Shown here: one piece after another, positions 1-64,000 of the stretch
Layout of the letters: the number at the start of each line of letters is the position of its first letter
Numbering within the stretch: position 1 is the stretch's first letter
Origin: Deferrisomatales bacterium
GTDB taxonomy: Bacteria > Desulfobacterota > Deferrisomatia > Deferrisomatales > JACRMM01
Length of the DNA stretch: 64,000 nucleotides
Direction: 5' to 3'
Assembly: GCA_033551855.1 (NCBI GenBank)
Contig: JAWSUI010000002.1
Span: 96,001-160,000 of the forward strand
Position numbers and translations under genes: made by a program
The notes under the pieces: model-generated
The model's database searches: none
The model's input: only the letters and a program-made list of their open reading frames with translations
What the model was told of the DNA's origin: nothing

Positions 1-2
1 TC

Positions 3-1895
3 GTGGTGGTGCCGGTCCTCCTCGTGGGGGCGGTGGTCGGCGCCATCGCCACGCGGCAGGCCCACCGGGGCATCACCCAGACGAGCGCCGACGACCTCGA
101 GCACATGGCGCAGTTCAGCGTCGACCTTCTCCACGCCCACCACCGGCAGTTCCAGGTCTACGAACAGGACAAGAAGGCGATGGTGGAGAGGGACCTGGCC
201 ACCCTCGTCAACTTCGCCGTCAGCCTCTTCGACGCGGAGAACGAGCACCACCGAGCCGGGGTCGTGCCGCTCGCGGCCGCCCAGAGGGAGGCCCGACGGG
301 CGCTGCGGGCGGTGAACATCGGGGAGACGGGCTACCTGTACGCCATGACGACCTCGGGCACCCTGGTCATCCACCCCGCGCGGGAGGGCGACAACATCTA
401 CGACGCGGTGGATGAGGACGGACGTCCCTTCATCCGCGAGATGTGCGAGAAGGCGCCGACCGCGCCCTCCGGTGAGGTGCTCACCATCGTGTACCCCTGG
501 CGCAACGAGGTGCTGGGGGACGTCCACCCGCGCCGCAAGGTCGTGACGTACCGCCACTTCGAGCCGTGGGACTGGATCGTCGCGGCCGGCAGCTATCTCG
601 ACGAGACGTACGAGGACGCCGCCTTCGAGCGCCGGGCCTTCGAGGACCTCAAGGACAGGATCTCCCAGAAGAAGGTAGGACAGACCGGCTACATCTACAC
701 CATGACCCGGGACGGAGTGCTCACCATTCACCCGAGCCAGGAGGGGCAGCGGATCTACGAAGAGCTCGACGACGACGGACACGCCTTCATCCGGGAGATG
801 ACCGAGCGGGGCAGCGGGTGGGTGCGCTACCCGTGGAGGAACCCGGGGGAACCGGCCGCGCGGATGAAGATCGTGCGCTACGAGCACTTCGAGCCGTGGG
901 ACTGGATCGTTGCGGTCGGTTCGTACGAAGATGAATTCTACCGCGAGGCCGATGCCATCCGCGGCCGGATCCGCTGGAGCGTGGGCGTGCTCTCCCTCCT
1001 TGTGGGGCTGGGGTCTGCGGTCCTCCTGTTCTGGGCGTCCAAGGTCTACACGGACCCGGTCCAACGGGTCCTCGAGGGAGTGCGCCGGGTCAAGAGGGGC
1101 CGGCTCGACGAGAAGATCCCCGTGACGTCGGCCGACGAGCTCGGGGAGCTGGCTGCCAGCTTCAACCGGCTCATCGACGTCCTCAAGCGCAACCGTGAGA
1201 TGGAGGACAGCCTCGCCCAGCAGGGGAAGATGGCCTCCCTGGGGGTGCTGGCCTCGGGTGTGGCACACGAGATCAACAACCCCCTCGGCGTCATCCTGGG
1301 CTACGCGGCCTATCTCGAGCGGAAGCTCGATCCTGAGGACCCGAGCTTCCGGTACATCCAGGAGATGCGCCGGGAGAGCAACCGGTGCAAGAAGATTGTT
1401 CAGGATCTGCTCAGCTATGCCCGGGTGCCCCGCCCCGTCCCCGTGGAAACCGACCTCAACGCGCTCCTCGATCAGATCGCGGACTTTGCCGAAAACCACA
1501 CGGACATGCAGGGGGTCGTCCTCGTCAAGGAATTGGAGCCGGCCCTGCCCCATCTGGCCCTGGATCCGGACCAGGTGCGCCAGGTGGCCATCAACCTGAT
1601 CCTCAACGCGGGGGCCGCGATGCCGGAGGGCGGCAGGTTGGCGATTCGCACGGCCATGGGGGAGCCGGGGTTGGTGGACGTCGTCTTCGAGGACAGTGGC
1701 CAAGGCATCCCCCCGGAACACCTGGAGAGGATCTTCGAGCCCTTCTTCACCACCAAGGCCCGGGGTACGGGGCTCGGCCTAGCCATCTCCAAGCAGATCG
1801 TGGAGCAGCACCACGGCACGATGCGGGTGGAGAGCGCCGTGGGGAAGGGAACCACCGTCACGCTGAGCTTTCCGGTTGCGGCGGAGGTGTTCTGA
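3..1895 (+). CDS. Cache-domain sensor histidine kinase (tandem Cache domains, HAMP, HisKA, HATPase); 5' end truncated by window
   Basis: Two repeats of GYxY..G.L.IHP...YPW....K......F.PWDWIVA.GSY; TM then HAMP (DELGELAASFN); H-box AHEINNPL; DSGQGI, FEPFFTTK and GTGLGL boxes. Confidence 0.93.
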   Translation: MVVPVLLVGAVVGAIATRQAHRGITQTSADDLEHMAQFSVDLLHAHHRQFQVYEQDKKAMVERDLATLVNFAVSLFDAENEHHRAGVVPLAAAQREARRALRAVNIGETGYLYAMTTSGTLVIHPAREGDNIYDAVDEDGRPFIREMCEKAPTAPSGEVLTIVYPWRNEVLGDVHPRRKVVTYRHFEPWDWIVAAGSYLDETYEDAAFERRAFEDLKDRISQKKVGQTGYIYTMTRDGVLTIHPSQEGQRIYEELDDDGHAFIREMTERGSGWVRYPWRNPGEPAARMKIVRYEHFEPWDWIVAVGSYEDEFYREADAIRGRIRWSVGVLSLLVGLGSAVLLFWASKVYTDPVQRVLEGVRRVKRGRLDEKIPVTSADELGELAASFNRLIDVLKRNREMEDSLAQQGKMASLGVLASGVAHEINNPLGVILGYAAYLERKLDPEDPSFRYIQEMRRESNRCKKIVQDLLSYARVPRPVPVETDLNALLDQIADFAENHTDMQGVVLVKELEPALPHLALDPDQVRQVAINLILNAGAAMPEGGRLAIRTAMGEPGLVDVVFEDSGQGIPPEHLERIFEPFFTTKARGTGLGLAISKQIVEQHHGTMRVESAVGKGTTVTLSFPVAAEVF

Positions 1896-1896
1896 C

Positions 1897-3273
1897 GTGG
1901 GCGAGCCCAAGCGCGTCCTCGTGATCGATGACGAGGAGGCCCTGTGCCGCATGGTGGATGCGGTATTGACCGACAGCGGCTACGCGGTCACGACCCGGAC
2001 CCGTTCCCTCGAGGCCTTGCAGGGCTTTGAGCCCGGCCGCTTCGACCTGGTCATCACGGACGTGCGAATGCCGGGAGTGGACGGCCTGGAGGTCCTCCAG
2101 AGGGTAAAGGCCGCCTCCCCCGGCACCCCCGTGATCGTGATCACGGCCCACGCCACGGTGGACATGTCGATCCAGGCCCTTCGCAAGGGCGCCTACGACA
2201 TGGTTACGAAGCCGTTCGAGCCGGAAGAGCTGCTCTACCGGGTCCGCAATGCGCTGCGCCAGAGCGAGCTCCTCGAGGAGAACCAGGGGCTTCTGGAGGA
2301 GCTCGCCGAGAGGTCGCGTTTCGGAAGCATCGTCGGCGACTCCCCCCGTCTTCTCGCCGTGCTGGAGACCGCCCGAAAGGTGGCGGCTCGAGACATCTCG
2401 GTCCTCATCACCGGCGAGTCGGGAACCGGCAAGGAGCTGGTGGCCCAGGCCATCCACGCCCACTCCCCTCGGCGGGGAGGCAAGTTCCTGGCCATCAACT
2501 GCGGCGCCCTCCCTCCGTCGCTCCTCGAGGGGGAGCTCTTCGGGACCCGGAGGGGCGCGTTCACGGGTGCGGACCGGGACCGGAAGGGCCTGCTGGAAGC
2601 GGCCGACGGCGGGACCCTCTTCCTCGACGAGGTGGGAACCCTCCCACTGGAAGTGCAGAAGACCCTGCTGCGGTTCCTCCAGGAGAGGGAGTTCTTCCGG
2701 GTGGGGGACACGCGGCCGACCCAGGTCAACGTGCGCATTCTCTCGGCCACCAATGCGGACCTGGACGACGCGATCCAAGAGGGACGGTTCCGGCAGGATC
2801 TGTACTACCGGCTCAATGTGGTCAACGTCCATCTCCCCCCCCTGCGGGAGCGGGCGGCGGATGTCCCGCTCCTCGTGGCGCACTTCGTCCGGGAGCAGAA
2901 CGAGCGCTTCGGGACGCGCGTGAAGGGATTCTCGCCGGAGGCCATGGAGGCGGCCTACCGCCACCCCTGGCCGGGAAACGTCCGCCAGCTCCGCAACGTG
3001 GTGGAGGCGTGCCTGGCCGTCGTCTCGGGCGAGTACGTGGATCTTCCGACCCTGGCGCAGTTCATCGAGGTTCCGTCGGCCCGCGCCGAGACGCGGCCGC
3101 CTGCTCCGGGGGGCGATTACGCGTCGGCCCTTGCGCGGTTCGAGGTCGCGTACCTGGGGGACCTGCTGAGCCGGACCCAGGGCAATGTCGAGGAGGCGGC
3201 CCAGCTCGCGCGCATGAACGTGGCCACCATCTACCGGAAGATCAAGAAGCACGGCCTCCGCAGGGACTCCTGA
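1897..3273 (+). CDS. Sigma-54-dependent response regulator (NtrC/AtoC family)
   Basis: REC (VLVIDDE, DVRMP, KPF), GESGTGKE, GAFTGA, FLDEVG, WPGNVRQL, C-terminal HTH; GTG at 1897 after GGAGGT. Confidence 0.95.
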   Translation: MGEPKRVLVIDDEEALCRMVDAVLTDSGYAVTTRTRSLEALQGFEPGRFDLVITDVRMPGVDGLEVLQRVKAASPGTPVIVITAHATVDMSIQALRKGAYDMVTKPFEPEELLYRVRNALRQSELLEENQGLLEELAERSRFGSIVGDSPRLLAVLETARKVAARDISVLITGESGTGKELVAQAIHAHSPRRGGKFLAINCGALPPSLLEGELFGTRRGAFTGADRDRKGLLEAADGGTLFLDEVGTLPLEVQKTLLRFLQEREFFRVGDTRPTQVNVRILSATNADLDDAIQEGRFRQDLYYRLNVVNVHLPPLRERAADVPLLVAHFVREQNERFGTRVKGFSPEAMEAAYRHPWPGNVRQLRNVVEACLAVVSGEYVDLPTLAQFIEVPSARAETRPPAPGGDYASALARFEVAYLGDLLSRTQGNVEEAAQLARMNVATIYRKIKKHGLRRDS

Positions 3274-3311
3274 CCCGACCGCGGATCCTCGCAGTAGCCC
3301 CCGGCCCTCCA

Positions 3312-3357
3312 TTCGCATTGTTGCGAAAGAGCTCCTCGCGGCTCGCAATCCGGCGAA
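3312..3357 (+). promoter_or_regulatory. Putative enhancer (UAS) pair for a sigma-54 activator
   Basis: Palindrome TTCGCA-ttgt-TGCGAA (3312-3327) and imperfect copy CTCGCA-atcc-GGCGAA (3342-3357). Confidence 0.55.
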
Positions 3358-3386
3358 ACGCGGTCTCTCTCGCCGCTGCCTATCCG

Positions 3387-3399
3387 TAATCCACTGATT
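3387..3399 (-). promoter_or_regulatory. Putative IHF site
   Basis: Minus strand AATCAGtggaTTA fits WATCARnnnnTTR; lies between the UAS and the -24/-12 element. Confidence 0.5.
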
Positions 3400-3591
3400 T
3401 TATTACCGTTGGTTCTCTTACTCCCGCGCTAGGGCTCCCCTCGGCGCGGAAGGGACGCGTACGCCACCGATATGCGATTTGCAGCGGCGCGAAGACGCCC
3501 CTCGAGGTGCCGGCGGACAGGCGCCGGAATAACTCTTCATCTACTCGAAATCATTTCGCTTACAAGAAATGAAAAACTGGTTGATTTCTCG

Positions 3592-3607
3592 TGGCACGTA
3601 ACGTGAA
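3592..3607 (+). promoter_or_regulatory. Putative sigma-54 promoter with non-canonical -12 element
   Basis: TGGCAC-gtaac-GTGAA, i.e. GG-N10-GA instead of GG-N10-GC, in an AT-rich tract upstream of the MFS gene. Confidence 0.55.
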
Positions 3608-3652
3608 TTCAAAGCCGGGCAGGCACAACGACCTCTTTCCCGGCGGGCGGCC

Positions 3653-5272
3653 ATGACACGAAGCAGCCTGTGCGACTTCTACGGTTCCCAGGAGGGCGGG
3701 TGTGACGTGGGTGCCGAGTACATCTCCACGTCGGACGTGCAGATCATCGTCCGGTACTGCACCGCTCGCTACCAGGACTGTTCTCGCTTTCAGCAACTGG
3801 CCGAGGGGCACGCCCCAGCCCCGGGGCGTCGGCGCGAGGCGGGGCCCGCGGGCGGAAACCCCGCCGAGGTCCTGGCGCGCAACGCCGCGAACGCCGTCCC
3901 CCCCCGTTCACCCGTCCATGAAACCACAGGAGGGATCCCCATGAGTCAAACGACCCGAAACCGCGGCTGGACCGTTGCCCTGTCCGGCACGGGCATAAAC
4001 CTCGCCTTGGGCGTGCTGTACGCCTGGAGCATCTTCAAGGGGGCCATCGCCGCGTCCATCCAGGAGGGAGGCGGCTTTCGCTGGAACCCCGCGGCCCTGA
4101 ACGACCCCTACGCTGTTTGCTGCCTCGTCTTCGCCTTCGCCATGATCGCGGCAGGCCGGGTGCAGGACCGCTTTGGGCCTCGGCTCACGGCCATGGTGGG
4201 CGGACTGCTGGTGGGCGCCGGGTTCGTCTGGGTGTCCCAGACCACCAGCTACCTGGCGTGGGTGCTGGGCTTCGGGGTCCTGGCCGGGATCGGGATCGGG
4301 TTCGGCTACTCCGCCGCGACCCCGCCGGCCCTCAAGTGGTTCCCGCCGGCCCGTACGGGCCTGATCGCGGGCATCGTCGTCTCGGGCTTCGGGTTGGCGT
4401 CGGTCTACATCGCCCCCTTGGCCACCTACCTGCTGGGAGCCTACGGCGTGCAGACCTCGATGCTGATCTTCGGCGTGGCCTTCACGGTCATCGTGGGCGG
4501 GCTCTCCCTGCTCCTGGTGAACCCGCCGGCCGGGCACCTCTTCGGTGAGGTCGCGAAGAAACACGAGATGACGGCCAGGAGCGCCCCCTCGGTCAAGGTG
4601 CGCGGGGATTTTCGGCCTTCCGATATGGTCAAGACCATCAACTTCTACATCCTCTGGAGCTGCTTCTTCATCGGCTCCGGAGCCGGCCTCATGGTGATCG
4701 GAAGCGTCGCCGGCATGGCCCAGGCAAGCCTCGGCACCCTGGCCTTCGTGGCGGTCGCCGCCATGGCGGTGGGGAACGCCGGAGGACGGATCGTCGCCGG
4801 TGTGGTGTCGGACCGGATCGGGCGCAGTCGCACCCTGTTCATCATGATGGTCGCCCAGGCCGTGCTCATGTTCGCCGCGGTCCCTGCCATGCGCACCGGC
4901 AGCGCGGTGCTCCTCGTCTCCCTCGCGACGCTCATCGGGTTCAACTACGGAACCAACCTGAGCCTGTTCCCGTCTTTCACCAAGGACTTCTGGGGGCTGA
5001 AGAACTTCGGCACGAACTACGGCATCCTCTTCACCTCCTGGGGGGTCGCCGGGTTCGTGATGGGTAGGGTTTCCCAGATGTTGACCGCGGCCACCGGCAG
5101 CTACGAGACCTCCTTCGTCCTCGCCGGCGTGCTGCTGTTGGCGGGAGCGGGGCTCGCGCTCACCCTGCGCGAGGGCAAGGCCTACCAGATGGCCCACGCG
5201 CTCGAGGAGGCTTCCGCGGCAGCCCGGCCCGAGGCCGACAAGCCTGAGGTGGCTGCCGCCCAGGGTATCTGA
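3653..5272 (+). CDS. OFA-family (oxalate/formate antiporter, MCT-like) MFS transporter; in-frame Cys-rich N-terminal extension, alternative start at 3941
   Basis: NLALGVLYAWS, AGRVQDRFGPR, KWFP...GLIAG, NAGGRIVAGVVSDRIGR, NFGTNYG; AGGAGG before ATG 3941. Confidence 0.9.
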   Translation: MTRSSLCDFYGSQEGGCDVGAEYISTSDVQIIVRYCTARYQDCSRFQQLAEGHAPAPGRRREAGPAGGNPAEVLARNAANAVPPRSPVHETTGGIPMSQTTRNRGWTVALSGTGINLALGVLYAWSIFKGAIAASIQEGGGFRWNPAALNDPYAVCCLVFAFAMIAAGRVQDRFGPRLTAMVGGLLVGAGFVWVSQTTSYLAWVLGFGVLAGIGIGFGYSAATPPALKWFPPARTGLIAGIVVSGFGLASVYIAPLATYLLGAYGVQTSMLIFGVAFTVIVGGLSLLLVNPPAGHLFGEVAKKHEMTARSAPSVKVRGDFRPSDMVKTINFYILWSCFFIGSGAGLMVIGSVAGMAQASLGTLAFVAVAAMAVGNAGGRIVAGVVSDRIGRSRTLFIMMVAQAVLMFAAVPAMRTGSAVLLVSLATLIGFNYGTNLSLFPSFTKDFWGLKNFGTNYGILFTSWGVAGFVMGRVSQMLTAATGSYETSFVLAGVLLLAGAGLALTLREGKAYQMAHALEEASAAARPEADKPEVAAAQGI

Positions 5273-5307
5273 CCGTTTCGCCTCGGGCCCGTCCCCGAGG
5301 GAGGAGA

Positions 5308-5333
5308 GAGGGCCCCGCCGAGGCGGGGCCCTC
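5308..5333 (+). terminator. GC-rich hairpin after the MFS gene (no U-tract)
   Basis: GAGGGCCCCGCC-ga-GGCGGGGCCCTC inverted repeat. Confidence 0.45.
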
Positions 5334-5500
5334 GTCGTTGGGGACGACCGGTTTCCATCGGAGCGCGACGCGCTCTGCCGCCGCCCCTCTCGTCGGACCC
5401 GGCCCCCTCGGGTGGAGCCACTTTCCCTGCAGGGCCGGGTTGGGGGAGGATGGTGGGGTCGCGCCCCGGGGCACGACTCGGACAGGGGAGGGAAGCGAGG

Positions 5501-6691
5501 ATGGAGGCACTGGTGCTCTACTGCCGGGCGGGCTTCGAGACCGACGCGGCCGCTGAGGCCGCGGAGGCAGCGCGGGCCCGCGGGGATGCGGTTCGGGTTT
5601 CCCTGGGGCAGGGCTATGCCGTTCTCGAGGTCGAAGCCCGAGGAGGGGCGGGCTCCGTCTCGGCCCCCGGCCCTCGCGACCTCATCTTCTCCCGGCAGGT
5701 CTTCCGGGCGACCGAGCGCCTGCCCCTTGCGAGTGCCCCGGACCGGGTCGCGGCACTCTGCGAGGGGGCCTGGCGCCAGGCCAGGCGGCTGGGGCTTCGC
5801 GGGTACTCGGAGCTCTTCGTGGAGGCGCCCGACAGCGAGGGCGGGAGGCGCCTCTGGCCCCTGTGCGCCGCGCTCTCCGGCGAGCTGAGAGCGGCTCTGG
5901 AGGGGCGGGGCCTCCTGGGGCCGAGGTCTCCCGGGCCCCGACTCCACGTCTTCCTCTCCGAGGACTCCACCGTGCTCCTGGGGACCTCCCCGGCCGGGGG
6001 CGTTTCGCCGTGGCCCATGGGGATTCCGCGGCTACGCTTCCCCGCCGGCGCGCCCAGCCGGTCGGCCCTCAAGCTCGAGGAGGCCCTCCTGGCCTTCGTC
6101 CCCGAGGGGGAGCGCCAGGCCCGACTGCGCCCCGGGATGCGCGCGGTGGACCTTGGGGCCTCTCCGGGGGGCTGGGCCTGGGTTCTCGCCGCCCGGGGCA
6201 TCCGGGTCACCGCGGTGGACAGCGGGCCCCTGGACCGCGCGGTCCTGGAGACCGGCCTCGTGGACCACGTCCGAGCGGACGGGTTCACCTGGCGGCCTCC
6301 CCGGCCGGTGGACTGGCTGGTCTGCGACATGGTGACCGCGCCGGCGCGGGTGGCCAAGCTGGTGGGGTTGTGGGCCTCCCGGGGCCTCTGTCGGGAGGCG
6401 GTCTTCAACCTCAAGCTGCCCTCGGCGAGTCGTCTCGGGGAGGTCCGGCGTTGTGCCGCCGTCGTGGTCCGGGAGCTGGGGCGGGCAGGCCGGGGCCACG
6501 TGCTGCGCTTCAAGCACCTCTACCACGATCGGCAAGAGGTAACCGGGCACCTCCGGGTCGAGCCGGCACCCCGGCCCGGCGGGGGAGAAAAAGCCCAGCC
6601 GGCGAGGGCCCGAAGGCCCCAGGAGGAACGCCACGGGCGGGCGCGCAGGGGGGAGAGACGTCGCCCCGTCCCGCGGGACGGTCGTCAGTAG
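5501..6691 (+). CDS. rlmM: 23S rRNA C2498 2'-O-methyltransferase
   Basis: LYCRAGFE N-terminus, APSRSALKLEEA, VDLGASPGGW, DWLVCDMV, FNLKLP, KHLYHDRQEVT. Confidence 0.92.
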   Translation: MEALVLYCRAGFETDAAAEAAEAARARGDAVRVSLGQGYAVLEVEARGGAGSVSAPGPRDLIFSRQVFRATERLPLASAPDRVAALCEGAWRQARRLGLRGYSELFVEAPDSEGGRRLWPLCAALSGELRAALEGRGLLGPRSPGPRLHVFLSEDSTVLLGTSPAGGVSPWPMGIPRLRFPAGAPSRSALKLEEALLAFVPEGERQARLRPGMRAVDLGASPGGWAWVLAARGIRVTAVDSGPLDRAVLETGLVDHVRADGFTWRPPRPVDWLVCDMVTAPARVAKLVGLWASRGLCREAVFNLKLPSASRLGEVRRCAAVVVRELGRAGRGHVLRFKHLYHDRQEVTGHLRVEPAPRPGGGEKAQPARARRPQEERHGRARRGERRRPVPRDGRQ

Positions 6692-6815
6692 GGCCGGGGC
6701 CCTCCGCGGAAGGGGGTGGGAGAGGGCAGGGAATCCGGGTATCCTGGGCAATCCAAACACCCCGGCAAGCGGTGCCGGGAGGTCCGAACCCCTCGCCGCC
6801 CTCGGAGGAACGTCC

Positions 6816-7790
6816 ATGCTTTGGCCCCGGCTCCTGATGCTCCCCCTCCTTCTCCTCCTGGCAGCTCCTGCCCCGACCCTCCCCCAGGAGGCCGGCTTTC
6901 AGGAGTGGCTGGAGGAACTGCGCCGGGAGGCCCTGGCCGCCGGGGTCGCGCCGGAGACCCTGGACGCAGCCTTGACCGGGGTCGAGCCCATTGCCCGCGT
7001 CATCGAGCTCGACCGCCGCCAGCCCGAGCTCACCTGGACCCTTGAGCAGTACCTGACCCGCATCGTCTCGGAGGAGCGGGTGGCCCGAGGTCGGGAGAAG
7101 CTCCAGGAGCACGGGGCACTCCTGGACGCGGTCGCGAAGAAGTACGGAGTGCAGGCCCGCTTCCTCACGGCCCTCTGGGGGATCGAGACCAACTACGGCC
7201 AGACCTCCGGGGGCTTCCAGGTGATCCCGGCCCTCGCCACCCTGGCCCACGACGGCCGCCGCAGCGCCTTCTTTCGCCGGGAGCTTCTCTTGGCGCTCCG
7301 CATCCTGGACCAGGGGCACGTGACCCCGGACCGCATGGTCGGGTCCTGGGCCGGCGCCATGGGGCAGATGCAGTTCATGCCCTCGACCTTCGTGAGCTAC
7401 GCCGTGGACGGGAGCGGGGACGGGAAGATCGACCTCTGGGGGAGCCGCGAAGACGCTTTCGCGTCGGCGGCCAACTATCTCTCCCGGATGGGCTGGGACG
7501 GGGCCCGGACCTGGGGCCGCCCCGTGCGGCTGCCCCCGGGTTTCGACGGGGCTCTCCTGGGGCTCGAGGTGCGAAAGCCACTGGAGGAGTGGCAGGCCCT
7601 CGGCGTGCGCCGGGGCGACGGCGGCGGCCTCCCCCGCGTGGCCGGTCTCCCGGCCTCGGTGATCCAGCCCGACGGGCCGGGAACTCCTGCCTACCTCGTC
7701 TACGACAACTTCCGGACCCTCATGCGGTGGAACCGCTCCCAGTTCTTCGGCATCGCCGTCGGTACCCTGGCGGACCGGATCGGGGGGTGA
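6816..7790 (+). CDS. mltB: Lytic murein transglycosylase B family
   Basis: Signal peptide; ALWGIETNYG, GSWAGAMGQMQFMPS, DGSGDGKIDLW, S.ANYL, WNRS. Confidence 0.9.
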   Translation: MLWPRLLMLPLLLLLAAPAPTLPQEAGFQEWLEELRREALAAGVAPETLDAALTGVEPIARVIELDRRQPELTWTLEQYLTRIVSEERVARGREKLQEHGALLDAVAKKYGVQARFLTALWGIETNYGQTSGGFQVIPALATLAHDGRRSAFFRRELLLALRILDQGHVTPDRMVGSWAGAMGQMQFMPSTFVSYAVDGSGDGKIDLWGSREDAFASAANYLSRMGWDGARTWGRPVRLPPGFDGALLGLEVRKPLEEWQALGVRRGDGGGLPRVAGLPASVIQPDGPGTPAYLVYDNFRTLMRWNRSQFFGIAVGTLADRIGG

Positions 7791-8701
7791 GGCGGCCTCA
7801 GGGAACACCGGCAACCGTGCTGCTCCTGTTCCTCGCGGGCCTCCTGGGCGGCCCGGCCGCGGCGGGGGACGAGGAGGAGGGGTTGCGCCGGGCGTGGGAT
7901 GGCCACCGGGAGCGCGCGGCCGTCGCGGGCCTGCCGGAGCGCCTGGAGATTCGGTCCCGGGAGGGACCCGCCGAGATCTGGGCCGAAGTGCTCGGGGTGC
8001 TGCCCTTTCCGTTCGAGGTCGTCGCCGCCGCCTTGGAAGCTACCGTCCAGTGGTGCGACTTCGTCCCGCTCCACTTCAACATCAAGGCGTGCGTCTACGG
8101 GCTGGACCCCGGTGAGCCCTTCCTGGTGCTCTACTCGGGACGCAAGGGCTACGGCACCGCCGAGGACGCACACCGCTTCGACTACGGGTTCGCCGCGCGC
8201 GTGGCCCCGGGCCCGTACCTGGGGGTCGAGCTGCGCTCGCCGGGGGGTCCCATGGGCACACGGGACTACCACCTTCGGGTGGAGGCCTTGCCCGTGGAGG
8301 GGGGCACCTTCGTCCGGTTTGGGAGCTCTTATGGGCCGAGTCGGACCAGCCGGGCCGCCACTGCCCTGTACCTGGGAACCCTGGGCCGGAGCAAAATGGG
8401 ATTCAGCCGGGAGGGGGAGCCGCCTGTCCCCGTGAGGGGCGTGCGGGGCATCGTGGAGCGGAACGGCGTGCGTTACTACCTGGCACTCCAGGCCTTCCTG
8501 CACACCCTGCACCTGGCGGGCGAGGAGCGGTTCGAGTCCGGGGTGCGCACCTGGTTCGATCTGGCGTCACAATACCCGGAGCTCCACGAGACGTCGTGGG
8601 AGACCTACCGGAGGACAAAACGCCGGGAGCGGGAGGGCCAGCTCGAGCTCCAGCGGGCCCTCGAGGCGGGAGGCCTCTCGGCCCTGCCCGGTGCCCGCTG
8701 A
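7787..8701 (+). CDS. Exported hypothetical protein
   Basis: GTGA overlap with mltB stop; signal-peptide-like LLLFLAGLLGGPAAA; protein-like composition. Confidence 0.7.
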   Translation: MRRPQGTPATVLLLFLAGLLGGPAAAGDEEEGLRRAWDGHRERAAVAGLPERLEIRSREGPAEIWAEVLGVLPFPFEVVAAALEATVQWCDFVPLHFNIKACVYGLDPGEPFLVLYSGRKGYGTAEDAHRFDYGFAARVAPGPYLGVELRSPGGPMGTRDYHLRVEALPVEGGTFVRFGSSYGPSRTSRAATALYLGTLGRSKMGFSREGEPPVPVRGVRGIVERNGVRYYLALQAFLHTLHLAGEERFESGVRTWFDLASQYPELHETSWETYRRTKRREREGQLELQRALEAGGLSALPGAR

Positions 8702-8909
8702 GCGCCACCGGGACACCGCCCGCGAGCCCCCCGCACTCCCAGCCCTCACCGGGCTTGCGTTCGTCTGCCCCCTATCCGAACCCGGCACTCGGCAGCTCTG
8801 GAGTCGACCCGGTTTGGCGGACACCGTATCTCTTTCGCGGGGAGGCACATCGGTGCGACGATGGCGGCTGCAATCCGCAGGAAGGTCTGAAAGAGGGTTC
8901 ATCCGGGAA

Positions 8910-8975
8910 ATGACCGGGTACTCGTGTCCGGGGACGACCGGTTGGGCCCGGCCACGCAGGCGGACGGCCGCTCGA
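8910..8975 (+). repeat. Copy 1 of a 66-bp degenerate inverted repeat (partner 10808-10873)
   Basis: Manual ungapped alignment to the reverse complement of 10808-10873: 49/66 identical. Confidence 0.75.
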
Positions 8976-9217
8976 CGGGAGCAGCCGTGTCGGGAGCGGC
9001 GATGCCGCAAGGATTCCGAAAGCGGCGCGGGAGCGCACCTACCGTACAGCCCGGCATCGTCTGCCGGAGGGGGCGGGCCCACCCGGTCGTTCACCGGAAG
9101 AACCTGAAAGAGGATGCTTGGGGCGCCGAACTGCGATCGGGGCCGCGACCCGTCCGCAATCGTCTCGGCGTGGAGACGGGGCTCCCTAGAGTCGCCCAGC
9201 CGGGAGGGAAGCCGAGG

Positions 9218-9838
9218 ATGACCGAGACCGCCGTTGCCCCGTGGCACGCCGAGGGGCTCCTGTTCGAGAACTGCAGCTGCACCCTGGTGTGCCCTGGCCA
9301 CGTCCACTTTTCCCAGGGATGCACCCTCGACCGCTGCGTGGGCTACTGGGCGGTGCGCTTCGACGCCGGGGAGATCGACGGGGTGGATCTCGCGGGGGCG
9401 AAGGCGGTGGTGGCGTTCGACTCGCCCCAACACATGATCGAGGGGGGCTGGACCCAGGTGCTGGTCCTCGACCCGGCGGGCGCGGAGGCCCAGCGGGCCC
9501 AGGTGGAGAGGATCCTGCGAGGGGAGGCGGGCGGTCCCTGGGCCGTTCTCGGCCGCTTCGTGGGCGAGCGGCGGCCGACGATCCTGGCGCCGATCGTCAT
9601 CGAGGACGAGGGTCGCGTCAAGAAGGTGCGGGTCGAGGGGCTCCTGGATGCCCGGGTCGAGGCCATCCGGGGCCGGGACAAGGGCCGTGAGGTCACCTTC
9701 GAGAACATGTTCAACCAGATCCACCCCCCCAGCCAGGTGCTGGCGCTGGGGTCCACCGTCTTCGACGACGGGGAGATCCGGATCGGCACCAAGGACTCCC
9801 ACGCCCTGTACTCCCACTTCACCTGGCGGGTGGGGTGA
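9218..9838 (+). CDS. DUF1326-family protein (predicted metal-binding)
   Basis: W...G...ENCSC...CP, C.GYWA.RFD.G...GVDL.G, G.AGGPW; paired with DUF2182. Confidence 0.8.
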   Translation: MTETAVAPWHAEGLLFENCSCTLVCPGHVHFSQGCTLDRCVGYWAVRFDAGEIDGVDLAGAKAVVAFDSPQHMIEGGWTQVLVLDPAGAEAQRAQVERILRGEAGGPWAVLGRFVGERRPTILAPIVIEDEGRVKKVRVEGLLDARVEAIRGRDKGREVTFENMFNQIHPPSQVLALGSTVFDDGEIRIGTKDSHALYSHFTWRVG

Positions 9839-10659
9839 ACCCGGAGCGGCGTCCCCGGCCGCCCCTCACGGCCGGGGCGCTGGGCCGCCAGCAGAAGGCG
9901 GCGATCCTCCTGGCCAGCGGGCTCCTGGTGACGGCCCTCTATGCCTATCTTGCGGCCGCGCACCCGGGGGAGACCCTGCTGGGTCGGGCCGCGGCCGCGG
10001 GGCCGCAGGCCGGTCTCGGCCACCTGGGGCACGGGGCCCTGGGGCACGGCCCCGGGGCCTCGCTGCCGGCGGCGTCCGCCATGTGGATGGCCATGATGGT
10101 GGCCATGATGCTTCCCCCGGTGCTCCCCTGGATCTGGTTCTTCGCGGCCGCCACGCGCCCGACGGCCCCCGGCCGGCGCCTGTGGGGGCGCACCGTGGTC
10201 TTCGCGTCCGGCTACTTTGCCCTGTGGGCGCTCTACAGCGTCTCCGCCGCAGGGGCACAGACGGGGCTGGCGGCCCGGGCCCTCCTCCACCCCACGGCGC
10301 TCAAGGTCGCTCCGGCGGCCGGGGGGGTGCTCCTCCTTCTCGCGGGGGCGATCCAGTTCTCCCCCCTCAAGAGCGCGTGCCTCAAACACTGCCGCTCCCC
10401 CGTGGGCTACTTCCTGACCCGGTGGCGGGACGGCCCTCGGGGCGCCTTCTCCATGGGGTTTCGCCACGGGCTCTACTGCCTGGGGTGCTGCTGGGCGCTC
10501 ATGGCCCTGGCCTTCGCGCTGGGCACCATGAACCTCGTGTGGATGGCGGCCGTCAGCCTGCTCCTGTGCGTGGAGAAGATCGCCCCGGGGGGGGAGCGAT
10601 GGAGCAAGGTCTTCGGCGTGGGCCTCCTCGCCTGGGGCGCGGCCCTGCTCCTCGGGTAG
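9835..10659 (+). CDS. DUF2182-family metal-binding membrane protein
   Basis: MWMAMMVAMMLP, QFSPLKSACLKHCRSP, GLYCLGCCWALM, MNLVWM, EK. Confidence 0.88.
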   Translation: MNPERRPRPPLTAGALGRQQKAAILLASGLLVTALYAYLAAAHPGETLLGRAAAAGPQAGLGHLGHGALGHGPGASLPAASAMWMAMMVAMMLPPVLPWIWFFAAATRPTAPGRRLWGRTVVFASGYFALWALYSVSAAGAQTGLAARALLHPTALKVAPAAGGVLLLLAGAIQFSPLKSACLKHCRSPVGYFLTRWRDGPRGAFSMGFRHGLYCLGCCWALMALAFALGTMNLVWMAAVSLLLCVEKIAPGGERWSKVFGVGLLAWGAALLLG

Positions 10660-10807
10660 CGGGGGACTCTCGGGCTCATCCGGGAAACGGCAGGGTGTGG
10701 TTGAGGCCGCCCGCTCCGGCGGCCCATGCCGCACGGCCCGACCCGTGCAAACCCTCCGGCCTCCCGGTCTGCCGGATGGAGTCGCGGGTCCCAGAGCGAA
10801 CCCGTCA

Positions 10808-10873
10808 TCGAACGGCCGTCTTCCTGCGCGGCCGGACGCACCCGACCGTTCCTGGGAACGAGGCCGCCGTCAT
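10808..10873 (-). repeat. Copy 2 of the 66-bp degenerate inverted repeat
   Basis: See 8910-8975. Confidence 0.75.
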
Positions 10874-10931
10874 CCCACGCAAGGGACTTTTCTTGCCGGC
10901 AGGCCCGGGCCGGGCCTACCCCGAGCCGCGG

Positions 10932-12026
10932 CTACCTCCCGGCGGGGAAGAGGTCCGCGTAGCGTCCGTGCCCCTCCCCCTCCAGGTCCACGGCCGGGAC
11001 GAACCGCAGCGCCGCGGAGTTGATGCAGTAGCGCCTGCCGGTCGGGGGCGGGCCGTCGGGGAAGACGTGACCCAGGTGGGAGTCGGCCCCCCGGCTTCGC
11101 ACCTCGACCCGGGTCACGAAGAAGCTCCGGTCCTCGAGCTCCACCACGTTCCCGGGCTCCAGGGCGCGGGTGAAGCTCGGCCACCCCGTGCCGGAGTCGT
11201 ACTTGTCCAGGGAGCTGAACAGCGGCTCGCCGGAGACGACATCGACGTAGATCCCGGCCTGCTCGTGATTCCAGTAGGCGTTGTCGAAGGGGGGCTCGGT
11301 CCCGTCCTCCTGGGTGACCCGATACTGGAGGGGCGTCAGGCGGCGGCGCAGCTCCTCGGCGGGGGGCTTCGCGGCGCCGCGGGCTTCCTGCGGGGGCGCG
11401 CCTGCGGGCGGCGCCGCGGCTCCCTCTCCCCACACCTTCCCGAGGAACTGGTCCCGGCCCGAGCTCCAGCGGTAGTACAGGTACCTGAGGGAGTGGGTCC
11501 TGTGGTAGTCCTGATGATACTCCTCGGCCCGGTAGAATGCGGTCAGGGGCACGATCTCGGTGACGATGGGCCTTGCGAACCGCCCGGAACGGGCCAGAGC
11601 GTCACGGGACTCCTCCGCCAAGCGCTTCTGCTCGTCGTCGGCGTAGAAGATGGCCGTGCGGTACTGGGGACCCCGGTCCACGAACTGTCCTCCCGGGTCC
11701 GTCGGGTCCACGTGCCGCCAGAAGACGTCGAGCAACTCGCGGTAGGACACGCGGCCTGGGTCGTAGGTCACCTGCACCACCTCCAGATGGCCGGTGTCGC
11801 CCCCGATCACCTGCTCGTAGGTGGGGTTGGGCACGTGCCCGCCCGCGTAACCCGAAACCACCTCGAGCACGCCCGTGACCTTCTCGAAGTCGGCTTCCGT
11901 GCACCAGAAACAGCCGCCGGCAAAGGTGGCGGTGGCGGGGCCGTCGCCCTCGGCGGAGGAGCCCGCGGGGCCGGCGCCCCACGCGGCGGCGAACAGCACT
12001 GCAGCAAGAGCGATGTGAAACGTCAT
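10932..12026 (-). CDS. msrAB: Exported bifunctional methionine sulfoxide reductase MsrA/MsrB
   Basis: Signal peptide; [16 protein letters not shown] (MsrA); [30 protein letters not shown] (MsrB); GGAGGTG RBS. Confidence 0.95.
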
Positions 12027-12199
12027 GGGGTACACCTCCGCGGGCGGTCTGCGGGGGAGCCCGGCTGCCTCCCCTCCCTCGCCCTTCGCCACACAGCATA
12101 ACCACTGCCGCCTGCGCCGGCTCCCGAGAAGGGGGCAAGGGTGTGGGGAGGTCGGGGCGGGGGAGAGGGGGGTGAGGCGGTCGGGCTTGGAGGCGGGTT

Positions 12200-13435
12200 C
12201 TAGACGGGGCGCACGGCGCAGTATTTCTTCTTGCCGGCCCGCAGGAGCACCGCCCCGTCCCGGAGGTCGGCCGTGGTGATCCGCCGGTCCAGAGCGGTCA
12301 ACGGTTCGCTGTTCACGTAGGCGCCGCCCTGCTGGATCAAGCGCCTAGCCTCACCGCGGCTCTTGGCGAGACCGACCTCCGCGAAGAGCACGAACGCCTC
12401 GACCCCGGCCTCCAGCGCTGCAAGGGGCACCTCGTGAGAGGGGACTTGGGCCAGGTCGCCGCCCCCTGCGAAGAGGGCCCTGCTGGCGGCGCGGGCCTTC
12501 GCGGCCTCCTCCTCCCCGTGGATGATCGCCGTCACTTCGTAGGCCAGTACCTCCTTGGCGGCGCGGAGCTCGGCGCCCCCCAGGGACGCGAGGCGCCGCA
12601 CCTCCCCCATGGGGAGGAAGGTGAAGAGCCCGAGGAAGCGCCCCACGTCCGGGTCCTCGGTGTTGATCCAGTACTGGTAGAAGTCGTACGGGCTCGTGCG
12701 GTCCGCCGCGAGCCACACCGCCCCTTGGGCGGTCTTGCCCATCTTCGCCCCCGAAGACGTGGTGATGAGCGGAAAGGTGAGGGCGTGGGCGGTCTTGCCC
12801 TCGACGCGCCGGATCAGGTCCACCCCGGCCAGGATGTTCCCCCACTGGTCGTTGCCCCCCATCTGGAGCGCGCAGCCGTGCGTCTGGTGGAGGACCAGAA
12901 AATCGTAGGCCTGGAGCAGCATGTAGTTGAATTCGATGAAGTTCAGGCCGGTCTCGAGGCGCTGTCTGTAGGACTCGGCCGCGAGCATCCGGTTGACGGA
13001 AAAGTGGATGCCGATGTCCCGGAGAAACTCGATGTAGTTGAGCGGGACGAGCCAGTCGGCGTTGTTGAGGAGCAGGGCGCCTGTCTCGAAGTCGAGGACC
13101 CGTGCGAGCTGCGCTCGGATGCCCAAGCCGTTCTGCTCGATCTCCTCACGGGTGAGCATCTTGCGCAATTCGGTCCTCCCCGAGGGGTCGCCGATCAGGG
13201 TGGTGCCGCCTCCCAGGAGCGCGATGGGGCGGTGCCCGGCCCGTTGCATGTGCGCCAGCCCCATCACCGGCAGGAGATGCCCGACGTGGAGGCTCGAGGC
13301 GGTGGGGTCGAAACCGACATAGCAGGTCAGCGGCGCGACGGACGGCCTGCCGAGGGCCTCCCGCAGCTCCCCCTCGTCGGTGGACTGCTCCAGGAAACCG
13401 CGCTCCCGGAGGGTGTCGAAGACGTGTTGGGCCAT
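12200..13435 (-). CDS. tyrS: Tyrosine--tRNA ligase
   Basis: [32 protein letters not shown]-terminal S4 domain. Confidence 0.97.
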
Positions 13436-13466
13436 GGGCTCGCTCCTTCGGATCTGGGGACGGCGA

Positions 13467-13495
13467 ATCATAGCAACGGCCCTAGGGGCGGTCAA
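13467..13495 (-). promoter_or_regulatory. Sigma-70 promoter of tyrS
   Basis: TTGACC-17 nt-TATGAT with extended -10 TG. Confidence 0.7.
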
Positions 13496-13594
13496 CGGCG
13501 GGTCCATGCAGGGCGGTTGGACGGGGCCGGAGAGCGTGCTATATAGCAGGAGTGCCCCGCCTGCTCGGGCGGGTGCGGCCGAGCCGGGTGCGCC

Positions 13595-14752
13595 ATGGAC
13601 CGACCCCTGGAGCCGGGGCCCACGCGGGCCGAGGTGCTGCGCACTTACTGCCTCGTCGACTTCGCGGCGCGCCGGCAGCCGGGGTTTCGCAACCACCTGG
13701 TGCCCGTGGGCCGGATCGCCGAGCTGACAGGGCGCTACGGGGCCTACGGGTGCTACGCCACCTTCTATCTGTACGACGAGGCCGTCCGTGCCCACGCCCG
13801 CTCCCGGGGCACACAGGGCCGGCCGTCGGTGGCGGGGTACGGGGGTCCGGTGTACGCCCCGGTGTGGCCCCTGGACATCGATGCGCCCGACCTGGAAGTG
13901 GCCCTGGAGGCGGCGCGGGCCGTAGAGGCCCATCTGGAAGGGGCCTGGGGGCTTCCCCCGGAGGCGATGCGGCTCTACTTCAGCGGGAAGAAGGGGTTTC
14001 ACGTGACAGTCGACACGCGGCTCTTCCGCGCGCCGACCCCTTCCCGAGCGGCACCGGAGCTTCTGCACCGGCTCACCCGCCGCTTGGCCCGGGAGCTCGG
14101 CGTCCCGGGGTCGGGCTCCCTGGATCTCTCCCTTCGGGACCGGGTGCGGCTGCTGCGTCTGCCCAATACCCGCCACGAGGAGAGCGGGCTCTTCAAGACC
14201 CCTCTGGCGCCGGACGAGCTGCGCTCCCTGGGAGTGGATGGGATTCGGCGGCTGGCGCGCACGCCTCGGCCCCTCTGGCGGGTGGACCCTTCGGGGCTCC
14301 TCTTCGGGGGCTCGGCCGTCGTGCTGCCCCGGGCGCGGGCCGTCCTGGAGGAGGTGGCTGCGGAGAGCGGCCCTTCGCCCCCGCCGCCAGCGAAATGCCT
14401 GGGCGGCGGCGCCCGCGACGAGGTGCTGGCGTGCCCTGCCCGGCGCGCTCTCCTGGAGGCGCCGGCCCCGGCGGGGCAGCGCAACAACACGGCCATTCGC
14501 CTGGCCTCCTGGCTCCGGGAGGGGGGGTGGGGGGAGGAAACCGTGGCCGCGCGCATGGACGAGTGGAACCGGGCCAACCCCGCACCGCTAGGGGAGGACG
14601 AGGTGCGCCACGTCGTCCGCTCGGCCTTCGCCGGCCGGCAGCCGTACCGTTACGGCTGCCGGGACGCCCTGATCGAGCCCCACTGTCCCCGCGACGTCCG
14701 GGAGCGGGGGCGCTGTCCCTATCATCAGGGGCAGGAAAGGAGCAGCCCGTGA
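13595..14752 (+). CDS. Archaeo-eukaryotic primase (AEP/PrimPol) with PriCT-like Cys-containing C-terminal domain
   Basis: Motif I LDID, motif II FSGKKGFHV, motif III D......RLLRLPNTRH; GQRNN...EWN....PL...EV...V.SA; C-terminal YGC, HC, RCP. Confidence 0.85.
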   Translation: MDRPLEPGPTRAEVLRTYCLVDFAARRQPGFRNHLVPVGRIAELTGRYGAYGCYATFYLYDEAVRAHARSRGTQGRPSVAGYGGPVYAPVWPLDIDAPDLEVALEAARAVEAHLEGAWGLPPEAMRLYFSGKKGFHVTVDTRLFRAPTPSRAAPELLHRLTRRLARELGVPGSGSLDLSLRDRVRLLRLPNTRHEESGLFKTPLAPDELRSLGVDGIRRLARTPRPLWRVDPSGLLFGGSAVVLPRARAVLEEVAAESGPSPPPPAKCLGGGARDEVLACPARRALLEAPAPAGQRNNTAIRLASWLREGGWGEETVAARMDEWNRANPAPLGEDEVRHVVRSAFAGRQPYRYGCRDALIEPHCPRDVRERGRCPYHQGQERSSP

Positions 14753-15513
14753 GGCAGGCGCTGGATGTGCTCTGCGTTGGTGCCACCCACGCGGAGGTTC
14801 GGGCGCTGGAAGCGGAGCTCGCGAGGTCCCAGGCGTGCCGGGCGGCGGGGCGGCCCTGCCGCTGGGGGCGGATCGGGGAGTTGCGCGTCGGGGTCCTGGT
14901 CACCGGGGTGGGGAAGGCCAATGCGGCCCTCACCCTTGGAGAGGCCCTGGGGTCGGTTCGCCCTGCTCTGGTGCTCGCTGTGGGGGTAGGGGGAGCCTAC
15001 CCGTCTTCGGGACTGGGGGTCGGCGAGGTGGCCGCCGCTACCGAGGAGATCTACGGGGACGAAGGGGTCGAGACCGCCGAGGGTTTTCTGGGGATGGAGG
15101 AGCTCGCTCTGCCCCTCTGGGAGGACGCCGAGACGCGCCGCTTCAACCGTTTCCCCGCCGATGCGCGGGTCGTGACGGCCCTTCGCGGCGCCGGCGCCGG
15201 CGGCGTGCCCCTCCGGACCGGCCCTTTCGTGACCCTGTCCACGGTGACCGGCACCCAGACCCGGGCCCAGGAGCTGCAGCGCAGGTTCGGGGGGGTGTGC
15301 GAGACCATGGAGGGCGCGGCCTTCGCCCACGCTGCCGCGGTGCATCGCCTCGCCTTTGGGGAGGTCCGGGGCGTCTCCAACCCGGTGGGGCCCCGGGAGC
15401 GGGACGCCTGGCAGGTGGAGGCCGCGGCGGCCGCGGCGCAAGACGTGGTGTTGCGGTTCCTGGCCCAGTGGTGCCCGGAGGCCGCGGAGAGACGGCCGGG
15501 CGCTGAGGATTGA
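14749..15513 (+). CDS. mqnB: Futalosine hydrolase (MTA/SAH nucleosidase family)
   Basis: TGVGKANAA, GVGGAY, EEIYGDEGV, TVTGT, ETMEGAA, EVRGVSNPVG.R...W; adjacent to mqnD. Confidence 0.88.
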   Translation: MRQALDVLCVGATHAEVRALEAELARSQACRAAGRPCRWGRIGELRVGVLVTGVGKANAALTLGEALGSVRPALVLAVGVGGAYPSSGLGVGEVAAATEEIYGDEGVETAEGFLGMEELALPLWEDAETRRFNRFPADARVVTALRGAGAGGVPLRTGPFVTLSTVTGTQTRAQELQRRFGGVCETMEGAAFAHAAAVHRLAFGEVRGVSNPVGPRERDAWQVEAAAAAAQDVVLRFLAQWCPEAAERRPGAED

Positions 15514-15551
15514 CGCCCCGGTGCGAGGGCGCGGGCCGGGAAGGAGCGAGC

Positions 15552-16394
15552 GTGGGACGCACCATCGGGGTGGGCTACTCCCCCTGCCCCAATGACACCT
15601 TTCTCTTCCATGCGCTGGTGCACGGGCTGGTCGACACCGAGGGGTACCGTTTCGAGCCGGTGCTCGAGGACGTGGAGACGCTGAACCGTTGGGCGCTGGA
15701 GGCGAGGCTCCCCCTGACGAAGGCGAGCTTCGGGGTGCTCGGACAAGTCCGGCGCCGCTACTGGTGCCTTCGGTCCGGCGGGGCCCTGGGGTGGGGGTGC
15801 GGGCCCCTGCTGGTGGCCCGGGAGGCCAGGCCGCTGGAGGAGCTCGTGCGGACGCCGGTCCTCGTGCCGGGGCTCCACACGACGGCCAACCTGCTCCTGA
15901 CCCTGCGGGCCGGACGGGCCGTGGAACGCCTGCCCCGGGTGTTCCACGAGGTGATGCCGGCCGTAGCCCGCGGGGAGGCTGCTTCCGGGGTGATCATCCA
16001 CGAGGGGCGCTTCACCTATCACCGGCACGGGCTCGTCGCGGTGGAGGACCTGGGGGCTTGGTGGGAGCGCGAGACCGGGCTCCCCATCCCCCTGGGAGGG
16101 ATCCTGCTCCGACGGGGGGAGGCGGGGGTGGACCCCGCGGTCGTGCAGCGGGCGGTGCGGCGCAGCGTGGAGCACGCCCTGGCGCACCCCGACGCACCCA
16201 TGCCGTACGTGCGCAGTCACGCCCAGGAGTTGGAGGACGGGGTCATCCGGGACCACATCCGTCTCTACGTGAACGACTTTTCCCGGGACCTGGGGGAGCG
16301 GGGAATCCGGGCCGTGGAAGAGCTCCTGCAGGCGGCGGCCCCCGGGGACGGGGGGGAGGCGCCGGAGACCCTGTTTCCCCCCGCGGACCCGTGA
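15552..16394 (+). CDS. mqnD: 1,4-dihydroxy-6-naphthoate synthase
   Basis: GYSPCPNDTF, DVETLN, GGALGWGCGP, IIHEGRFTY, LPIPLG, HIRLYVNDFS. Confidence 0.95.
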   Translation: MGRTIGVGYSPCPNDTFLFHALVHGLVDTEGYRFEPVLEDVETLNRWALEARLPLTKASFGVLGQVRRRYWCLRSGGALGWGCGPLLVAREARPLEELVRTPVLVPGLHTTANLLLTLRAGRAVERLPRVFHEVMPAVARGEAASGVIIHEGRFTYHRHGLVAVEDLGAWWERETGLPIPLGGILLRRGEAGVDPAVVQRAVRRSVEHALAHPDAPMPYVRSHAQELEDGVIRDHIRLYVNDFSRDLGERGIRAVEELLQAAAPGDGGEAPETLFPPADP

Positions 16395-17200
16395 GCGGGG
16401 CCCAGGGCTTCGGCGGCCCCCGAGCCGTGTCTCCGGTGGTGCTCGTGCACGGGCTGGGAGTCGATCACCGCATGTGGTCCCTGCAGGTGCCGCACCTGCA
16501 GCAGGTGGGCCCCGTGTGGGCCCCGGATCTGCCGGGGTTCGGCGCGTGCCCGCCCCTGCCGGTCGAGCGACGCACGCCGGAGGGGTACGTGGACTGGCTC
16601 GCCGCCCGCCTCCGGGAGCGGGGCGCCGGCGCCGTCCACGTGGCCGGTTACTCGATGGGAGGAACCCTCGCCCTGCTCCTGGCTCTCCGGCATCCCCGGA
16701 GGGTTCGCAGCCTGGCCCTGTGCTGTTCCTCCCCCTGCTGGGGCCGGGGTGCGCGGCACGCGGCGGCCTTCGCTTTCGGGGCGCTGGGCGGCAGGTTCGC
16801 CATGGAGGTCTTTGTGCGATCGGTGGAGTGGGGGTTCGCGCGTTACAGCGCCGATCCGGGGCTGAGGGCCGAGGTGGCCGCCATGGTCCGGGGGGCCGAT
16901 CGGGCCACCATGCTCTCGCTCTACCACTCGCTGGCCGGGACCGACCTCCGGGCGGAGGTGCCGCGGGTGGCCGCCCCGGCGCTCGTGGTGGGCGGGACGC
17001 GAGACTGGCTGGCTCCTCCGTCCCACCAGAAGCTTCTGGCCCGGGCGCTGCCCCGTGCCGAGCTGCGGCTCGTGAAGGGCGGGAACCACATGTTGTGCGC
17101 GGCGCAACCCGAGGAGTTTGGCGGCCTCCTGCGGCGCTTCTTCCGGGACGCGGGAGAGGGCCCCGTTGGGCCGGGAAAGGCGGCGTGGCCGGGATGGTGA
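16391..17200 (+). CDS. Alpha/beta fold hydrolase
   Basis: VLVHGLG, PDLPGFG, GYSMGG nucleophile elbow, G..D, H; GTGA overlap with mqnD. Confidence 0.9.
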   Translation: MSGAQGFGGPRAVSPVVLVHGLGVDHRMWSLQVPHLQQVGPVWAPDLPGFGACPPLPVERRTPEGYVDWLAARLRERGAGAVHVAGYSMGGTLALLLALRHPRRVRSLALCCSSPCWGRGARHAAAFAFGALGGRFAMEVFVRSVEWGFARYSADPGLRAEVAAMVRGADRATMLSLYHSLAGTDLRAEVPRVAAPALVVGGTRDWLAPPSHQKLLARALPRAELRLVKGGNHMLCAAQPEEFGGLLRRFFRDAGEGPVGPGKAAWPGW

Positions 17201-17730
17201 ACGAAGAGGTCAAGCGGTTCCTTCGGGGGCGGGACTTCGCGGTCCTGTGCGTGGTGCTCGACCTGGGGGGGGGCCCCGAGGCCGTGGTGGTGGTCAAGTC
17301 CACCGCCGACCTCCTGGCCGGCCTCCGGCTGGCGCAGGCCCCGGTGGAGATGGGGTGGGCGCTGGAGCGGACGCCCCATGGACCGGTGCTCTGCCTGGTC
17401 GTCCGTTGTGCCGGCGACGGGGTGGGGGAGTTGGCCGGGGAGGCGTATTTCGATCCTGCGGACCAAGAGGATCTGAGCCTCCTCGAGCGCCTCGCCGGGC
17501 AGGAACGGGTGCGGGCGGCCTTCCTGGACGAGGAGCTCCAACCTGTGTGGCTGGCGGAGGAAGAGTGGGACGAGGTGCGCCGTCTGGAGACCGAGCAGGT
17601 GCGGGACCGGTTGGAGGAGCTCCGGGAAAGGTGCCGGCAGTACGACTTCGAGGCGGCGAAACGGGCCTTCCAGGACGAGCTTCCTCTGGCACGCCTCCTG
17701 GACCGAGTCTTCCGGGGCTCCCGGCCGTAG
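17194..17730 (+). CDS. Hypothetical protein
   Basis: Overlaps previous stop; globular composition (MVNEEVKRFLRG...). Confidence 0.7.
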   Translation: MVNEEVKRFLRGRDFAVLCVVLDLGGGPEAVVVVKSTADLLAGLRLAQAPVEMGWALERTPHGPVLCLVVRCAGDGVGELAGEAYFDPADQEDLSLLERLAGQERVRAAFLDEELQPVWLAEEEWDEVRRLETEQVRDRLEELRERCRQYDFEAAKRAFQDELPLARLLDRVFRGSRP

Positions 17731-17905
17731 GGGCAGGAGGTGGGCCTGCCCGGCCGCCTCTCCTCTCCGAAAGCCTGTGAAACCATCTGCCGTGCGACCG
17801 GGTTGCGCCGCCGCGTCCTCCTCGCCTATTTGCCGGATATGTCTAGTGGTTCGCTCCTGGCGGCCCTGGACTCTCGTCTGCTCGCCGCGGTTCTCTCTCG
17901 GGCTC

Positions 17906-18820
17906 TCACCGGGGCTCGAAGCCTCCCTTCGCCCGGTTCCACTCGTACACGGACGCTCCCCAGAGCCGGCGGAGGTCGGCCGGGTCCATCCCGAGCCCTT
18001 GGGCTGCCTCGAGGCGTTCCAGCGCGTCGAGGACCTCCGCGTCGCTGATCTGGAAGTCGGCGTTCTGGTCGGCCCAGTGCACGAACTCGAGGTCGATCCG
18101 GCTCTCCCCGCGCACCGGGATCCCGCTCCCTTCCGCACCGGGTGGCACCACTTCCCCCGAAAAACGGTGGGCCGATCCTTCCGCACCGTCGGCCGGGGCT
18201 CGGACGAGGTAGGCAAGCCGATTGGTCCCGTCCTCCAGGGGGAGGATCCACTTGAGGATCCCGTCCGGGGTGGGCCCCTGATCGGGGTCCGGCACCGCGC
18301 CCAGAAGGGTCCAGTCCGGCGGCAGGGTCTCCCGGAGCACCACCCGCTGGGGGGACCCCGAGACCGCTCGCAGGTGCACCACCACCGGCACTTCCGTGCC
18401 GGGTGGCGTGTAGGACGGTAGCCGGCGCATCGCCTCGACGACGACGAGGGGGGGCGGGCTGATCCAATGCCATGCCGCCCAGAGTCCCAGGAGGCCGAGG
18501 GCGGCCGCCCCCGCCAGCCAGGGCAGGAGCCGCCGGGGCTGGCCCTCGGCGGCCCCCTCGGCGCCGGTGCCCCACGCGTCTGCCTCCGGTTCCTCCAACA
18601 GGAGATCCTCGAGCGGGCTTTCCAGGGCGTCGGCCAGGGCTTGGGCGTTTTCCCGTTTCACCGCGGGCGTTCGATTGTTCTCCCACCGGCTCACCGTGTC
18701 CACGCTGACCTTGGCCACCTCGGCCACGTAGAGCTGGGTGAGACCCTTGGCCTCCCGCAGCAGGCGCACTTTGTCGCCGTCGAGCCTCACCGTGGGGGGT
18801 TTGCGAACCAGCGATGTCAT
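17906..18820 (-). CDS. Membrane-anchored XRE-family HTH protein with extracytoplasmic domain
   Basis: LREAKGLTQLYVA...SVDTVSRWEN HTH; one TM (LLPWLAGAAALGLLGLWAAW); C-terminal EF-hand-like DQNADFQISDAE. Confidence 0.85.
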   Translation of the reverse strand: MTSLVRKPPTVRLDGDKVRLLREAKGLTQLYVAEVAKVSVDTVSRWENNRTPAVKRENAQALADALESPLEDLLLEEPEADAWGTGAEGAAEGQPRRLLPWLAGAAALGLLGLWAAWHWISPPPLVVVEAMRRLPSYTPPGTEVPVVVHLRAVSGSPQRVVLRETLPPDWTLLGAVPDPDQGPTPDGILKWILPLEDGTNRLAYLVRAPADGAEGSAHRFSGEVVPPGAEGSGIPVRGESRIDLEFVHWADQNADFQISDAEVLDALERLEAAQGLGMDPADLRRLWGASVYEWNRAKGGFEPR

Positions 18821-19111
18821 GGGCCGCTTCCTGTGTCCCTTCCGAGTCCTGGGCGTGTCGTCCTCGAGGTCGGCGAGGGGAAACCTACCAGAGTCACGCC
18901 CCGGCGTCATCCCGTAACCCCCCCTTTGGATTCCCCGCATGGGCGGTGTCACCGGTGGCGAACCCGGCCCTGCCCGGCCCGACGCAGACCCGATGCGGGC
19001 CGGCGCCGGGCCGCGTACGCCCCGATGCGGGTGGCGGAGGGCGCGAGCAGGCCGTATAGAAGGGGCAAGGGCGGAATTCACCGCCCCGACGTTCTGCAGA
19101 GGAGGCACACG

Positions 19112-19468
19112 ATGAACCAGCGATACCTGCCCCTGACCGTGCTCGCCGTGGCGGCCCTGACCTTTGGTCTCGCGTGGGCGGCCAGCCCGCCGGCCCAGCC
19201 GGCCCCCGTGACCAACTTCGGAAAGAAGGCTCCGGTGATCTTCGATCACGCGCTCCATGCGGGAGAAGGGTTCACCTGCGTGCAGTGCCACCACAACGAG
19301 GCCGAGGGCGAGTATCGCTGCGGCCAGTGTCACAAGCTCGAGACCGAGGGCGGTGTCTTGAGGATCCAGGATGCGTTCCACGGCAAGGACGTCGGTGTGT
19401 GCTGGAGCTGCCATCGGGCTCCGGAGGGGACCCACAAGCTCAAGTGCAACGACTGCCACCGGGAGTGA
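19112..19468 (+). CDS. Tetrahaem cytochrome c3 (class III)
   Basis: Signal peptide, V.FDH..H, four CxxCH (CVQCHH, CGQCH, CWSCH, CNDCH), DAFH; GGAGG RBS. Confidence 0.93.
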   Translation: MNQRYLPLTVLAVAALTFGLAWAASPPAQPAPVTNFGKKAPVIFDHALHAGEGFTCVQCHHNEAEGEYRCGQCHKLETEGGVLRIQDAFHGKDVGVCWSCHRAPEGTHKLKCNDCHRE

Positions 19469-19701
19469 CCTGTACTCCCGTCTCCCGCCCCGTCTTCCCC
19501 GGGATGTGCGGCCGCGGGGGCACCACATATCCGTGCCCCTGCGGCCCAAGGGGTCGTCGGACCCGCTCCCGCTCCCCTTCCGCCGGCCCGGTCACCGATA
19601 TGCGATGCGGCAGTTGCCCCTAGGGCCACGCCGAAGAGGTGTTCGATCCCGAACCTCCCGGTGGCCGCCCGGTAGCGTCTCTGCCCCCGAGGAGGGTCCC
19701 A

Positions 19702-19749
19702 GTGGCCTCCCTTCCACCCGAACCATTGGCGGGGTGGTGTCTTTTCCAC
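19702..19749 (+). promoter_or_regulatory. Putative UAS pair upstream of lpxC
   Basis: Two GTGG-N8-CCAC palindromes at 19702-19717 and 19734-19749 (32 bp apart). Confidence 0.55.
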
Positions 19750-19837
19750 CCCGGCGCCCGTGGGGAGCAGCCCTGCCGGAGCCTAACGTCCCGCCCGAAC
19801 ACGGTTTTCTGGTTCAGCCCCCTACCGCGCAAGCGGG

Positions 19838-19853
19838 TGGCACACACCTTGCT
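19838..19853 (+). promoter_or_regulatory. Sigma-54 promoter of lpxC
   Basis: TGGCAC-acacc-TTGCT, full -24/-12 consensus. Confidence 0.85.
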
Positions 19854-19908
19854 TAGTAACACCTCCTTGATGCGCGGGGGGTGGAACAGCGACGGCGTAG
19901 GAGGCCCC

Positions 19909-20829
19909 ATGGCCTTTCAGCAGACCCTGAAGATTCCCGTTTCTCTTTCCGGTGTGGGGCTCCACACCGGCCAGACCGTTCACCTGCGGTTGCTTCCCGC
20001 GGCCTCGGATTGCGGGGTGCGGTTTCGGCGCTCGGACCTGACCCCGGCCGTGGAGATCCCGGCCCGCAGCGAGCACGTGGTCGAGACCACGCTCGCCACG
20101 GTGCTGGGGAAGGACGGAGCGCAGGTCTCCACGGTGGAGCACTGCTTGGCGGCCCTCTATGCCCTTGGGGTCGACAACTGCACGGTGGAGGTGGACGGAC
20201 CGGAGCTTCCCATCCTGGACGGGAGTGCTGGACCCTACGCGGCCGCCATCCTGGGCGCCGGGCTTCGCCGACAGCGGGGAACCCGTCAGGTGCTGCGGGT
20301 GGAGAAGCCCATCCGGGTCGAGAATGGGGACAAGTTCTGCATCCTCCGTCCGGCCGAGAAGTTCCGGGTGACCTACAGCATCGACTTCGACGGACGCTTC
20401 CCGGGCGCCCAGCACTACTATCTCGACGTGGGGCCCCGCACGTTCGCCACCGAGCTCGCGGCAGCGCGCACCTTCGGGTTTCTCGCCGAGGTCACCTACC
20501 TGCGCTCCGTGGGAAAGGCTCGAGGCGGGTCGTTGGAGAATGCCGTGGTGGTGGACGGGGACCGCGTGCTGAACCCGGAGGGTCTGCGGATGCCCGACGA
20601 GATGGTCCGGCACAAGATCCTCGACGCCGTGGGAGACTTGGCCCTCGCCGGACGGCCCGTCTGTGGGCACCTCATCGTCCACAAGGGGGGGCACGCCCTC
20701 CACGATGCCCTGGTGAAGGCGCTCCTGGCGAATCCCGATGCCTGGTCCCTGGTGGACATGGATGCAGCACCGCGCCGACGGGAGCGGGCCACCGTCGTGC
20801 CGAGCCCCCTGGTTCCCGCCCACGCCTGA
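19909..20829 (+). CDS. lpxC: UDP-3-O-acyl-GlcNAc deacetylase
   Basis: QQTL, GVGLHTG, TVEH, PILDGSA, ARTFGF, GGSLENA, RHKILD..GDL, GGHALH. Confidence 0.97.
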   Translation: MAFQQTLKIPVSLSGVGLHTGQTVHLRLLPAASDCGVRFRRSDLTPAVEIPARSEHVVETTLATVLGKDGAQVSTVEHCLAALYALGVDNCTVEVDGPELPILDGSAGPYAAAILGAGLRRQRGTRQVLRVEKPIRVENGDKFCILRPAEKFRVTYSIDFDGRFPGAQHYYLDVGPRTFATELAAARTFGFLAEVTYLRSVGKARGGSLENAVVVDGDRVLNPEGLRMPDEMVRHKILDAVGDLALAGRPVCGHLIVHKGGHALHDALVKALLANPDAWSLVDMDAAPRRRERATVVPSPLVPAHA

Positions 20830-20915
20830 GCCAACATCTCCTCCCCGGGGGTAGCGCCCCCGGACTCCCGGACCTCGTATGCTGCCCCCCGGTGGTCTTG
20901 GGCCGGGGCGCGGGG

Positions 20916-20944
20916 TTGCCCCCGTGTCGCCGGTCTTCTAGAAT
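20916..20944 (+). promoter_or_regulatory. Sigma-70 promoter for DUF4390-ntrY-ntrX
   Basis: TTGCCC-17 nt-TAGAAT. Confidence 0.55.
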
Positions 20945-20998
20945 GCGGCCTTCCCCGAGGCGGCCCGAGCCGCCCCTCGCCCTTCACCGGGACGGCCC

Positions 20999-21589
20999 AT
21001 GGGACTTCGGCGCATCGCAGCGCTCAGCCTCACCCTGCTCTTCGTCTTCCTCGCGACCCCGAGCTCGGGTCGCCTTGCCCGGCAGCCGCACATCGATGGC
21101 GTGAACCTTCGGCGGGGGCCCCACGCGGACCTGATCGTGGACTTCCGGGTGGAGGGGCTCCGAAACCGGAAGATTCTCGAAACCCTGGACAGCGGCCTGC
21201 CTGTGCGCTTCACCTACTGGGTCCGGGTTGTCCGGCCCCGAGAGCTTCGACGGGACCAGATCGTCGCCGAGGTCCAGATCGAGCGGGCTCTAGAGAAGGA
21301 CAACCTGAAGAATCGATTCCACGTGACCCTCTCCGAGGGCGCCGACGCCGAGGAGGTGGCCACCCTCGACGCGGCTCTCCAGGCCATGAGCCAGGTAGAG
21401 GGGGTCAGTGTGCTGCCCCTCGACGCTCTCGGCGGCCGGAGGCCGATGGTTCTCATGCTCAAGGCACAATTGCAGAAGTTCCAACTCCCGTTCCACCTCC
21501 ATTATCTCTTCGCGTTCGTCTCCTTCTGGGATGTGGAGACCGAGTGGCACTCCCTGCCCCTGCCGGACTCCCCGAACGCCCTCCCGTGA
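20999..21589 (+). CDS. DUF4390-family exported protein
   Basis: Signal peptide, L.SGLPVRFTY, C-terminal LPF.L.YLF.FVS.WD.ETEW; usual position upstream of ntrY. Confidence 0.75.
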   Translation: MGLRRIAALSLTLLFVFLATPSSGRLARQPHIDGVNLRRGPHADLIVDFRVEGLRNRKILETLDSGLPVRFTYWVRVVRPRELRRDQIVAEVQIERALEKDNLKNRFHVTLSEGADAEEVATLDAALQAMSQVEGVSVLPLDALGGRRPMVLMLKAQLQKFQLPFHLHYLFAFVSFWDVETEWHSLPLPDSPNALP

Positions 21590-23801
21590 GGGGCTTCCCG
21601 GACACCAGGAGGGTCCTGCGCTGGGGACCCCTGCTCCTGGCGGCCCTAGCACTCTTCTGGGTTGGGTTGAACGTCCTCCAGTGGCGTCTGTTCGAAGAAG
21701 CCCAGGGGGGGAGCCTGCTGGAGACCCTTGCGGTCTTCGGTCTGATCAACCTGAACATCCTCCTGCTCCTGCTCCTGGTCTTCCTGACCCTGCGCAACCT
21801 CGCGAAGCTGGCCTTCGAGAGGCGCAGCGGTGTGCTGGGCGCCAGGCTCAAGACCAAGCTCGTCCTCGCGTTCCTTTCCATGACCGTCATCCCCACGGCG
21901 CTGCTCTACCTCGCCAGTGCGGGCTTTCTGGCCCGGAGCATCGACAGCTGGTTCAGCAGCCGGGTGGAGGGGGCCCTGCGCCAGGCACTGGAAGTGGCCC
22001 GCGCCTACTATCAGGCCGAGGAGGGCAGGGTTCTCCACTACGCCCGTCGCCTGGCTGAGTCTCTGCCCCTGGAAGGCATGGGGGAGGATCTCGGGCGCAT
22101 CGAGGCGCTGCTCCAGGACCGGGCCTTGGAGGATCCCCTGGGGGCGGTCACGGTCTTCTCGGCCTCCGGCGAGGTGCTGAGCGTGGTGGCCAACCCCCGC
22201 TTCCCCCTCCCCGAGCTGGCCACCGCTGAGGCGCCGGAGGTGAGGCAGGCCCTCCTGGGGAGGGAGGCGGCCGGCTTGGGCCACTTCTCCTCCGGGGATT
22301 TCTTGCGCGGCGCCGCACCGATCCGGAATCCGCAGACGGGGGAGATCTGGGGGGCGGTGGTGGTGGACGGGTACATGCCTGGCCGAACCCTGGAGCGGCT
22401 CGAAGAGATCACGGCCGGATTCGAGGAGTATCGGCAACTCGAGGTGCTGAAGGCCCCGGTGAAGGCGAGCTACATCCTGCCGCTGCTCCTCGTGGCGCTG
22501 CTCCTCGTCTTCGCGGCGACCTGGTTCGGCTTCTATCTGGCCCGGGGGATCACCGGTCCCATCCAGGAGTTGGCCCAAGCCACCCAGCGGGTGGCGGGGG
22601 GCGATCTGGAGTTCCAGTTGGAGGTGGTGAGTCGGGACGAAGTGGGGACGCTGGTGGAGTCGTTCAACCGGATGACCCGAGACCTCCGGGCGAGCAAGGG
22701 CCAGGTAGAGGCGACGCAGGTCACGCTGAGCCGGGCGAATGACGAACTGGAGCGCCGCCGCCGTTACATGGAGATCGTGCTCGGCCGCGTGGCCGCCGGG
22801 GTGGTGAGCACGGACCGGGGAGGGAACATCACCACCATGAACGAGGCGGCGAGGGAAATGCTCGAGGTTGGCGACGAGGTGTTGGGAAAGTCGTACCGGG
22901 AGGTCCTTGCCGGGGAGGCGGAGTGCCTGGTCACCGATCTGCTCCGAGAGCTCGGGCGCTCCCGACAGGATGCCCTCCAGAGGCAAGTCCTCCTGAACCT
23001 GGGAGGGCAGAGGCGCTCGTTCCTCGTACACCTGACCCGCTTGCGGGACGAGGGCGGTGAACCCATCGGCACGGTGGCGGTCTTCGACGATCTGACAGAG
23101 CTGGTGAGGGCCCAGCGGGCCCAGGCGTGGCAGGAGGTCGCACGCCGCATCGCCCATGAGATCAAGAATCCCCTCACCCCGATCCAACTCTCCGCCCAGC
23201 GGCTGCGACGCCGGTACGCGGACCTCCTGGCGGAGGAAGAGGGAGAGGTCCTGGATCAGGCCACACGGACGATCGTGGCACAGGTGGATGGCCTCAAGAG
23301 GCTCGTCGACGAGTTCAGCCGGTTCGCGAAGATGCCCGAGTCGCGGCCCGCCCCCGAGGACGTCAACCGGTTGGTGGAAGAGGTCGCGGCCCTCTACAAA
23401 CCGGTCCACGGCCAGATTCAGTTCGAGGTGCGGTTGGCCTCCCAGCTGCCGATCGTCGAAGTCGACGCCGAGCAGCTCAAGCGGGCCCTGGTGAACCTCC
23501 TCGACAATGCCGTTTCTGCCCTGGAGGGGGTGGCCCACGGGCGCATCGAGCTGCTGACCGAGTTCGAGCCGGAGCGGCAGGTGGTGCGGGTGGTGGTGGC
23601 AGACAACGGGCCGGGGCTCACTTCAGAGGCGCGAGAGCGGCTCTTCGAGCCCTACTTCTCGACAAAGAAGGGAGGGACCGGCCTGGGGCTCGCGATCGTC
23701 AAGAGCATCGTGGCCGACCATCGGGGCTATGTGCGTGCTGTGGACAACCGTCCACAAGGGACCCGCTTCCTTCTCGAATTTCCCCTCCAGGGAGCCAACG
23801 C

Positions 23802-23805
<4 letters not shown>
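21586..23805 (+). CDS. ntrY: NtrY-like sensor histidine kinase (HAMP, PAS)
   Basis: G.RLKTKL, SIDSWF, AWQEVARRIAHEIKNPLTPIQLSAQRL, LVDEFSRFAKMP, FEPYFSTK. Confidence 0.9.
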
Positions 23806-25163
<1,358 letters not shown>

Positions 25164-25178
25164 GAAGCGACGGGGAGA

Positions 25179-25204
25179 GAGTCCCCCCCTGGTGCGGGGG
25201 GCTC
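25179..25204. terminator. Hairpin between convergent ntrX and lipoprotein genes
   Basis: GAGTCCCCCC...GGGGGGCTC stem between converging stops. Confidence 0.4.
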
Positions 25205-25736
25205 AGTGGGAGCGCAGCACGCGGCCTCCGGGAGCACCCCGACAAGCGTCGCCCTGGGCGTGCCAGCGCACGATCGTTCCGGAGCCGTCGGCGATGAAGG
25301 TGAACTCGCACGTGTTCCGGAAGGTCTGCGGCGGATAGTAGGTCCCCGGGTAGATGGTGGTGGTCTGCGTGCGGACCCCGTCGTCCCGGCTCCGCAGGGT
25401 CTCCACCGTGGTGGGGGTCTCGTATCCCGGGATCACGCCGGTCACCACGCGGCTCCACGTGTACGCGCGTTCGCCCCCCTCCAGCTCCCGGAGGACGTAG
25501 TTGTACCCGAAGGTGTCCTGGGCGGTGCCGATCGGCCTTCCCAGGAAGGCGTCCATGTGGGTTCGGAATTGCCCTGCGGTGGCGCACCCGGCGGCTGCTG
25601 CTACCGTCAGCAGCGCCCACCGACGCAATGTGACCCGGATTCCCGCAATGTCCCTCTCCAGGCGCGCCCGCCCGCCGCGGCGTCCCTCGTGCCCCCCGGC
25701 GTCGCCCCCCCGCGTGGCGCCCGCCCCGGCCGTCAT
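25203..25736 (-). CDS. Putative lipoprotein (start uncertain)
   Basis: RRWALLTVAAAAGC lipobox-like segment; ATGA overlap with the USP stop. Confidence 0.7.
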   Translation of the reverse strand: MTAGAGATRGGDAGGHEGRRGGRARLERDIAGIRVTLRRWALLTVAAAAGCATAGQFRTHMDAFLGRPIGTAQDTFGYNYVLRELEGGERAYTWSRVVTGVIPGYETPTTVETLRSRDDGVRTQTTTIYPGTYYPPQTFRNTCEFTFIADGSGTIVRWHAQGDACRGAPGGRVLRSH

Positions 25737-26161
25737 ACCCGCACCACCAGGACCGAGCAGGGAGCGTGTCGGGCGACCCGGCTGGCGTTGGGGCCGAGCA
25801 GGAGCTCGGTTCCCTCCGGATGGTGTGCGGCCATGACGATGAGGTCTGCCCCCACGGTCTCCGCCATCTCCAGGATGCGGCGGTAGATGGAGCCCTGGGC
25901 CACGACGCACTGGACCGGGATGCCCTCCGGGACCTTCTTCTCGACCAGCTCGTGCAGGGCGGCCTTGGCCTCCTCCACGATCGCTTCCTCGGCCCCCTTC
26001 GGGAAGAACTGGCCGACCAGGGGCATCCCCATGTCCGGGACGACGGTCAGCACGTGCAGTTGGGCTCCGAAGCACTGGGAGAGCCGGGCAGCGGCCTCCA
26101 GCCCCGGGCGCCGCTCGGTCTGCCACTCGATGTCCACCGGGACGAGAATGTGGCGGTACAT
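25733..26161 (-). CDS. Universal stress protein (TeaD-like, TRAP-associated)
   Basis: MYRHILVPVD, ADLIVMA, LLGPNASRVARHAPCSVLVVR. Confidence 0.93.
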   Translation of the reverse strand: MYRHILVPVDIEWQTERRPGLEAAARLSQCFGAQLHVLTVVPDMGMPLVGQFFPKGAEEAIVEEAKAALHELVEKKVPEGIPVQCVVAQGSIYRRILEMAETVGADLIVMAAHHPEGTELLLGPNASRVARHAPCSVLVVRV

Positions 26162-26173
26162 GGGACTCCTCCT

Positions 26174-28378
<2,205 letters not shown>

Positions 28379-28494
28379 GCGGCCTCCCTTGCTACCTGGC
28401 GGCCCTGCGGGCACCCCGCCGGGCTTTGTTTCGGCAGGCGCGGACTTCTTGCCTCGAACCCGAAACCTCGGCGACAGCACGCCCGCACCGCCGT

Positions 28495-28515
28495 TCGCGG
28501 GCAAGCCCGCTCCCA
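28495..28515 (-). repeat. Single REP-like element between TAXI and permease genes
   Basis: Minus strand TGGGAGCGGGCTTGCCCGCGA; same family as the cluster at 36290-36459. Confidence 0.65.
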
Positions 28516-28583
28516 GGAGAAGCCCGCCGGAGCGATCCACCCGCCCGGGGCCGGCTTGCCGGTCCCGGGCGGGTGGCGTGGGC

Positions 28584-29555
28584 TCAGATCCAGCCCTTCT
28601 CCTTGTAGTACTTCGCAGCCCCCGGGTGCAGGGGGGCCGAGAGGCCCTTCATCATCTCCGCCGGGTCCAGGTTGCGGAACGCGGCGTGGGACTGCTTGAG
28701 CTCCTCCAGGTACTCGAAGACGATCTTGACGAAGTCGTAGACGGTCTGCTCGGCCACCGCTTCGGACGTCATCATGGTCGCGGTCACCGCGAAGGTCTCC
28801 ACGGGCTCGGTCACCCCGTGGTAGGTGCCCGCGGGGATGGTGGTCATGATGTAGAACGGCCTCTCCTCCACGAACTTTCGGATCGCGTCGCTGGCGATCG
28901 GGATGATCCGGATGTCGGTGGAGGTGGCCGGCTCCTCAATGGCCGCACTGGGATTGCCCACGGTGTAGAAGAACGCGTCGATCTTCTTGTCCACCAGGGC
29001 CCGGGAGGCCTCGGCCTGCTGGAGCCCCTCGGCCCGGATGTCCTTGCCCTGGTCGATGCCGTAGAGCCGCAGTACGTCCTCGGCGTTGCCCCGCTGGCCC
29101 GAGCCGGGGTTGCCGATGTTGATGCGCTTGCCCTTGATGTCCTCCACCTTGGTGATGCCCGTGTCCTTGCGGGTGACGAGGAGGACGGTCTCCGGGTGCA
29201 GGCTGAAGACGCTGCGCAGCGACCCGACCGGTTTCCCGGCCCAGTCGGCCTCACCGTTGAAGGCCTGCCAGTTGCGGTCCGACTGGACCACGCCGAAGTC
29301 GAGCAGACCCCGGTCCACCGCGTTGACGTTGAACACCGAGCCTAGGGCGGGGCGCCCGACGCAGTTGTACTTGCCCTCGGCGTGCCTGTTGACCAGGTTG
29401 CACACCTGGAGGGCCACTTGGTAGTAGACCCCGGTGACCGCGCCGCCTCCGATCAGGAGGTCCTGGCCCGCGGGGGCCGGGCCCGCCGCCAGGCTCCCGA
29501 CGGCCAGCGCTGCGGCCGCCACCAGGGCCTTCCATCCGCTGCCTGTCTTCTTCAT
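28584..29555 (-). CDS. TAXI-family TRAP solute-binding protein
   Basis: Signal peptide, TGVYY, GSVFNV, QSD, NIGNPGSGQR, PLHPGAAKYYKE. Confidence 0.95.
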   Translation of the reverse strand: MKKTGSGWKALVAAAALAVGSLAAGPAPAGQDLLIGGGAVTGVYYQVALQVCNLVNRHAEGKYNCVGRPALGSVFNVNAVDRGLLDFGVVQSDRNWQAFNGEADWAGKPVGSLRSVFSLHPETVLLVTRKDTGITKVEDIKGKRINIGNPGSGQRGNAEDVLRLYGIDQGKDIRAEGLQQAEASRALVDKKIDAFFYTVGNPSAAIEEPATSTDIRIIPIASDAIRKFVEERPFYIMTTIPAGTYHGVTEPVETFAVTATMMTSEAVAEQTVYDFVKIVFEYLEELKQSHAAFRNLDPAEMMKGLSAPLHPGAAKYYKEKGWI

Positions 29556-29648
29556 CGCCGCCTCCTTGTGTTCGTGGGCATCATTGCCCGGTGGAAAGGT
29601 CGCCCGCCCGGGTCGCGGTTCCGGCGCGGCGGGTTGCCCAACCCTGGG

Positions 29649-29676
29649 AGTCTAGCGCCCTCCCCCGCCCGGTCAA
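29649..29676 (-). promoter_or_regulatory. Possible sigma-70 promoter of the TAXI-TRAP operon
   Basis: TTGACC-16 nt-TAGACT overlapping the aminotransferase stop. Confidence 0.45.
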
Positions 29677-31006
29677 GGGGAGGGGAGCGTCTCGTGGGCA
29701 GCCTCTAACGCTTCCCCCAGGGCCCCGACGAGGAAAACCAACTCCTCCTCGGTGACGGTGAGGGGTGGGCTCAAGAGGAGGTGGTCGCCGCGGATGCCGT
29801 CCGCACCCCCGTCGCCGGGGTAGGTGACGAGACCCCGGGCCATGGCCTCGGCCGCCACCTTGTAGGCCATCTTGCGCCGCGGGTCGAAGGGCTCCCGGGT
29901 CGCCTTGTCGGCCACCAGCTCGACGCCGGCGAAGAGCCCCAGCCCCCGCACATCCCCCACGAGGGGCAGGTCGGCCAGACCCTGGAGGGCCTCGAGCATC
30001 CTCTGCCCCAGGGCGGCCGAGCGTTCCACGAGCCGGTGCTCCTCCAGATAGCGCAGCACCGCCGCGCCGATCGCCATGGAGACCGGGTGCTGGCCGTAGG
30101 TGTGGCCGTGGGTGAAGCTCCCGGAGCCGCCGCGGATGGCTTCGTGGACCGAACGGCGCACCAGGACCGCCCCGATGGGGGCGTACCCGCTGGAGAGACC
30201 CTTGGCCAGCACGGTGAGGTCTCCTTCGACCCCCCAGTGCTGCAGCGCCAGGTTGCGGTCGGTGCGACCGGCGCCGGTCATCACCTCGTCCGCGATCAGG
30301 AGGATGCCGTAGCGGTCGCAGATCGCACGAATCCGCTGCCAGTACCCGTCCGGCGGGACCAACACGCCCGCGGTCGCCCCCACGACGGGCTCGGCGATGA
30401 AGGCCGCGACGCTCTCGGGCCCCTCGTAGCGGATGGTCCGGTCCAAGGCTTCCGCGCAAGGAAGACCACAGGACCCGACTCCCGCCCGAAGGGGCAACGG
30501 TAGCAGTAGCAGGGCTCCACGTGGGGCGTGTGCTGGATCAGCGGCAGGTAGGGGCTCCTGCGCCCCGTGTGTCCCCCCAGGGCGAGGGCGCCGGCCGTGT
30601 TCCCGTGGTAGGAGGTCCACCGGGACACGACCTTGTAGCGGTCGGGCCGGCCCATCTCGCGCCAATACTGACGGGCGAGCTTGACGGCGGTCTCGACCGC
30701 CTCCGAGCCCCCGGAGACGAAGTAGACCCGGTCGAGCTCCGGGTCCGGGGAGAGTGCCGCCACCCGTTGGGCCAGCTCCTCGCAGGCCCGGGTCGTGAAG
30801 TGGCTCCCGTGGGCGAAGCTCAGCGCGTCCATCTGGGCATCGGCCGCCTGCCGGATCTCGGGAACCCCGTGGCCGATGGTGACGACGCACGCCCCGCCGG
30901 AGCCGTCCAAGTAGCGCCTTCCGCCGGCGTCCCAGATCCACGCGCCCTCGGCGCGGACGGCTTCGGGGTAGGTCTTGGAGGGGCTCCGGTGAAATACGTG
31001 GGACAT
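29673..31006 (-). pseudogene. Class III PLP aminotransferase split by a single-base frameshift near 30480
   Basis: N-half (YLDGSGGA, SGGSEAVETA, SYHGNT, YCYRCPFG) and C-half (AAFIAEP, DEVMTG, AKGLSSGY, HGHTY) lie in different frames and join if one base is added after GRE. Confidence 0.85.
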
Positions 31007-31129
31007 GGCTTCCTCCGTGGCGGTTGACCGGTGACGGGTGGCTAGGGCCTAGGGGCTCGGGCCACTGTCGTATCTGTCCCATGGGTCCTATAGGTCATAG
31101 GTCCCATCGCTTCCCAGCGCGCAGCCTCC

Positions 31130-31963
31130 TCACGGTCTCTGCGCAATCCCCAGGATCTCCCGGGCCTGGGCCGGGGTTGCGATCGTTCGGCCCGCCTCCG
31201 TCGCGATGCGCACGGCGCGCTCCACCAACTGGGCGTTGGAGCGGGCGAGCTCTCCCTTTCGGTAGTAGAGGTTGTCCTCGAGGCCGACGCGCACGTGGCC
31301 TCCCAGGGCGAGGGTCGTCAGCAGGATCGGCAGGTGCCCCGTGCCAATGCCGATCGAGCTCCACGTGGAGCCCTCCGGGATGGTCCCCACCAGGTGGAGC
31401 AGCTCCCTGGGGGTGGCCGAGGCGCCCCCCGGGGCCCCCAGCACGAACTGGAAGTGCAGCGGCGGATCCAGCAGTCTCCGGTCTCGCAACCGCAGACAGT
31501 TGCCGATCATCCCGGAGTCGAAGATCTCGAGCTCCGGCTTCGTTCCCGCCTCCCGCATTCGCCGGGCCAGATCCTCGAGGAAATCCGGGGGGTTCAGGAA
31601 GACCCCGTCCCCGAGGTTCATGCTCCCGGCGTCGAAGCTCGCGAGCTCGGGGCGGAACTGCAGGGGGATGAAACGGGCCTCGTACGCCAGGTTGCGGCCG
31701 GGGATGCCGCTGGTGGTGAGGCACACCACCGGGTCCGCCCCGGAGGCAGCCAGACGCTCCAGCACCCGCCGGTAGAGCTCGGCGTCCTGGGTCCCCAGGG
31801 CCGTCTCCGGGTCACGGACGTGGATGTGCACCACGCTGGCGCCGGCTCGCGCCGCTTCGGCCGCAGAGTCGGCGATCTCCTCCGGCAGGATGGGGATGTG
31901 GGGGCACTTCTCCCGAGGGGTGCGGCTGCCGGTGATGGCGGCGGTGAGGATCACGGGGGTCAC
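31130..31963 (-). CDS. Beta-keto acid cleavage enzyme (BKACE/Kce, DUF849)
   Basis: ILTAAITG, AGASVVHIHVRD, GSMN, KPELEIFD, GGHVRVGLEDN. Confidence 0.93.
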   Translation of the reverse strand: MTPVILTAAITGSRTPREKCPHIPILPEEIADSAAEAARAGASVVHIHVRDPETALGTQDAELYRRVLERLAASGADPVVCLTTSGIPGRNLAYEARFIPLQFRPELASFDAGSMNLGDGVFLNPPDFLEDLARRMREAGTKPELEIFDSGMIGNCLRLRDRRLLDPPLHFQFVLGAPGGASATPRELLHLVGTIPEGSTWSSIGIGTGHLPILLTTLALGGHVRVGLEDNLYYRKGELARSNAQLVERAVRIATEAGRTIATPAQAREILGIAQRP

Positions 31964-32012
31964 GTCGCAGTCCTCCTCGTGTCGCGGATCGGTGCCGTCT
32001 TCGGCCCCGTCA

Positions 32013-32816
32013 CTACCAGTACACGCCCCGCTCGGCCCAGAGCGCCTCCTTCTCTTCCAGGGCGGCGCGGGCCCGGGGTCCCAGGCGGCGGGAGACCTCC
32101 AGGAGCAGGGCCTGGGCCAGGGAGACACAGGCGGTGAAGCTCTCGATGTACCCGTCGAGACCGTAGGCCGCGGGCAGGAGGACCTCGGCGTCCTCGGCCA
32201 GGGGCGACGCCGGGCCGTCGGTCAGGGCGATGAGCACGGCCCCGCGCTTCCGGGCCAGGGCGGCTGCCTCCACCACCTGTCGGGTGTAGCGAGGGAAGGT
32301 GACCGCCACCACCACGTCGCCGGGGCGCACACGGTCCAGGTCATCCCAGATGTCAGCGGTACCGGGGATGAGGACCCGGGCATCGATCCCCAGGTACGAG
32401 AGGCCCTCCTGGAGGATCACCGCGACGGCGTGGGGCGTGCGCAGGCCCAGCAGCCAGGTGCGGGGGCTTCCGGCAAGCAGCTCCGCCGCCTGTTCGAAGG
32501 CCAGGGGGGGGAGCCTCTGCCAGGTGTCCCTCAGGTTCTCGATGTCGCGGGAGAAGACCCGTGCCAGGGGATCCGATCTTCCCTCGTTCGCCAGCCGCTC
32601 CACGGTGGTGCGGCGGCGGGCCACCGTAGCGCGAAGCTCCTGCTGGTACTCCGGGTAGCCCGGGTGCCCCAACCCCTGAACGGCCCGGATCACGGTCGAC
32701 TCGCTGACCCCGCACCGCCGACCGAGCTCCCGGGCGGAAAGGTAGCTGGCCTCTTCACTGTGGGCCTCCGCGTAGGCGATCACCGCCTGGCGGGCGCGGG
32801 AGGGGCGGCGAGCCAT
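32013..32816 (-). CDS. MurR/RpiR-family transcriptional regulator
   Basis: ELG..CGVSESTVIR....LG..GY.E HTH; SIS domain (TFPRYT, LTD...SPLA). Confidence 0.92.
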   Translation of the reverse strand: MARRPSRARQAVIAYAEAHSEEASYLSARELGRRCGVSESTVIRAVQGLGHPGYPEYQQELRATVARRRTTVERLANEGRSDPLARVFSRDIENLRDTWQRLPPLAFEQAAELLAGSPRTWLLGLRTPHAVAVILQEGLSYLGIDARVLIPGTADIWDDLDRVRPGDVVVAVTFPRYTRQVVEAAALARKRGAVLIALTDGPASPLAEDAEVLLPAAYGLDGYIESFTACVSLAQALLLEVSRRLGPRARAALEEKEALWAERGVYW

Positions 32817-32853
32817 GCAGGATCTCCTGCAGGTCAGGGTCTTGGGTGCAGCA
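32816..32853. promoter_or_regulatory. Putative RpiR operator (copy 1) overlapping the rpiR RBS/start
   Basis: TGCAGGA-tc-TCCTGCA-N15-TGCAGCA. Confidence 0.65.
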
Positions 32854-32997
32854 ATGGTTGCTGATACCACACCCCCCCGGGGGGCTGTCAAACCTTGGCG
32901 TGCCGCGCGACGCTGCGGCGAACGGGTCCGCGAGGCCTTCCCCTGGCGAGGCTTCGCCTCCGACGGTCGAGACAGGTCAGCTCCCATCCCCCTGCCC

Positions 32998-33046
32998 GAT
33001 CGAAATCGAAATCGCGATCGAATGCGAGCTCGATCTCGATCTGGAC
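32998..33046. repeat. Degenerate hexamer tandem repeat (ATCGAA-like)
   Basis: gatcgaaatcgaaatcgcgatcgaatgcgagctcgatctcgatc. Confidence 0.6.
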
Positions 33047-33132
33047 GGTGCATCCGGATGTGCCGTGCTGTCCGTCGCGGCACCGCCTCCAGGCCTGACG
33101 GGGTGTTCGAGATTCCAGGCCCTCGAGGACCC

Positions 33133-33897
33133 CTAGCTCTCCCGGCGCCGGGCGAAACCCTCCAGGGCCTCCACCCGCTCGGGCGCGGAGACGGTGGCCA
33201 GGCAGGCCTCGATCTCGTAGTCCATGAGCGCCTCCAGGCTGACCTCCGAGGCCATGGCGAGGCCCTTCTTGATGAGCTTCACGGAGAACGGGGAGTTTCG
33301 GGCGATCTTCCCCGCCAGCTCGTGGGTGAACGACAGGAGTTGGCCGTCGGGCACGACGTGGTTCACGAGGCCGATCCGGGCCGCCTCCGCCCCGGAGATG
33401 TTCTCGGCGGTGAAGAAGAGCTCCTTGGCCTTGCCGGGGCCCACCAGGTCCGACAGCAGCCGCAGGGCGCCGCCGGTCACCGAGGAGGACACGCGGGCCT
33501 CGGGGGAGCCGAACTGGGCGCTCTCCGCCGCCACCCTCAGGTCGCAGGCGAGGGCGAGCTCGTAGCCCGAGCCCAGGGCGTAGCCGTTGACGGCGGCGAT
33601 CGTGGCCTTCGGGAAGCGGATCAGCCGTCGGGAGATCTCCTGCAGGTGCTCCAGGTAGTCCCGGTAGGCCTCCAGGGTTCGTCCCTTGGAGTCCTTGAGG
33701 TCGGCCCCGGCGGAGAAGGCCCGGCCCTCGCCCGTGACGATGAGCACCCGGACCCGCGGGTCCCCGGCCGCGTCCTCCAGCGCGGCCTGCAGATCGAGCC
33801 AGAGCTGCTTGTTCATGGCGTTGAGGACGTGGGGGCGGTTCAAGGAGATGGTAGCCACGGGGTGGGCCTTCTCGTACCGGACGCACTCGAGCTTCAT
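33133..33897 (-). CDS. Enoyl-CoA hydratase/isomerase family
   Basis: LNRPHVLNA, AFSAGADL, AAVNGYALGSGYELALACD, PEA. Confidence 0.93.
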   Translation of the reverse strand: MKLECVRYEKAHPVATISLNRPHVLNAMNKQLWLDLQAALEDAAGDPRVRVLIVTGEGRAFSAGADLKDSKGRTLEAYRDYLEHLQEISRRLIRFPKATIAAVNGYALGSGYELALACDLRVAAESAQFGSPEARVSSSVTGGALRLLSDLVGPGKAKELFFTAENISGAEAARIGLVNHVVPDGQLLSFTHELAGKIARNSPFSVKLIKKGLAMASEVSLEALMDYEIEACLATVSAPERVEALEGFARRRES

Positions 33898-33946
33898 CGT
33901 CTCTCCTCCTCTGGGGGTGGGTCTGCGGTGTGCGAGCGGCGTGTCG

Positions 33947-36097
33947 TCACGCCCACCGGGAGTCCGGTCCGGCGAGGATCACCCGGCAGTCGACGATGGA
34001 GATCCCCTTCTCGTGGGCCAGCACCGGGTTGAGGTCGATCTCCTGGATCTCCGGGTGGCACAGGGCCAGGGTCGAGAGCTTCTGCAGCGCCTCCCGCAGG
34101 GCGGCCGCGTCCCGGGGCGGCTCGCCCCGGATCCCGCCGAGCACCCGGGCGCCCTTGATCTCCCCGAGCATGTCGGCCGCGTCGTCCTCGGTGACGGGAG
34201 CCACTCGGAACGACACGTCCCGCAGGACCTCCACGAACACCCCGCCGAGCCCGAACATCAGCACGGGCCCGAAGACCGGGTCCACGGACATCCCGAGGAC
34301 GCACTCGGTTCCTTTTGCCGCGAGCGGGGTCACCAGCACGCCCCCGATGCGGTCGGGGGAGGTGACCTCCCGGGCACGGGTGAGGATGCGGCGGAAGGCG
34401 TCGCCCACCTCTGCGTCGCTTCCCAGATGGAGGGCGACCCCGCCCACGTCGGACTTGTGCAGGATGTCCCGGCTCACCACCTTGAGGACCACCGGGTAGC
34501 CCAGGCGCCGGGCGGCGCGCACGGCGTCCTCCTCCGTGGCGGCGGTCTCGGAGGGCAGGACGGGAAGCCCGTACTCCCCCAGGAGGCGCAGGCCCTCGGG
34601 CTCCAGGAGGCTGGCGTGCCCCCGGCCTTTGGCCTCGGCGAGGAGGGCGGCGGCCGCGGGGCTCGGCCGGAGCTCGTCCCGGGCCCGCGGGCGGGCCCGC
34701 CGGGCCGGGAGCCCGCTGTGGTACTGCATGAGCGCGGCGAGGCACTGGACGGCCCGGTCGGGCCCGTCGAAGACCGGAACGCCCTCCTCCCGGAGGATGT
34801 CGAACGTGGGGTAGGGGGCGTGGGCGTAGCTGGTGTTGATCACGAGGGGCTTGCCGTGGGCGCGGACGAGCGCCCCCAGCTCCCGGGCGGTCTGCTCCTC
34901 CAGCGCCGCCACGTGGGGGGCGATGATGTCGCGAAAGCCGCCGAAGAAGCCGGTGACGAAGATCCCGTCCACGGTGTCGTCCTCCAGGCAGACCCGACAG
35001 CACTCCGTGATCCGGTGGGGGTCCTCCTCGGCGGTGCCGCCGTAGTCGATGGGGTTCGAGGCGGGCATCCCGGCGAGGAGAAAGGGGCGCAGCCGCTCCT
35101 GGGTCTCGGCCGGCAGGACGGGCACCTCCAACCCGTGGCGCTCGGCGTTGTCGGCGGCGACCGAGTTGTCCCCGCCGCCCTCCGAGAGGATCGCCACGCG
35201 CCTGCCCCGGGGCGGGGGGCAGGCGTCGAGCACCCGGGCCACGTCGAAGAGCTCGTCGGGGTTGGTCACCCGGAGGATCCCGGCTTGGCGGAAGGCGGCG
35301 TCCACCACGGCGTCGTCCCCGGCCAGCGAGCCGGTGTGGGAGGCGGCGGCGCGCGCCCCGGCGCGGGTCCGGCCCACCTTGAGGGCGACGACGGGCTTGA
35401 CCTTCGTCACCTCCCGCGCGGCCTCCAAGAAGTCCCGCCCCTCCCGAATGCCCTCCAGGTAGAGGGCGATGACCCGCGTGTCCGGGTCCTCGGCCAGATA
35501 GGTCAGGACCTCGTGGAGGCGAACGCCGATGGCGTTGCCGACGCTCAGGATCTTGCTGAACCCGCCTCCCTTGGCCCTCGCGTAGTGGGTGAGGGAGTCG
35601 ATGATGTTGCCGCTCTGCGCCAGCACGGCCACGTGCCCGGTACGGATCTCCGGGATCCCAAGCAGGTTCATCGCAGCGGCCGCGCTGAACATGCCGCTGC
35701 AGTTGGGGCCGATGAGCTGCACCCCGGCCTCCCGGGCCATGCCCAGGATCTCCGCCTCGATGCCCTTTCCCTCCGCGCCGCTCTCCCCCAGGCCCGCGGT
35801 GATGATCACGATGCCCTTGGCCCCCTTGGCGATGCTCCCGGCCACGGCGTCGGGGATCTGCCGGGGGGGGATCACGATCATGGCCAGGTCGACCTCGCCG
35901 TCGATGGCCTCGATGCCGGGGAAGGCGGGAAGGTCGAAGATCCGGTCCCGCTTGGGGTTGATGGGGAGGATCCGCCCCGCAAACCCCCCCTGGACCAGGC
36001 TGCGGGTGCGCCGCTCCCCGGCTTTCCCCGGCACCTCCGAGGCCCCGAAGATCGCGACGGACCGGGGTTGGAAGACGCGCTCTAGCGGGTGGGCCAT
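33947..36097 (-). CDS. ADP-forming acyl/acetate--CoA ligase (fused alpha/beta)
   Basis: PRSVAIFGAS, GPNCSG, QSG, ASHTGSLAG phospho-His, NPIDY, HKSDVGGV, DPVFGP, EIDLNP. Confidence 0.93.
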   Translation of the reverse strand: MAHPLERVFQPRSVAIFGASEVPGKAGERRTRSLVQGGFAGRILPINPKRDRIFDLPAFPGIEAIDGEVDLAMIVIPPRQIPDAVAGSIAKGAKGIVIITAGLGESGAEGKGIEAEILGMAREAGVQLIGPNCSGMFSAAAAMNLLGIPEIRTGHVAVLAQSGNIIDSLTHYARAKGGGFSKILSVGNAIGVRLHEVLTYLAEDPDTRVIALYLEGIREGRDFLEAAREVTKVKPVVALKVGRTRAGARAAASHTGSLAGDDAVVDAAFRQAGILRVTNPDELFDVARVLDACPPPRGRRVAILSEGGGDNSVAADNAERHGLEVPVLPAETQERLRPFLLAGMPASNPIDYGGTAEEDPHRITECCRVCLEDDTVDGIFVTGFFGGFRDIIAPHVAALEEQTARELGALVRAHGKPLVINTSYAHAPYPTFDILREEGVPVFDGPDRAVQCLAALMQYHSGLPARRARPRARDELRPSPAAAALLAEAKGRGHASLLEPEGLRLLGEYGLPVLPSETAATEEDAVRAARRLGYPVVLKVVSRDILHKSDVGGVALHLGSDAEVGDAFRRILTRAREVTSPDRIGGVLVTPLAAKGTECVLGMSVDPVFGPVLMFGLGGVFVEVLRDVSFRVAPVTEDDAADMLGEIKGARVLGGIRGEPPRDAAALREALQKLSTLALCHPEIQEIDLNPVLAHEKGISIVDCRVILAGPDSRWA

Positions 36098-36118
36098 GCT
36101 GCCCTCCTTCCGGTTTCG

Positions 36119-36156
36119 TGCAGGAAGTCCTGCAAATATCAAGAGTTCGTGCAGCA
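36119..36156. promoter_or_regulatory. Putative RpiR operator (copy 2) upstream of the acyl-CoA ligase
   Basis: TGCAGGA-ag-TCCTGCA-N15-TGCAGCA; same spacing as copy 1. Confidence 0.65.
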
Positions 36157-36289
36157 CTTCCGGCTAATCGAGGGAGGGCGTCTTGTCAAGGGGCGCGGGT
36201 CCAGGATGTACGGTTCTCTTCCGGATCGTGTGGGTGACCCGTTGCGCCAAGCGCCTTGGCCCCGACCCCGTCACATCGGCCCATACCGT

Positions 36290-36459
36290 TCGCGGGCACG
36301 AGCCCGCTCCTACGAACCTGGCCCCCGTGGGAGCGGCCTCCCGGCCGCGATGACGGGCCAAGCCCGATCATCATGCGAGGTATGGCCCTGCGGACCAAAT
36401 CGCGGGCAGGAGCCCGCTCCCACGGACCCTGCCACCCGTAGGAGCGGTCTTGGCCGCGA
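36290..36459. repeat. Cluster of four alternating REP elements (GT(A/G)G family, BIME/REPIN-like)
   Basis: GT(A/G)GGAGCGG...CCGCGA units at 36290-36313(-), 36327-36350(+), 36400-36423(-), 36438-36459(+). Confidence 0.8.
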
Positions 36460-36798
36460 AGCCGCTCCCGATGCGAACCCACACACATCGAAACAGAACC
36501 GGATGTACCGGCCTGGCGGCCTCTTCGGATCCTATCTCCCCTGGAGGGGAGGGGGACGGGGGGTAGGGTTGGGTCCGGGGGAAGGAGGGGGACAATCGGG
36601 TTCTGCTTCGATCAGTGCCGGTTCGCGGCCGTGGCCTCGCCTGCGGCTGGCAGGGTTCACGGATCGAACTTGCCCGGGAACGGCACGTGTCGGCGCGGCG
36701 CGCTCGGGGCCAAGGCCCCTGCGCAACGTGTCCACCCACGCCATCCGGGAGAGAAACGGAGGACGTCGCCGGGCGCGGCGATGCTCCGGCGCGGCGGC

Positions 36799-37839
36799 TC
36801 AGTCGACCGGGAAGGCCACGAGCTCGTCCACGGCCACCCGCAGGCCCAAGCGGCGGCCCACGGGGTGGTCGTGGTGGCTGGGGGCGAGGCACAGCACCTC
36901 TGCTCCGCTCGGGAGGCGCAGGGTGTAGAGGAACTCCGCTCCGCGGAAGGCCTTGGCGGTGACCTCGGCGAAGGCGGGGCCCTCGTCGTCGTGGAGGAGA
37001 TCGTCGGGTCGAAGGAGGACCTCCACCCGACACCCGGGGCCGCATCCGGGGGGCACGTGCCCGTGGATCGTCCCAAGCTCCGTGGTCACGTTCCCCCCGT
37101 CGCCCACCGTGCCCGGGAGCATCGTCCCCTCCCCGACGAAGTCCGCCACGAAACGGTCCGCCGGGCGGTGGTACAAGCCGTAGCCCGTGTCCCACTGGCA
37201 CAGCCGACCGGCCTGGAGCACGCCGATCTCGTCTGCCATGGCAAAGGCCTCGAACTGGTGGTGGGTGACCAGGAGCGCCGTGAGGCCGTCCTCCTTGAGG
37301 ATCTCGCGCACCTCCCGGGCGAGCTTGTCGCGCAGGTCCACGTCCAGGCTCGAGAAAGGCTCGTCCAGGAGCAGGAGGTCCGGGCGCGGGGCCATGGCCC
37401 GGGCCAAAGCGACCCGCTGTTGCTGTCCGCCGGAGAGCTGGTGTGGGTAGGCGTCCTCCCGCTGCTCCAGCCCGACCAGGGCCAGTAGCTCCCCCACCCG
37501 GCGGCTCCGGGTGTCGCGGTCCGCGGCGCGCAGGCCGAAGGCCACGTTCTTCGCCACGGTCAAATGGGGGAAGAGGGCGAGGTCCTGAAAAACCATCCCC
37601 ACCCTCCGCCTCTCTGGGGGTACCAGGAGGCCCGGGCGGCTCACCGTACGGCCGTGGAGGAGGATTTCGCCCCCCCGGAGGGGCTCGAAGCCGACGATGG
37701 CGCGCAGCAGCGTGGTCTTGCCGCAGCCGCTCGGGCCGAGCAGGCAGCCGATGTCGCCCTCAGGGAGACGCAGGCTCACTCCCCGGACGACGGGCGGCCC
37801 GCCGTAGGAGACGACGGCGTCGCGGACTTCGAGAAGCAT
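36799..37839 (-). CDS. fbpC: Fe(III) ABC transporter ATP-binding protein
   Basis: GPSGCGKTT, LSGGQQQRVALARA, LLLDEPFS, TOBE-like C-terminus. Confidence 0.88.
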   Translation of the reverse strand: MLLEVRDAVVSYGGPPVVRGVSLRLPEGDIGCLLGPSGCGKTTLLRAIVGFEPLRGGEILLHGRTVSRPGLLVPPERRRVGMVFQDLALFPHLTVAKNVAFGLRAADRDTRSRRVGELLALVGLEQREDAYPHQLSGGQQQRVALARAMAPRPDLLLLDEPFSSLDVDLRDKLAREVREILKEDGLTALLVTHHQFEAFAMADEIGVLQAGRLCQWDTGYGLYHRPADRFVADFVGEGTMLPGTVGDGGNVTTELGTIHGHVPPGCGPGCRVEVLLRPDDLLHDDEGPAFAEVTAKAFRGAEFLYTLRLPSGAEVLCLAPSHHDHPVGRRLGLRVAVDELVAFPVD

Positions 37840-37858
37840 GGGATGCTCCTTGGGGCTG

Positions 37859-39583
37859 TCAGCCTTCACCCGGCCCCCTTCCCCGCCGGATCGATCGGCT
37901 AAGGAGGATGACGGGAAGGAGGCCGGCGAGGACGATGGCGAGAGCCGCGGCGGCCGACTCCGCCAGGAGCTCGTCGGAGGCGAGCTCGAAGGCGCGCACC
38001 GCGAGGGTGTTGAAGTTGAAGGGGCGAAGGATCAGGGTGGCCGGGAGCTCCTTGAGGACGTCCACGAAGACCAGGAGCAGGGCGGTCAGGAGGCTCCCCC
38101 GCAGGAGCGGCAGGTGCACCCTCCCCAGGACCGCCGCGGGCCGCAGCCCGAGGGAGCGGGCCGCCTCGTCCATGGAAGGGCGCACCTTGCCGAGCCCCGC
38201 CTCCACCGTGTGGAGCGAGACCGCCAGGAACCGCACCGCGTAGGCGAAGATTACCGCCGTCAGGGTGCCGCTCAGGAGGAGCCCCGTCGAAACCCCGAAG
38301 GCGCCGCGCATCCAGGCGTCGATGGTGTGGTCGAGCCAGGCGAAGGGGATGATCACCCCCACGGCGATCACGAGGCCGGGCACCGCGTACCCCATCCCGG
38401 CCGCCCGTACCGCGGCCGCCACTGGCAGGGAGGGGCGAAGTCGCCTGCCGTAGGAGAGGAAGACGGCGAGCGCCAGGGTGAGGGCAGCCGCCCCGGCGGC
38501 CAGCAGCAGGCTGTTTCGCGCGAGCCGCCAGAACGCGGCGTCCACCGCGTGGTCCCACGTCTGGAGCGCCCAGGCGGCGAGTTGGCCTGCGGGGAGGAGG
38601 AAGCCGAAGAAGACCGGCAGGGCGCACGCCCCGAAGGCGGCCGCCGCCCGCCACCCCTCCAGGGCGTAACCCGCCCCGGTCTGCTGGCGCTGGCCCGTGT
38701 GGTGGTAGCGGGCCCGGCGTCGGGACAGGCGCTCCAGGACGATGAGGGCGAGCACGAAGGCCAGCATGAGGGCCGCGAGTTGTGCGGCCGCCACGCGCTC
38801 CCCCAGACCGAACCAGGTGCGGAAGATCCCGGTGGTGAAGGTATTGACGCCGAAGTACTGGACCGTGCCGAAGTCGGCGAGGGCCTCCATGAGGGCCAGG
38901 GAGACCCCCGCGGCGACGGCGGGACGGGCCAGCGGCAGGGCCACTGCGAAGAACGACCGCCAGGGCCCGCACCCAAGGGTGCGGCTGGCCTCGAGAGCGG
39001 CCACCGACTGCTCCCGGAACGCCGCCCGCGACAGGAGGTACACGTAGGGGTAGAGCACCAGGGAGAGCATGACGACGGCGCCCCCCAGAGACCGCACCGG
39101 AGGGAACCAGTAATCCCCGTACCCCCACCCGAACCACCCCCGCAGCGCCGACTGCACCGGCCCGGAAAAGTCCAGGAGCCCCGTGTAGGTGTAGGCGATG
39201 ATGTAGGCCGGCATGGCCATGGGGAGCAGGAGCGCCCACTGGAAGAGCCGATGGCCGGGAAACCGGCACAGGGTCGCGAGCCAGGCGGTGCTCACCCCCA
39301 GGAGGAGGGTGCCGCCCCCCACCCCCCCCATCAGGAGCAGTGAGCTTGCCACGTACTCCGGGAGCACGGTGGCGGCCAGGTGCCGCCACACCTCCCCTGC
39401 GGGCCGGAAGACAGACCCCACCACCACCAGGACCGGGACGGAGAGGACCAGGGCCACCGCCCCGACCCCGAGCCCCCAGCCGCTCCAGGGGACAAGCCTC
39501 CGAAAGCCCCACCCGCCCTCCCCCACGGGGCCACGGCGGCCCTTCGCCTCCGCTTCGCCCGCCCCGGAGGGGGTCGGGGTCAC
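37859..39583 (-). CDS. fbpB: Fe(III) ABC transporter permease
   Basis: LPMAMPAYI, YPYVY, MEALADFG, KELPATLILRPFNFNTLA. Confidence 0.9.
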   Translation of the reverse strand: MTPTPSGAGEAEAKGRRGPVGEGGWGFRRLVPWSGWGLGVGAVALVLSVPVLVVVGSVFRPAGEVWRHLAATVLPEYVASSLLLMGGVGGGTLLLGVSTAWLATLCRFPGHRLFQWALLLPMAMPAYIIAYTYTGLLDFSGPVQSALRGWFGWGYGDYWFPPVRSLGGAVVMLSLVLYPYVYLLSRAAFREQSVAALEASRTLGCGPWRSFFAVALPLARPAVAAGVSLALMEALADFGTVQYFGVNTFTTGIFRTWFGLGERVAAAQLAALMLAFVLALIVLERLSRRRARYHHTGQRQQTGAGYALEGWRAAAAFGACALPVFFGFLLPAGQLAAWALQTWDHAVDAAFWRLARNSLLLAAGAAALTLALAVFLSYGRRLRPSLPVAAAVRAAGMGYAVPGLVIAVGVIIPFAWLDHTIDAWMRGAFGVSTGLLLSGTLTAVIFAYAVRFLAVSLHTVEAGLGKVRPSMDEAARSLGLRPAAVLGRVHLPLLRGSLLTALLLVFVDVLKELPATLILRPFNFNTLAVRAFELASDELLAESAAAALAIVLAGLLPVILLSRSIRRGRGPGEG

Positions 39584-40611
39584 CGCCACCCGGCCCGGTC
39601 CATCACCCGCACGGCCTCGGCGTTGTGCTCCCCGAGGACGGCCAGGTTCACGTCATCGGCCACAAACGTCCCCCAGGCGGCGAGGGTCTCGCTCACGGGG
39701 ACGCCCTGGCGCACCGGGTACTCGAAGTTCACCTCGGAGTACCAGCGCTGTGCCTCCTCCCCCGCCAAGAACTCCAGGAGGCGCAGGGCGTTCTCCGGGT
39801 TCTTGGCGTGGCGGGTCACCCCGGCGCCGCTCACATTGACGTGTACGCCGCGGCCGTCCTGGTCGGGCCAGAGAACCCCGACCTTCGCCGCCGCCTCGCG
39901 GTCCTCGGCCTGGGAGGCGTTGAGCATCCCCCCCACGTAGTACGTGTTGGCCAAGGCCAGGTCGCACTGCCCGGCGGCCACCGCCTTGATCTGGTCCCGG
40001 TCTCCCCCCTGGGGCGGCCGGGCGAAATTCGCCACCAGCCCCCGCGCCCAGGCCTCGGCTTCCGCCCGCCCCCGAGCGGCGATCATGGCCGCCACCATGG
40101 ACTGGTTGTAGACGTTCCCCGAGGAGCGCACGCAGATCTTGCCCCTCCACCGGGGGTCGGTCAGGTCCCGGTACGAGGAGAGGGCGGAGGGGTCCACCCG
40201 GTCTCTCGCGTACAGGATGGGGCGCGCCCGCAGAGAGAGGCCGAACCAGTGGCCCTCGGGGTCCCGGTAGCTCGGGGGGACCGTCGCCTCCAGGGCCTCG
40301 GAGCGCATCGGCCGGAAGAGGCCGGCTTCCCGGGCCCGGTTCAAGTTGCCCGCGTCCACCGTGAGAAGGACATCGGCCGGTGAGTGGACGCCCTCGCTCC
40401 TGAGCCGCTCGATGAGGGCATCGGCGGAGCCGGCCACGAGATGGACCTTGATCCCCGTGTGGGCGGTGAACCTGTCGAGGATGGGCTTGATCAGCACCTC
40501 TTGGCGGGCCGAGTAGAGGTTGACCTGGCCGGCCGCGGCGCCGGAAGCAGAGAGGGGGGCGGCGGCGAGGGAGAGGGTTAGGAGAACGAGAGTCGTGAAA
40601 GCTCGGGGCAT
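39580..40611 (-). CDS. fbpA: Fe(III) ABC transporter substrate-binding protein (FutA/FbpA)
   Basis: VNLYSAR, SPADVLLTVDAGNL, NVYNQS, GGDRDQI, ANTYY, HVNVSG, NFEYP. Confidence 0.92.
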   Translation of the reverse strand: MPRAFTTLVLLTLSLAAAPLSASGAAAGQVNLYSARQEVLIKPILDRFTAHTGIKVHLVAGSADALIERLRSEGVHSPADVLLTVDAGNLNRAREAGLFRPMRSEALEATVPPSYRDPEGHWFGLSLRARPILYARDRVDPSALSSYRDLTDPRWRGKICVRSSGNVYNQSMVAAMIAARGRAEAEAWARGLVANFARPPQGGDRDQIKAVAAGQCDLALANTYYVGGMLNASQAEDREAAAKVGVLWPDQDGRGVHVNVSGAGVTRHAKNPENALRLLEFLAGEEAQRWYSEVNFEYPVRQGVPVSETLAAWGTFVADDVNLAVLGEHNAEAVRVMDRAGWR

Positions 40612-40636
40612 GGGGGATCTCCTTCGGGGTGCATGG

Positions 40637-40656
40637 AATTGATAATCAGTATCTCT
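40637..40656. promoter_or_regulatory. Fur box upstream of fbpA
   Basis: AATTGATAATCAGTATCTCT resembles the Fur consensus; TTGACA on the minus strand at 40675-40680. Confidence 0.8.
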
Positions 40657-40736
40657 AACAGCCCCTCGCCGGGGTGTCAAGACCCACCCCACCGCTTTGC
40701 CGCCTTGGCCTTCCGGGGCCCCGGTATGCCCATCGG

Positions 40737-41345
40737 TCAGGACGGCATGGGGAAGGGACCGCTGAACGGCTTCTCGCCGCAAGAGTCTCCGGGCCGCGTG
40801 TCGTCGGTTCCGGCAGCCGGCAGCCGATAGACGAAGATCCGGCTCGCCGCCTCGTCGTCCGCCCGGTGCACCCGTAGAGGTTTCCACCCCGGTACCGGGA
40901 AGAAGTGGCTCACCACCAGGGCTCCGGCAGGCAGTTCCGCGGCAAGCTTGGGACGGAGGCGGGCCATGCCTCCGGGGTAGAGGTAACAGACGACCAGGAC
41001 GGCCGTCCCGAGGGGGGCGCGGTGGAAGTCGGCCCGGAGGAGTCGGAGATTCGGGGTGCGGGCGAAGAGCGCCCGCAATCGGGAGACCGCCCAGGGCAGG
41101 GGAGAGAGCTCGTAGGCCCTCACCGGACAACTCGGGTACCGGTGTGCCAACGCGAAGGCGAGGCCCCCCCACCCCGAACCGAGCTCGAAGACCGTCCCCT
41201 CGAGATCGGCGGGGAGGGACGCGAGCAGCGCCGCCCGCACCCGGGGGCTCGTGGGCACGGGAGAGATCCCCGTGCGGAGGGTGTAGGCCAGGGTCACGGT
41301 CAGTCCCACGGCCACGAACGCAGCGACGGTCACCGCGGTGGTCAT
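40737..41345 (-). CDS. Membrane-anchored class I SAM methyltransferase
   Basis: N-terminal TM, SPVPTS, FELGSGWG, YELSP, VVCYLYP, VVSHFF. Confidence 0.85.
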   Translation of the reverse strand: MTTAVTVAAFVAVGLTVTLAYTLRTGISPVPTSPRVRAALLASLPADLEGTVFELGSGWGGLAFALAHRYPSCPVRAYELSPLPWAVSRLRALFARTPNLRLLRADFHRAPLGTAVLVVCYLYPGGMARLRPKLAAELPAGALVVSHFFPVPGWKPLRVHRADDEAASRIFVYRLPAAGTDDTRPGDSCGEKPFSGPFPMPS

Positions 41346-41442
41346 GGGGCATCTCCGTCAGAGGAAATCCGGGGTGACGCGTGCGGCCCCCAGGGACGCT
41401 AGCCGGGGCGCGGGCGTGGTGTCAAGTGAGCCGGATCTCCTC

Positions 41443-41644
41443 GATCCACCGGCTGGATGCGGACAGGGCCGGAAAGCCCCTCCGCCGAGCCCCGAAATCC
41501 GCGACTGTTCGCGGAGAGGGCCCCCGGAGGACAGATGGGCCCGGTCTCACCCGTCTCCCACAGCTCTCGGCTTCGGTCGATGCGGCACGGGACTCAGCTC
41601 CGGGGCTCCCCGGCCCTTCGGAGAAACGTGGTGGTGGATTCTGG
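41443..41644 (+). repeat. About 200-bp dispersed repeat, copy 1 (partner 56856-57060)
   Basis: Shared ordered blocks GATCCACCGGCTGG, AGCCCCT, CCCCG.AATCCGCGAC, GCCCGG.CTCACCCG, GATGCGG, GGGCTCCC, GGTGGTGGATTC. Confidence 0.8.
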
Positions 41645-41938
41645 ATCTGGAGTGAGCCAGTTCTGGAGAGTCCCCGGCCTGGACCCGCCGACGCCCCGCC
41701 CGTGCCCCCTCCGCGACCCAGGGATCGGGGGCCGCCAAACGCAACGTCCTAAGCGGATTCCGGGAGCCCTGGAGCGCAGCCCCGTCCCCCACCGACCGGC
41801 CCGCCGGGTCCGCTGCAAACCGATGCGACCCGGCGCACCGGCACCTGCGGGGACACCTCTTCGAACGGCCGCGGGTTGCGGGGCGGAGCGGAGGGGCTCC
41901 CCGGTTCCGAGGACGCGGCAGGCGGGAGATTCGGTTGA

Positions 41939-43501
<1,563 letters not shown>

Positions 43502-43508
43502 GACCGCC

Positions 43509-45059
43509 ATGTCCGACATCCACGATCAGAAGATCCTGATCCTCGACTTCGGTTCACAGTACACCCAGCTCATCGCGCGCCGGGTGCGTGAAAGCCGGGT
43601 CTACTGCGAGATTCACCCGTGTACGGTGACCTTGCAGCAGATTCGTGCCTTCAATGCGCGGGGGATCATCCTCTCCGGAGGGCCTTCGAGCGTGTACGAT
43701 GCCCAGGCGCCCCTGGTGGACCCGGGGCTCTTCCGGCTCGGGGTCCCGGTCCTCGGGGTCTGCTACGGCATGCAGCTCATGACCCACCTGCTGGGTGGAA
43801 AGGTGGCTCGGGGTCTCCGACGGGAGTATGGCCTCGCCCACCTCGTCGTAGACGTGCCGGTGGGCGTCCTCGAGGGATTCGGCGGGGGACCGGTGCCGGT
43901 CTGGATGAGTCACGGCGACCGGATCGAGGAGCTGCCCCCCGGGTTTCGGCCCCTCGCCCACAGCGACAATTCCCCCGTGGCCGCGATGGCCCACGGCGAG
44001 AAGCCCTTCTACGGCGTGCAGTTCCACCCCGAAGTGGTGCACACCCCCCGTGGCACCGAGATGCTGGAGAACTTCCTCTTCGACGTCTGCCGGCTCGAGC
44101 CCACGTGGACCATGGGATCCTTTATCGAGGCGTCGGTGGCGGACATCCGGGCCAGGGTCGGGGACGGCCATGTGATCTGCGCCCTGTCGGGAGGGGTGGA
44201 CTCCTCGGTGGTGGCGCTCCTGCTTCACCGGGCTTTGGGCGATCAGCTCACCTGCGTCTTCGTGGACAACGGGGTCCTCCGGAAAGGCGAGGCCGAGAAG
44301 GTGGTGCGCACCTTCCGGGACCACTTCCACCTGAACCTGCGCCACGTGGACGCGGCGGACCTGTTCCTGGAGAAGCTGAGGGGGGTCACCGATCCCGAGC
44401 AGAAGCGCAAAATCATCGGGAACGAGTTCATCTACCTCTTCGAGCGCGAGGCCAGGGGTCTGGGGCGTGTCGAGTGGCTGGCCCAGGGGACCCTCTATCC
44501 CGACGTTATCGAGAGCGTCTCGTTCAAGGGCCCCTCGGCGACGATCAAGAGTCACCACAATGTGGGAGGGCTCCCCGAGCGGATGCACCTCAAGCTCATC
44601 GAGCCCCTCCGGGAGCTCTTCAAGGACGAGGCCCGGGAGGTGGGGCGGGAGTTGGGCCTGCCCGAGGAGATCATCGGCCGGCACCCCTTTCCCGGCCCAG
44701 GGCTCGCGATCCGGATCCTCGGCGAGGTCACGGCCGAACGCCTGGCGGTGCTCCGGGAGGCCGATGCCATCGTGCGGGAGGAGATCGCCCGAGACGGCCT
44801 CCAGAAGAGCGTGTGGCAGAGCTTCTGCGTCCTTCTGCCGGTGAAGACCGTGGGAGTCATGGGGGACGAGCGCACCTACGAGGATGTGATCGCGGTGCGG
44901 TCGGTGAACTCCCTGGACGGGATGACGGCCGACTGGTCGCGGCTGCCCTACGAGGTCCTGGCGCGCATCTCCAACCGCATCATCAACGAGGTGCGGGGGG
45001 TCAACCGCGTCGTGTACGATATCTCCTCGAAGCCGCCGGCCACGATCGAGTGGGAGTGA
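43509..45059 (+). CDS. guaA: GMP synthase
   Basis: [52 protein letters not shown]. Confidence 0.98.
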
Positions 45060-45069
45060 GGAGCCCAAG

Positions 45070-45711
45070 ATGCCCCGGGGCATCCCCCTTGTCCTGTCCG
45101 CCCCCTCCGGGGCGGGCAAGTCGACACTGGTGCGCGCCCTGCGCTCCCGGCTGCCGGGACTGGAGTTCAGCGTCTCCCACACCACCCGTCGTCCTCGGGC
45201 CGGAGAGGTGGACGGGGTGGACTACCATTTCGTCGCCCTCCAGGTCTTCGAGAAGATGATCGGGCAGAGAGCCTTCGCGGAGTGGGCGGAGGTTCACGGG
45301 AATCTCTACGGCACGAGCCTCGAGGCCCTGGAGACTCGCCTGGAGCGGGGGGCCGACGTGCTGCTGGACATCGATGTACAGGGGGCACTGCAGCTCGCCG
45401 AGGGGGTTGCCGGGGCGGTGCTGGTCTTCGTGCTGCCACCCTCCTGGGACGAGCTGCGGCGGCGCTTGGTGATGCGCGGGCTGGACCCCGCCGACGTGAT
45501 CGAGCGCCGCCTGGCCAACGCCCGGGGTGAGCTCGGGCAGGCGCTCCGGTACCACTACCTGGTGGTGAACGACCGCGTGGAACGCGCGGCGGACGAGCTG
45601 TGCCGGATCGTGGAAGCCGAGCGGTGCCGCGCAGGTCGGAGGCGGGACCTCGTGGAGGCGCTCCTGCGAGAGGAGAGCCGGGCCACCCCAGGCGCGGAAG
45701 ACACTTTGTGA
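45070..45711 (+). CDS. gmk: Guanylate kinase
   Basis: [34 protein letters not shown]. Confidence 0.97.
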
Positions 45712-45757
45712 CGGCGATCGGCATCCGACGACAGAACCTGGAGAAGGGAGCAACGGG

Positions 45758-45967
45758 ATGGCACGCGTGACCGTGGAAGACTGCCTGGAAGTGATCCCCA
45801 ACCGCTTTGCCTTGGCCATGGTGGCTGCCCAACGGGCCAAGCAACTGCTGCGGGGCGCCCCGGCGCTGGTGCAGAGCAAGAACAAGTTCATCGTGACCGC
45901 TTTGCGCGAGGTGGAGGAGGGCAAGGTTACCCTCAAGGAGCGGGTGATCGGCAGGGACGTCGACTAG
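45758..45967 (+). CDS. rpoZ: RNA polymerase omega subunit
   Basis: [10 protein letters not shown]...NRF.L...A..RAKQL, ALRE. Confidence 0.96.
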
Positions 45968-45988
45968 ACGCCCGGTTTCACCCCAGGA

Positions 45989-48118
45989 ATGCACCGCCTC
46001 CACGACGTCGTCGAGAAGGTCCAATCCTACCAGGGGGACGTCAGCCTCGACCTCCTGCGCAAGGCCTATGTCTTCTCGGCGAAGGTTCACCGGGACCAGA
46101 CCCGGCTGTCGGGGGAGCCCTACCTCACCCACCCGCTGGCCGTGGCCTCGATCCTGGCCGACCTGCGGATGGACGAGGTCACGGTAGCCAGCGGGCTCCT
46201 CCACGACGTCATCGAGGTCGGAGCAACCTCTGCGGAGCTGGTCCGGGAGCACTTCGGCGAGGACATCGCCTCCATCGTCGAGTCCCTGAGCCACCTCTCC
46301 CGCGTCACCTACTCCTCCCAGAAACAGGAACAGGCCGAGCACTTCCGCCGCCTCATCCTGGGGATGGCCAAAGACGTGCGGGTGGTCATGGTGAAGCTGG
46401 CCGACCGCCTGCACAACATGCGTACCCTGGGTCCGGCGCCTCGCCCCCGTCAGCTCCAACTCGCCCAGGAAACCCTCGACGTCTATGCACCCCTGGCCAA
46501 CCGCCTAGGCATCCACCGCCTCAAGAGCGAGCTCCAGGACCTGGGGCTGCGCTACGTGATGCCCGACGTCTACGCCGACCTGGTGCGCAAGGTGGAGCGC
46601 CGGCTGGCGGAGCGGGAGAGCTACGTCGCCGAGATAGTCCAGGTGCTGGAGGGGCTGCTCGCGGAGAACGGGCTGCACGGCCAGGTGAGCGGGCGACCCA
46701 AGCACTTCTTCTCCATCTGGAAGAAGATGCAGGAGCAGGGGATCGGCTTCGAGCAGGTCTACGACCTGATGGCATTCCGGATCATCCTCGGGGAGGTGCG
46801 CGACTGTTACGGGGCCCTGGGGGCCATCCACGGCCGCTGGACCCCGATCCCGGGCCGCTTCAAGGACTACATCGCCCTTCCCAAACCGAACCTCTACCAG
46901 TCGCTTCACACCACGGTGATGGGGCCCCAGGGTCAGCCTATGGAGGTGCAGATCCGCACAGAGGAGATGCACCGGATCGCCGAGGAGGGCATCGCGGCCC
47001 ACTGGCGTTACAAGGAAAAGAGGGCGGCGGCGGGGCCGGAGGATCGTGTCTTCCAATGGCTGCGGCAGGTGGTGGAATCCCACCAGGATCTCGGAGATGC
47101 CGAGGAGTTCCTGGACAGCTTCAAGGTCGACCTCTACCCCGACGTGATCTTCGTGTTCACCCCGGCGGGAGACCTGATGGAGCTCCCCCGGGGGGCTACC
47201 CCGGTGGACTTTGCCTACTCGGTGCACACCCGGGTGGGGGAGCAGTGCGTGGGCGCCAAGGTCAACGACCGCATGGTGCCCCTCAGCCACCGCCTCAAGA
47301 ACGGCGACCGCGTCGAGATCACCACCTCGAAGAGCCACACGCCGAGCACCGACTGGCTGGAGTTCGTCCAGACGTCCAGGGCCCGCAACAAGATACGGGC
47401 CTGGATCAAGACCCAGCAGCGACAGCGTTCGGTGGAGCTGGGGCGAGACCTCTGCGACCGGGAGTTTCGCAAGGCCGGGCACAGCCTGGCCAAGGCGCTC
47501 AAGGCGGGCGAGCTCGAGGCGCTGGCTCCCAAGTTCGGCCTGAACAAGGAGGAGGAGCTCCTCGAGGCCGTGGGGTATGGGAAGATTTCGGCCCGTCAGG
47601 TGTTGGGCAAGCTGTACCCGGACCTGGAGGAGCGTGAGGCCGAGGAGGTCAAGAGGCCCAAGAGACCCCCCAAGGCCCCCAAGGGAATCGTAATCCAGGG
47701 GATCGGCGACGCCATGGTGCGGTTTGCCCGGTGCTGCAACCCGCTTCCGGGGGAAGCGGTGGTGGGCTTCGTCACCCGGGGGCACGGGATGACGGTCCAC
47801 ACCGCCGACTGCCTCAACGTCCGGAGGCTCGACCCCGAGAGACGCATCGAGGTGGACTGGGGCCGCGGGGAGGCCGGTGCCCACCCGGTGAAGATCCGGG
47901 TCGCGTGCGACGACCGCAAGGGGATCCTGGCCGCCATCACCCAGGCCTTGGCCGGCTTCGACGTCAACGTGGCCCGTGCGGACGTGCGCACCTGGGCCGC
48001 CGGCCAGGCCGAGTGCAACTTCGAGATCCTCGTGGAAGACATGGACCGACTCCAGAAGATCCTGGGGGCCATCCAGGGGATCAAAGGGGTCAGCCGGGTG
48101 ACGCGGGTCAAGACGTGA
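45989..48118 (+). CDS. rel: Long RelA/SpoT homologue (HD, synthetase, TGS, ACT)
   Basis: RLSGEPYLTHP, KLADRLHNMRTL, RFKDYIALPK.N.YQSLHT, EVQIRT, DFAYSVHT, CCNPLPG. Confidence 0.96.
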   Translation: MHRLHDVVEKVQSYQGDVSLDLLRKAYVFSAKVHRDQTRLSGEPYLTHPLAVASILADLRMDEVTVASGLLHDVIEVGATSAELVREHFGEDIASIVESLSHLSRVTYSSQKQEQAEHFRRLILGMAKDVRVVMVKLADRLHNMRTLGPAPRPRQLQLAQETLDVYAPLANRLGIHRLKSELQDLGLRYVMPDVYADLVRKVERRLAERESYVAEIVQVLEGLLAENGLHGQVSGRPKHFFSIWKKMQEQGIGFEQVYDLMAFRIILGEVRDCYGALGAIHGRWTPIPGRFKDYIALPKPNLYQSLHTTVMGPQGQPMEVQIRTEEMHRIAEEGIAAHWRYKEKRAAAGPEDRVFQWLRQVVESHQDLGDAEEFLDSFKVDLYPDVIFVFTPAGDLMELPRGATPVDFAYSVHTRVGEQCVGAKVNDRMVPLSHRLKNGDRVEITTSKSHTPSTDWLEFVQTSRARNKIRAWIKTQQRQRSVELGRDLCDREFRKAGHSLAKALKAGELEALAPKFGLNKEEELLEAVGYGKISARQVLGKLYPDLEEREAEEVKRPKRPPKAPKGIVIQGIGDAMVRFARCCNPLPGEAVVGFVTRGHGMTVHTADCLNVRRLDPERRIEVDWGRGEAGAHPVKIRVACDDRKGILAAITQALAGFDVNVARADVRTWAAGQAECNFEILVEDMDRLQKILGAIQGIKGVSRVTRVKT

Positions 48119-48152
48119 ACCGTGCCGGGCCAAGGCGCCCGAGGGAGGTCTC

Positions 48153-48569
48153 GTGAAGACGCAGATCGTTACCGAGCGTGCCCCCGCTGCCATCGGACCG
48201 TACAGCCAGGCCGTGGCCGCCGGGTCCTACGTCTTCTGCTCCGGCCAGATCCCACTGGACCCGGCCACGGGGCAAGTGGTCGGGAAGGGGGTGGAAGAGC
48301 AGACCCGCCAGGTGCTGGACAACCTTCGGGCCGTGCTCGAGGCCGCGGGGAGCGGGCTCGAGCACGTGGTGAAGACGACCGTCTTCCTGGCCGACATGGG
48401 GGACTTCCCGGCGATGAATGCGGTGTACGAGGGGTACTTCGGGGATAAACCCCCCGCCCGCTCCACGATCCAGGCGGCGGCGCTGCCCCGGGGAGCGGCG
48501 GTGGAGATCGAGGCCGTAGCCCTTCGGGGGCCGGGGCCCGGGCTGGACGTCCACGGGCTGGCCCCGTGA
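48153..48569 (+). CDS. ridA: RidA/YjgF family enamine deaminase
   Basis: APAAIGPYSQA, SGQIPLDP, VVKTTVFL, PARS, LP.GA.VEIE. Confidence 0.93.
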   Translation: MKTQIVTERAPAAIGPYSQAVAAGSYVFCSGQIPLDPATGQVVGKGVEEQTRQVLDNLRAVLEAAGSGLEHVVKTTVFLADMGDFPAMNAVYEGYFGDKPPARSTIQAAALPRGAAVEIEAVALRGPGPGLDVHGLAP

Positions 48570-48585
48570 GCCACCGGTCCCGGTC

Positions 48586-49032
48586 ATGACCCCGAGCCTC
48601 CTGCTGCTGCTGCTGATGTTCGGTGTGGGGGCCCTGTCCGCGCTCCAGCCCTCGGTCAACGCGCGCCTGGCGGACCGGGTGGCGGGGGTGCTGCCCGCGG
48701 CCACCGTCTCCTTCGCGGTGGGCACAGTGGCCCTGTTGGCCGTGGCCCTGGCGACGGGGCGTGGCGGAGGACTCCGGGGGGTTGGATCCGCCCCGTGGTG
48801 GGAGCTCTCCGGGGGCTTGATCGGCGCCGTCTACGTGGCGTCCACGATCCTGGTCTTTCCGCGGATCGGCACCGCGGCGGGCATGGCCGCGGTCATCTCC
48901 GCGCAACTCGCCACCGGCCTCCTGCTGGACCGTGCCGGGGCGTTTGGTTTCCGGCAGATCGACCTGGACTGGAGACGGGTCGTCGGGGTGTTGCTTCTCC
49001 TCGCAGGGGCCGCGCTGATCTATCGCAGGTGA
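48586..49032 (+). CDS. YdcZ-like DMT family membrane protein
   Basis: LQPSVNARL, VSFAVG, PWW...GG.IGA, PRIG, Q....LLD..G.FG. Confidence 0.85.
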   Translation: MTPSLLLLLLMFGVGALSALQPSVNARLADRVAGVLPAATVSFAVGTVALLAVALATGRGGGLRGVGSAPWWELSGGLIGAVYVASTILVFPRIGTAAGMAAVISAQLATGLLLDRAGAFGFRQIDLDWRRVVGVLLLLAGAALIYRR

Positions 49033-49239
49033 GGGAGCAAGGGCGACCCGCGCGGCGGGGGGCCGCTCCGGCCGGCCGGGGATGCCGTTTCGACGACGCC
49101 CGGGGTTCTCGCGGGCGCCGCCCCTGCGCCGGGCCGGCGAGTTGCCGGATGCCTCTGGGAGACCCCGGGCCCGATCGGGGCCTCCGGGGTTTCTCCATCG
49201 GCGGAGGCGGGTCCGCCGCGAAAGGATGGTCGGGGGCCC

Positions 49240-50523
49240 ATGGCGAGTCGCGTCAACCGAAGGCAGATCGTCTCCTGGTCCCTCTACGACTGGGCCAACT
49301 CCGCCTTCGCCACGACGGTCATGGCCGGGTTCTTTCCCCTCTTCTTCAAGGAGTACTGGAACGCCGGCGTCGACCCCACGGTGAGCACCCTGCGGCTGGG
49401 AATCGCCAACTCGGCGGGAAGCCTCGTGGTGTTGGCGCTGGCCCCGGTCCTGGGCGCGGTCGCAGACTGGGGGGGCTCCCGGAAGCGCTTCCTGCTCTTC
49501 TTCGCCGCCCTGGGGGTCTGCGCCACGGCGGGACTGTATGCGGTGGGCGAAGGGGGCTGGGCGGCGGCGGCGGCCCTCTACGCGACGGGCCTGGTGGGCT
49601 TCGCCGCCGGCAACATCTTCTACGACGCCCTCCTCGTGGGCGTTGCCGGGGAGGACCGGGTGGACCTGGTCTCCGCCCTCGGGTACGCACTGGGGTACCT
49701 CGGGGGCGGGCTCCTCTTCGCGGCCAACGTGGCGATGGCCCTCTATCCCTCCTGGTTCGGCCTGGAGGACTCCGCGGCGGGGGTGCGGGCCTCGTTTCTC
49801 ACGGTGGCGCTGTGGTGGGCCGTCTTCGGGGTCCCCTTGTTCCTGTTCGTGCCGGAGGGGGGGCCCCGAAGGCGCCTCTCGCCGGTTGGGGCCGTGGTCG
49901 GGGGGTTCCGGCGGTTGGCGACGACCTTCCGCGAGGTGCGCCGCCTGAAGGTGGTGATTCTGTTTCTGGTGGGGTACTGGCTCTACATCGACGGGGTCGA
50001 CACGATCATCCGGATGGCGGTCGACTACGGCCTGGCCCTGGGGCTCTCGTCCCAGGCGCTGATCACCGCGCTCCTGGTGACCCAGTTCGTCGGGTTCCCG
50101 GCGGCCATCGCCTTCGGCTGGCTCGGCCAGCGGCTGGGCCCCAAGACCGGCATCTACCTGGCTCTGGCGGTCTACGTGGGGGTCACGGTCTGGGCCTACT
50201 TCATGGACAGCGAGGCGGAGTTCTTCGGCATGGCGGTGACCATCGGGCTGGTGCAGGGGGGGGTGCAGTCCCTGAGCCGGTCCTTCTACACCCGCATCAT
50301 CCCGCCCTCGAAGGCCGGGGAGTTCTTCGGTTTCTACAACATGATGGGAAAGTTCGCCGCCGTGGTCGGGCCCGTGGCGATGGGGTGGGTGGCGGTGGCC
50401 ACGGGGGAGCCGCGCAACGCCATCTTTGCCATCACGGTGCTGCTCGTCGCCGGGGCGGGGTGTCTGTACCTGGTGGACGAGGACAAGGGGCGCCGGGAGG
50501 CCCGGGTCCTGGAGGGGCTGTGA
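49240..50523 (+). CDS. MFS transporter, UMF1/Atg22-like
   Basis: SW.LYDWANSAFATTV, NIFYDALL, GYALGYLGG, QSLSRS, EFFGFY. Confidence 0.92.
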   Translation: MASRVNRRQIVSWSLYDWANSAFATTVMAGFFPLFFKEYWNAGVDPTVSTLRLGIANSAGSLVVLALAPVLGAVADWGGSRKRFLLFFAALGVCATAGLYAVGEGGWAAAAALYATGLVGFAAGNIFYDALLVGVAGEDRVDLVSALGYALGYLGGGLLFAANVAMALYPSWFGLEDSAAGVRASFLTVALWWAVFGVPLFLFVPEGGPRRRLSPVGAVVGGFRRLATTFREVRRLKVVILFLVGYWLYIDGVDTIIRMAVDYGLALGLSSQALITALLVTQFVGFPAAIAFGWLGQRLGPKTGIYLALAVYVGVTVWAYFMDSEAEFFGMAVTIGLVQGGVQSLSRSFYTRIIPPSKAGEFFGFYNMMGKFAAVVGPVAMGWVAVATGEPRNAIFAITVLLVAGAGCLYLVDEDKGRREARVLEGL

Positions 50524-50527
50524 GGCC

Positions 50528-51442
50528 GTGACCGGGCTCCGCCGCGCCTTCGTGGTGAACCCCGCCTCGGCCGGTTGCCCCCGGGACCTGGGGGGCCGAA
50601 TCCTGCGGCGGTTCCCGGGCGCCCGGGTCCGGCAGACCCGGGGGCCCGGCGACGGGGGCTCCCAGGCTGCCCTGGCCGTGGAAGAGGGGGCCCGCGTCCT
50701 GGTGGCCTGCGGCGGCGACGGCACCGTGCGCGAGGTGGCGACGGCGGCGGCCGCCGCCGGCGCCACCCTCGGCCTGGTGCCCGTGGGCATGGTGAACCTC
50801 CTGGCCTCCGAGCTGGGGTTGCCGCGGGGGGTGGAGGGTGCCCTGCAGGTGGTCGAGGAAGGCCGCACGGTCGACGTCTACCCGGGCCGGTGTGAGCCGC
50901 AGGGGGGGACGGAGACCCTCTTCTTTCTCTGCGTGACGGCGGGCCCGGACGCCGACGCCGTCCACGCCGTGGGCCGCGACAAACGCTTCCTGGGCCGGTA
51001 CGCCTACGGCCTGCGCTTTGCCCTGCGGCTGCTGCGCCCCCTGACGGACGAGGTCGCGTGGGACGAAGGGGGGGCGGCCGGCCGGCGGGGCCGGTGCGCC
51101 CAGTTCCTCTGTCTCAAGCTGCCCCACTACGCCGGCCGGTATCGCGTCTCGGAGGCCGTCTCCCCCTACCGCCCGGGCCTCGAGGCCGTGGCCGTCGCCG
51201 GGGGGCGGGGGAGGGTCCTCCGGTTCTTCGCCGCCGCCCTGGGCGGCCGGGTTCGACCGCTGCGCGGGGTCTCGCGGTTTCCCGTCACAGACGTCGTGCT
51301 GCACCTGCCGGGGCACGGCCGGTTCCAGGTGGACGGAGACCCCTTCACCGCCCCGGCGGTGCGCCTCACCGCGGGTCGCGACCCCCTCCGGGTGCTGGCG
51401 CCGGCGGGGGCATGTTGCGGTCCGGAGCGGACGGCCCCATGA
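50528..51442 (+). CDS. Diacylglycerol kinase-family lipid kinase
   Basis: VVNPASAG, ACGGDGTVREV, P.G..NLLA.ELG, FQVDGD. Confidence 0.85.
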   Translation: MTGLRRAFVVNPASAGCPRDLGGRILRRFPGARVRQTRGPGDGGSQAALAVEEGARVLVACGGDGTVREVATAAAAAGATLGLVPVGMVNLLASELGLPRGVEGALQVVEEGRTVDVYPGRCEPQGGTETLFFLCVTAGPDADAVHAVGRDKRFLGRYAYGLRFALRLLRPLTDEVAWDEGGAAGRRGRCAQFLCLKLPHYAGRYRVSEAVSPYRPGLEAVAVAGGRGRVLRFFAAALGGRVRPLRGVSRFPVTDVVLHLPGHGRFQVDGDPFTAPAVRLTAGRDPLRVLAPAGACCGPERTAP

Positions 51443-52092
51443 GGGGGCGGCCGATCCTCCTCGCCGGTCTGCTGGCGCTCGGCGTGGCGCTGGGCTACGC
51501 CGGAGTCCTGGACCATCCGCGGGTCCGGGAGCTCCTGGGGGCCGCGGCGGGGCAGTGGTGGACGCCGCCGGCCCTCGTGGCGGCCATGACCGGCGCCTAC
51601 GCCTTCGCCCTGCCCGGGTCCGCCCTGATCCTGCCGACGGCGCTCCTCTACCCTCCCCCGTTGACCGCCGGCATAGCCGCGGTGGGGGGAGGTCTGGGGG
51701 CCCTCTGGGCCTACCACGTGGCCGGCCGCCTGGGAGCCTCCTGGGTCCGCGAGGTCTCGGCCAGCCCTGCCTTTGGGCTCCTGCGCCGCAACAGCGGTTT
51801 CCCCGTCCTGTGCGCGCTGCGGGTCCTGCCGGCGTTCCCTCACTCCTTCATCAACTACGGGGCCGGGCTGCTCCGGGTGCCCCGGCCGGCCCTGTTCCTC
51901 TCGGCCGTGGCCGGCCTCGGGGTCAAGGGGTACCTCTATGCCGCCGCTGTCCAGCAATTGGCCGAGGCCGGGGACCCCGTCGAGCTGGCGAACCTCCGGA
52001 CCCTCTGGCCGCTGCTGGCCCTGGCTCTGCTCCTGGGAGCCGGGTGGGGTCTGCGTCGGTGGTGGGAAGGCAACGGGGGGCGCAGCGGGTAG
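51439..52092 (+). CDS. TVP38/TMEM64 (VTT/DedA-like) membrane protein
   Basis: LPGS, G..GA..AY..AG.LG, LRVLP.FP...INY.AG. Confidence 0.85.
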   Translation: MRGRPILLAGLLALGVALGYAGVLDHPRVRELLGAAAGQWWTPPALVAAMTGAYAFALPGSALILPTALLYPPPLTAGIAAVGGGLGALWAYHVAGRLGASWVREVSASPAFGLLRRNSGFPVLCALRVLPAFPHSFINYGAGLLRVPRPALFLSAVAGLGVKGYLYAAAVQQLAEAGDPVELANLRTLWPLLALALLLGAGWGLRRWWEGNGGRSG

Positions 52093-52109
52093 GGGCGGGT
52101 CCCCGGCCC

Positions 52110-55100
52110 TCAGGATGTCCCTGGGTCCTCCGCCTCCCTGCCCGAAGATCCCCACCAGTTCCGCAGCCGCCGCAGGCGGCGGGGTCCGCGTCGAAAGATT
52201 TCCTCCAGGGAGAGATGGGGGTCTCGGGCCGGATCCTCCAGGTAGTCCCGGATCGCGTCGAGACGGCGTCGGAGGTCCCCCTCCAGGGCGAGGCGCAGCC
52301 CAGCCCTTCCCGCCAGGATGCGCTGCTTGAGGTTCGGTGGGGGGCGCTCTCCTTGGTGCTTCCTCAGCTTGTACTCGATCCGTGCGGCGATCAGACCCAA
52401 GAGGGTCTCCTGGTGCTCGGGGCCGAGCCACAGCACCTCCGGGACCAGGTCCCCGAAGTGGGTCACCCCCAGGACATCCTTCCCCTGCGCCCAGTAGCCG
52501 GCAAGGAACTCCGGATCGAGGTCCCGGTAGTTCTGCAGGGGCAGATACATGCGCCGCAGGTGCTGGAGGACCTTTTCGGCCTTGCGCCTGTGGCCGCCGA
52601 TGATGACGGGGCTCCCCACCTCTCCGCGCTTGACCCCCTTGGTCCAGGGGGCGCCCGTGATCCCGAAGTCGTTGCACACCGGAATGAGCAGGAGGGCGGA
52701 GAGGGTGCTGATGGCCAGCGCGTAGCCCGCCGAGGGGCCTCCCACCGCGTAGGAGGCGGACAGCAGTTGGTGGTGGACGGTGTACTTGTCGAGGAACTCT
52801 CCCAGAAGCCGGGCGACGTTGATCTTGGGTGAGAGGCCCTGGAGGTAGTTCTCCACCAGTGTAAGTGCCTCCCGGGCGGACTGTTGGGTCATCTGGACGG
52901 CCATGTCCATCTCCGCCGCGGTGGGCGCGGTCGAGGAGACCGCACCGGTCACCAGCACCTTCTCGGCCGAGAGGTTGTAGACGAGGCTCGTCGCGATGGG
53001 CAGGAGCACGCCCGCCACGTCGCTTGCCCCCACACCGACGATGAACCCAACCTGGGGCTCTTGGCTGAGCTCCGCCTCCAGGAACTCGTCGAGTTGCACC
53101 TTCCCCTTCTTCGTCGGGCTCTGACTCATCTCCTCCCGGGCCGCCTCGAGGTGGGAAGCTGCCAGGGGGTAGTCGTCGCTGCCCCGCACCCCGTCCGCCA
53201 GCGCCAGGACCTCTTCGCAGTGCCGCAGGAACTCCAGGGGCTCGCTCTCCAGCCGTGCCTTGGCCGTTCGAGGAGCCCCGAGGGCCTCCAGGATCCCGAG
53301 GAGGATCCGCAGGTTGAACTTCACGAAGTTCTCTCGGGCTTCGGGGGGCGCTGCGGTGAGCTCCCGAAGCCTGCGAATGACCGCCCACTCCGTGGCCCTC
53401 AGGGCCAGGGCCTTGTCGGTGAAGGCGGCGTAATCGGCCGGCGTGTTGCACACCGCTCGGGCCGCCTCCTCGATCCGTGCGGGGTCGAGCTTCTCTGCCA
53501 GTGGGATGCCGGCCAGCTTCTTCGCCACGATCTCGGCGACGTCGTCCCGCCGCAAGTGTCCGCTGATCTCCAGGGCCTTGAGGCGCTTGGAGCGCACGAG
53601 GGCCGGGTCCAGGATGTCGAGGCGGTTGGTGGTGAGCACGGTGAAGACCCGGTTGAGGGGCACCTCCCCGTCCACGAGGTTGAGGAACTTGTTGGTCACT
53701 TTGTCCTGGGGTGCCCCTCCCGAGGGGCTCCGGCGGGGGACGAGGGCGTCCCCTTCGTCGATGAAGACCACGGCCGGCGCGATCATCTTGGCAATGTCGT
53801 ACACGTGCTCCAGGTTCTCCACCGTGCCGTCGATGGGGTTCATCGGATCCTGCAGGTCCGTGGGACGCACGGCCAGGTCGTGCACGTCGGGATTCTCGCT
53901 CAGCCACGCCCGGGCCAGGAAGGTCTTGCCGCTGCCAGGAGGGCCCGCCAGCACGAGCCCCTTCTCGTCGCTCACCCCGTAGTAGAGGCAGTTCATGGCC
54001 AGCTCGGAGAACTGGTTCTTGATCCCGCCCACGTACTGCTCCCAGCGCACCGAGCGATCCATCCGGTCCACGACCCGCTTGTAGAGATCCCCGTGGGCGT
54101 TGCGGGCCACCTGCTCGAAGGCGCTGCGCACCAGGAGGGCGTCGTCCAGGTGATCCGGCCGGAACCCCCCCCGCATCTCGACGATGGACCGGACCAGCTT
54201 GCGCACATAGGAGGGAGTGATCTTGAGCGCCTTCTCCCGGAAGATCGGGTAGAGCCGGTCAACCGCCGCTTCCAGATCCGCCGGGGGCAGGTACGAGATC
54301 CCCGGGGGCAGGGGACCCACGGGCGGGAAGCCCACCCGGATGTCCGCCCGCAGGAGCTCGATCCGCACGACCTCCCGCAGATTGTCGCGGCTCTTCCAGA
54401 ACTCGGAGACATCGACGATGCGGCCCTTCTCGACGAAGCGGCGGTAGATGGCCGCATCGAACCTCTCGGGCTGGTCCGTCGTGGCGACGAGGACACAGTC
54501 GCGCTGACCGTCGATGATCTCGTCCAGCAGGATGTTGGCGGTGTCCACCAGGGTCTGTTGCTGGCTCGAGACCGAGGTGGACCGGCTTTCCGCCCGGCCG
54601 AAGGCGCTGTGGGCCTCCTCCACGTGTCGGACGGTGGTGCGTCGAGGGTCCCCGAGGGCCTTGCGCAGGTAGTTGCCGGGTTCCCCGGCCAGGGCGGTCT
54701 GGTAGTCGTTGGGGGTGACCACGGCGTAGTCCACGGCGAGGCCCCGCTCCTGGAGCTCGGCCAGGTGCCCGGCAACGCGCTTCTGGAAGAGCCGCCGTAC
54801 CAGCCAGCGGCGCGAAAGGAACTGGTAGAGCTTGAGGCGCCGCCGGCGGTAGATGTCCTGTGCCAGGGTCGGATCCACCGACTCGATGGTGCGCCAAAAA
54901 GGCTCTTCGGCCAGCACCTCCTCGCGCTTCTTGCCCAGGTCGACCTCGGGAAGGACTTCGTGGCGGAACATCACGGCCTCGAGGGCCTCGGCCGTCGTCG
55001 CGGTCTTGCCGGCGCCGCTGGGACCGATCACCAGCAGTAGCGGGGCCTTGGGCACCTCGGGATCGGCCAGGTACTCCTTGCGGACGTGGACCCGGTAGAT

Positions 55101-55511
55101 CTTTTCGAGGAGCTCCCGGAACTCCGAGGGGACGTGAACGTCGGCGAGCTCCCGGTTCAGGAGCGCCAGCAGGTAGGTGTAGTCCTTGGCCGTCAGCTCC
55201 CTCTCCAGCATGCGGTTCCACGCCGCCCGGGGGGAGGTCTCTCCGGAGAATTCGAACCGGCGCTGCCAGTCGGTGAGGATCTGGGGGTCCCGCAGGATCG
55301 CAAACCCCTGTTCCCGAGGGCGCCAGAGCAGCGAGAGCAGCCCTTCCACCAGGCCGTGCAGGAGGCCCGACGGCGGGGTGAACTGGTTCAGGCGTGCCCG
55401 CAGGAATGCCTTGGTCTCGTAGGACCAAGAGGCCACGAGCGCCTCGATCTCCCGGATGCGCCGCTCCGGGAGGCGGACGTACCGGACCTCTCTGGTGACC
55501 CGTTTGGCCAT
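52110..55511 (-). CDS. Double AAA+ ATPase fused to a C-terminal Lon-like (S16) protease domain
   Basis: AAA1: GPSGAGKT, HVEEAH, TTDQPERFDAAIYRRF; AAA2: GPPGSGKT, VFIDEGD, TTNRLDILDPALVRSKR; protease: PQVG...G, VTG, QQSAREA, GGPSAG, ITG, IGG...K. Confidence 0.85.
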   Translation of the reverse strand: MAKRVTREVRYVRLPERRIREIEALVASWSYETKAFLRARLNQFTPPSGLLHGLVEGLLSLLWRPREQGFAILRDPQILTDWQRRFEFSGETSPRAAWNRMLERELTAKDYTYLLALLNRELADVHVPSEFRELLEKIYRVHVRKEYLADPEVPKAPLLLVIGPSGAGKTATTAEALEAVMFRHEVLPEVDLGKKREEVLAEEPFWRTIESVDPTLAQDIYRRRRLKLYQFLSRRWLVRRLFQKRVAGHLAELQERGLAVDYAVVTPNDYQTALAGEPGNYLRKALGDPRRTTVRHVEEAHSAFGRAESRSTSVSSQQQTLVDTANILLDEIIDGQRDCVLVATTDQPERFDAAIYRRFVEKGRIVDVSEFWKSRDNLREVVRIELLRADIRVGFPPVGPLPPGISYLPPADLEAAVDRLYPIFREKALKITPSYVRKLVRSIVEMRGGFRPDHLDDALLVRSAFEQVARNAHGDLYKRVVDRMDRSVRWEQYVGGIKNQFSELAMNCLYYGVSDEKGLVLAGPPGSGKTFLARAWLSENPDVHDLAVRPTDLQDPMNPIDGTVENLEHVYDIAKMIAPAVVFIDEGDALVPRRSPSGGAPQDKVTNKFLNLVDGEVPLNRVFTVLTTNRLDILDPALVRSKRLKALEISGHLRRDDVAEIVAKKLAGIPLAEKLDPARIEEAARAVCNTPADYAAFTDKALALRATEWAVIRRLRELTAAPPEARENFVKFNLRILLGILEALGAPRTAKARLESEPLEFLRHCEEVLALADGVRGSDDYPLAASHLEAAREEMSQSPTKKGKVQLDEFLEAELSQEPQVGFIVGVGASDVAGVLLPIATSLVYNLSAEKVLVTGAVSSTAPTAAEMDMAVQMTQQSAREALTLVENYLQGLSPKINVARLLGEFLDKYTVHHQLLSASYAVGGPSAGYALAISTLSALLLIPVCNDFGITGAPWTKGVKRGEVGSPVIIGGHRRKAEKVLQHLRRMYLPLQNYRDLDPEFLAGYWAQGKDVLGVTHFGDLVPEVLWLGPEHQETLLGLIAARIEYKLRKHQGERPPPNLKQRILAGRAGLRLALEGDLRRRLDAIRDYLEDPARDPHLSLEEIFRRGPRRLRRLRNWWGSSGREAEDPGTS

Positions 55512-55517
55512 GTCGGT

Positions 55518-56465
55518 TCAGCGGGCTGCGGGGGGGGCCGGCGCCGGCTGTGGCGGTGGGGCGGGCAGGGTCAAGGCGGGGGCGCCCCCGGTGTTTTGGA
55601 TCACCACCGTGTTCTGGCCCGTCTGGTTCTTCTCATAGGCCGTGGCCCACTTCTGCTGGTTGAGGAACTCGAGCAGGGCCGTGTCGGTGGCGCCATCGGG
55701 GCGCCCGACCTCCCGTTGGAGGTCCCGGATGCTCTCGACGTACGCGCCGTAGAGCTTCCGGATTCGGCTGGCCTCCTGGTCGGCGGCGTAGTTCTCCGCC
55801 TCGGCGATGAGCTCGCGCCGCTTCTTTTCCTCACTGGCTTCCACGAGGTTGTCGCCGAAGCGGGTCTCCCGGAGAACGAAGCTGACCACCTCTACGCCGT
55901 ACTTCTGTTCCAGGGTGGGCCCACCGACGTTGATGGGTCGGTCCTTGAGGGCCCGGTAGATCTCCTCCTTGATCTCTTCCCTCGCGCTCACGAGGCGGTT
56001 GATCTCCTGGGCCTGGAGAATGTCTTTCGCCAGCCCGTCGTAGTCGGCCTGGAGGAGCTCGAGCGGACGCAGGTTCTCGATCGCCCACAGGCGCAGGTCG
56101 CGGATGCGGAAGGTGAGGACACCGGAGGTCCAGAGGGCGACGTTCTCCCGGGAGATGATCCGCACCGGCTCCTCGACCCCCCCCAGCGCCAGGCGCTGGT
56201 TCATCAAGGGCACTTCTTGCTCGATCCGGGTGAAGAACGGGAGCCTCGTGTGCCAGCCGACCTCGGTGATCACCTCACGGGTGCCCCCCAGCCGCTCGAG
56301 CACCACGGCGTAGTTGAGGCGAACCTTGAAGATCGTGCGGGTCGCGTACACCACGGCGACGGCGCCGTAGAGGAGCCCCGCCAGGACCGCCAGGCCCACC
56401 AGGCGGCGCACGAGGGCCGTCACGGCGGCCCTCCTCAGCAAAGGGGGAGTCTCCGGGTGTTCCAT
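55518..56465 (-). CDS. SPFH/Band-7 (HflC-like) membrane protein
   Basis: N-terminal TM, VVLERLG, GWH.RLPF, ISRENV, .REEI, KYGVEV.SF....RF, helical AEAE segment. Confidence 0.85.
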   Translation of the reverse strand: MEHPETPPLLRRAAVTALVRRLVGLAVLAGLLYGAVAVVYATRTIFKVRLNYAVVLERLGGTREVITEVGWHTRLPFFTRIEQEVPLMNQRLALGGVEEPVRIISRENVALWTSGVLTFRIRDLRLWAIENLRPLELLQADYDGLAKDILQAQEINRLVSAREEIKEEIYRALKDRPINVGGPTLEQKYGVEVVSFVLRETRFGDNLVEASEEKKRRELIAEAENYAADQEASRIRKLYGAYVESIRDLQREVGRPDGATDTALLEFLNQQKWATAYEKNQTGQNTVVIQNTGGAPALTLPAPPPQPAPAPPAAR

Positions 56466-56855
56466 GTCGTCCCCTGGGCGGCCGGCGGGCCCGCGACGGA
56501 AAGGTGGAAGCGCTCCTTGGACAGGGTAGACGGGCCTGGCATCAGCGCAAGGCACCGGCTGTCGCCTGGTGACCCAGGCAGCCCCCCGGCGCCGCCAGGA
56601 GGAAGGCCCGGCGCACTGCCCTGTCGGGCCGATGGACCCGAACGACCCGCGTCCATCGTCAGATTCCGGGCGGGGCCGGAGCGTGACGCACTCGGGTGCC
56701 GCCTCGACCGCGGCATCGAACCCCGGGCAGAATCGCGGGGCTCGGCGCACCCGTTCCCGGGGGGGGCAGCCCGTCCCCAGCATCGGATTCGGCAGGAATG
56801 CGAAGAGACTCCCCGACCCCGAGCACGCGTCGGGCGAGGGATCCAGGAAGGCCTG

Positions 56856-57060
56856 GATCCACCGGCTGGTCGGCGAGCGGAGTCCGGGAGCCCCTGCGTT
56901 TCACCCCGCAATCCGCGACACTTCGACGAAGTGTCCCAGCAGTCCCCGGTGCGCCCGGCCTCACCCGCTTGCGCCGGCCTCGTCGGGTTGGTGGATGCGG
57001 TGCGGTGCTGCACTCCTGGGCTCCCGGACTCCGCCCCACAATGGGGTGGTGGATTCCGGG
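56856..57060 (+). repeat. About 200-bp dispersed repeat, copy 2
   Basis: See 41443-41644; begins within the palindrome GGATCCAGG-aagg-CCTGGATCC. Confidence 0.8.
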
Positions 57061-57198
57061 AAGGGTTGGTCCCTTGCGCCCCGGGCCGTTCCTCAGTAGA
57101 AAGGACGTCCATCCGGGCTTCCGTGGCACCTGCACCGGGACGAGGGGGGCGGGGGCCGCCCCGTGCTCCGGAGACGGTGTCGGAGCAGGAGGTGCCGC

Positions 57199-58233
57199 TT
57201 GAAGGTCCAGTTTCGGAATCTGGTGTTCGAGGGGGGTGGGGTCAGGGGCATTGCCTACGTGGGGGCCATGAAGTTGCTGGAGCAACGGGGAGCCCTCGAC
57301 CACGTCCGCAGGGTCGGCGGCGCCAGCGCCGGGGCGATCAACGCGCTGATCCACGCCCTGGGATTTCCGATCGCCGAGCAGCAGCAGCTTCTATCCTCGA
57401 CGGATTTCCGGCGGTTCCTCGACGACTCCTTCGGGGTGATCCGCGACGTGCGCCGCCTCGCGAGGGAATTCGGCTGGCACAAGGGCGACTTCGTCTCCAC
57501 TTGGGTGGGCGACCTCATCGAGAGCAAGCTCGGGCGGCGCGACGCTACCTTTCGGGACCTCCAGGCTGCCGGCCGTCCTGACCTCTACGTGGTCGGGACC
57601 AACCTGAGCACCGGGTGGGCAGAGGTCTTCTCCGCCGAGCGCCACGGCGACATGCCCCTGGCCAGGGCGCTGCGCATCAGCATGTCGATTCCCCTCTTCT
57701 TCGCGGCGGTGCGTCATGGGGCCCGGGGGGACGTCTACGTGGACGGGGGCGTGGTGCTGAATTACCCGGTCAAGCTCTTCGACCGGGAACGGTACGTGGA
57801 CCTCGCGGGGGAGCCCTACGGGGCGGCAAGCACGGCATACTACAGCCGCGAGAACGCCCGCTTCGCCCTGGAAAGGCCGGGGCGGAGCCCCTACGTGTAC
57901 AATCGGCAGACCCTCGGCCTGCGGCTGGACACCCGGGAGGAGATCGCGCTCTACCGGTACGACGAGCCCCCCAGGGGCCGCCCCATCTCCCGGTTCACGG
58001 AGTACGCCCGGGCGCTCACCTCCGCCCTGCTGCGGGTGCAGGAAAACCAGCACCTCCACGAGGACGACTGGCACCGTACCCTGTACATCGACACCCTGGA
58101 CGTCCGGACCACGGACTTTGCGCTGAGCGAAGAGAAGAAGGCGGCGCTCCTGGAGTCGGGCATCGCGTGTGCCGAGGCCTACTTCCGCTGGTTCGAGGAC
58201 CCGGCGCAGGTCCCCGCGAACCGCGTAGGGTGA
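57199..58233 (+). CDS. Patatin-like phospholipase
   Basis: NLVFEGGGVRG, GASAG, SMSIPLFF, YVDGG; TTG start after AGGAGGT. Confidence 0.93.
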   Translation: MKVQFRNLVFEGGGVRGIAYVGAMKLLEQRGALDHVRRVGGASAGAINALIHALGFPIAEQQQLLSSTDFRRFLDDSFGVIRDVRRLAREFGWHKGDFVSTWVGDLIESKLGRRDATFRDLQAAGRPDLYVVGTNLSTGWAEVFSAERHGDMPLARALRISMSIPLFFAAVRHGARGDVYVDGGVVLNYPVKLFDRERYVDLAGEPYGAASTAYYSRENARFALERPGRSPYVYNRQTLGLRLDTREEIALYRYDEPPRGRPISRFTEYARALTSALLRVQENQHLHEDDWHRTLYIDTLDVRTTDFALSEEKKAALLESGIACAEAYFRWFEDPAQVPANRVG

Positions 58234-58311
58234 GGACCGGCGGGTGAAGCGGCAGGGTCGGGACGTGGCCAGGGGATCCGGGATGAAGAACGGGGAAGCG
58301 GCAGGGCCCCG

Positions 58312-60102
58312 GTGAACCCCCGCATCGCCTCCATGGAGAACCTCATCGCCCGGGATCCGGGCGGGAGGAACGTCTTCGGGCTGGTCGCCGCGGACCAGCT
58401 CCGGCTCGCCGCCCAGGCGCTGCGGTTCGCCCGGCGCGTGGCCGTGGTCACCGGGTACTTCATCCCGGAGGCCGGGGCGGGGGAGACGGATGGCCCCCCC
58501 GGGGCGGTGGCCCTCGGCGAGGCGCTGGGGGCCCTGGGCATCCCCGTGGACTACCTGACCGACGGCCCCAACGCGCCGCTTCTGCGCTCCCTGGGCGCCG
58601 AGCCCATCGTCCTCGAGGGCGCCCCTGAAGACGTCGCCGCGGGCTGCCGACGCTACCTGGAGGAGAGCCGCCCCACCCACCTGGTCTCGGTGGAGCGGGC
58701 GGGGCGCGCGGCGGACGGGACGTACCGCAACATGCGCGGTACCGACATCACGACCGTCACCGCACCCCTGGACGAGCTCTTCCTGGAGGCGTCGCAGCGG
58801 GGCCTGACCACCATCGGGGTCGGGGACGGCGGCAACGAGATCGGAATGGGCCGGGTGTTCGCCGCAACGAGAACCGGCGTGCCCCATGGCCGGGCGCTCG
58901 CCACCACCGTGGCGACCGACTTTTGCGTGGCCGCCGGCGTCTCCAACTGGGGAGCCTTGGGGCTCGTGGGCGCCCTCTCCGTCCTGGAGGGGCGGGACCT
59001 GCTGCCTTCCGGGGCTCGCCTCGTGGAGGGGCTCCACCGCTTGGTGGAGGTGGGCGGTGCCGTGGACGGCGTGACCCGCCGGCGGGAGCCGACGGTGGAC
59101 GGCCTGCCCGTGGCCGAGTCTCTCCGGGTCCTCGCGGAGTTGCGCGGACACGTGGCCCCGCCGCCCTTCCTCTCAGGAAGGCCCCTGGCCGTAGGCGTCC
59201 TGGGGTGGGGGGAGACCGGGCGCGCCGCCGCTGCGCTGTTGCGACGCCGGGGGCACCGTGTGCGGGTCTCGGACCACGCGGCGGTGTGTCCCCCTTCCGA
59301 GGAGGACGAAATCCTCGAGGGCTTCGAAGCAGGTGGGCATACCGTCGGCTTCCTCGCCCCCTGCGACGCGGTGGTTGCGAGCCCGGGTGTGCCGGTTGAC
59401 GCCCCGATCCGGGCGGCCCTCCACGAGCGGGGCATCCCCGTCGTGAGCGCCCTGGAGATGGCCTACGCGTTCTGTCCCCATCCCCTCGTAGGCGTGACCG
59501 GGACCGTGGGGAAGCGCACCACGGTGGAGCTCATCGGGCGCATGTTTCGCCAGGCCGGACGCCCCGTGGCTGTCGGCGGCAACCGCGGCGCACCGCTGGC
59601 GGCCCTCCTGCTCGGGCAGGACGGCCGGCCCCCGGAGCCGGACACGACTCTGGTCCTGGCGGTATCGAGCTTCCAGTTGGAGGGCGTGGTGCACTTCCGT
59701 CCCCCCATCGCGGCGATGCTCAACATCGACGCGGCACACCTCGACCGGCACCGCACCGTGGCCGAGTACGTGCGGGTCAAGAGCCGCATCTTCATGAACC
59801 ACCGCCCCGAGGACGTGCTCATCCTCAACGGCGAGGATTCGAGGCTCCGGCCCCTTGCATCGAAACACCCGGGGCGCACCTTCTTCGTGGGGCGCCGCCG
59901 GACCGGGGATCTCGGCGCGTGGCTGGAGCGGGGGGGGGTCCGTGCGAACACCGAGGGGGCCGTGGAGCGGCTGGGCCGGGCCGAGCACCCCTACCCGGAG
60001 GTGCTGCTCACCGCCGTGCTGGCCGCTCTGCTGAGCGGGATTCCCCCCGACGCCGCCGGGGCTGCGCTGCGCCGGGTTCGCACCGGGGGAGGGAGCACCT
60101 GA
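58312..60102 (+). CDS. DUF4392 (D-glutamate cyclase C-terminal-like) domain fused to MurD-like N-terminal and central domains
   Basis: DPGGR, TGYF, ETDGPPGA, VERAG...G.Y.NMRG, IGVGDGGNEIGMG, VSNWG; then VLGWGETG, ASPGVP, GVTGTVGKRTT, GGN.G, SSFQLE, HLDRH, KSRIF. Confidence 0.85.
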   Translation: MNPRIASMENLIARDPGGRNVFGLVAADQLRLAAQALRFARRVAVVTGYFIPEAGAGETDGPPGAVALGEALGALGIPVDYLTDGPNAPLLRSLGAEPIVLEGAPEDVAAGCRRYLEESRPTHLVSVERAGRAADGTYRNMRGTDITTVTAPLDELFLEASQRGLTTIGVGDGGNEIGMGRVFAATRTGVPHGRALATTVATDFCVAAGVSNWGALGLVGALSVLEGRDLLPSGARLVEGLHRLVEVGGAVDGVTRRREPTVDGLPVAESLRVLAELRGHVAPPPFLSGRPLAVGVLGWGETGRAAAALLRRRGHRVRVSDHAAVCPPSEEDEILEGFEAGGHTVGFLAPCDAVVASPGVPVDAPIRAALHERGIPVVSALEMAYAFCPHPLVGVTGTVGKRTTVELIGRMFRQAGRPVAVGGNRGAPLAALLLGQDGRPPEPDTTLVLAVSSFQLEGVVHFRPPIAAMLNIDAAHLDRHRTVAEYVRVKSRIFMNHRPEDVLILNGEDSRLRPLASKHPGRTFFVGRRRTGDLGAWLERGGVRANTEGAVERLGRAEHPYPEVLLTAVLAALLSGIPPDAAGAALRRVRTGGGST

Positions 60103-60896
60103 TGCTCGAAACCAATCGTCTCCCCACCGGACGGGACGTGCGCGACGCCTGCCGCCGGGGCGAGCTCACGGGGCCCACCGCCGGCTTGGCCCCTGGGTAC
60201 GGCCAGGCCAACCTGGTCGTCGTGCCCCAGGAGGCGGCCGAGGACTTCGCGGCCTTCTGTGAGCGAAACCCCAGGCCCTGCCCCCTCTTGGAGCGGACCG
60301 GACCCGGCGGCTGGGAGCCCCGGCGCCTCGCGCCGGGGGCCGACCTGCGCACCGACCTCCCCCGCTACCGGGTGCTGCGGGAGGGGCGGTGCACCGCTCG
60401 GCCCACGGACATCCTTTCCCTGTGGCGTGAGGACTTCGTGGCCTTCCTGCTCGGATGCTCCTTCACCTTCGAGGCCGCGCTCCTCGACGCCGGGGTCCCG
60501 GTTCGACACCTCGAGGAGGGGCGCAACGTGCCCATGTTCCGCACATCCTTGGCCTGCGTCCCCGCAGGGCCCTTCAGGGGCCCCTTGGTGGTCTCCATGC
60601 GCCCCATGCCCCCGGAGCAGGCGGCCCGCGCGGCCGAGATCACGGCGCGCCACCCCCACTTCCACGGCGCTCCGGTCCACGTGGGCGACCCCGGGGCCAT
60701 CGGCGTCGCCGACCTCGCCAGACCAGACTATGGCGACGCCGTCACCGTGCGACCCGGGGAGGTTCCCGTGTTCTGGGCCTGCGGCGTCACCCCTCTGGAG
60801 GCCCTCCTTGGTGCGGGGCTCGAGGTCGCCGCGACCCACGAGCCCGGCCACATGTTCGTGACGGACCTCTCCGACCGGGATCTGCTGGGGCTGTAG
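60102..60896 (+). CDS. DUF1445 putative hydro-lyase (D-glutamate cyclase family)
   Basis: TAGLAPGYGQANL, FC.RNPRPCP, DLRTDLPRY, GCSFTFE, NVPMF.T, VVSMRP, HGAPVH.G, VFWACGVTP, TH.PGHMFVTD. Confidence 0.92.
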   Translation: MLETNRLPTGRDVRDACRRGELTGPTAGLAPGYGQANLVVVPQEAAEDFAAFCERNPRPCPLLERTGPGGWEPRRLAPGADLRTDLPRYRVLREGRCTARPTDILSLWREDFVAFLLGCSFTFEAALLDAGVPVRHLEEGRNVPMFRTSLACVPAGPFRGPLVVSMRPMPPEQAARAAEITARHPHFHGAPVHVGDPGAIGVADLARPDYGDAVTVRPGEVPVFWACGVTPLEALLGAGLEVAATHEPGHMFVTDLSDRDLLGL

Positions 60897-60939
60897 GGCG
60901 GGGCCTGCCCCGCCGGCCCCTGCTGGAGGGGAGTTGCGT

Positions 60940-61659
60940 CTATGTCCCGCAGCAGGCCCGGAGACCGGAGGCCTCGACGGCGGGGCCGTCGGCCAGGCGG
61001 CCGTCGCGCACCGTGAACACCAGGTCGGCCCGGGCAGCGATCTCCGGGTTGTGGGTGACGATGACCACGGTCTTCCCGCGCCGGTGCAGGGTCCGGATCG
61101 TCCCCAGGACCCCCGCCTCCGACTCCGAGTCGAGGTTCCCGGTGGGCTCGTCCATGAGGAGGATCTCCGGGTCGTTGGCCAGGGCCCGGGCGATGGCCAC
61201 CCGTTGCTGCTGCCCCCCGGAGAGCTCCGAGGGCGGGGCTTCGGCCTTTTCCCCCAGCCCCACGAGGTCCAGGAGCTCTCGGGCGCGCCCTGCCCGCTCC
61301 CGCTTCGGGCTACTGCCGAACATCATGGCCACCGCCACGTTCTCGGCGGCGGTCAGCCCGTCGAGCAGGTTGAAGAACTGGAAGACGAACCCGATCCGCC
61401 GGGCCCGCAGGTCGGCCAGGGCGTGGGGGGAGAGGCCGGTCAGCTCCTCCCCCGCCACCCAGATCTGCCCCGCGGTGGGGCGGTCCAGGCCTCCCAGCAG
61501 GTGCATGAGGGTGCTCTTGCCGTGCCCCGAGGGGCCCACGATGCAGGCAAAGGCGCCTCGGGGGATCTCGAGGCTCACGCCCCGCAGGGCCTCGGTGGGC
61601 ACGCGCCCCTTCTGGTACGTCTTTCGCACGCCTTCGGCGCGGATGGCGGCGTCACTCAT
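60940..61659 (-). CDS. ABC transporter ATP-binding protein (LolD/MacB-like)
   Basis: GPSGHGKST, IGFVFQFFNL, LSGGQQQRVAIARAL, DEPTGNLD, VTHN. Confidence 0.95.
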   Translation of the reverse strand: MSDAAIRAEGVRKTYQKGRVPTEALRGVSLEIPRGAFACIVGPSGHGKSTLMHLLGGLDRPTAGQIWVAGEELTGLSPHALADLRARRIGFVFQFFNLLDGLTAAENVAVAMMFGSSPKRERAGRARELLDLVGLGEKAEAPPSELSGGQQQRVAIARALANDPEILLMDEPTGNLDSESEAGVLGTIRTLHRRGKTVVIVTHNPEIAARADLVFTVRDGRLADGPAVEASGLRACCGT

Positions 61660-62809
61660 AACGGATGGCCTCCACGGGCGCGAGCCCGGCCGCCTTCCAG
61701 GCCGGGTAGGTCCCGGCCACGAGGGCGACGGCGAGAGAAAAGAGGACCGACCCGGCCGCCGTGGTCGGGTCGAGGCCGCCTGCGCTTCCCTTGACGAAGG
61801 CGGTGAACGCGTTCTGCCCCACGTGCGGGGCCAGGAAGATCGACGCCAAGGCCCCGGCGGCGACGCCGATCAAGCCCCCGAGCACGCCGTAGCACCCCGA
61901 CTCCACGAGGAAGAGGCGGAAGATGGTTCCCCGGCGGGCGCCCAGGGCCTGGAGGATGCCGATCTCCCGGCGGCGCTCGTAGGTGGCCGTGAGCATCGTG
62001 TTGACGATGCCGAAGGCCGCCGCCAGCACCGCCACGGCGGCGATGAGCTGCACCGTGAAGCTCACCGTGCCGACCACCGAGAGCACCGACTGGAGCATCT
62101 GCTCGTCGGAGACCACCCCAAGGGCGGTCGCCTCCCGGATGGCGAGGATGTGCTCCCCGGTCCGGCTCACGTCGTCCACCTGGACGGCCACGAAAGACAC
62201 CCGGTCCCCCACGCCGAAGAGCTCCTGGGCGAGCTCCAGGGGGAGGAAGAGGCCCGTGTCGTCCCGGGACCGTGTCTCCGCCAGGATTCCCAGCACCGGC
62301 AGGGCCTGTCCCCGGATGGTCACGGTGTCGCCCAGCCCGAGCCCGCCGTCCTTGGCCGCGGCCGATCCGGCCAGTAGGCCCGGTTGATCCGGGAGGCGGG
62401 GCAGGCGCCCCTGGGCGAGACGCCAGCCCTTGAGCTCGGAGAGGAGCTCCAGGTCGGTCCCCGCGACGGGGACGGGGCGGTTTCGGATCGCCGACTTTTC
62501 CGTGAGGAGCGGTACCGCCGTCAGGCCCGGCAGGGCGGCGATGGTGCGCACCTCGTCCATCGTGATGGTCACCGGGAGTTGGTCGCCTGTGAGGATGGAG
62601 ACCTGCTCGTAGGCGCAGGATCCTTTGGGGGCCACCACGAGGTCGGCGCCCAGGGCGTGGGCTTCCCGGCGGATCTCCCGCTGGAGGCTCGCACCGAGGG
62701 AGAGGAAGGTGACGAGCGAGGCGATGCCCACCGTGATCCCCAGGAGGGTGAGCACGAGGCGTCCTCGCCGCCGGGTCATGTTGCGAAGGACGAGCCGGCT
62801 GGCGTTCAT
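61652..62809 (-). CDS. MacB/FtsX-type ABC permease
   Basis: R.VLTLLGI.VG, periplasmic domain with APKGSCAYE, NTML....ERRREIGIL.ALGA, YPAWKAA.L.PVEAIR. Confidence 0.92.
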   Translation of the reverse strand: MNASRLVLRNMTRRRGRLVLTLLGITVGIASLVTFLSLGASLQREIRREAHALGADLVVAPKGSCAYEQVSILTGDQLPVTITMDEVRTIAALPGLTAVPLLTEKSAIRNRPVPVAGTDLELLSELKGWRLAQGRLPRLPDQPGLLAGSAAAKDGGLGLGDTVTIRGQALPVLGILAETRSRDDTGLFLPLELAQELFGVGDRVSFVAVQVDDVSRTGEHILAIREATALGVVSDEQMLQSVLSVVGTVSFTVQLIAAVAVLAAAFGIVNTMLTATYERRREIGILQALGARRGTIFRLFLVESGCYGVLGGLIGVAAGALASIFLAPHVGQNAFTAFVKGSAGGLDPTTAAGSVLFSLAVALVAGTYPAWKAAGLAPVEAIRYE

Positions 62810-62823
62810 GTGCGCCCTCCGGC

Positions 62824-63210
62824 CTAAATCTTGTGGTTTCGAAGGGTCTTCACCGCCGTGGCCGTGAGGAGCCGCCCGCCGTGGGTGAAGGTGCCCGTAA
62901 CTTCGACCTCGTCGCCGTGGGCCGGCCGGGGCCCCTCGTACCGCACGGGGAGGAAGAACTTGTTGCAGTTGGGCGAAGTGCACAGGAGCTCGCTCTTGTC
63001 CATCACCCCGAAGACCGTCGGATCCGTGGGTGAGACCGCCGCCATGATGCCGATGACGGTCAAGGTCCCCTGGAAGGCCGTGGGGTCGGAACGGACGTCG
63101 TTCACCTGGAGGGGCGGGGGAGCGCTCGTGCGACTCACGGCGGCCACGGCGACGGCCGCGAGGGCGGCCAGGCCGATGCCGGCCAGGGCGAGGGCGTGCT
63201 TCTTCTTCAT
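62824..63210 (-). CDS. Membrane-anchored OB-fold-like periplasmic protein with CxxxxC
   Basis: N-terminal TM, V.DV..DP..F.G...V.G, CTSPNC, GDEVEVTG.F. Confidence 0.75.
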   Translation of the reverse strand: MKKKHALALAGIGLAALAAVAVAAVSRTSAPPPLQVNDVRSDPTAFQGTLTVIGIMAAVSPTDPTVFGVMDKSELLCTSPNCNKFFLPVRYEGPRPAHGDEVEVTGTFTHGGRLLTATAVKTLRNHKI

Positions 63211-63342
63211 GGCGTCTTCCTCTGTACGGATTGGAGTGGCGCTCGGCGCCCGCGGTGCCTCCGTCGTGGGGCGGGCACACGTCCGGGCGGCGCGGGTGCG
63301 GTCAGGGCGTGGTGGTCGGGACAGCGGCTGGGGAGCGGGTGT

Positions 63343-63639
63343 TCAGGAGTGGAGGGGAGGTCGTTCGATGGCAGAGTAGACCCCTTGGGGGGAGAGGGGG
63401 CACACGGCCGAAGCCGGGGCCGCAGCCTCCGGGACGGCCGGGGCCGACGGACAACGCTCCACCCATAGGGTGAAGACGCAGCAGGAGGCGCAGCCAGACC
63501 CGGGGCTTTCGTCCCCTGCCGGGCACGCCTCGCCGCAGCAGCTCCCCGAGACCGCGCCCGGGTCGGGGGGCGCGGACCACGCCGGGGCGGCGAGGGCGAG
63601 CAGAAGGACCGCCACGAGGCGGATCGCGAGGGTTCCCAT
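63343..63639 (-). CDS. Small Cys-rich exported peptide ending IERPP (DUF2946/CzcI-like leader)
   Basis: Signal peptide, CCxxxC, CxxCC, Pro/Ala linker, C-terminal SAIERPPLHS. Confidence 0.7.
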   Translation of the reverse strand: MGTLAIRLVAVLLLALAAPAWSAPPDPGAVSGSCCGEACPAGDESPGSGCASCCVFTLWVERCPSAPAVPEAAAPASAVCPLSPQGVYSAIERPPLHS

Positions 63640-63645
63640 GGCCCG

Positions 63646-63675
63646 ATGATACGGAGCCACCCCCACCCCGGTCAA
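63646..63675 (-). promoter_or_regulatory. Sigma-70 promoter predicting a leaderless transcript
   Basis: TTGACC-18 nt-TATCAT; the ATG begins 7 nt downstream of the last -10 base. Confidence 0.6.
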
Positions 63676-64000
63676 CGAGAATCATCTCAATCGGGCATCG
63701 CGGGGGGGGAGGTGGGCCCCTCGAGACGGGGCCCCCACCGGACCGGTCCGCCTCCGGCACGGTGGGGGCGGGGGACTCCGTGACCGAGGCGCGACGTTCT
63801 CCCGGGCCCGTCGGCACTCCCTGTTGGCGTCCCGGTCGCGTCCCTTGACTTGCGCCTGCTGCCGCGGTAAGGACCGCCCCACGCTTCCCCCGACGCCGGA
63901 CGGGCTGCGGAGGGAGGGGGCCGGAAGCTGAGAGGAACGACCGGAGGCGGCTGGGGGGCCAGGCCGGGTGACCGAGTTGCGCAGCCGGCACGCGCAGTGG

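Follow-up and report, generated by a model that had tools for sequence, protein, structure and literature searches.

Archaeal forms of Cdc48/VAT operate with a separate 20S proteasome, and, to our knowledge, hflKC of E. coli is not co-operonic with ftsH. According to the accessible part of PMC9569914, known Lon proteases carry one HCLR-clade AAA+ module per chain, and in members of the LonA and LonB subfamilies the catalytic Ser is separated from the Lys by exactly 42 residues; a Pro preceding the catalytic Ser is a LonA motif in the available text of PMC2605481 and PMC9569914. Pairing with SPFH proteins is described, in the available portions of PMC12048511 and PMC12330512, for FtsH with HflK/HflC and for the mitochondrial m-AAA/i-AAA proteases with prohibitin/SLP2. 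Conserved operons that pair an SPFH gene with a serine protease gene are likewise a known theme (PMC2636767, accessible part).

The locus described here lies in a 64,000-nucleotide stretch of DNA, analysed as a whole and referred to as the window. It comprises a gene for a 1133-aa AAA-AAA-Lon protein and the SPFH gene that precedes it (Table 1).

Table 1. Coordinates of the features of the locus, in positions of the window.
Feature	Residues	Position	Strand	Basis
AAA-AAA-Lon gene	1133 aa plus stop	52110..55511	(-)	single ORF, ATG start (ORF list, translation)
N-terminal domain	1-145	55077..55511	(-)	mostly helical, short beta-hairpin (predicted model)
D1, divergent AAA module	~150-480	54072..55064	(-)	second Pfam AAA stretch; tandem structural alignments
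D1 helical insertion	186-256	54744..54956	(-)	helices 192-253 in model
D1 pore-loop-1 position, Q-T-A-L-A-G-E	271-277	54681..54701	(-)	alignment columns
D2, canonical classic-clade AAA module	~487-720	53352..54053	(-)	Pfam, HMMER, fold comparison
D2 pore-loop-1 position, D-P-M-N-P-I-D-G	555-562	53826..53849	(-)	HMMER alignment to VAT
Helical linker	721-816	53064..53351	(-)	helices 723-816 in model
Lon-type (S16) protease domain	817-1030	52422..53063	(-)	fold comparison, Pfam, PDB profile matches
Putative catalytic Ser	927	52731..52733	(-)	invariant G-G-P-S-A-G; aligned to archaeal LonB catalytic Ser
Putative catalytic Lys	977	52581..52583	(-)	I-G-G-x-x-x-K; aligned to Lys of A. fulgidus LonB G-G-V-T-Q-K
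C-terminal helical extension	1031-1133	52113..52421	(-)	model helices 1031-1052 and 1059-1092, pLDDT 85-92
SPFH (Band_7) gene	315 aa plus stop	55518..56465	(-)	Band_7 51.1 bits vs cut-off 23.6
SPFH single transmembrane segment	~22-41	56343..56402	(-)	hydropathy maximum 2.28 at residue 22

Gene, family and ATPase modules

The 1133-aa product begins with a helical N-domain, followed by the two AAA modules D1 and D2; a helical linker then leads to the Lon-type protease domain, and the chain ends in a helical tail. At least 120 homologues among the matches listed span 1112-1154 aa with 62-100% identity and 98-100% query coverage. The features of the protein lie far beyond chance. Mean column identity of the alignment was 76% (n=20 sequences). 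Judged by this conservation, the ORF is a real gene and its family is strongly constrained. In the AAA modules K169, E299, K529, E586, N629, R640 and R643, and in the protease domain G924-G929 (including S927), G972, G973 and K977, are kept in 25 of 25 sequences, a set that includes seven members at 32-40% identity. The first Walker B acid differs among clades, being E/D/L/V in D1 and D/Q/N in D2, and this variation counts against the reading as an active ATP-dependent protease. The hydropathy maxima fall just at 821-839 and 928-946, both core elements of the Lon fold, and the scan of hydropathy and sequence revealed neither a transmembrane segment nor a signal peptide. Source annotations of the homologues read 'AAA family ATPase', 'SpoVK/Ycf46/Vps4 family' or 'transitional endoplasmic reticulum ATPase'.

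The gene occurs in 10 of the 401 sampled genomes of the phylum, and none of three other genomes of the window's own family matched when the window's AAA-AAA-Lon served as query; such a patchy distribution indicates that it is not a core housekeeping gene. Classical systems are present in the genome to which the window belongs, with two LonA-like frames, three FtsH frames, a tandem Band_7 pair and one NfeD match, and the SPFH/AAA-AAA-Lon module supplements the classical protease systems and is no substitute for them.

The N-domain is strongly conserved (e.g., ILTDWQ.RFE.SG), and the Pfam search of the protein placed no family, the Cdc48 N-domain included, within residues 1-145. D1 carries a Walker A motif at G163-T170 (GPSGAGKT, K169; 55002-55025), a Walker B-like motif V297-E298-E299 and an SRH-like motif Y356-R357-R358. 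It is interrupted by an insertion of about 70 residues between helix 1 and strand 2 of the model (strands 185-188 and 259-265), and D1 alone was not recognized by phmmer among PDB sequences. D2 has its Walker A motif at G523-T530 (GPPGSGKT, K529; 53922-53945), Walker B at D585-E586, sensor 1 at N629 and arginine fingers at R640 and R643. Pfam AAA (PF00004) matched two stretches (E 4.8e-27), the best at 520-645. HMMER comparison of D2 with the second modules of VAT and p97 gave E 1.8e-41 (VAT D2) to 5e-38, the D2 model superposed on FtsH, p97 and Vps4 with Z 17-19 and rmsd 2.7-3.8 Å, and the best matches were proteins of the classic clade (CDC48, PAN and FtsH; VAT and p97; FtsH, Vps4 and spastin). 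The sequence-only reading of this DNA had described the ORF as found here and had placed both Walker A motifs at exactly these coordinates. The Walker B and second-region motifs that it named, HVEEAH and TTDQPERFDAAIYRRF in D1, VFIDEGD and TTNRLDILDPALVRSKR in D2, are present in the translation and fall on the expected AAA strands and helices of the predicted model.

An aromatic residue in pore loop 1 is the usual feature of threading AAA motors. At this position of D2, N-P-I-D-G aligns with K-W-V-G of VAT through a two-residue insertion and brings no aromatic residue (HMMER), and an aromatic was found in none of the 12 sequences displayed, in all clades examined. Divergent clades have T-x-W-Y-G-E at the D1 position. 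In the window's clade the pore-loop-1 aromatic is absent from both rings (D1 A-L-A-G; D2 N-P-I-D-G), the D1 Leu-Ala-Gly loop presumably resembling that of p97 D1. The non-aromatic pore loop 1 in both rings, an observation that is new relative to the sequence-only reading, counts against a textbook hand-over-hand unfoldase.

The Lon-type protease domain

The model of residues 820-1030 superposed on the E. coli Lon catalytic domain (1rr9_A) with Z 17.4 and rmsd 2.8 Å over 180 of 182 residues, and on BsLonBA, AfLonB and MjLonB with Z 14.9-15.9. Pfam Lon_C (PF05362) matched at 809-999 with 26.0 bits against a curated cut-off of 21.1, and all seven PDB matches of the C-terminal profile were Lon protease domains. 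The Lon fold of the C-terminal domain is thus confirmed at the level of the predicted model. Profiles and fold agree with the order proposed previously, of two classic-type AAA modules and then a Lon-type domain; the two AAA matches and one Lon_C match anticipated there were obtained, and the Lon_C fold proposed for the C-terminal domain is adopted.

The putative catalytic Ser and Lys picked out earlier correspond to S927 and K977 and align to the LonB dyad. They are separated by 49 residues, and HMMER alignment to A. fulgidus LonB places 4+3 = 7 extra residues between them, in agreement with the earlier count of 50 versus 43 positions and a seven-residue insertion. This spacing departs from the 42-residue rule and counts against the reading as an active Lon-type protease system. 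S927 and K977 each lie at the N-terminus of a model helix (926-941 and 976-982), in blocks of mean pLDDT just 63 and 59, respectively, and the end of the linker (807-823) falls below 50. H974 varies among homologues. An R-D-P-H-L-S-L-E-E-I-F motif, conserved in the main clade only, follows the two long helices of the C-terminal tail.

With Z 13.7-14.2, RadA, ComM and BrxL also match the model through their Lon-like domains, and non-aromatic pore loops are atypical of a degradation motor. Both observations would suit a non-proteolytic remodeller in which the Lon-like domain serves only as a platform for ring formation or regulation, as it does in RadA/Sms, ComM and BrxL; the protein would then extract SPFH-associated complexes, or take them apart, as a segregase. 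We regard such a remodeller as quite unlikely: true Lon protease domains match better (Z 17.4 vs at most 14.2; identity 23-27% vs 10-15%), and the G-G-P-S-A-G/I-G-G-x-x-x-K dyad is kept without exception in 25 of 25 sequences, at identities as low as 32%, which is unexpected if the domain were purely structural.

The SPFH operon partner and the proposed protease system

Orthologue comparison assigned the start of the SPFH gene to the ATG at 56465 and not to the longest-ORF start at 56783, and its stop lies 6 nt ahead of the AAA-Lon ATG. Among solved structures stomatin and QmcA were the nearest (10 of 10 matches). The protein is conserved over its full length, with variation at the extreme C-terminus only, and a conserved basic tail (..RRA.V....RR) precedes the transmembrane segment. 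At 68 of 75 genome loci, and at 3 of 3 additional loci from metagenomes, the SPFH gene lies directly upstream of AAA-AAA-Lon and on its strand; at the seven loci without it, upstream DNA is shorter than 100 nt, and it is present in all 71 loci having at least 100 nt. The gap between the two genes ranges from -29 to +34 nt, with -1 as the commonest value (19/70), and, among 401 sampled genomes, the 10 that carry one gene are the 10 that carry the other. The SPFH gene is an obligatory operon partner of AAA-AAA-Lon. This partner, the most informative context of the gene, was absent from the earlier reading.

Each of five other neighbours of the operon in the window was found in 0 of 75 loci, which leaves AAA-Lon as the sole conserved neighbour of the SPFH gene, and no NfeD gene lies in the operon, the single NfeD match of the genome being located on another contig. 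Many Desulfobacterales show a partly conserved chromosomal context: 34 loci have a hydrolase gene on the upstream side, and 27-28 loci have amidohydrolase- and CinA-like genes on the downstream side.

The operon probably represents an uncharacterised ATP-dependent protease system, a self-compartmentalised AAA+ serine protease with an SPFH scaffold. Beyond the domain folds, catalytic-residue conservation, operon coupling and co-occurrence, which the analysis shows, this reading involves hexamer formation, ATP-driven proteolysis, physical contact between the SPFH protein and the protease, and membrane-protein substrates, which we infer. The 1133-aa product would be soluble, with an adaptor-type N-domain followed by two AAA modules in the arrangement typical of type II AAA proteins (p97, VAT, NVL) and, in the same chain, a Lon-type protease domain with the putative Ser927-Lys977 dyad. 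By comparison with known Lon, FtsH and p97 assemblies, a hexamer may form in which stacked ATPase rings sit over a ring of protease domains; the double ring, the protease chamber and the unfoldase function proposed in the sequence-only reading are likewise putative. D2 is the likely motor, with all catalytic ATPase residues present in it, and D1 would bind nucleotide and have its main role in assembly or substrate handling. The pairs HflK/C-FtsH, prohibitin-m-AAA and stomatin-NfeD suggest, by analogy, that the single-pass, stomatin/QmcA-like SPFH protein would bring the protease to a membrane microdomain or gate it there.

A bolder version of this proposal, possible but on balance doubtful, is that the locus encodes an unrecognised prokaryotic class of energy-dependent proteases, with a p97-like double ring and a built-in Lon chamber that an SPFH ring would hold beneath it or within it, perhaps through the conserved basic N-terminal tails of that ring. 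If so, the logic of FtsH-HflK/C and m-AAA-prohibitin would have been re-invented independently with a serine protease; the replacement of the D1 loop Trp-Tyr-Gly of divergent clades by Leu-Ala-Gly in the main clade, together with the non-aromatic D2 loop, would mark a mode of substrate handling unlike that of known AAA+ proteases.

In 66 of 67 SPFH orthologues Lys+Arg are more numerous in the N-flank than in the C-flank of the membrane segment (mean 5.6 vs 3.2). With this positive bias, the positive-inside rule would place the SPFH domain in the periplasm and, the protease being membrane-free, would leave only the basic N-tail of ~20 residues within its reach. The charge-predicted topology would thus be a problem for SPFH-protease contact, and it counts against the proposed SPFH-coupled protease. 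The same tail, by charge bias the sole part of the SPFH protein exposed to the cytoplasm, could act as a degron or handle if AAA-Lon were dedicated to its own partner, processing or turning over the SPFH protein and controlling assembly of its ring, with no third-party substrates. The strict operon coupling and co-occurrence fit such a dedicated protease, and the NfeD/STOPP protease PH1510, reported to act with its stomatin partner, offers a model. Operons of an SPFH protein and a serine protease are already known (PMC2636767, accessible part). A 1133-aa double-AAA machine would nevertheless be a large investment for a single substrate, and the SPFH protein, conserved throughout, has no obvious cleavage-prone variable region except its extreme C-terminus, so that this alternative appears unlikely.

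The patchy phyletic distribution, together with matches of the D2 segment to PADLOC models of defence ATPases (IetA, TRIP13) and NCBIfam IteA, might also point to an anti-phage or stress-triggered suicide module with the AAA ATPase and protease as defence effector. However, all eight PADLOC matches fall on P-loop/AAA segments (the best, IetA, covers profile positions 117-241 of 374), none of the PADLOC models matches the SPFH protein, the orthologues are single-copy and very conserved, and the Desulfobacterales context is unlike a variable defence island; a role in defence is extremely improbable.

Comparison with known systems

None of the curated families, solved structures and papers covered by our search of databases and literature describes the N-AAA-AAA-Lon_C architecture, in line with the sequence-only reading, which had not recognised it as characterised. 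Individual parts match Lon, Cdc48/VAT and FtsH and the source names are generic, as would be expected of a merely divergent member of a characterised family under a generic annotation. That explanation is very unlikely, since one of the three catalytic modules is missing from every known family and none of the NCBIfam models among the matches listed reaches its cut-off, all being far under it: CDC48 (TIGR01243) 84.6 vs 802.65 bits, with only 512-813 aligned; lon (TIGR00763) 37.7 vs 608.05; LonB 39.5 vs 723.3 (TIGR02902) and 31.7 vs 516.6 (TIGR00764); and FtsH (NF008004) 55.8 vs 1008. The Lon classification in the accessible part of PMC9569914, moreover, gives one HCLR-clade AAA+ module per chain. 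A LON N-domain was not among the best 25 of 27 matched Pfam families, and Peptidase_M41 had no Pfam match in the protein.

Structural alignment places residues ~120-805 as a two-module unit on NVL (476 residues), Rix7 (474/553), VAT (478/544) and p97, and Foldseek aligned the tandem modules with p97/Cdc48 over 640-750 columns (E ~5e-20). The earlier designation as Cdc48-like thus stands as regards the tandem classic AAA unit, which aligns with p97/VAT, but not as regards the Cdc48 family, to which the protein does not belong. Membership was rejected, with TIGR01243 far under cut-off and no Cdc48 N-domain match found. The protein resembles Cdc48/p97/VAT in its tandem D1-D2 classic modules and differs in the covalently fused protease, the lack of a Cdc48 N-domain match, the very divergent D1 with its 70-residue insertion and the non-aromatic D2 pore loop.

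With Lon (MEROPS S16: LonA, LonB, LonC, LonBA) it shares the C-terminal Lon_C fold, ATPase and protease in one chain and a Ser-Lys dyad in homologous motifs, the Pro before the Ser being shared with LonA as the accessible sources describe it. Unlike Lon as covered in the same sources, it has two classic-clade AAA modules instead of one HCLR-clade module and 49 instead of 42 residues between Ser and Lys; it also lacks the LON N-domain and the LonB membrane anchor and has a helical linker of ~100 residues, a C-terminal helical tail and an obligate SPFH operon partner.

FtsH-HflK/C is alike in combining a classic-clade AAA motor and a protease in one chain and, in the portions of the literature available, in its pairing with an SPFH scaffold. 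In FtsH a single AAA module is combined with a Zn-metalloprotease (M41) and two transmembrane helices, whereas AAA-AAA-Lon has two AAA modules, a serine protease domain and no membrane segment. In RadA/Sms, ComM and BrxL, too, a P-loop ATPase ring is followed or flanked by a domain of Lon_C-like fold (Z 13.7-14.2), but these proteins match more weakly and act on DNA, whereas AAA-AAA-Lon has the invariant Ser-Lys dyad and classic protein-remodelling AAA modules. Stomatin-NfeD (STOPP; P. horikoshii PH1510/PH1511, E. coli qmcA-ybbJ) shares, in the available description, the operon of SPFH and serine protease genes; in contrast to the SPFH-NfeD operons (SPFH1, SPFH2, SPFH5), that of AAA-Lon has no NfeD gene, and in place of the ClpP-like membrane protein NfeD it encodes a predicted ATP-dependent, soluble Lon-type protease.

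Domain architecture and predicted fold

The sequence-only reading of this locus had described two AAA+ modules fused to a Lon-type Ser-Lys protease domain, and the translation of the ORF placed the two Walker A motifs and the codons of Ser and Lys exactly where that reading had put them. Profile searches upheld the architecture: Pfam AAA was matched in two stretches (E 4.8e-27, best 520-645) and Lon_C over residues 809-999 (26.0 bits, curated cut-off 21.1), while the NCBIfam models CDC48, PAN, FtsH, lon and LonB gave partial matches only, far below threshold. The AAA-Lon protein is thus built of recognisable parts, yet as a whole it falls into no curated family; by curated criteria it is neither a Lon nor a Cdc48 nor an FtsH protein.

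Positions of the AAA-Lon operon and its surroundings in the window
Feature	Position	Strand	Remark
AAA-Lon ORF, 1133 aa	52110-55511	(-)	single ORF in translation
C-terminal motif R-D-P-H-L-S-L-E-E-I-F	within 52113-52421	(-)	follows a poorly conserved helical hairpin
D1 pore loop 1	54681-54701	(-)	from alignment columns
SPFH gene, 315 aa	55518-56465	(-)	start 56465 by orthologue comparison; stop 6 nt before AAA-Lon ATG
Interval of ~700 nt	56466-57162		SPFH start to patatin gene
Patatin-like phospholipase gene	57163-58233	(+)	divergent from the SPFH/AAA-Lon operon
596-aa ORF	58312-60102	(+)	
Operon flanks	49240-52092 and 57163-58233		membrane/lipid genes

The second AAA module (D2, residues ~487-720) is a textbook classic AAA domain, with Walker A, Walker B, sensor 1 (N629) and two arginine fingers; it matched VAT D2 at E 1.8e-41 (HMMER) and FtsH, p97 and Vps4 at Z 17-19 and rmsd 2.7-3.8 Å. 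The first module (D1, residues ~150-480) is very divergent. A phmmer search of D1 alone against the PDB returned P-loop matches only (best E 0.016), and its assignment to AAA therefore rests on the second Pfam stretch and on tandem structural alignments. The strands of D1 nevertheless follow the AAA order, and the module carries Walker A, the invariant Walker B glutamate E299 and Y-R-R at the SRH position; in the model, helix 1 is separated from strand 2 by a helical insertion of ~70 residues. The full-length AlphaFold2 model (mean pLDDT 82, pTM 0.62) was aligned by Foldseek to p97/Cdc48 chains over 640-750 columns at E about 5e-20, and a search independent of Foldseek gave two-module matches to NVL (Z 19.5, 476 residues), Rix7 (Z 18.8, 474 residues) and VAT (Z 17.6, 478 of 544 residues).

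The Lon_C fold of the C-terminal domain, on which the reading had been made to depend, was borne out by both structure and profile matches. Residues 820-1030 of the model superposed on the catalytic domain of E. coli Lon with Z 17.4 and rmsd 2.8 Å (180/182 residues, 26% identity), followed by BsLonBA, AfLonB and MjLonB (Z 14.9-15.9), and all seven PDB sequence matches of the C-terminal profile were Lon protease domains. The putative catalytic residues S927 and K977 each lie at a helix N-terminus in the model (926-941 and 976-982; block pLDDT 63 and 59) and were aligned by HMMER to the LonB dyad with the previously proposed 7-residue insertion between them. The C-terminal 321 residues folded alone on a 26-row alignment of close orthologues reached a mean pLDDT of 48, and that model was not used.

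Distribution and conservation of the family

A word-indexed search revealed 684 relatives of the AAA-Lon protein; the 120 listed have 1112-1154 aa, 62-100% identity and 98-100% query coverage, and the names among the matches listed are generic ('AAA family ATPase', 'SpoVK/Ycf46/Vps4 family', 'transitional endoplasmic reticulum ATPase', 'hypothetical protein'). The family is narrow, comprising one main cluster and seven full-length divergent clusters at 34-40% identity in an exhaustive search of 50%-identity representatives. A scan of 185,579 species genomes yielded 439 stretches coding for relatives, and the 75 loci kept are labelled Thermodesulfobacteriota, Deltaproteobacteria or Desulfobacterales, with the exception of one 'bacterium' and one Pseudomonadota. 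Cultured Desulfobacterales carrying the family include Desulfosarcina alkanivorans (PL12) and Desulfatitalea tepidiphila (WP_076750425.1). The distribution is patchy: with this query the protein was found in 5/6 genomes of one sister family and in 0/3 other genomes of the window's own family. A metagenome scan for the divergent clades yielded 31 loci, only three of them near full-length with upstream DNA, and these resembled the main clade. The literature searched, subscription-only papers aside, contained no AAA-AAA-Lon or SPFH-Lon paper, in line with the earlier view that the architecture is uncharacterised.

One divergent full-length sequence (P0124, MBR9683063.1; 1099 aa, 40% identity) comes from a metagenome-assembled genome labelled Candidatus Woesearchaeota archaeon, which means either that DPANN archaea also have the family or that this contig was mis-binned. 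Initially a candidate for a shorter natural form, P0131 (903 aa) was rejected: it has no start Met and is a 5'-truncated fragment. Language-model features in the ESM Atlas paired the AAA-Lon protein at a score of 0.97 with two archaeal clusters carrying AAA, Lon_C and AAA_5, one of 919 aa (118 members, mostly Thermoproteota) and one of 909 aa (110 members, mostly Bathyarchaeota); these may be a shorter archaeal sister family.

In an alignment of 25 sequences including divergent members, K169, E299, K529, E586, N629, R640 and R643 were invariant, as were the G-G-P-S-A-G motif with S927, G972-G973 and K977. Of the 'GGH' motif noted earlier, the two glycines are invariant and H974 is not. The C-terminal motif R-D-P-H-L-S-L-E-E-I-F, which resembles a docking peptide, is kept in the main clade and weakly in the divergent clades (alignment columns).

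The non-aromatic pore loops, an unexpected feature, are the main evidence against the earlier proposal in its simple form, a Cdc48-like unfoldase feeding a protease chamber. In D2 an invariant N-P-I-D-G stands opposite K-W-V-G of VAT, and an aromatic residue is absent from this position in all 12 sequences displayed. The D1 loop reads A-L-A-G in the main clade, and among the seven divergent representatives W-Y-G in five, Y-Y-G in one and, as in the main clade, L-A-G in one (P0130). These loops confirm that the D1 alignment is in register, and judging by the aligned sequences the loss of the D1 aromatic paddle looks specific to the main clade. The D1 ring of p97 likewise has no aromatic paddle.

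The SPFH partner and the genomic setting

The gene directly upstream of AAA-Lon, in the same orientation, belongs to the SPFH/Band_7 family (51.1 bits, cut-off 23.6). Its product has a basic N-tail followed by one hydrophobic segment (~residues 22-41); its nearest solved structures are stomatin and QmcA (10/10 matches, E 9e-4 to 6e-3). An SPFH gene adjoins AAA-Lon in 68/75 genome loci and in 3/3 further metagenome loci with upstream DNA; the seven loci that lack it have <100 nt of upstream sequence, and with these excluded the count is 71/71, a count that covers main-clade-like loci. The distance from the SPFH stop to the AAA-Lon start ranges from -29 to +34 nt and is most commonly -1 (19/70), which fits translational coupling of the two genes. 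Five other neighbours in the window (patatin, GLUCM-like/Mur ligase, VTT, DAGK and ATG22-like) were found in 0/75 loci. Strict searches with the family-specific C-terminal part of AAA-Lon and with the SPFH protein recovered the same 10 of 401 genomes sampled from the window's phylum, on the same contigs. Locus L061 stands apart: two overlapping ORFs make up its SPFH gene, and its match to AAA-Lon begins only at residue 238, so that either the copy is frameshifted or the assembly is in error. In the portion drawn on here, a 2009 survey of SPFH proteins in prokaryotes gives NfeD as their sole conserved partner within operons, and its main text does not use the word 'ATPase' (PMC2636767).

Lys and Arg were more numerous on the N-terminal than on the C-terminal flank of the hydrophobic segment in 66/67 SPFH orthologues (mean 5.6 vs 3.2). 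By the positive-inside rule, this excess would make the N-tail cytoplasmic and the SPFH domain periplasmic, the arrangement of HflK/C. Hydropathy revealed no membrane segment in the AAA-Lon protein, and with a periplasmic SPFH domain only the conserved basic tail of ~20 residues would be reachable by it. Were the segment instead a re-entrant hairpin or inverted, the SPFH domains could form a cytoplasmic cage holding the protease directly. Complex prediction of AAA-Lon residues 1-150 and 1028-1133 with SPFH residues 45-315, leaving out the N-tail and transmembrane segment (1-44), gave a score of 0.00 (mark 0.32), an outcome that speaks neither way on binding. The omitted segment looked the most likely cytoplasmic contact.

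No promoter-like site was found within 51700-57300, and the two terminator-like sites, both on the opposite strand, compare with 2.7 expected; no Rfam family was found within 51000-58000. The interval between the SPFH start and the patatin gene likewise has no Rfam or sigma-70-like promoter match, and its long ORFs are probably artefacts of 70% G+C. The operon flanks encode a VTT/DedA-type protein, a DAGK-type lipid kinase and an ATG22-like MFS transporter. The 596-aa ORF combines MurD-like N-terminal and Mur ligase middle domains with a D-glutamate cyclase-like C-terminal domain (PF14336, E 2.8e-76), an unusual-looking fusion. Anti-phage defence was rejected as the main reading of AAA-Lon: PADLOC models match the generic AAA core only, and the genomic context is against it.

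The source genome also carries two Lon frames of LonA size, three weaker Lon_C-like matches, three FtsH frames, a tandem Band_7 pair on another contig and one NfeD match; hence the SPFH/AAA-Lon module adds to the classical systems. The weaker matches (C7:24885-25190, C17:58961-59275 and C13:55418-55738) align with no more than the C-terminal half of the profile and lie in open frames of 983, 880 and 626 aa, which may encode RadA-, ComM-, LonC- or BrxL-type proteins.

Relation to known ATP-dependent proteases

The most likely mode of action of AAA-Lon is that of a self-compartmentalised AAA+ protease to which an SPFH scaffold is coupled; hexamer formation, enzymatic activity, the geometry of the dyad, the SPFH contact and the substrates are features that we infer. 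The textbook set of bacterial ATP-dependent proteases comprises Lon, FtsH, ClpXP/ClpAP, HslUV and the proteasome. This set would gain a new combination from a conserved family that has a type II classic-AAA motor and a Lon protease on the same polypeptide. Such a family would also connect Cdc48-type unfoldases with Lon chambers, two lineages that are as a rule discussed apart. For HflK/C-FtsH and prohibitin-m-AAA, the partnership of an SPFH protein with an AAA protease is as yet little understood. Strict pairing of AAA-Lon with an SPFH protein would be a second, independent example, with just two genes and thus simple enough to suit structural studies. With its non-aromatic pore loops, the family is a natural test of the need for the aromatic 'paddle' in degradation, and its presence in cultured Desulfobacterales makes it experimentally accessible.

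Among the architectures given in the portion of the 2008 survey of prokaryotic serine proteases drawn on here, Lon_C occurs alone and as LON-AAA-Lon_C, Sigma54_activat(-AAA)-Lon_C, Mg_chelatase-Lon_C and PDZ-Lon_C, and AAA-AAA-Lon_C is absent (PMC2605481). Lon proteases are divided into MEROPS subfamilies A, B and C, to which LonBA was added by the authors of a later account; in the portion of it used here, all Lons have one HCLR-clade AAA+ module, and the catalytic Ser is preceded by Pro in LonA and by Asp in LonB and LonC (PMC9569914). Set against that portion, AAA-Lon resembles LonA in the Pro before its putative catalytic Ser. It differs from Lon in having 49 residues between Ser and Lys, neither a LON N-domain nor a membrane anchor, and, by the same account, two classic-clade AAA modules in place of one HCLR-clade module.

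Follow-up and report, generated by a model that had tools for sequence, protein, structure and literature searches.

A conserved gene pair for an SPFH protein and an AAA-AAA-Lon protease that resembles FtsH-HflK/C and likely acts on membrane proteins

Organization of the locus and of the two proteins

The window, that is, the whole 64,000 nt stretch of DNA analyzed, contains in its reverse strand an SPFH/Band-7 gene of 315 aa (positions 55518–56465; ORF, Pfam and fold comparison) followed, in the same strand as all the features below, by a gene for an AAA-AAA-Lon protease of 1133 aa (52110–55511; ORF, Pfam, and structure and profile comparisons). ORF coordinates placed 6 nt (55512–55517) between the SPFH stop and the protease ATG, in agreement with an earlier, sequence-only reading, which had described a single-TM SPFH gene 6 nt ahead of the protease start on the same strand. 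The bounds that it gave to the unit, a convergent gene and a gap of about 730 bp, also held: 17 nt lie between the protease stop and the end of a convergent VTT-domain gene, and on the other side the SPFH start is 727 nt away from the start of a divergent patatin gene (taken as 57193). In homologs, most SPFH-to-protease spacings fall between −1 and +3 nt. Such tight spacing is suggestive of translational coupling, and from the spacing we infer co-transcription of both genes. A promoter scan of the window revealed no sigma-70-like site, and terminators were at chance level. By consensus patterns, the regions upstream of 75 SPFH genes contained the heat-shock element CIRCE in 0/75, sigma-54 in 1/75, no common palindrome, and sigma-70-like sites in 16, vs. 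4.9 in mononucleotide shuffles. The VTT, DAGK, patatin and MFS neighbors from the window were discarded as a third conserved gene of the unit, matching 0/144 loci, and no SPFH-protease fusion appeared among the matches listed in homolog searches.

The SPFH protein consists of a basic N-tail, one TM, the SPFH domains, a coiled coil and a C-terminal segment. Pfam Band_7 (PF01145) matched residues 47–232 (E 1e-13, 52 bits vs. a cut-off of 23.6), Foldseek retrieved stomatin, HflK/C and PHB (E about 1e-9), and the model contains a helix at 207–253; together, they give the SPFH domain followed by a coiled coil that is expected of SPFH proteins. The only hydrophobic segment (residues 22–40, KD 2.28) lies within a predicted TM helix (residues 22–42; 56340–56402) without a proline hairpin, predicted as N-in/C-out from hydropathy, structure model and charge. 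The basic amphipathic N-tail preceding it (residues 8–21; 56403–56444), in whose homolog alignment R12 is invariant, is predicted to be cytoplasmic and would be a candidate contact for the protease. No NCBIfam family matched the protein, and ESM Atlas returned two SPFH clusters of its own family; this family is distinct from HflK/C, QmcA and FloA. From the structures of homologous families (PMC12624060), the protein would be expected to form a ring or dome.

The protease comprises, in this order, an N-terminal region, an AAA D1 with an insertion, an AAA D2, a Lon S16 peptidase and a C-terminal helical hairpin. D1 (about residues 155–485; 54057–55049; alignment and motif positions) contains Walker A at 163–170, a Walker B-like motif at 294–299 with an invariant E299, D346 at sensor 1 and R357/R358; its sensor 1 and Walker B depart from the canonical form. 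D2 (about residues 486–800; 53112–54056; profile and structure matches, alignment) has a canonical Walker A, Walker B D585/E586, N629 and R640/R643, and is nearest to the D2 of VAT/Cdc48. The motor matched p97/Cdc48, NVL/Rix7/VAT and VAT D2, and D1 and D2 matched each other in a profile comparison (prob 92.9, E 4e-7); by these matches, the motor is Cdc48/VAT-like and not Lon-like. Residues 1–480 retrieved generic AAA clusters from ESM Atlas. The protease would be hexameric, as in homologous families. The D1 pore loop is Leu274-Ala275-Gly276, with Leu as the pore residue in 22 of the 28 Desulfobacterota-type rows, including the window protein, and D2 has no conserved aromatic pore residue across 47 rows. 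Since the pore loops of the window clade lack conserved aromatics, its unfolding power is uncertain and strong extraction by the window protease appears doubtful, given the predicted loops of both rings; p97 tolerates Leu-Ala in D1 and carries an aromatic motif in D2 (PMC10216129).

The Lon (S16) peptidase domain (about residues 809–1026; 52434–53087; Pfam and alignment) includes a Lon_C match (PF05362, residues 809–999, 26 bits vs. a cut-off of 21.1), and among PDB structures it matches the LonB-type protease domain of Archaeoglobus best. The predicted catalytic residues from the alignment, Ser927 (52731–52733) and Lys977 (52581–52583), are kept in 122/122 homologs and in 47/47 rows that include distant ones, and the dyad is also invariant in relatives of 30–41% identity, DPANN archaea among them. 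Their spacing is 50, 7 residues longer than that of E. coli Lon 679/722 (43). The confidence of the structure model is low at residues 798–841 and 948–975, and the dyad is a prediction from sequence. In the model, the C-terminal part forms a long helical hairpin (residues 1031–1107; 52191–52421).

As read earlier, the protease has no obvious TM, and its most hydrophobic stretches (821–839 and 928–946) both fall within the Lon domain. Its description as soluble is more doubtful, because two amphipathic segments, both candidate membrane anchors, keep their character across the family. The helix at residues 49–62 (55326–55367; helix scan over the family) ranks first as an amphipathic stretch and shows the lowest conservation among the four stretches that passed, with a variable sequence (0.43) and a constant hydrophobic pattern. 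The other segment is a 74-aa helical D1 insertion (residues 185–258; 54738–54959; structure model and alignment) that separates Walker A from Walker B; at about 222–250 it forms an amphipathic helix-turn-helix of strongly basic character, and the mean net charge at 222–239 is +7.6. These two amphipathic segments likely anchor the protease to the inner leaflet.

Conservation and distribution of the pair

Of the 78 homologous loci that allowed a test, 77 carry the SPFH and protease genes next to each other (43 clusters at 90%). Ten of 401 genomes from the phylum contain both genes, the same ten for each, and none contains only one, SPFH absence in the other 391 being defined as no match at E ≤ 1e-12. 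Likewise, 51 of 201 genomes from the class Desulfobacteria contain the SPFH gene, 52/52 copies adjoin the protease, and the orphan proteases are two fragments only. This near-perfect co-occurrence bears out the earlier expectation that the genes are conserved as neighbors, and the protease homologs do not mostly lack an adjacent SPFH gene; judged from these genomes, the two genes form an obligate unit. Its carriers are sediment sulfate-reducing bacteria, and a cultured one, Desulfatitalea tepidiphila, was among the named matches. The unit was also lost beside a transposase.

Identity is at least 54% across the phylum, and the pairwise distances of both proteins correlate (r 0.87), which is weak evidence since kin share history. 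In an unrooted FastTree phylogeny, without a clade test, the window clade nests among Desulfobacterales rows; this nesting and the DPANN relatives make horizontal transfer of the pair probable. Across 77 pairs (Neff 38), inter-protein MI-APC did not rise above the noise level within the proteins. A complex prediction from paired 77-row alignments, with SPFH residues 1–295 and protease residues 1–700, that is, leaving out its Lon and C-terminal parts, scored 0.11 for a mark of 0.32, which speaks neither for nor against a complex. Literature searches, covering mostly open-access papers, found no description of the protein or of the pair.

Comparison with known systems

The pair shares with FtsH-HflK/HflC and m-AAA-prohibitins a single-TM SPFH protein with a predicted extracytoplasmic dome and, on the cytoplasmic side, a peptidase fused to an AAA motor of the classical clade. 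However, FtsH has an M41 zinc peptidase, one AAA, and an N-terminal TM plus periplasmic domain, whereas the window protease has a Lon S16 Ser-Lys peptidase and two AAA, with neither TM nor periplasmic domain; without an M41 match, and with two AAA plus Lon_C, it falls outside FtsH (M41). HflK/HflC are two SPFH genes and the unit has one, not in tandem and without an NCBIfam match that would assign it to HflK/HflC (SPFH3); unlike in FtsH-HflK/HflC, it adjoins the protease gene.

A tandem classical AAA D1-D2 is common to the protease and Cdc48/p97/VAT, and its Leu-Ala-Gly loop in D1 resembles p97 K277-L278-A279 (PMC10216129). HflK/C, prohibitin and Erlin cages lie across the membrane from cytosolic AAA machinery, and Erlin is linked to p97/Cdc48 extraction (PMC12624060); an SPFH cage opposite a Cdc48-type motor, as in Erlin1/2-linked ERAD, is also predicted for the window unit. 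In contrast to Cdc48/p97/VAT, the protease has no CDC48_N Pfam match for an N-domain and no conserved aromatic in the D2 pore loop, and scores 84.6 vs. 802 bits for TIGR01243, while it does have the 74-aa D1 insertion and a peptidase fused in cis, in a unit without adaptor genes.

The C-terminal S16 domain with a Ser-Lys dyad is shared with LonA, LonB, LonBA and LonC, and GPSAG resembles the LonA motif. Nevertheless, Lon proteases have a motor made of one HCLR-clade module (PMC9569914), whereas this one has two classical-clade modules, no LON N-domain and a longer dyad spacing (50 vs. 43), and its Lon NCBIfam scores are far under the cut-offs, outside all four types. The D1 insertion occupies the place of the LonB membrane anchor, between Walker A and B (PMC9569914), but the latter is a TM and the insertion, basic and amphipathic, contains no TM segment.

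The NfeD-SPFH operons (QmcA-YbbJ, PH1510/PH1511, FloA) likewise pair an SPFH gene with a serine protease gene in an operon of two; there, the partner is NfeD, a TM protein that carries a ClpP-like domain, whereas here it is an ATP-dependent AAA-AAA-Lon, and the unit contains no nfeD gene. BrxL is an AAA-Lon fusion and IetAS an AAA plus an S8 protease. As in the window unit, BrxL (BREX) and IetAS link an AAA ATPase to a serine protease, but the IetA matches to D2 are weak (44.6 bits, far under the NCBIfam cut-off of 510) and extend over a single AAA domain, and no BREX or S8 genes were found in the flanks scanned.

Proposed function and alternative interpretations

We propose, with a probability of about 0.55, that the pair encodes an accessory, ATP-dependent protease system associated with the membrane, which combines a predicted periplasmic SPFH ring with a Cdc48-like AAA-AAA-Lon at the cytoplasmic face and degrades membrane or membrane-associated proteins. 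The periplasm-facing ring would fence in an inner-membrane patch, at whose cytoplasmic face the double-AAA motor-Lon protease would dock, the two making contact probably via the SPFH N-tail/TM or a common lipid patch. By homologous families, D1 would be the substrate-gripping ring, most distant members having an aromatic pore loop; the membrane or membrane-associated substrate would then pass through D2 into the Lon chamber, to be degraded by the peptidase. The two proteins likely form an extra machine that extracts and destroys membrane proteins and that resembles the FtsH-HflK/C system, although assembled from other parts. FtsH contacts the interior of the HflK/C cage by its periplasmic part (PMC12624060), a contact that the window protease, without TM or periplasmic domain, would lack, which counts against the proposal. 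So do the non-canonical sensor 1 and Walker B of D1, the pore loops without conserved aromatics, the upstream counts for CIRCE and sigma-54, and the HflK/HflC-like pair, three FtsH and two LonA-size genes that the genome already has.

A single chain that joins a Cdc48-type motor to Lon and is always encoded beside one SPFH gene would widen the known range of AAA+ proteases; for Cdc48-type motors, the partner is a separate proteasome. It would also be a minimal two-component model for what an SPFH cage contributes to membrane-protein degradation by a protease that lies wholly outside it, and the replacement of Trp/Tyr by Leu that occurred naturally in the D1 pore loop would be a built-in test of the division of labor in double rings. 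More tentatively, the pair could define an undescribed family of energy-dependent proteases in which a Cdc48-type double motor fused to a Lon peptidase, clamped on the inner leaflet by its amphipathic helices under its own SPFH cage, extracts and destroys membrane proteins without TM, ubiquitin or proteasome; if true, the pair would amount to a prokaryotic equivalent, in two genes, of Erlin-p97 ERAD, common to Desulfobacterota and DPANN archaea.

The K+R content before the TM exceeds that after it in 121 of 123 SPFH homologs (mean 5.9 vs. 3.3), so that the dome probably faces the periplasm by the positive-inside pattern. This bias is only moderate. The predicted topology agrees with the HflKC-FtsH analogy of the sequence-only reading, but not with its suggestion that the SPFH oligomer cages a soluble protease: since the ATP-dependent protease must be cytoplasmic, a periplasmic dome cannot enclose it. 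A cytoplasmic dome enclosing or capping the protease, as in QmcA or stomatin, would be easier to reach for a TM-less partner, and QmcA, the nearest solved SPFH by sequence (PDB; stomatin by fold), faces the cytoplasm (PMC2636767), there being basic residues also after the TM. Still, the N-tail is the longer and more basic side, helix 8–43 is straight, without the hairpin proline, and the QmcA TM begins near residue 7 in the alignment, leaving no comparable tail, which makes this topology improbable. Slightly better placed, albeit also unlikely, is the same complex as a weak unfoldase, an ATP-gated peptidase that trims peptides, proteins already unfolded or a single dedicated substrate, which might be its SPFH partner. 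The pore loops without aromatics in the window clade and the 7 extra residues in the Ser-Lys spacing fit this possibility, as does the exceptional conservation of the SPFH body (0.81–0.88), suggestive of a specific partner; moreover, NfeD cleaves its operon SPFH (stomatin) partner in Pyrococcus (PMC13086221). Conversely, both rings keep the Walker A Lys, catalytic Glu and Arg fingers, the D1 aromatic is retained in 17/19 distant and 6/28 near rows, and a periplasmic SPFH body would be out of reach as a substrate.

Least probable is an anti-phage module, an option put forward earlier, or an abortive-infection module; in this reading, SPFH would sense membrane breach and the protease would be the effector. 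Its patchy distribution (10/401; 51/201), the probable horizontal transfer and the loss beside a transposase would suit such a role, but the flanks are housekeeping genes that vary by lineage, with stable sites next to CinA, an RlmD-like methylase and a hydrolase, and not the defense islands that had been envisaged. PADLOC gave no match for SPFH and only generic AAA matches for the protease, with neither the system-specific profiles nor the island context of PADLOC 2.0 systems; at 1e-8, it matched 7 of 111 flanking proteins, apparently via widespread domains, and Pfam identified four of these seven as an RlmD-like methylase, a sigma-54 activator, a TPR protein and sigma-70. No full-length copies were found in phage, plasmid and IMG/VR searches, the viral scans yielding generic AAA domains among the matches listed, or nothing. 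The identity of at least 54% across the phylum also argues against this role, high sequence conservation being less typical of arms-race genes. The housekeeping flanks and the lack of phage or plasmid copies therefore disfavor anti-phage activity and, together with the other proteolytic genes of the same genome, point to an accessory unit: this genome also holds three FtsH genes, two LonA-size genes and an HflK/HflC-like pair, the latter a separate tandem of Band_7 genes on contig C50.

Organization and conservation of the gene pair

The window contains an ORF for a 315-aa SPFH protein (55518–56465, minus strand), with a Band_7 domain (residues 47–232) preceded by one hydrophobic segment (22–40), whose stop lies 6 nt from the start of a same-strand ORF (52110–55511) for a protease of 1133 aa in which two AAA stretches are followed by a Lon_C domain. 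This is the arrangement described in the sequence-only reading, and the proposed borders were also recovered: the protease stop is separated by 17 nt from the end of a convergent VTT-domain gene, and a divergent patatin gene leaves a gap of 727 nt upstream of the SPFH gene. The GC content of the pair (0.68) matches that of the window (0.67–0.75). The lipid-related genes flanking the pair (a DAGK-like kinase and the VTT-domain protein, 50525–52092, plus strand; the patatin, 57193–58233, plus strand) are conserved at 0/144 homologous loci, so that the unit consists of exactly two genes. Among PADLOC models, the patatin matches that of a phospholipase effector (E 9e-10), probably generically. The plus-strand interval 58312–60896 holds a 596-aa protein, whose MurD-like domains are joined to a C-terminal domain resembling D-glutamate cyclase, and then another ORF, which we take to resemble the other part of D-glutamate cyclase.

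Genome and metagenome scans retrieved 104 homologous loci (a redundant set that comes down to 65 distinct proteases and 43 clusters at 90%), 26 of them without upstream DNA; the SPFH gene was directly upstream, on the same strand, in 77 of the 78 testable loci. In the other one (L015:5510–7546), the first half of SPFH runs into the middle of the protease: SPFH residues 1–166 are fused straight to protease residues 222–602 and then 980–1116, by either internal deletions or misassembly. Intergenic gaps were mostly −1 to +3 nt and longer in some lineages, reaching 103 nt among 76 representatives. Both genes occurred in the same 10 of 401 genomes of the phylum, including that of the window, and one gene alone in none; the expected conservation as neighbours was thus upheld. 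Among 201 genomes of the class of a Desulfobacterales MAG (G401), 51 contained SPFH and 53 a protease match, and, by the listed coordinates, none of the 52 SPFH copies was more than about 250 nt from a protease start. The two genomes with a protease match and no SPFH carried only fragments of around 200 and 100 aa: a Lon-domain remnant with an altered catalytic motif that adjoins a transposase-like ORF, SPFH and motor being gone (L156:4202–6090, genome G536), and a 100-aa piece near a YdjI-like gene, where relatives carry an intact pair (L157:3925–4224, genome G529). Loss appears to remove both genes together, among carriers that are kin and not independent. Another genome, G559, has two intact copies of the pair (contigs C39 and C160).

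Motor and peptidase of the protease

The protease model (mean pLDDT 76.9, pTM 0.59; some stretches of the Lon domain are of low confidence) had p97/Cdc48 as its best Foldseek match, VIA-align retrieved NVL, p97, Rix7 and VAT (Z 17–18), and the family profile best matched VAT D2; by these matches, the motor is a pair of classical AAA domains of type II. In Lon proteases, by contrast, the motor consists of a single HCLR module (PMC9569914). The second AAA domain, D2, has a canonical Walker A, D585/E586, N629 and R640/R643, each kept in 122/122 aligned homologues. The first, D1, is homologous to D2 and retains the Walker A Lys, E299 and R357/R358, with departures in Walker B (Glu-Glu) and sensor 1 (Asp). 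The Lon domain is alignable with LonB-type and LonA protease domains, and its predicted dyad, S927 and K977, is invariant (122/122 near and 47/47 mixed sequences), with a spacing of 50 residues versus 43 in E. coli Lon (PMC2605481, in excerpt); the AAA-AAA-Lon_C form is absent from the architecture table in the excerpted text of that survey. Besides two LonA-size genes, the genome of the window has Lon_C-domain genes at C7:24885–25190, C17:58961–59275 and C13:55418–55738 (frames of 626–983 aa).

The D1 pore loop is aromatic (Trp/Tyr-Tyr) in 17 of 19 distant homologues, resembling the loops of VAT; the 28 Desulfobacterota-type sequences have Trp or Tyr in 6 cases and Leu in 22, including the window protein. 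Since no conserved aromatic was found in the D2 loop, this distribution suggests that D1 was originally the ring that grips. According to passages of PMC10216129, p97 grips by K277-L278-A279 in D1 and has an aromatic motif in D2; lacking the latter, the window enzyme may, by analogy, be a weaker unfoldase, and of all the evidence the pore-loop pattern speaks most clearly against strong extraction as its role.

Membrane topology and proposed mechanism

The SPFH proteins are 57–90% identical among themselves; in sequence they match QmcA and stomatin weakly, in fold they match stomatin, HflK/C and prohibitin, and the remaining 391 genomes of the phylum gave nothing at E ≤ 1e-12. Judged by sequence, they are a distinct family. 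The excerpted text of a 2009 SPFH survey (PMC2636767) names no conserved partner besides NfeD, nor does the word ATPase appear in its main text. Lys plus Arg residues are more numerous before than after the TM segment in 121 of 123 sequences, and the model shows a single straight helix (8–43), both of which favour an N-in/C-out orientation, as in HflK/C and unlike QmcA (PMC2636767, in excerpt). The SPFH dome would then be periplasmic and unable to enclose an ATP-using protease, which could reach only the basic N-tail, the TM segment and the corralled lipid patch; the caging earlier suggested for the SPFH oligomer is therefore not supported.

The protease was also regarded as soluble, which holds in that no TM segment was found, but it is probably not simply so. 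Helix 49–62 ranks first in amphipathicity among 1115 windows, and its low sequence conservation (0.43) under a constant hydrophobic pattern fits a lipid-facing role. Additionally, D1 is interrupted between Walker A and B by an insertion of 74 aa (75–90 aa in 18/19 distant homologues), the latter half of which forms a basic amphipathic helix-turn-helix (222–239, net +7.6; Pro at 236 nearly invariant); LonB has its membrane anchor inserted in the same interval (PMC9569914).

With its predicted periplasmic dome and cytoplasmic protease, the unit would be laid out like HflK/C-FtsH, prohibitin-m-AAA and Erlin-p97 (PMC12624060), except that FtsH reaches into its cage and the window protease cannot. 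We regard the unit as working like HflKC-FtsH or Erlin-p97, yet as belonging to neither of these systems and to no Lon subfamily. As to assembly, contacts and substrates, we infer, with a probability of about 0.55, that an SPFH ring would organise a patch of inner membrane, with a protease hexamer docked beneath it through amphipathic helices and SPFH N-tails; D1 would grip the substrate and pass it on through D2, for cleavage in the Lon chamber. That the enzyme is instead a peptidase gated by ATP and acting on unfolded or dedicated substrates seems unlikely, and a cytoplasmic SPFH cage slightly more so, given the Lys plus Arg bias and the straight helix. A defence function is the least probable: PADLOC matched 7 of 111 flanking proteins, apparently via widespread domains, which also disfavours a location near defence islands.

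Neighbourhood and distribution

Flanking genes that recur at the pair encode CinA, an RlmD-like methylase, an alpha/beta hydrolase and an amidohydrolase. Three lineages have a second, unrelated SPFH locus close to the pair: a convergent NfeD-FloA operon (7 of 76 representatives; loci L162–L164, L167, L169, L171, L172 and L175), an upstream, same-strand YdjI-like Band_7_1 zinc-ribbon gene (7; L005, L006, L057, L064, L092, L094 and L105) or divergent HflK/HflC-like genes (1; L014:2740–4691). Membrane-microdomain genes may tend to cluster, or three insertions may have occurred there by chance. The genome of the window also contains a tandem Band_7 pair, three FtsH genes and the LonA-size genes, to which the unit is therefore an addition and not a substitute. 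The upstream regions had no CIRCE or sigma-54 element in common. Searches of the open literature brought up no description of the AAA-AAA-Lon protein or the pair.

When 1.84 billion representatives were searched by profile, about nine clusters of full or near-full length emerged; distant members, those named being from Woesearchaeota and Nanoarchaeota, are 32–39% identical to the window protease. In an unrooted FastTree phylogeny the window clade was placed among Desulfobacterales sequences, excluding the Desulfobacula and Desulfuromonas groups, which suggests horizontal transfer. No full-length copy appeared in 50,697 phage records, 72,556 plasmid records or IMG/VR scans. A single sequence on a 3.5-kb contig, P0273 (595 aa), which could be a real domain shuffle or an assembly chimera, joins a caspase-like C14 domain to the Lon domain and C-terminal hairpin of the AAA-AAA-Lon family.

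Follow-up and report, generated by a model that had tools for sequence, protein, structure and literature searches.

Architecture of the locus

One open reading frame in the window (the whole stretch of 64,000 nucleotides that was analysed, from a Deferrisomatales bacterium) joins a DUF4392 domain to MurD domains 1 and 2, and is followed across a stop/start overlap by a DUF1445/YcsI gene (Table 1). Pfam recognises PF14336 (257 bits against a cut-off of 27.9), PF21799 (residues 295-378) and PF08245 (residues 395-531) in the fusion, with no match to Mur_ligase_C, and the downstream gene matches PF07286 (E 1e-64) and is over the cut-off of NF003969. The domain composition proposed by a first-pass annotation, made without database searches, is thus supported by profiles, and the overlap and the three altered MurD motifs that it had described were found in place. 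Its further claim, that the HN..N motif is absent, holds for the host copy; the loss of the final Asn of that motif (Asn271 in E. coli) is not a trait of the family, in which it is kept in 93/109 homologues.

Table 1. Coordinates in the window of the fusion gene, its parts and the DUF1445 gene.
Feature	Position	Strand	Details
DUF4392-pseudo-MurD fusion gene	58312..60102	+	596 aa, GTG start; AlphaFold2 mean pLDDT 92.6, pTM 0.92
DUF4392 / GLUCM-like_C domain (TON_0340 fold)	58333..59145	+	residues 8-278; PF14336, E 3e-76 (Pfam); Foldseek
Six acidic metal ligands, span	58483..59100	+	alignment to 4DWZ and PMC5132392
Short interdomain linker	59155..59187	+	residues 282-292; secondary structure of model
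MurD domain 1 (UDP-binding Rossmann fold)	59188..59475	+	GxGxT/SG, D35- and SPG-equivalent motifs kept
MurD domain 2, remodelled	59476..60087	+	protein ends before His301-Arg302 hinge and domain 3
P-loop GTVGKRTT	59500..59523	+	Lys115 kept, Asn113 to Val, Ser116 to Arg
AVSSFQLE	59659..59682	+	Glu157 to Ala, Gln162 kept
AAHLDRH	59731..59751	+	Asp182 to Ala, His183 and Arg186 kept
PYPEV replacing HN..N	59989..60003	+	Asn271 position is Val in host copy
TGATG stop/start overlap, fusion/DUF1445	60100..60104	+	translational coupling; downstream of purine-rich stretch
DUF1445 / YcsI gene	60102..60896	+	264 aa; invariant cysteines GC119SF and AC227GVTP

Most fusion homologues start with MNPRI, and the host copy has a GTG start. 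The modules are packed together in the AlphaFold2 model, and P285 of the linker is conserved in 96% of 162 fusions. Neither a sigma-70 promoter or terminator match nor a GC anomaly was found for the fusion locus. A patatin gene lies upstream; it adjoins the fusion solely in the host genome among the loci compared and is not counted as part of the system.

The junction is supported by a 16 kb related contig that spans the whole region gap-free (70 differences over 4,171 bases), and each of the 120 best homologues listed has both domains, the match covering 90-100% of the length. These homologues and the contig rule out an assembly chimera. A local pseudogene fusion is likewise ruled out. The TAG within the match of the sister genome is the natural stop there.

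The DUF4392 domain and the DUF1445 gene

The DUF4392 part of the model matches TON_0340 in Foldseek (TM by target 0.86-0.87), and its metal ligands E58, D60, E128, D172, E176 and D263 correspond to TON_0340 E59, D61, E115, D157, E161 and D246. All six are invariant in 121/121 homologues and in 37/37 sequences of a second subfamily. Comparison of 162 fusions with 68 stand-alone copies gave 34 near-invariant positions common to both, and conservation specific to the fusions at residues 10-57, 152, 182-229 and 275-285. The unchanged cavity residues together with the fusion-specific patches suggest that the small substrate is still the same and that a new docking face has arisen. Covariation between domains in the 162 sequences gave phylogenetic noise only. 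Among 70 stand-alone DUF4392 loci, DUF1445 is nearby in 30 and a pxpC-like gene in five, with no Dat-level match. PF14336 was not found in 14 control genomes including B. subtilis, and no bacterial DUF4392 protein characterised as a cyclase was found in the literature searched.

The clear fold matches of the DUF1445 model (pLDDT 92.0) are DUF1445 itself (2PIF, Z 35.0) and the C-terminal part of NrpR (3NEK, Z 9.8, rmsd 4.0, 168 aligned). No racemase or epimerase fold is listed for it, such chemistry still being possible. C119 and C227 are invariant in 40/40 DUF1445 proteins, and both precede helices in the model. Modelled as a complex, the fusion and DUF1445 scored 0.00, which is uninformative either way. 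In one order of Phycisphaerae, DUF1445 is found in 9/121 genomes, all nine among the 10 fusion carriers; it is also present in 5/5 second-subfamily carriers and forms triple fusions in 6/120 homologues. Searches of G244 and of the sister genome, which is 95% complete, yielded no DUF1445. These patterns agree with the first-pass view of DUF4392 and DUF1445 as a putative split D-glutamate-cyclase-like pair in adjacent, coupled genes.

The MurD-derived module

The fusion ends at about Thr294-Gly298 of E. coli MurD, before His301-Arg302. Against TIGR01087 it scores 175 bits, below the cut-off of 211.95, and covers profile positions 2-250 of 441; a regular expression for the hinge motif had four matches, all in unrelated stretches. 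Ser116 and Glu157 of MurD, which we take to be Mg ligands, are replaced across the family. The Ser116 position is Arg in 118/120 homologues and in 0/126 canonical MurD-like representatives. The Glu157 position is Ala in 119/120, and Ala or Ser in 37/37 of the second subfamily, whereas Glu157 is present in 33/33 canonical MurDs and in 119/126 of a second control set (seven unparsed). Asp182 is retained in 2/120 homologues and Asn113 in none.

The UDP-MurNAc-L-Ala contacts of MurD were taken from PMC12844806, and those conserved in canonical MurD were scored (positions 15, 36 and 37 vary there too). Gly73 and Asn138 are kept in 109/109 homologues and 37/37 of the second subfamily, His183 in 109/109 and 36/37, and Asp/Glu35 in all; Lys115, Gln162, Arg186 and Lys198 are nearly invariant across both subfamilies, and the Thr16 equivalent is kept. 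The Ile139 position is Arg or Lys in 120/120 and Lys in 37/37, placing a new positive charge next to Asn138. New invariant surface positions are R488, R492, M495, G521, G535 and W537. The MurD part is therefore likely, by its family-wide residue pattern, a binding module and not a ligase, much as the first-pass annotation had proposed in describing a pseudo-MurD module that senses UDP-MurNAc-L-Ala.

That annotation had offered ATP as an alternative ligand. Precursor sensing appears more likely than ATP sensing: in the second subfamily the precursor-pocket residues hold, whereas the Ser/Thr positions of the P-loop vary (R24/L7/S4/K2 at Ser116, S17/T10/D4/A2 at Thr117). However, Asn178 of the adenine pocket is invariant and Asn271 is mostly kept (in the second subfamily, 28/37), so the module may still bind a nucleotide. 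In an all-length profile search, full-length matches occurred solely as DUF4392 fusions; the other matches were fragments and a single form with an internal deletion (P0123). An Atlas search returned only MurD-like clusters.

Distribution, selection and origin

Full-length fusion homologues number more than 150 and fall into two subfamilies under purifying selection (over nine pairs, dN/dS spans 0.11-0.30 in the MurD part and 0.09-0.31 in DUF4392). A distribution restricted to Phycisphaerae is ruled out by the Desulfobacterota carriers. The host copy is nested among Phycisphaerae copies, as sister to that of G281 (SH-aLRT 99, quick tree), and the fusion is found in 1/40 relatives of the host; the fusion of the host and its sister was thus likely acquired by transfer. 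Between the host copy and its nearest relatives, dN/dS is 0.22-0.30. It departs from conserved family positions (K66V, E380A, R534L, N564V), and in comparison with a related strain 12/25 differing codons are non-synonymous (among the 40 of 70 differences listed), suggesting that it may be drifting.

Canonical murD is present elsewhere in the host genome, on contig C7 with other mur genes, and in 10/12 Phycisphaerae carriers and 6/7 others (not found in G043, G244 and G532), which rules out the fusion as a stand-in for a missing murD. The fusion and canonical murD lie on one contig in five Phycisphaerae genomes. In the best trees, pseudo-MurD groups neither with Phycisphaerae MurD nor with that of the host; as to its origin by duplication of a carrier's murD, AU tests reject neither grouping (p 0.33, 0.09).

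Oxoprolinases and sources of D-glutamate

DUF1445 and an oxoprolinase, either OPLAH-type in the operon or PxpABC, accompany the fusion in almost every carrier. An OPLAH-type gene, or at least its B half, is directly upstream in 15/17 genome loci and in 8/8 metagenome loci (L339-L346). The host and 5/5 second-subfamily carriers have pxpA, with pxpBC adjoining.

Glutamate racemase (MurI) was found in 0/12 Phycisphaerae carriers, which form one clade. Within the order it occurs in 0/10 carriers vs 95/111 others, and thus is also absent in 16/111 non-carriers; as the carriers form a single clade, which also holds two non-carriers, the pattern counts as one event. Fisher tests take no account of kinship, and their p-values were left aside as evidence. 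All 10 carriers of the order have a Dat-like gene. In the five other Desulfobacterota carriers (second subfamily, 97-100% complete), no MurI over the cut-off and no Dat-level match was found (best 109 bits vs 256-283 for Dat-like proteins). Other candidates, labelled by inspection, are a RacX-like racemase in G474 and a hydantoin-racemase-like protein in G503. The host and sister genomes have murI, and Dat was not found in either. Further Desulfobacterota have neither MurI nor the fusion (15/41 without a match; 0/6 in family f4). The operonic oxoprolinase, the co-occurrence of DUF1445 and the racemase not found in most carriers bear out the suggested link to D-glutamate metabolism.

The canonical MurDs of six Desulfobacterota carriers are of the D-Glu type, the five second-subfamily carriers keeping Asp182, Lys319, Lys348 and Ser415. 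Among 18 carrier MurDs, Glu182 occurs in none and Arg348 in one. In the ten Phycisphaerae carriers examined, position 182 is His or Gln and position 414 is Pro, with similar changes in non-carriers G167, G188, G293 and G118. A search for a MurL-like gene gave no match in 10 genomes, nor in the control genomes.

Possible functions

The fusion protein probably supplies the catalytic half of a bacterial D-glutamate cyclase that is split over two genes. The reading preferred here, held tentatively and at somewhat less than even confidence, is salvage of D-glutamate to L-glutamate via 5-oxoproline, gated by a wall precursor. The DUF4392 di-metal site, intact by sequence, would cyclise D-glutamate to 5-oxo-D-proline, by analogy with the mouse enzyme. 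DUF1445 would convert this to 5-oxo-L-proline or serve as a partner subunit, which is the weakest step, and an ATP-dependent oxoprolinase (OPLAH-type in the Phycisphaerae operon, PxpABC in the host) would, from gene context, open the lactam to L-glutamate. Such an ATP-driven drain from D to L would deprive MurD of D-glutamate unless a brake responded to the precursor: domains 1-2 of the MurD module likely bind UDP-MurNAc-L-Ala, the build-up of which would shut the cyclase. Counting against gated salvage are the murI genes of the host and sister and the lack of a DUF1445 match in the sister and G244. A pure drain would, moreover, leave the five second-subfamily carriers with no detected D-glutamate source, and the first-pass conclusion that D-glutamate is disposed of only when it is not needed for peptidoglycan thus has a live rival in D-glutamate supply.

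For that supply, the route would run in the other direction, with DUF1445 inverting 5-oxo-L-proline, DUF4392 opening 5-oxo-D-proline, MurD pulling the product away and UDP-MurNAc-L-Ala as the on-switch. The same five carriers argue for it, since all have DUF1445 and a D-Glu-type MurD without the MurD2 Glu/Arg signature, and so does E. coli MurI, which UDP-MurNAc-L-Ala activates. If true, it would explain how these Desulfobacterota build a wall, and would constitute an undescribed D-glutamate route with DUF1445/YcsI as a pyroglutamate racemase. However, thermodynamics favours the lactam, the operonic oxoprolinase would use up 5-oxo-L-proline, and the mouse two-domain enzyme showed no racemase activity. 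The Dat-like genes of the Phycisphaerae carriers and the two racemase-like proteins may offer other sources, and Desulfobacterota lacking both MurI and the fusion imply further ones; supply is considered unlikely. It is similarly doubtful that the MurD module serves as a scaffold, docks the enzyme on partner proteins or senses a different ligand (Mg-free ADP/ATP or some other UDP-sugar), with UDP-MurNAc-L-Ala having no effect. The invariant Asn178 and Lys115, the largely kept Asn271 and an Arg at the Ser116 position that could replace Mg are consistent with another ligand, and the invariant surface residues suggest an interface, but the Ser116 and Thr117 positions drift, the ADP-contacting Arg302 is gone along with domain 3, and Asn138, Gln162, His183 and Arg186, proximal to L-Ala, are fixed.

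An activity on the nucleotide precursor itself seems the least probable of the readings. The MurD module would hold UDP-MurNAc-L-Ala-Glu, and either the di-metal site would remove the terminal residue in a proofreading hydrolysis or DUF1445 would epimerise it, as in the MurD2 route but without MurL. The kept pocket, from which the domain that would cover Glu is gone, and the changes in Phycisphaerae MurDs at 182 and 414, near the Glu site in MurD2, are compatible with this. However, the DUF4392 cavity, described as small, matches that of stand-alone copies, the MurD changes recur in non-carriers, the six Desulfobacterota MurDs are of the D-Glu type, Pro at 414 left MurD2 stereospecificity unaltered, and the oxoprolinase link would go unexplained. 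The fusion might also be functional elsewhere and a transferred, relaxing passenger in the host, which is compatible with every other reading. Its nesting among Phycisphaerae copies, its rarity among relatives, the host murI and the signs of drift would fit; the intact frame, the kept metal ligands, precursor pocket and DUF1445 coupling, and the dN/dS to the nearest relatives speak against it. This reading is held to be unlikely.

The fusion ties DUF4392 and DUF1445/YcsI, which have no established bacterial role, to cell-wall D-glutamate via a MurD that keeps only its substrate pocket. If the module is a sensor, a Mur ligase has been recycled as an allosteric domain, giving a second, independent coupling of D-glutamate to UDP-MurNAc-L-Ala. 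The origin of D-glutamate in bacteria with neither glutamate racemase nor D-amino-acid transaminase becomes a directly testable question.

Comparison with known systems

Domains 1-2 of the fusion fold like those of canonical MurD, with which it coexists, and share Gly73, Lys115, Asn138, Gln162, Asn178, His183, Arg186 and Lys198. However, the module is joined to DUF4392, lacks domain 3, the His301-Arg302 hinge, Asn113, Ser116, Glu157 and Asp182, and is basic at Ile139. TON_0340 of Thermococcus onnurineus (4DWZ, 4FC5, 5GKX, 5GL2-4; PMC5132392), reported to be a weak Mn-dependent phosphatase of unknown natural substrate, is alike in fold and the six ligands; it is a stand-alone archaeal protein, whereas the fusion has in addition a MurD module and a surface patch that is conserved. 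Mammalian D-glutamate cyclase (DGLUCY / C14orf159 / 9030617O03Rik; PMC5339696) likewise has both DUF4392 and DUF1445, whereas the bacterial version, of predicted activity, is split over two genes in reversed order with MurD 1-2 between.

In Bacillus subtilis the pxpA-ycsG-ycsI-pxpB-pxpC operon (PMC10448178) also links DUF1445 (YcsI) to an ATP-dependent 5-oxoprolinase, as the OPLAH-type loci do, but without a DUF4392-MurD fusion. The MurD2/MurL pathway of Xanthomonas (PMC8788868) similarly does without glutamate racemase and acts on the substrate or product of MurD; MurL is, however, ATP-dependent and unrelated to DUF4392 or DUF1445, and the MurD2 Glu/Arg signature is absent from the Desulfobacterota carriers. 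Alike in the proposed logic is E. coli MurI, which is activated by UDP-MurNAc-L-Ala (PMC12844806), so that the MurD substrate controls the D-glutamate pool; the proteins are unrelated, and the sensor proposed here would be a borrowed ligase fragment.

Architecture and setting of the fusion

One open reading frame in the window joins DUF4392 to MurD domains 1 and 2 and stops short of both the His-Arg hinge and domain 3. The four motif changes reported for the MurD part by the first-pass annotation are all present, and a DUF1445 gene lies 3' of the fusion with a TGATG overlap, as it had stated. A canonical murD was found among the mur genes on another contig, and a 16 kb contig of a public sequencing run spans the region gap-free (70 differences in 4,171 bases). 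The AlphaFold2 model (104 aligned sequences) is confident across the entire chain (pLDDT 92.6, pTM 0.92) and matches structures of MurD and of TON_0340, a DUF4392 protein of Thermococcus onnurineus.

Features of the fusion gene and its upstream neighbors
Feature	Position	Strand	Remarks
SPFH/band-7 gene directly upstream of 1133-aa protein	52110-56783	-	
Patatin-like phospholipase gene	57163-58233	+	On the fusion's strand, with 78 bases between the two
DUF4392-pseudo-MurD fusion ORF	58312-60102		596 residues
DUF4392 domain of the fusion	residues 8-278		Followed by a short linker

The 1133-aa protein combines AAA modules with a Lon-type protease domain at its C-terminus (Pfam AAA, Lon_C), and its sequence shows a GPSAG serine motif followed later by a lysine; with the SPFH gene it looks like a stomatin-protease pair of unusual Lon-like architecture. 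The patatin-like gene matches patatin models, that of CBASS lipase among them, weakly and below cut-off, and was not beside the fusion in the other loci compared. A short stretch at 57000-57060, matched by many contigs of public run X1 (summed depth 1132 versus 29 nearby), is probably an intergenic repeat.

Distribution and descent

The fusion recurs in other genomes: both domains are found in 120/120 of the best homologues listed (52-98% identity), six of which are triple fusions that include DUF1445. Among 1.84 billion representatives searched with a profile of the MurD part, full-length matches were DUF4392 fusions only, with canonical MurD next below (234 bits or less). Following up one match revealed a second subfamily, 37 proteins whose source names are Syntrophobacteraceae and SAR324. 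The MurD parts of the fusions form one clade. Two more eroded members (P0129, P0127) are without Lys115 or Lys198 equivalents, and in P0123 the fusion N-terminus joins the MurD part directly, DUF4392 being gone through deletion or misassembly.

The fusion is present in 10 of the 121 genomes examined from the Phycisphaerae order; in the class sample, DUF4392 occurs in 6/201 genomes, as the fusion in three. Within the host's phylum, it was found in 8 of 401 sampled genomes (three candidates scored per genome), namely the host, 6/7 of family f27 and one of family f107, and among 40 closer relatives only in sister genome G001. The window's protein is nested among Phycisphaerae copies in a quick IQ-TREE tree, sister to that of genome G281 (SH-aLRT 99), and thus the fusion likely reached the host lineage by transfer. 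No description of a DUF4392-MurD fusion was found in the literature searched (main texts of open-access papers); the domains are already known, and the arrangement is undescribed there, conserved and testable.

The MurD part

E. coli MurD (whose numbering is used), 33 canonical MurDs and 109 fusion parts were aligned, 12/121 having been dropped where the alignment pattern failed. Motifs were then recounted by pattern in the full set of 120 homologues, in 126 canonical representatives and in the second subfamily. Glu157 is lost (kept in 0/120 and 0/37), as are Asn113, His267-Asn268 and all of domain 3. Asp182 is kept in just 2/120, and position 116 (Ser in MurD) is Arg in 118/120 and variable across the second subfamily. 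Ser116 and Glu157 have Mg roles in MurD. The glycine-rich loop, Asp/Glu35, Ser71-Pro72-Gly73, Glu96, Lys115, Asn138, Gln162, Asn178, His183, Arg186 and Lys198 are kept, and Arg/Lys is gained at position 139 in every member counted. Contacts of UDP-MurNAc-L-Ala follow the list in PMC12844806, and Lys198 and Arg302 are residues noted in PMC4816537.

The dN/dS of the MurD part is 0.11-0.30 (9 pairs), like that of DUF4392, indicating that it is maintained. Its residues suggest a role in binding rather than ligation. Drift at positions 116 and 117 in the second subfamily, where L-Ala-proximal residues are fixed, favors the wall precursor over ATP as ligand. A nucleotide may be bound, given that Asn178 remains, and Asn271 mostly.

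DUF4392

The DUF4392 site is intact in the window's fusion: the TON_0340 metal ligands, six acidic residues (PMC5132392), correspond to E58, D60, E128, D172, E176 and D263, and are invariant in 121/121 sequences and 37/37 of the second subfamily. A comparison of 162 fusions with 68 stand-alone copies gave 34 near-invariant positions common to both. Fusion-specific conservation is concentrated at residues 10-57, 182-229 and 275-285, which we read, by an inferred mapping, as the helices forming the TON_0340 dimer surfaces. Together these suggest the same small substrate as in stand-alone DUF4392, plus a new interface. Near stand-alone genes (loci L050-L109, Rokubacteria/Methylomirabilota), a class-III aminotransferase comes next in 17/70 loci, and a gamma-glutamyltranspeptidase precedes in four.

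DUF1445 and oxoprolinase genes

An OPLAH-type 5-oxoprolinase gene is directly upstream of the fusion in 15/17 Phycisphaerae-group genome loci (only its B half seen in L042 and L046), and DUF1445 adjoins the fusion in 9/17, contig ends cutting two. All eight longer metagenome loci of the Phycisphaerae-type subfamily have the three-part order. Across the order, DUF1445 is in 9 of 121 genomes, all carriers (unlinked in four), and the OPLAH-type gene in 9/10 carriers versus 21/111 non-carriers. In the second subfamily, 5/5 carriers possess both DUF1445 and pxpA; an intact DUF1445 is within ~7 kb in four, three of these with an amino-acid ABC transporter in between. The host's pxpABC sits on a contig other than the fusion's. 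This context points to a tie between the fusion and glutamate and 5-oxoproline.

Two cysteines of DUF1445 are invariant. Outside its own family, the one clear structural match is to the C-terminal part of NrpR (Z 9.8, rmsd 4.0, 168 aligned), which binds 2-oxoglutarate; we infer a racemase activity for DUF1445 only tentatively. A broken DUF1445 directly follows pxpABC in genome G657 (L442:7744-8217), which has an intact copy elsewhere. At least six of the loci L038-L047, L248, L249 and L252 have secA immediately 5' of the oxoprolinase gene, suggesting that this operon holds a stable chromosomal position in the Phycisphaerae clade.

D-glutamate sources in carriers

Glutamate racemase (MurI) is found in 95/121 genomes of the Phycisphaerae order, yet in 0/10 carriers, three of them scored by absence from the match list; nor was it found in two more Phycisphaerae carriers examined. 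A Dat-like gene, best matching D-amino-acid transaminase models below their cut-offs, is in 10/10 carriers versus 19/111 other genomes. These carriers form one clade, also holding two non-carriers, nested in a larger group that lacks MurI and mostly bears Dat; the absence of MurI is thus one event. A separate case is that of five of seven non-Phycisphaerae carriers tested, all second-subfamily and 97-100% complete, in which neither a MurI hit over cut-off nor a match at Dat level was found; their canonical MurD is of D-Glu type by the residues named in PMC8788868. Against a strict fusion-for-MurI rule, the host and G001 have murI and no Dat, and 15/41 genomes of the relatives sample have neither a MurI match nor the fusion. 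Family f4 (G010, G012, G014, G016, G018, G020) has a MurI match in 0/6 and no fusion; one such genome is a single contig, 98% complete.

In the Phycisphaerae clade that lacks MurI (L118-L121, L240-L246, L323-L328), canonical MurD has His or Gln at the Asp182 position and frequently Pro at Ala414, and that of carriers reads SNAQL in place of SSFQL. As these sites are close to the glutamate pocket, stereospecificity is worth testing. The clade's Dat-like transaminases (L259, L261, L267, L290 and kin) score below both NCBIfam cut-offs and are missing the lysine at the position that binds the 2-oxoglutarate side chain.

A possible route and its alternatives

We tentatively favor an ATP-driven route from D-Glu through 5-oxo-D-proline and 5-oxo-L-proline to L-Glu, which may be braked by the precursor-binding module. 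D-to-L flux is the simplest direction since an oxoprolinase lies downstream in the route. Racemase-less cells would need a way to clear D-glutamate, and a brake would keep MurD from being starved, for which a module binding MurD's other substrate would give the right signal. The reverse, D-glutamate supply switched on by precursor, would mirror the activation of E. coli MurI by precursor (PMC12844806), and seems unlikely to us.

It is similarly doubtful that the MurD part is a scaffold or binds another ligand, and chemistry on the precursor itself is less probable still. Separately from these readings, the window's copy could be relaxing in a host with murI: several of its residues are off consensus, and of the 25 listed codons that differ from a related strain, 12 are non-synonymous. 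We consider this quite unlikely. The cyclisation step proposed for the D-to-L route follows the mouse D-glutamate cyclase, a two-domain protein that acts on D-glutamate by cyclisation and showed no racemase activity (PMC5339696).
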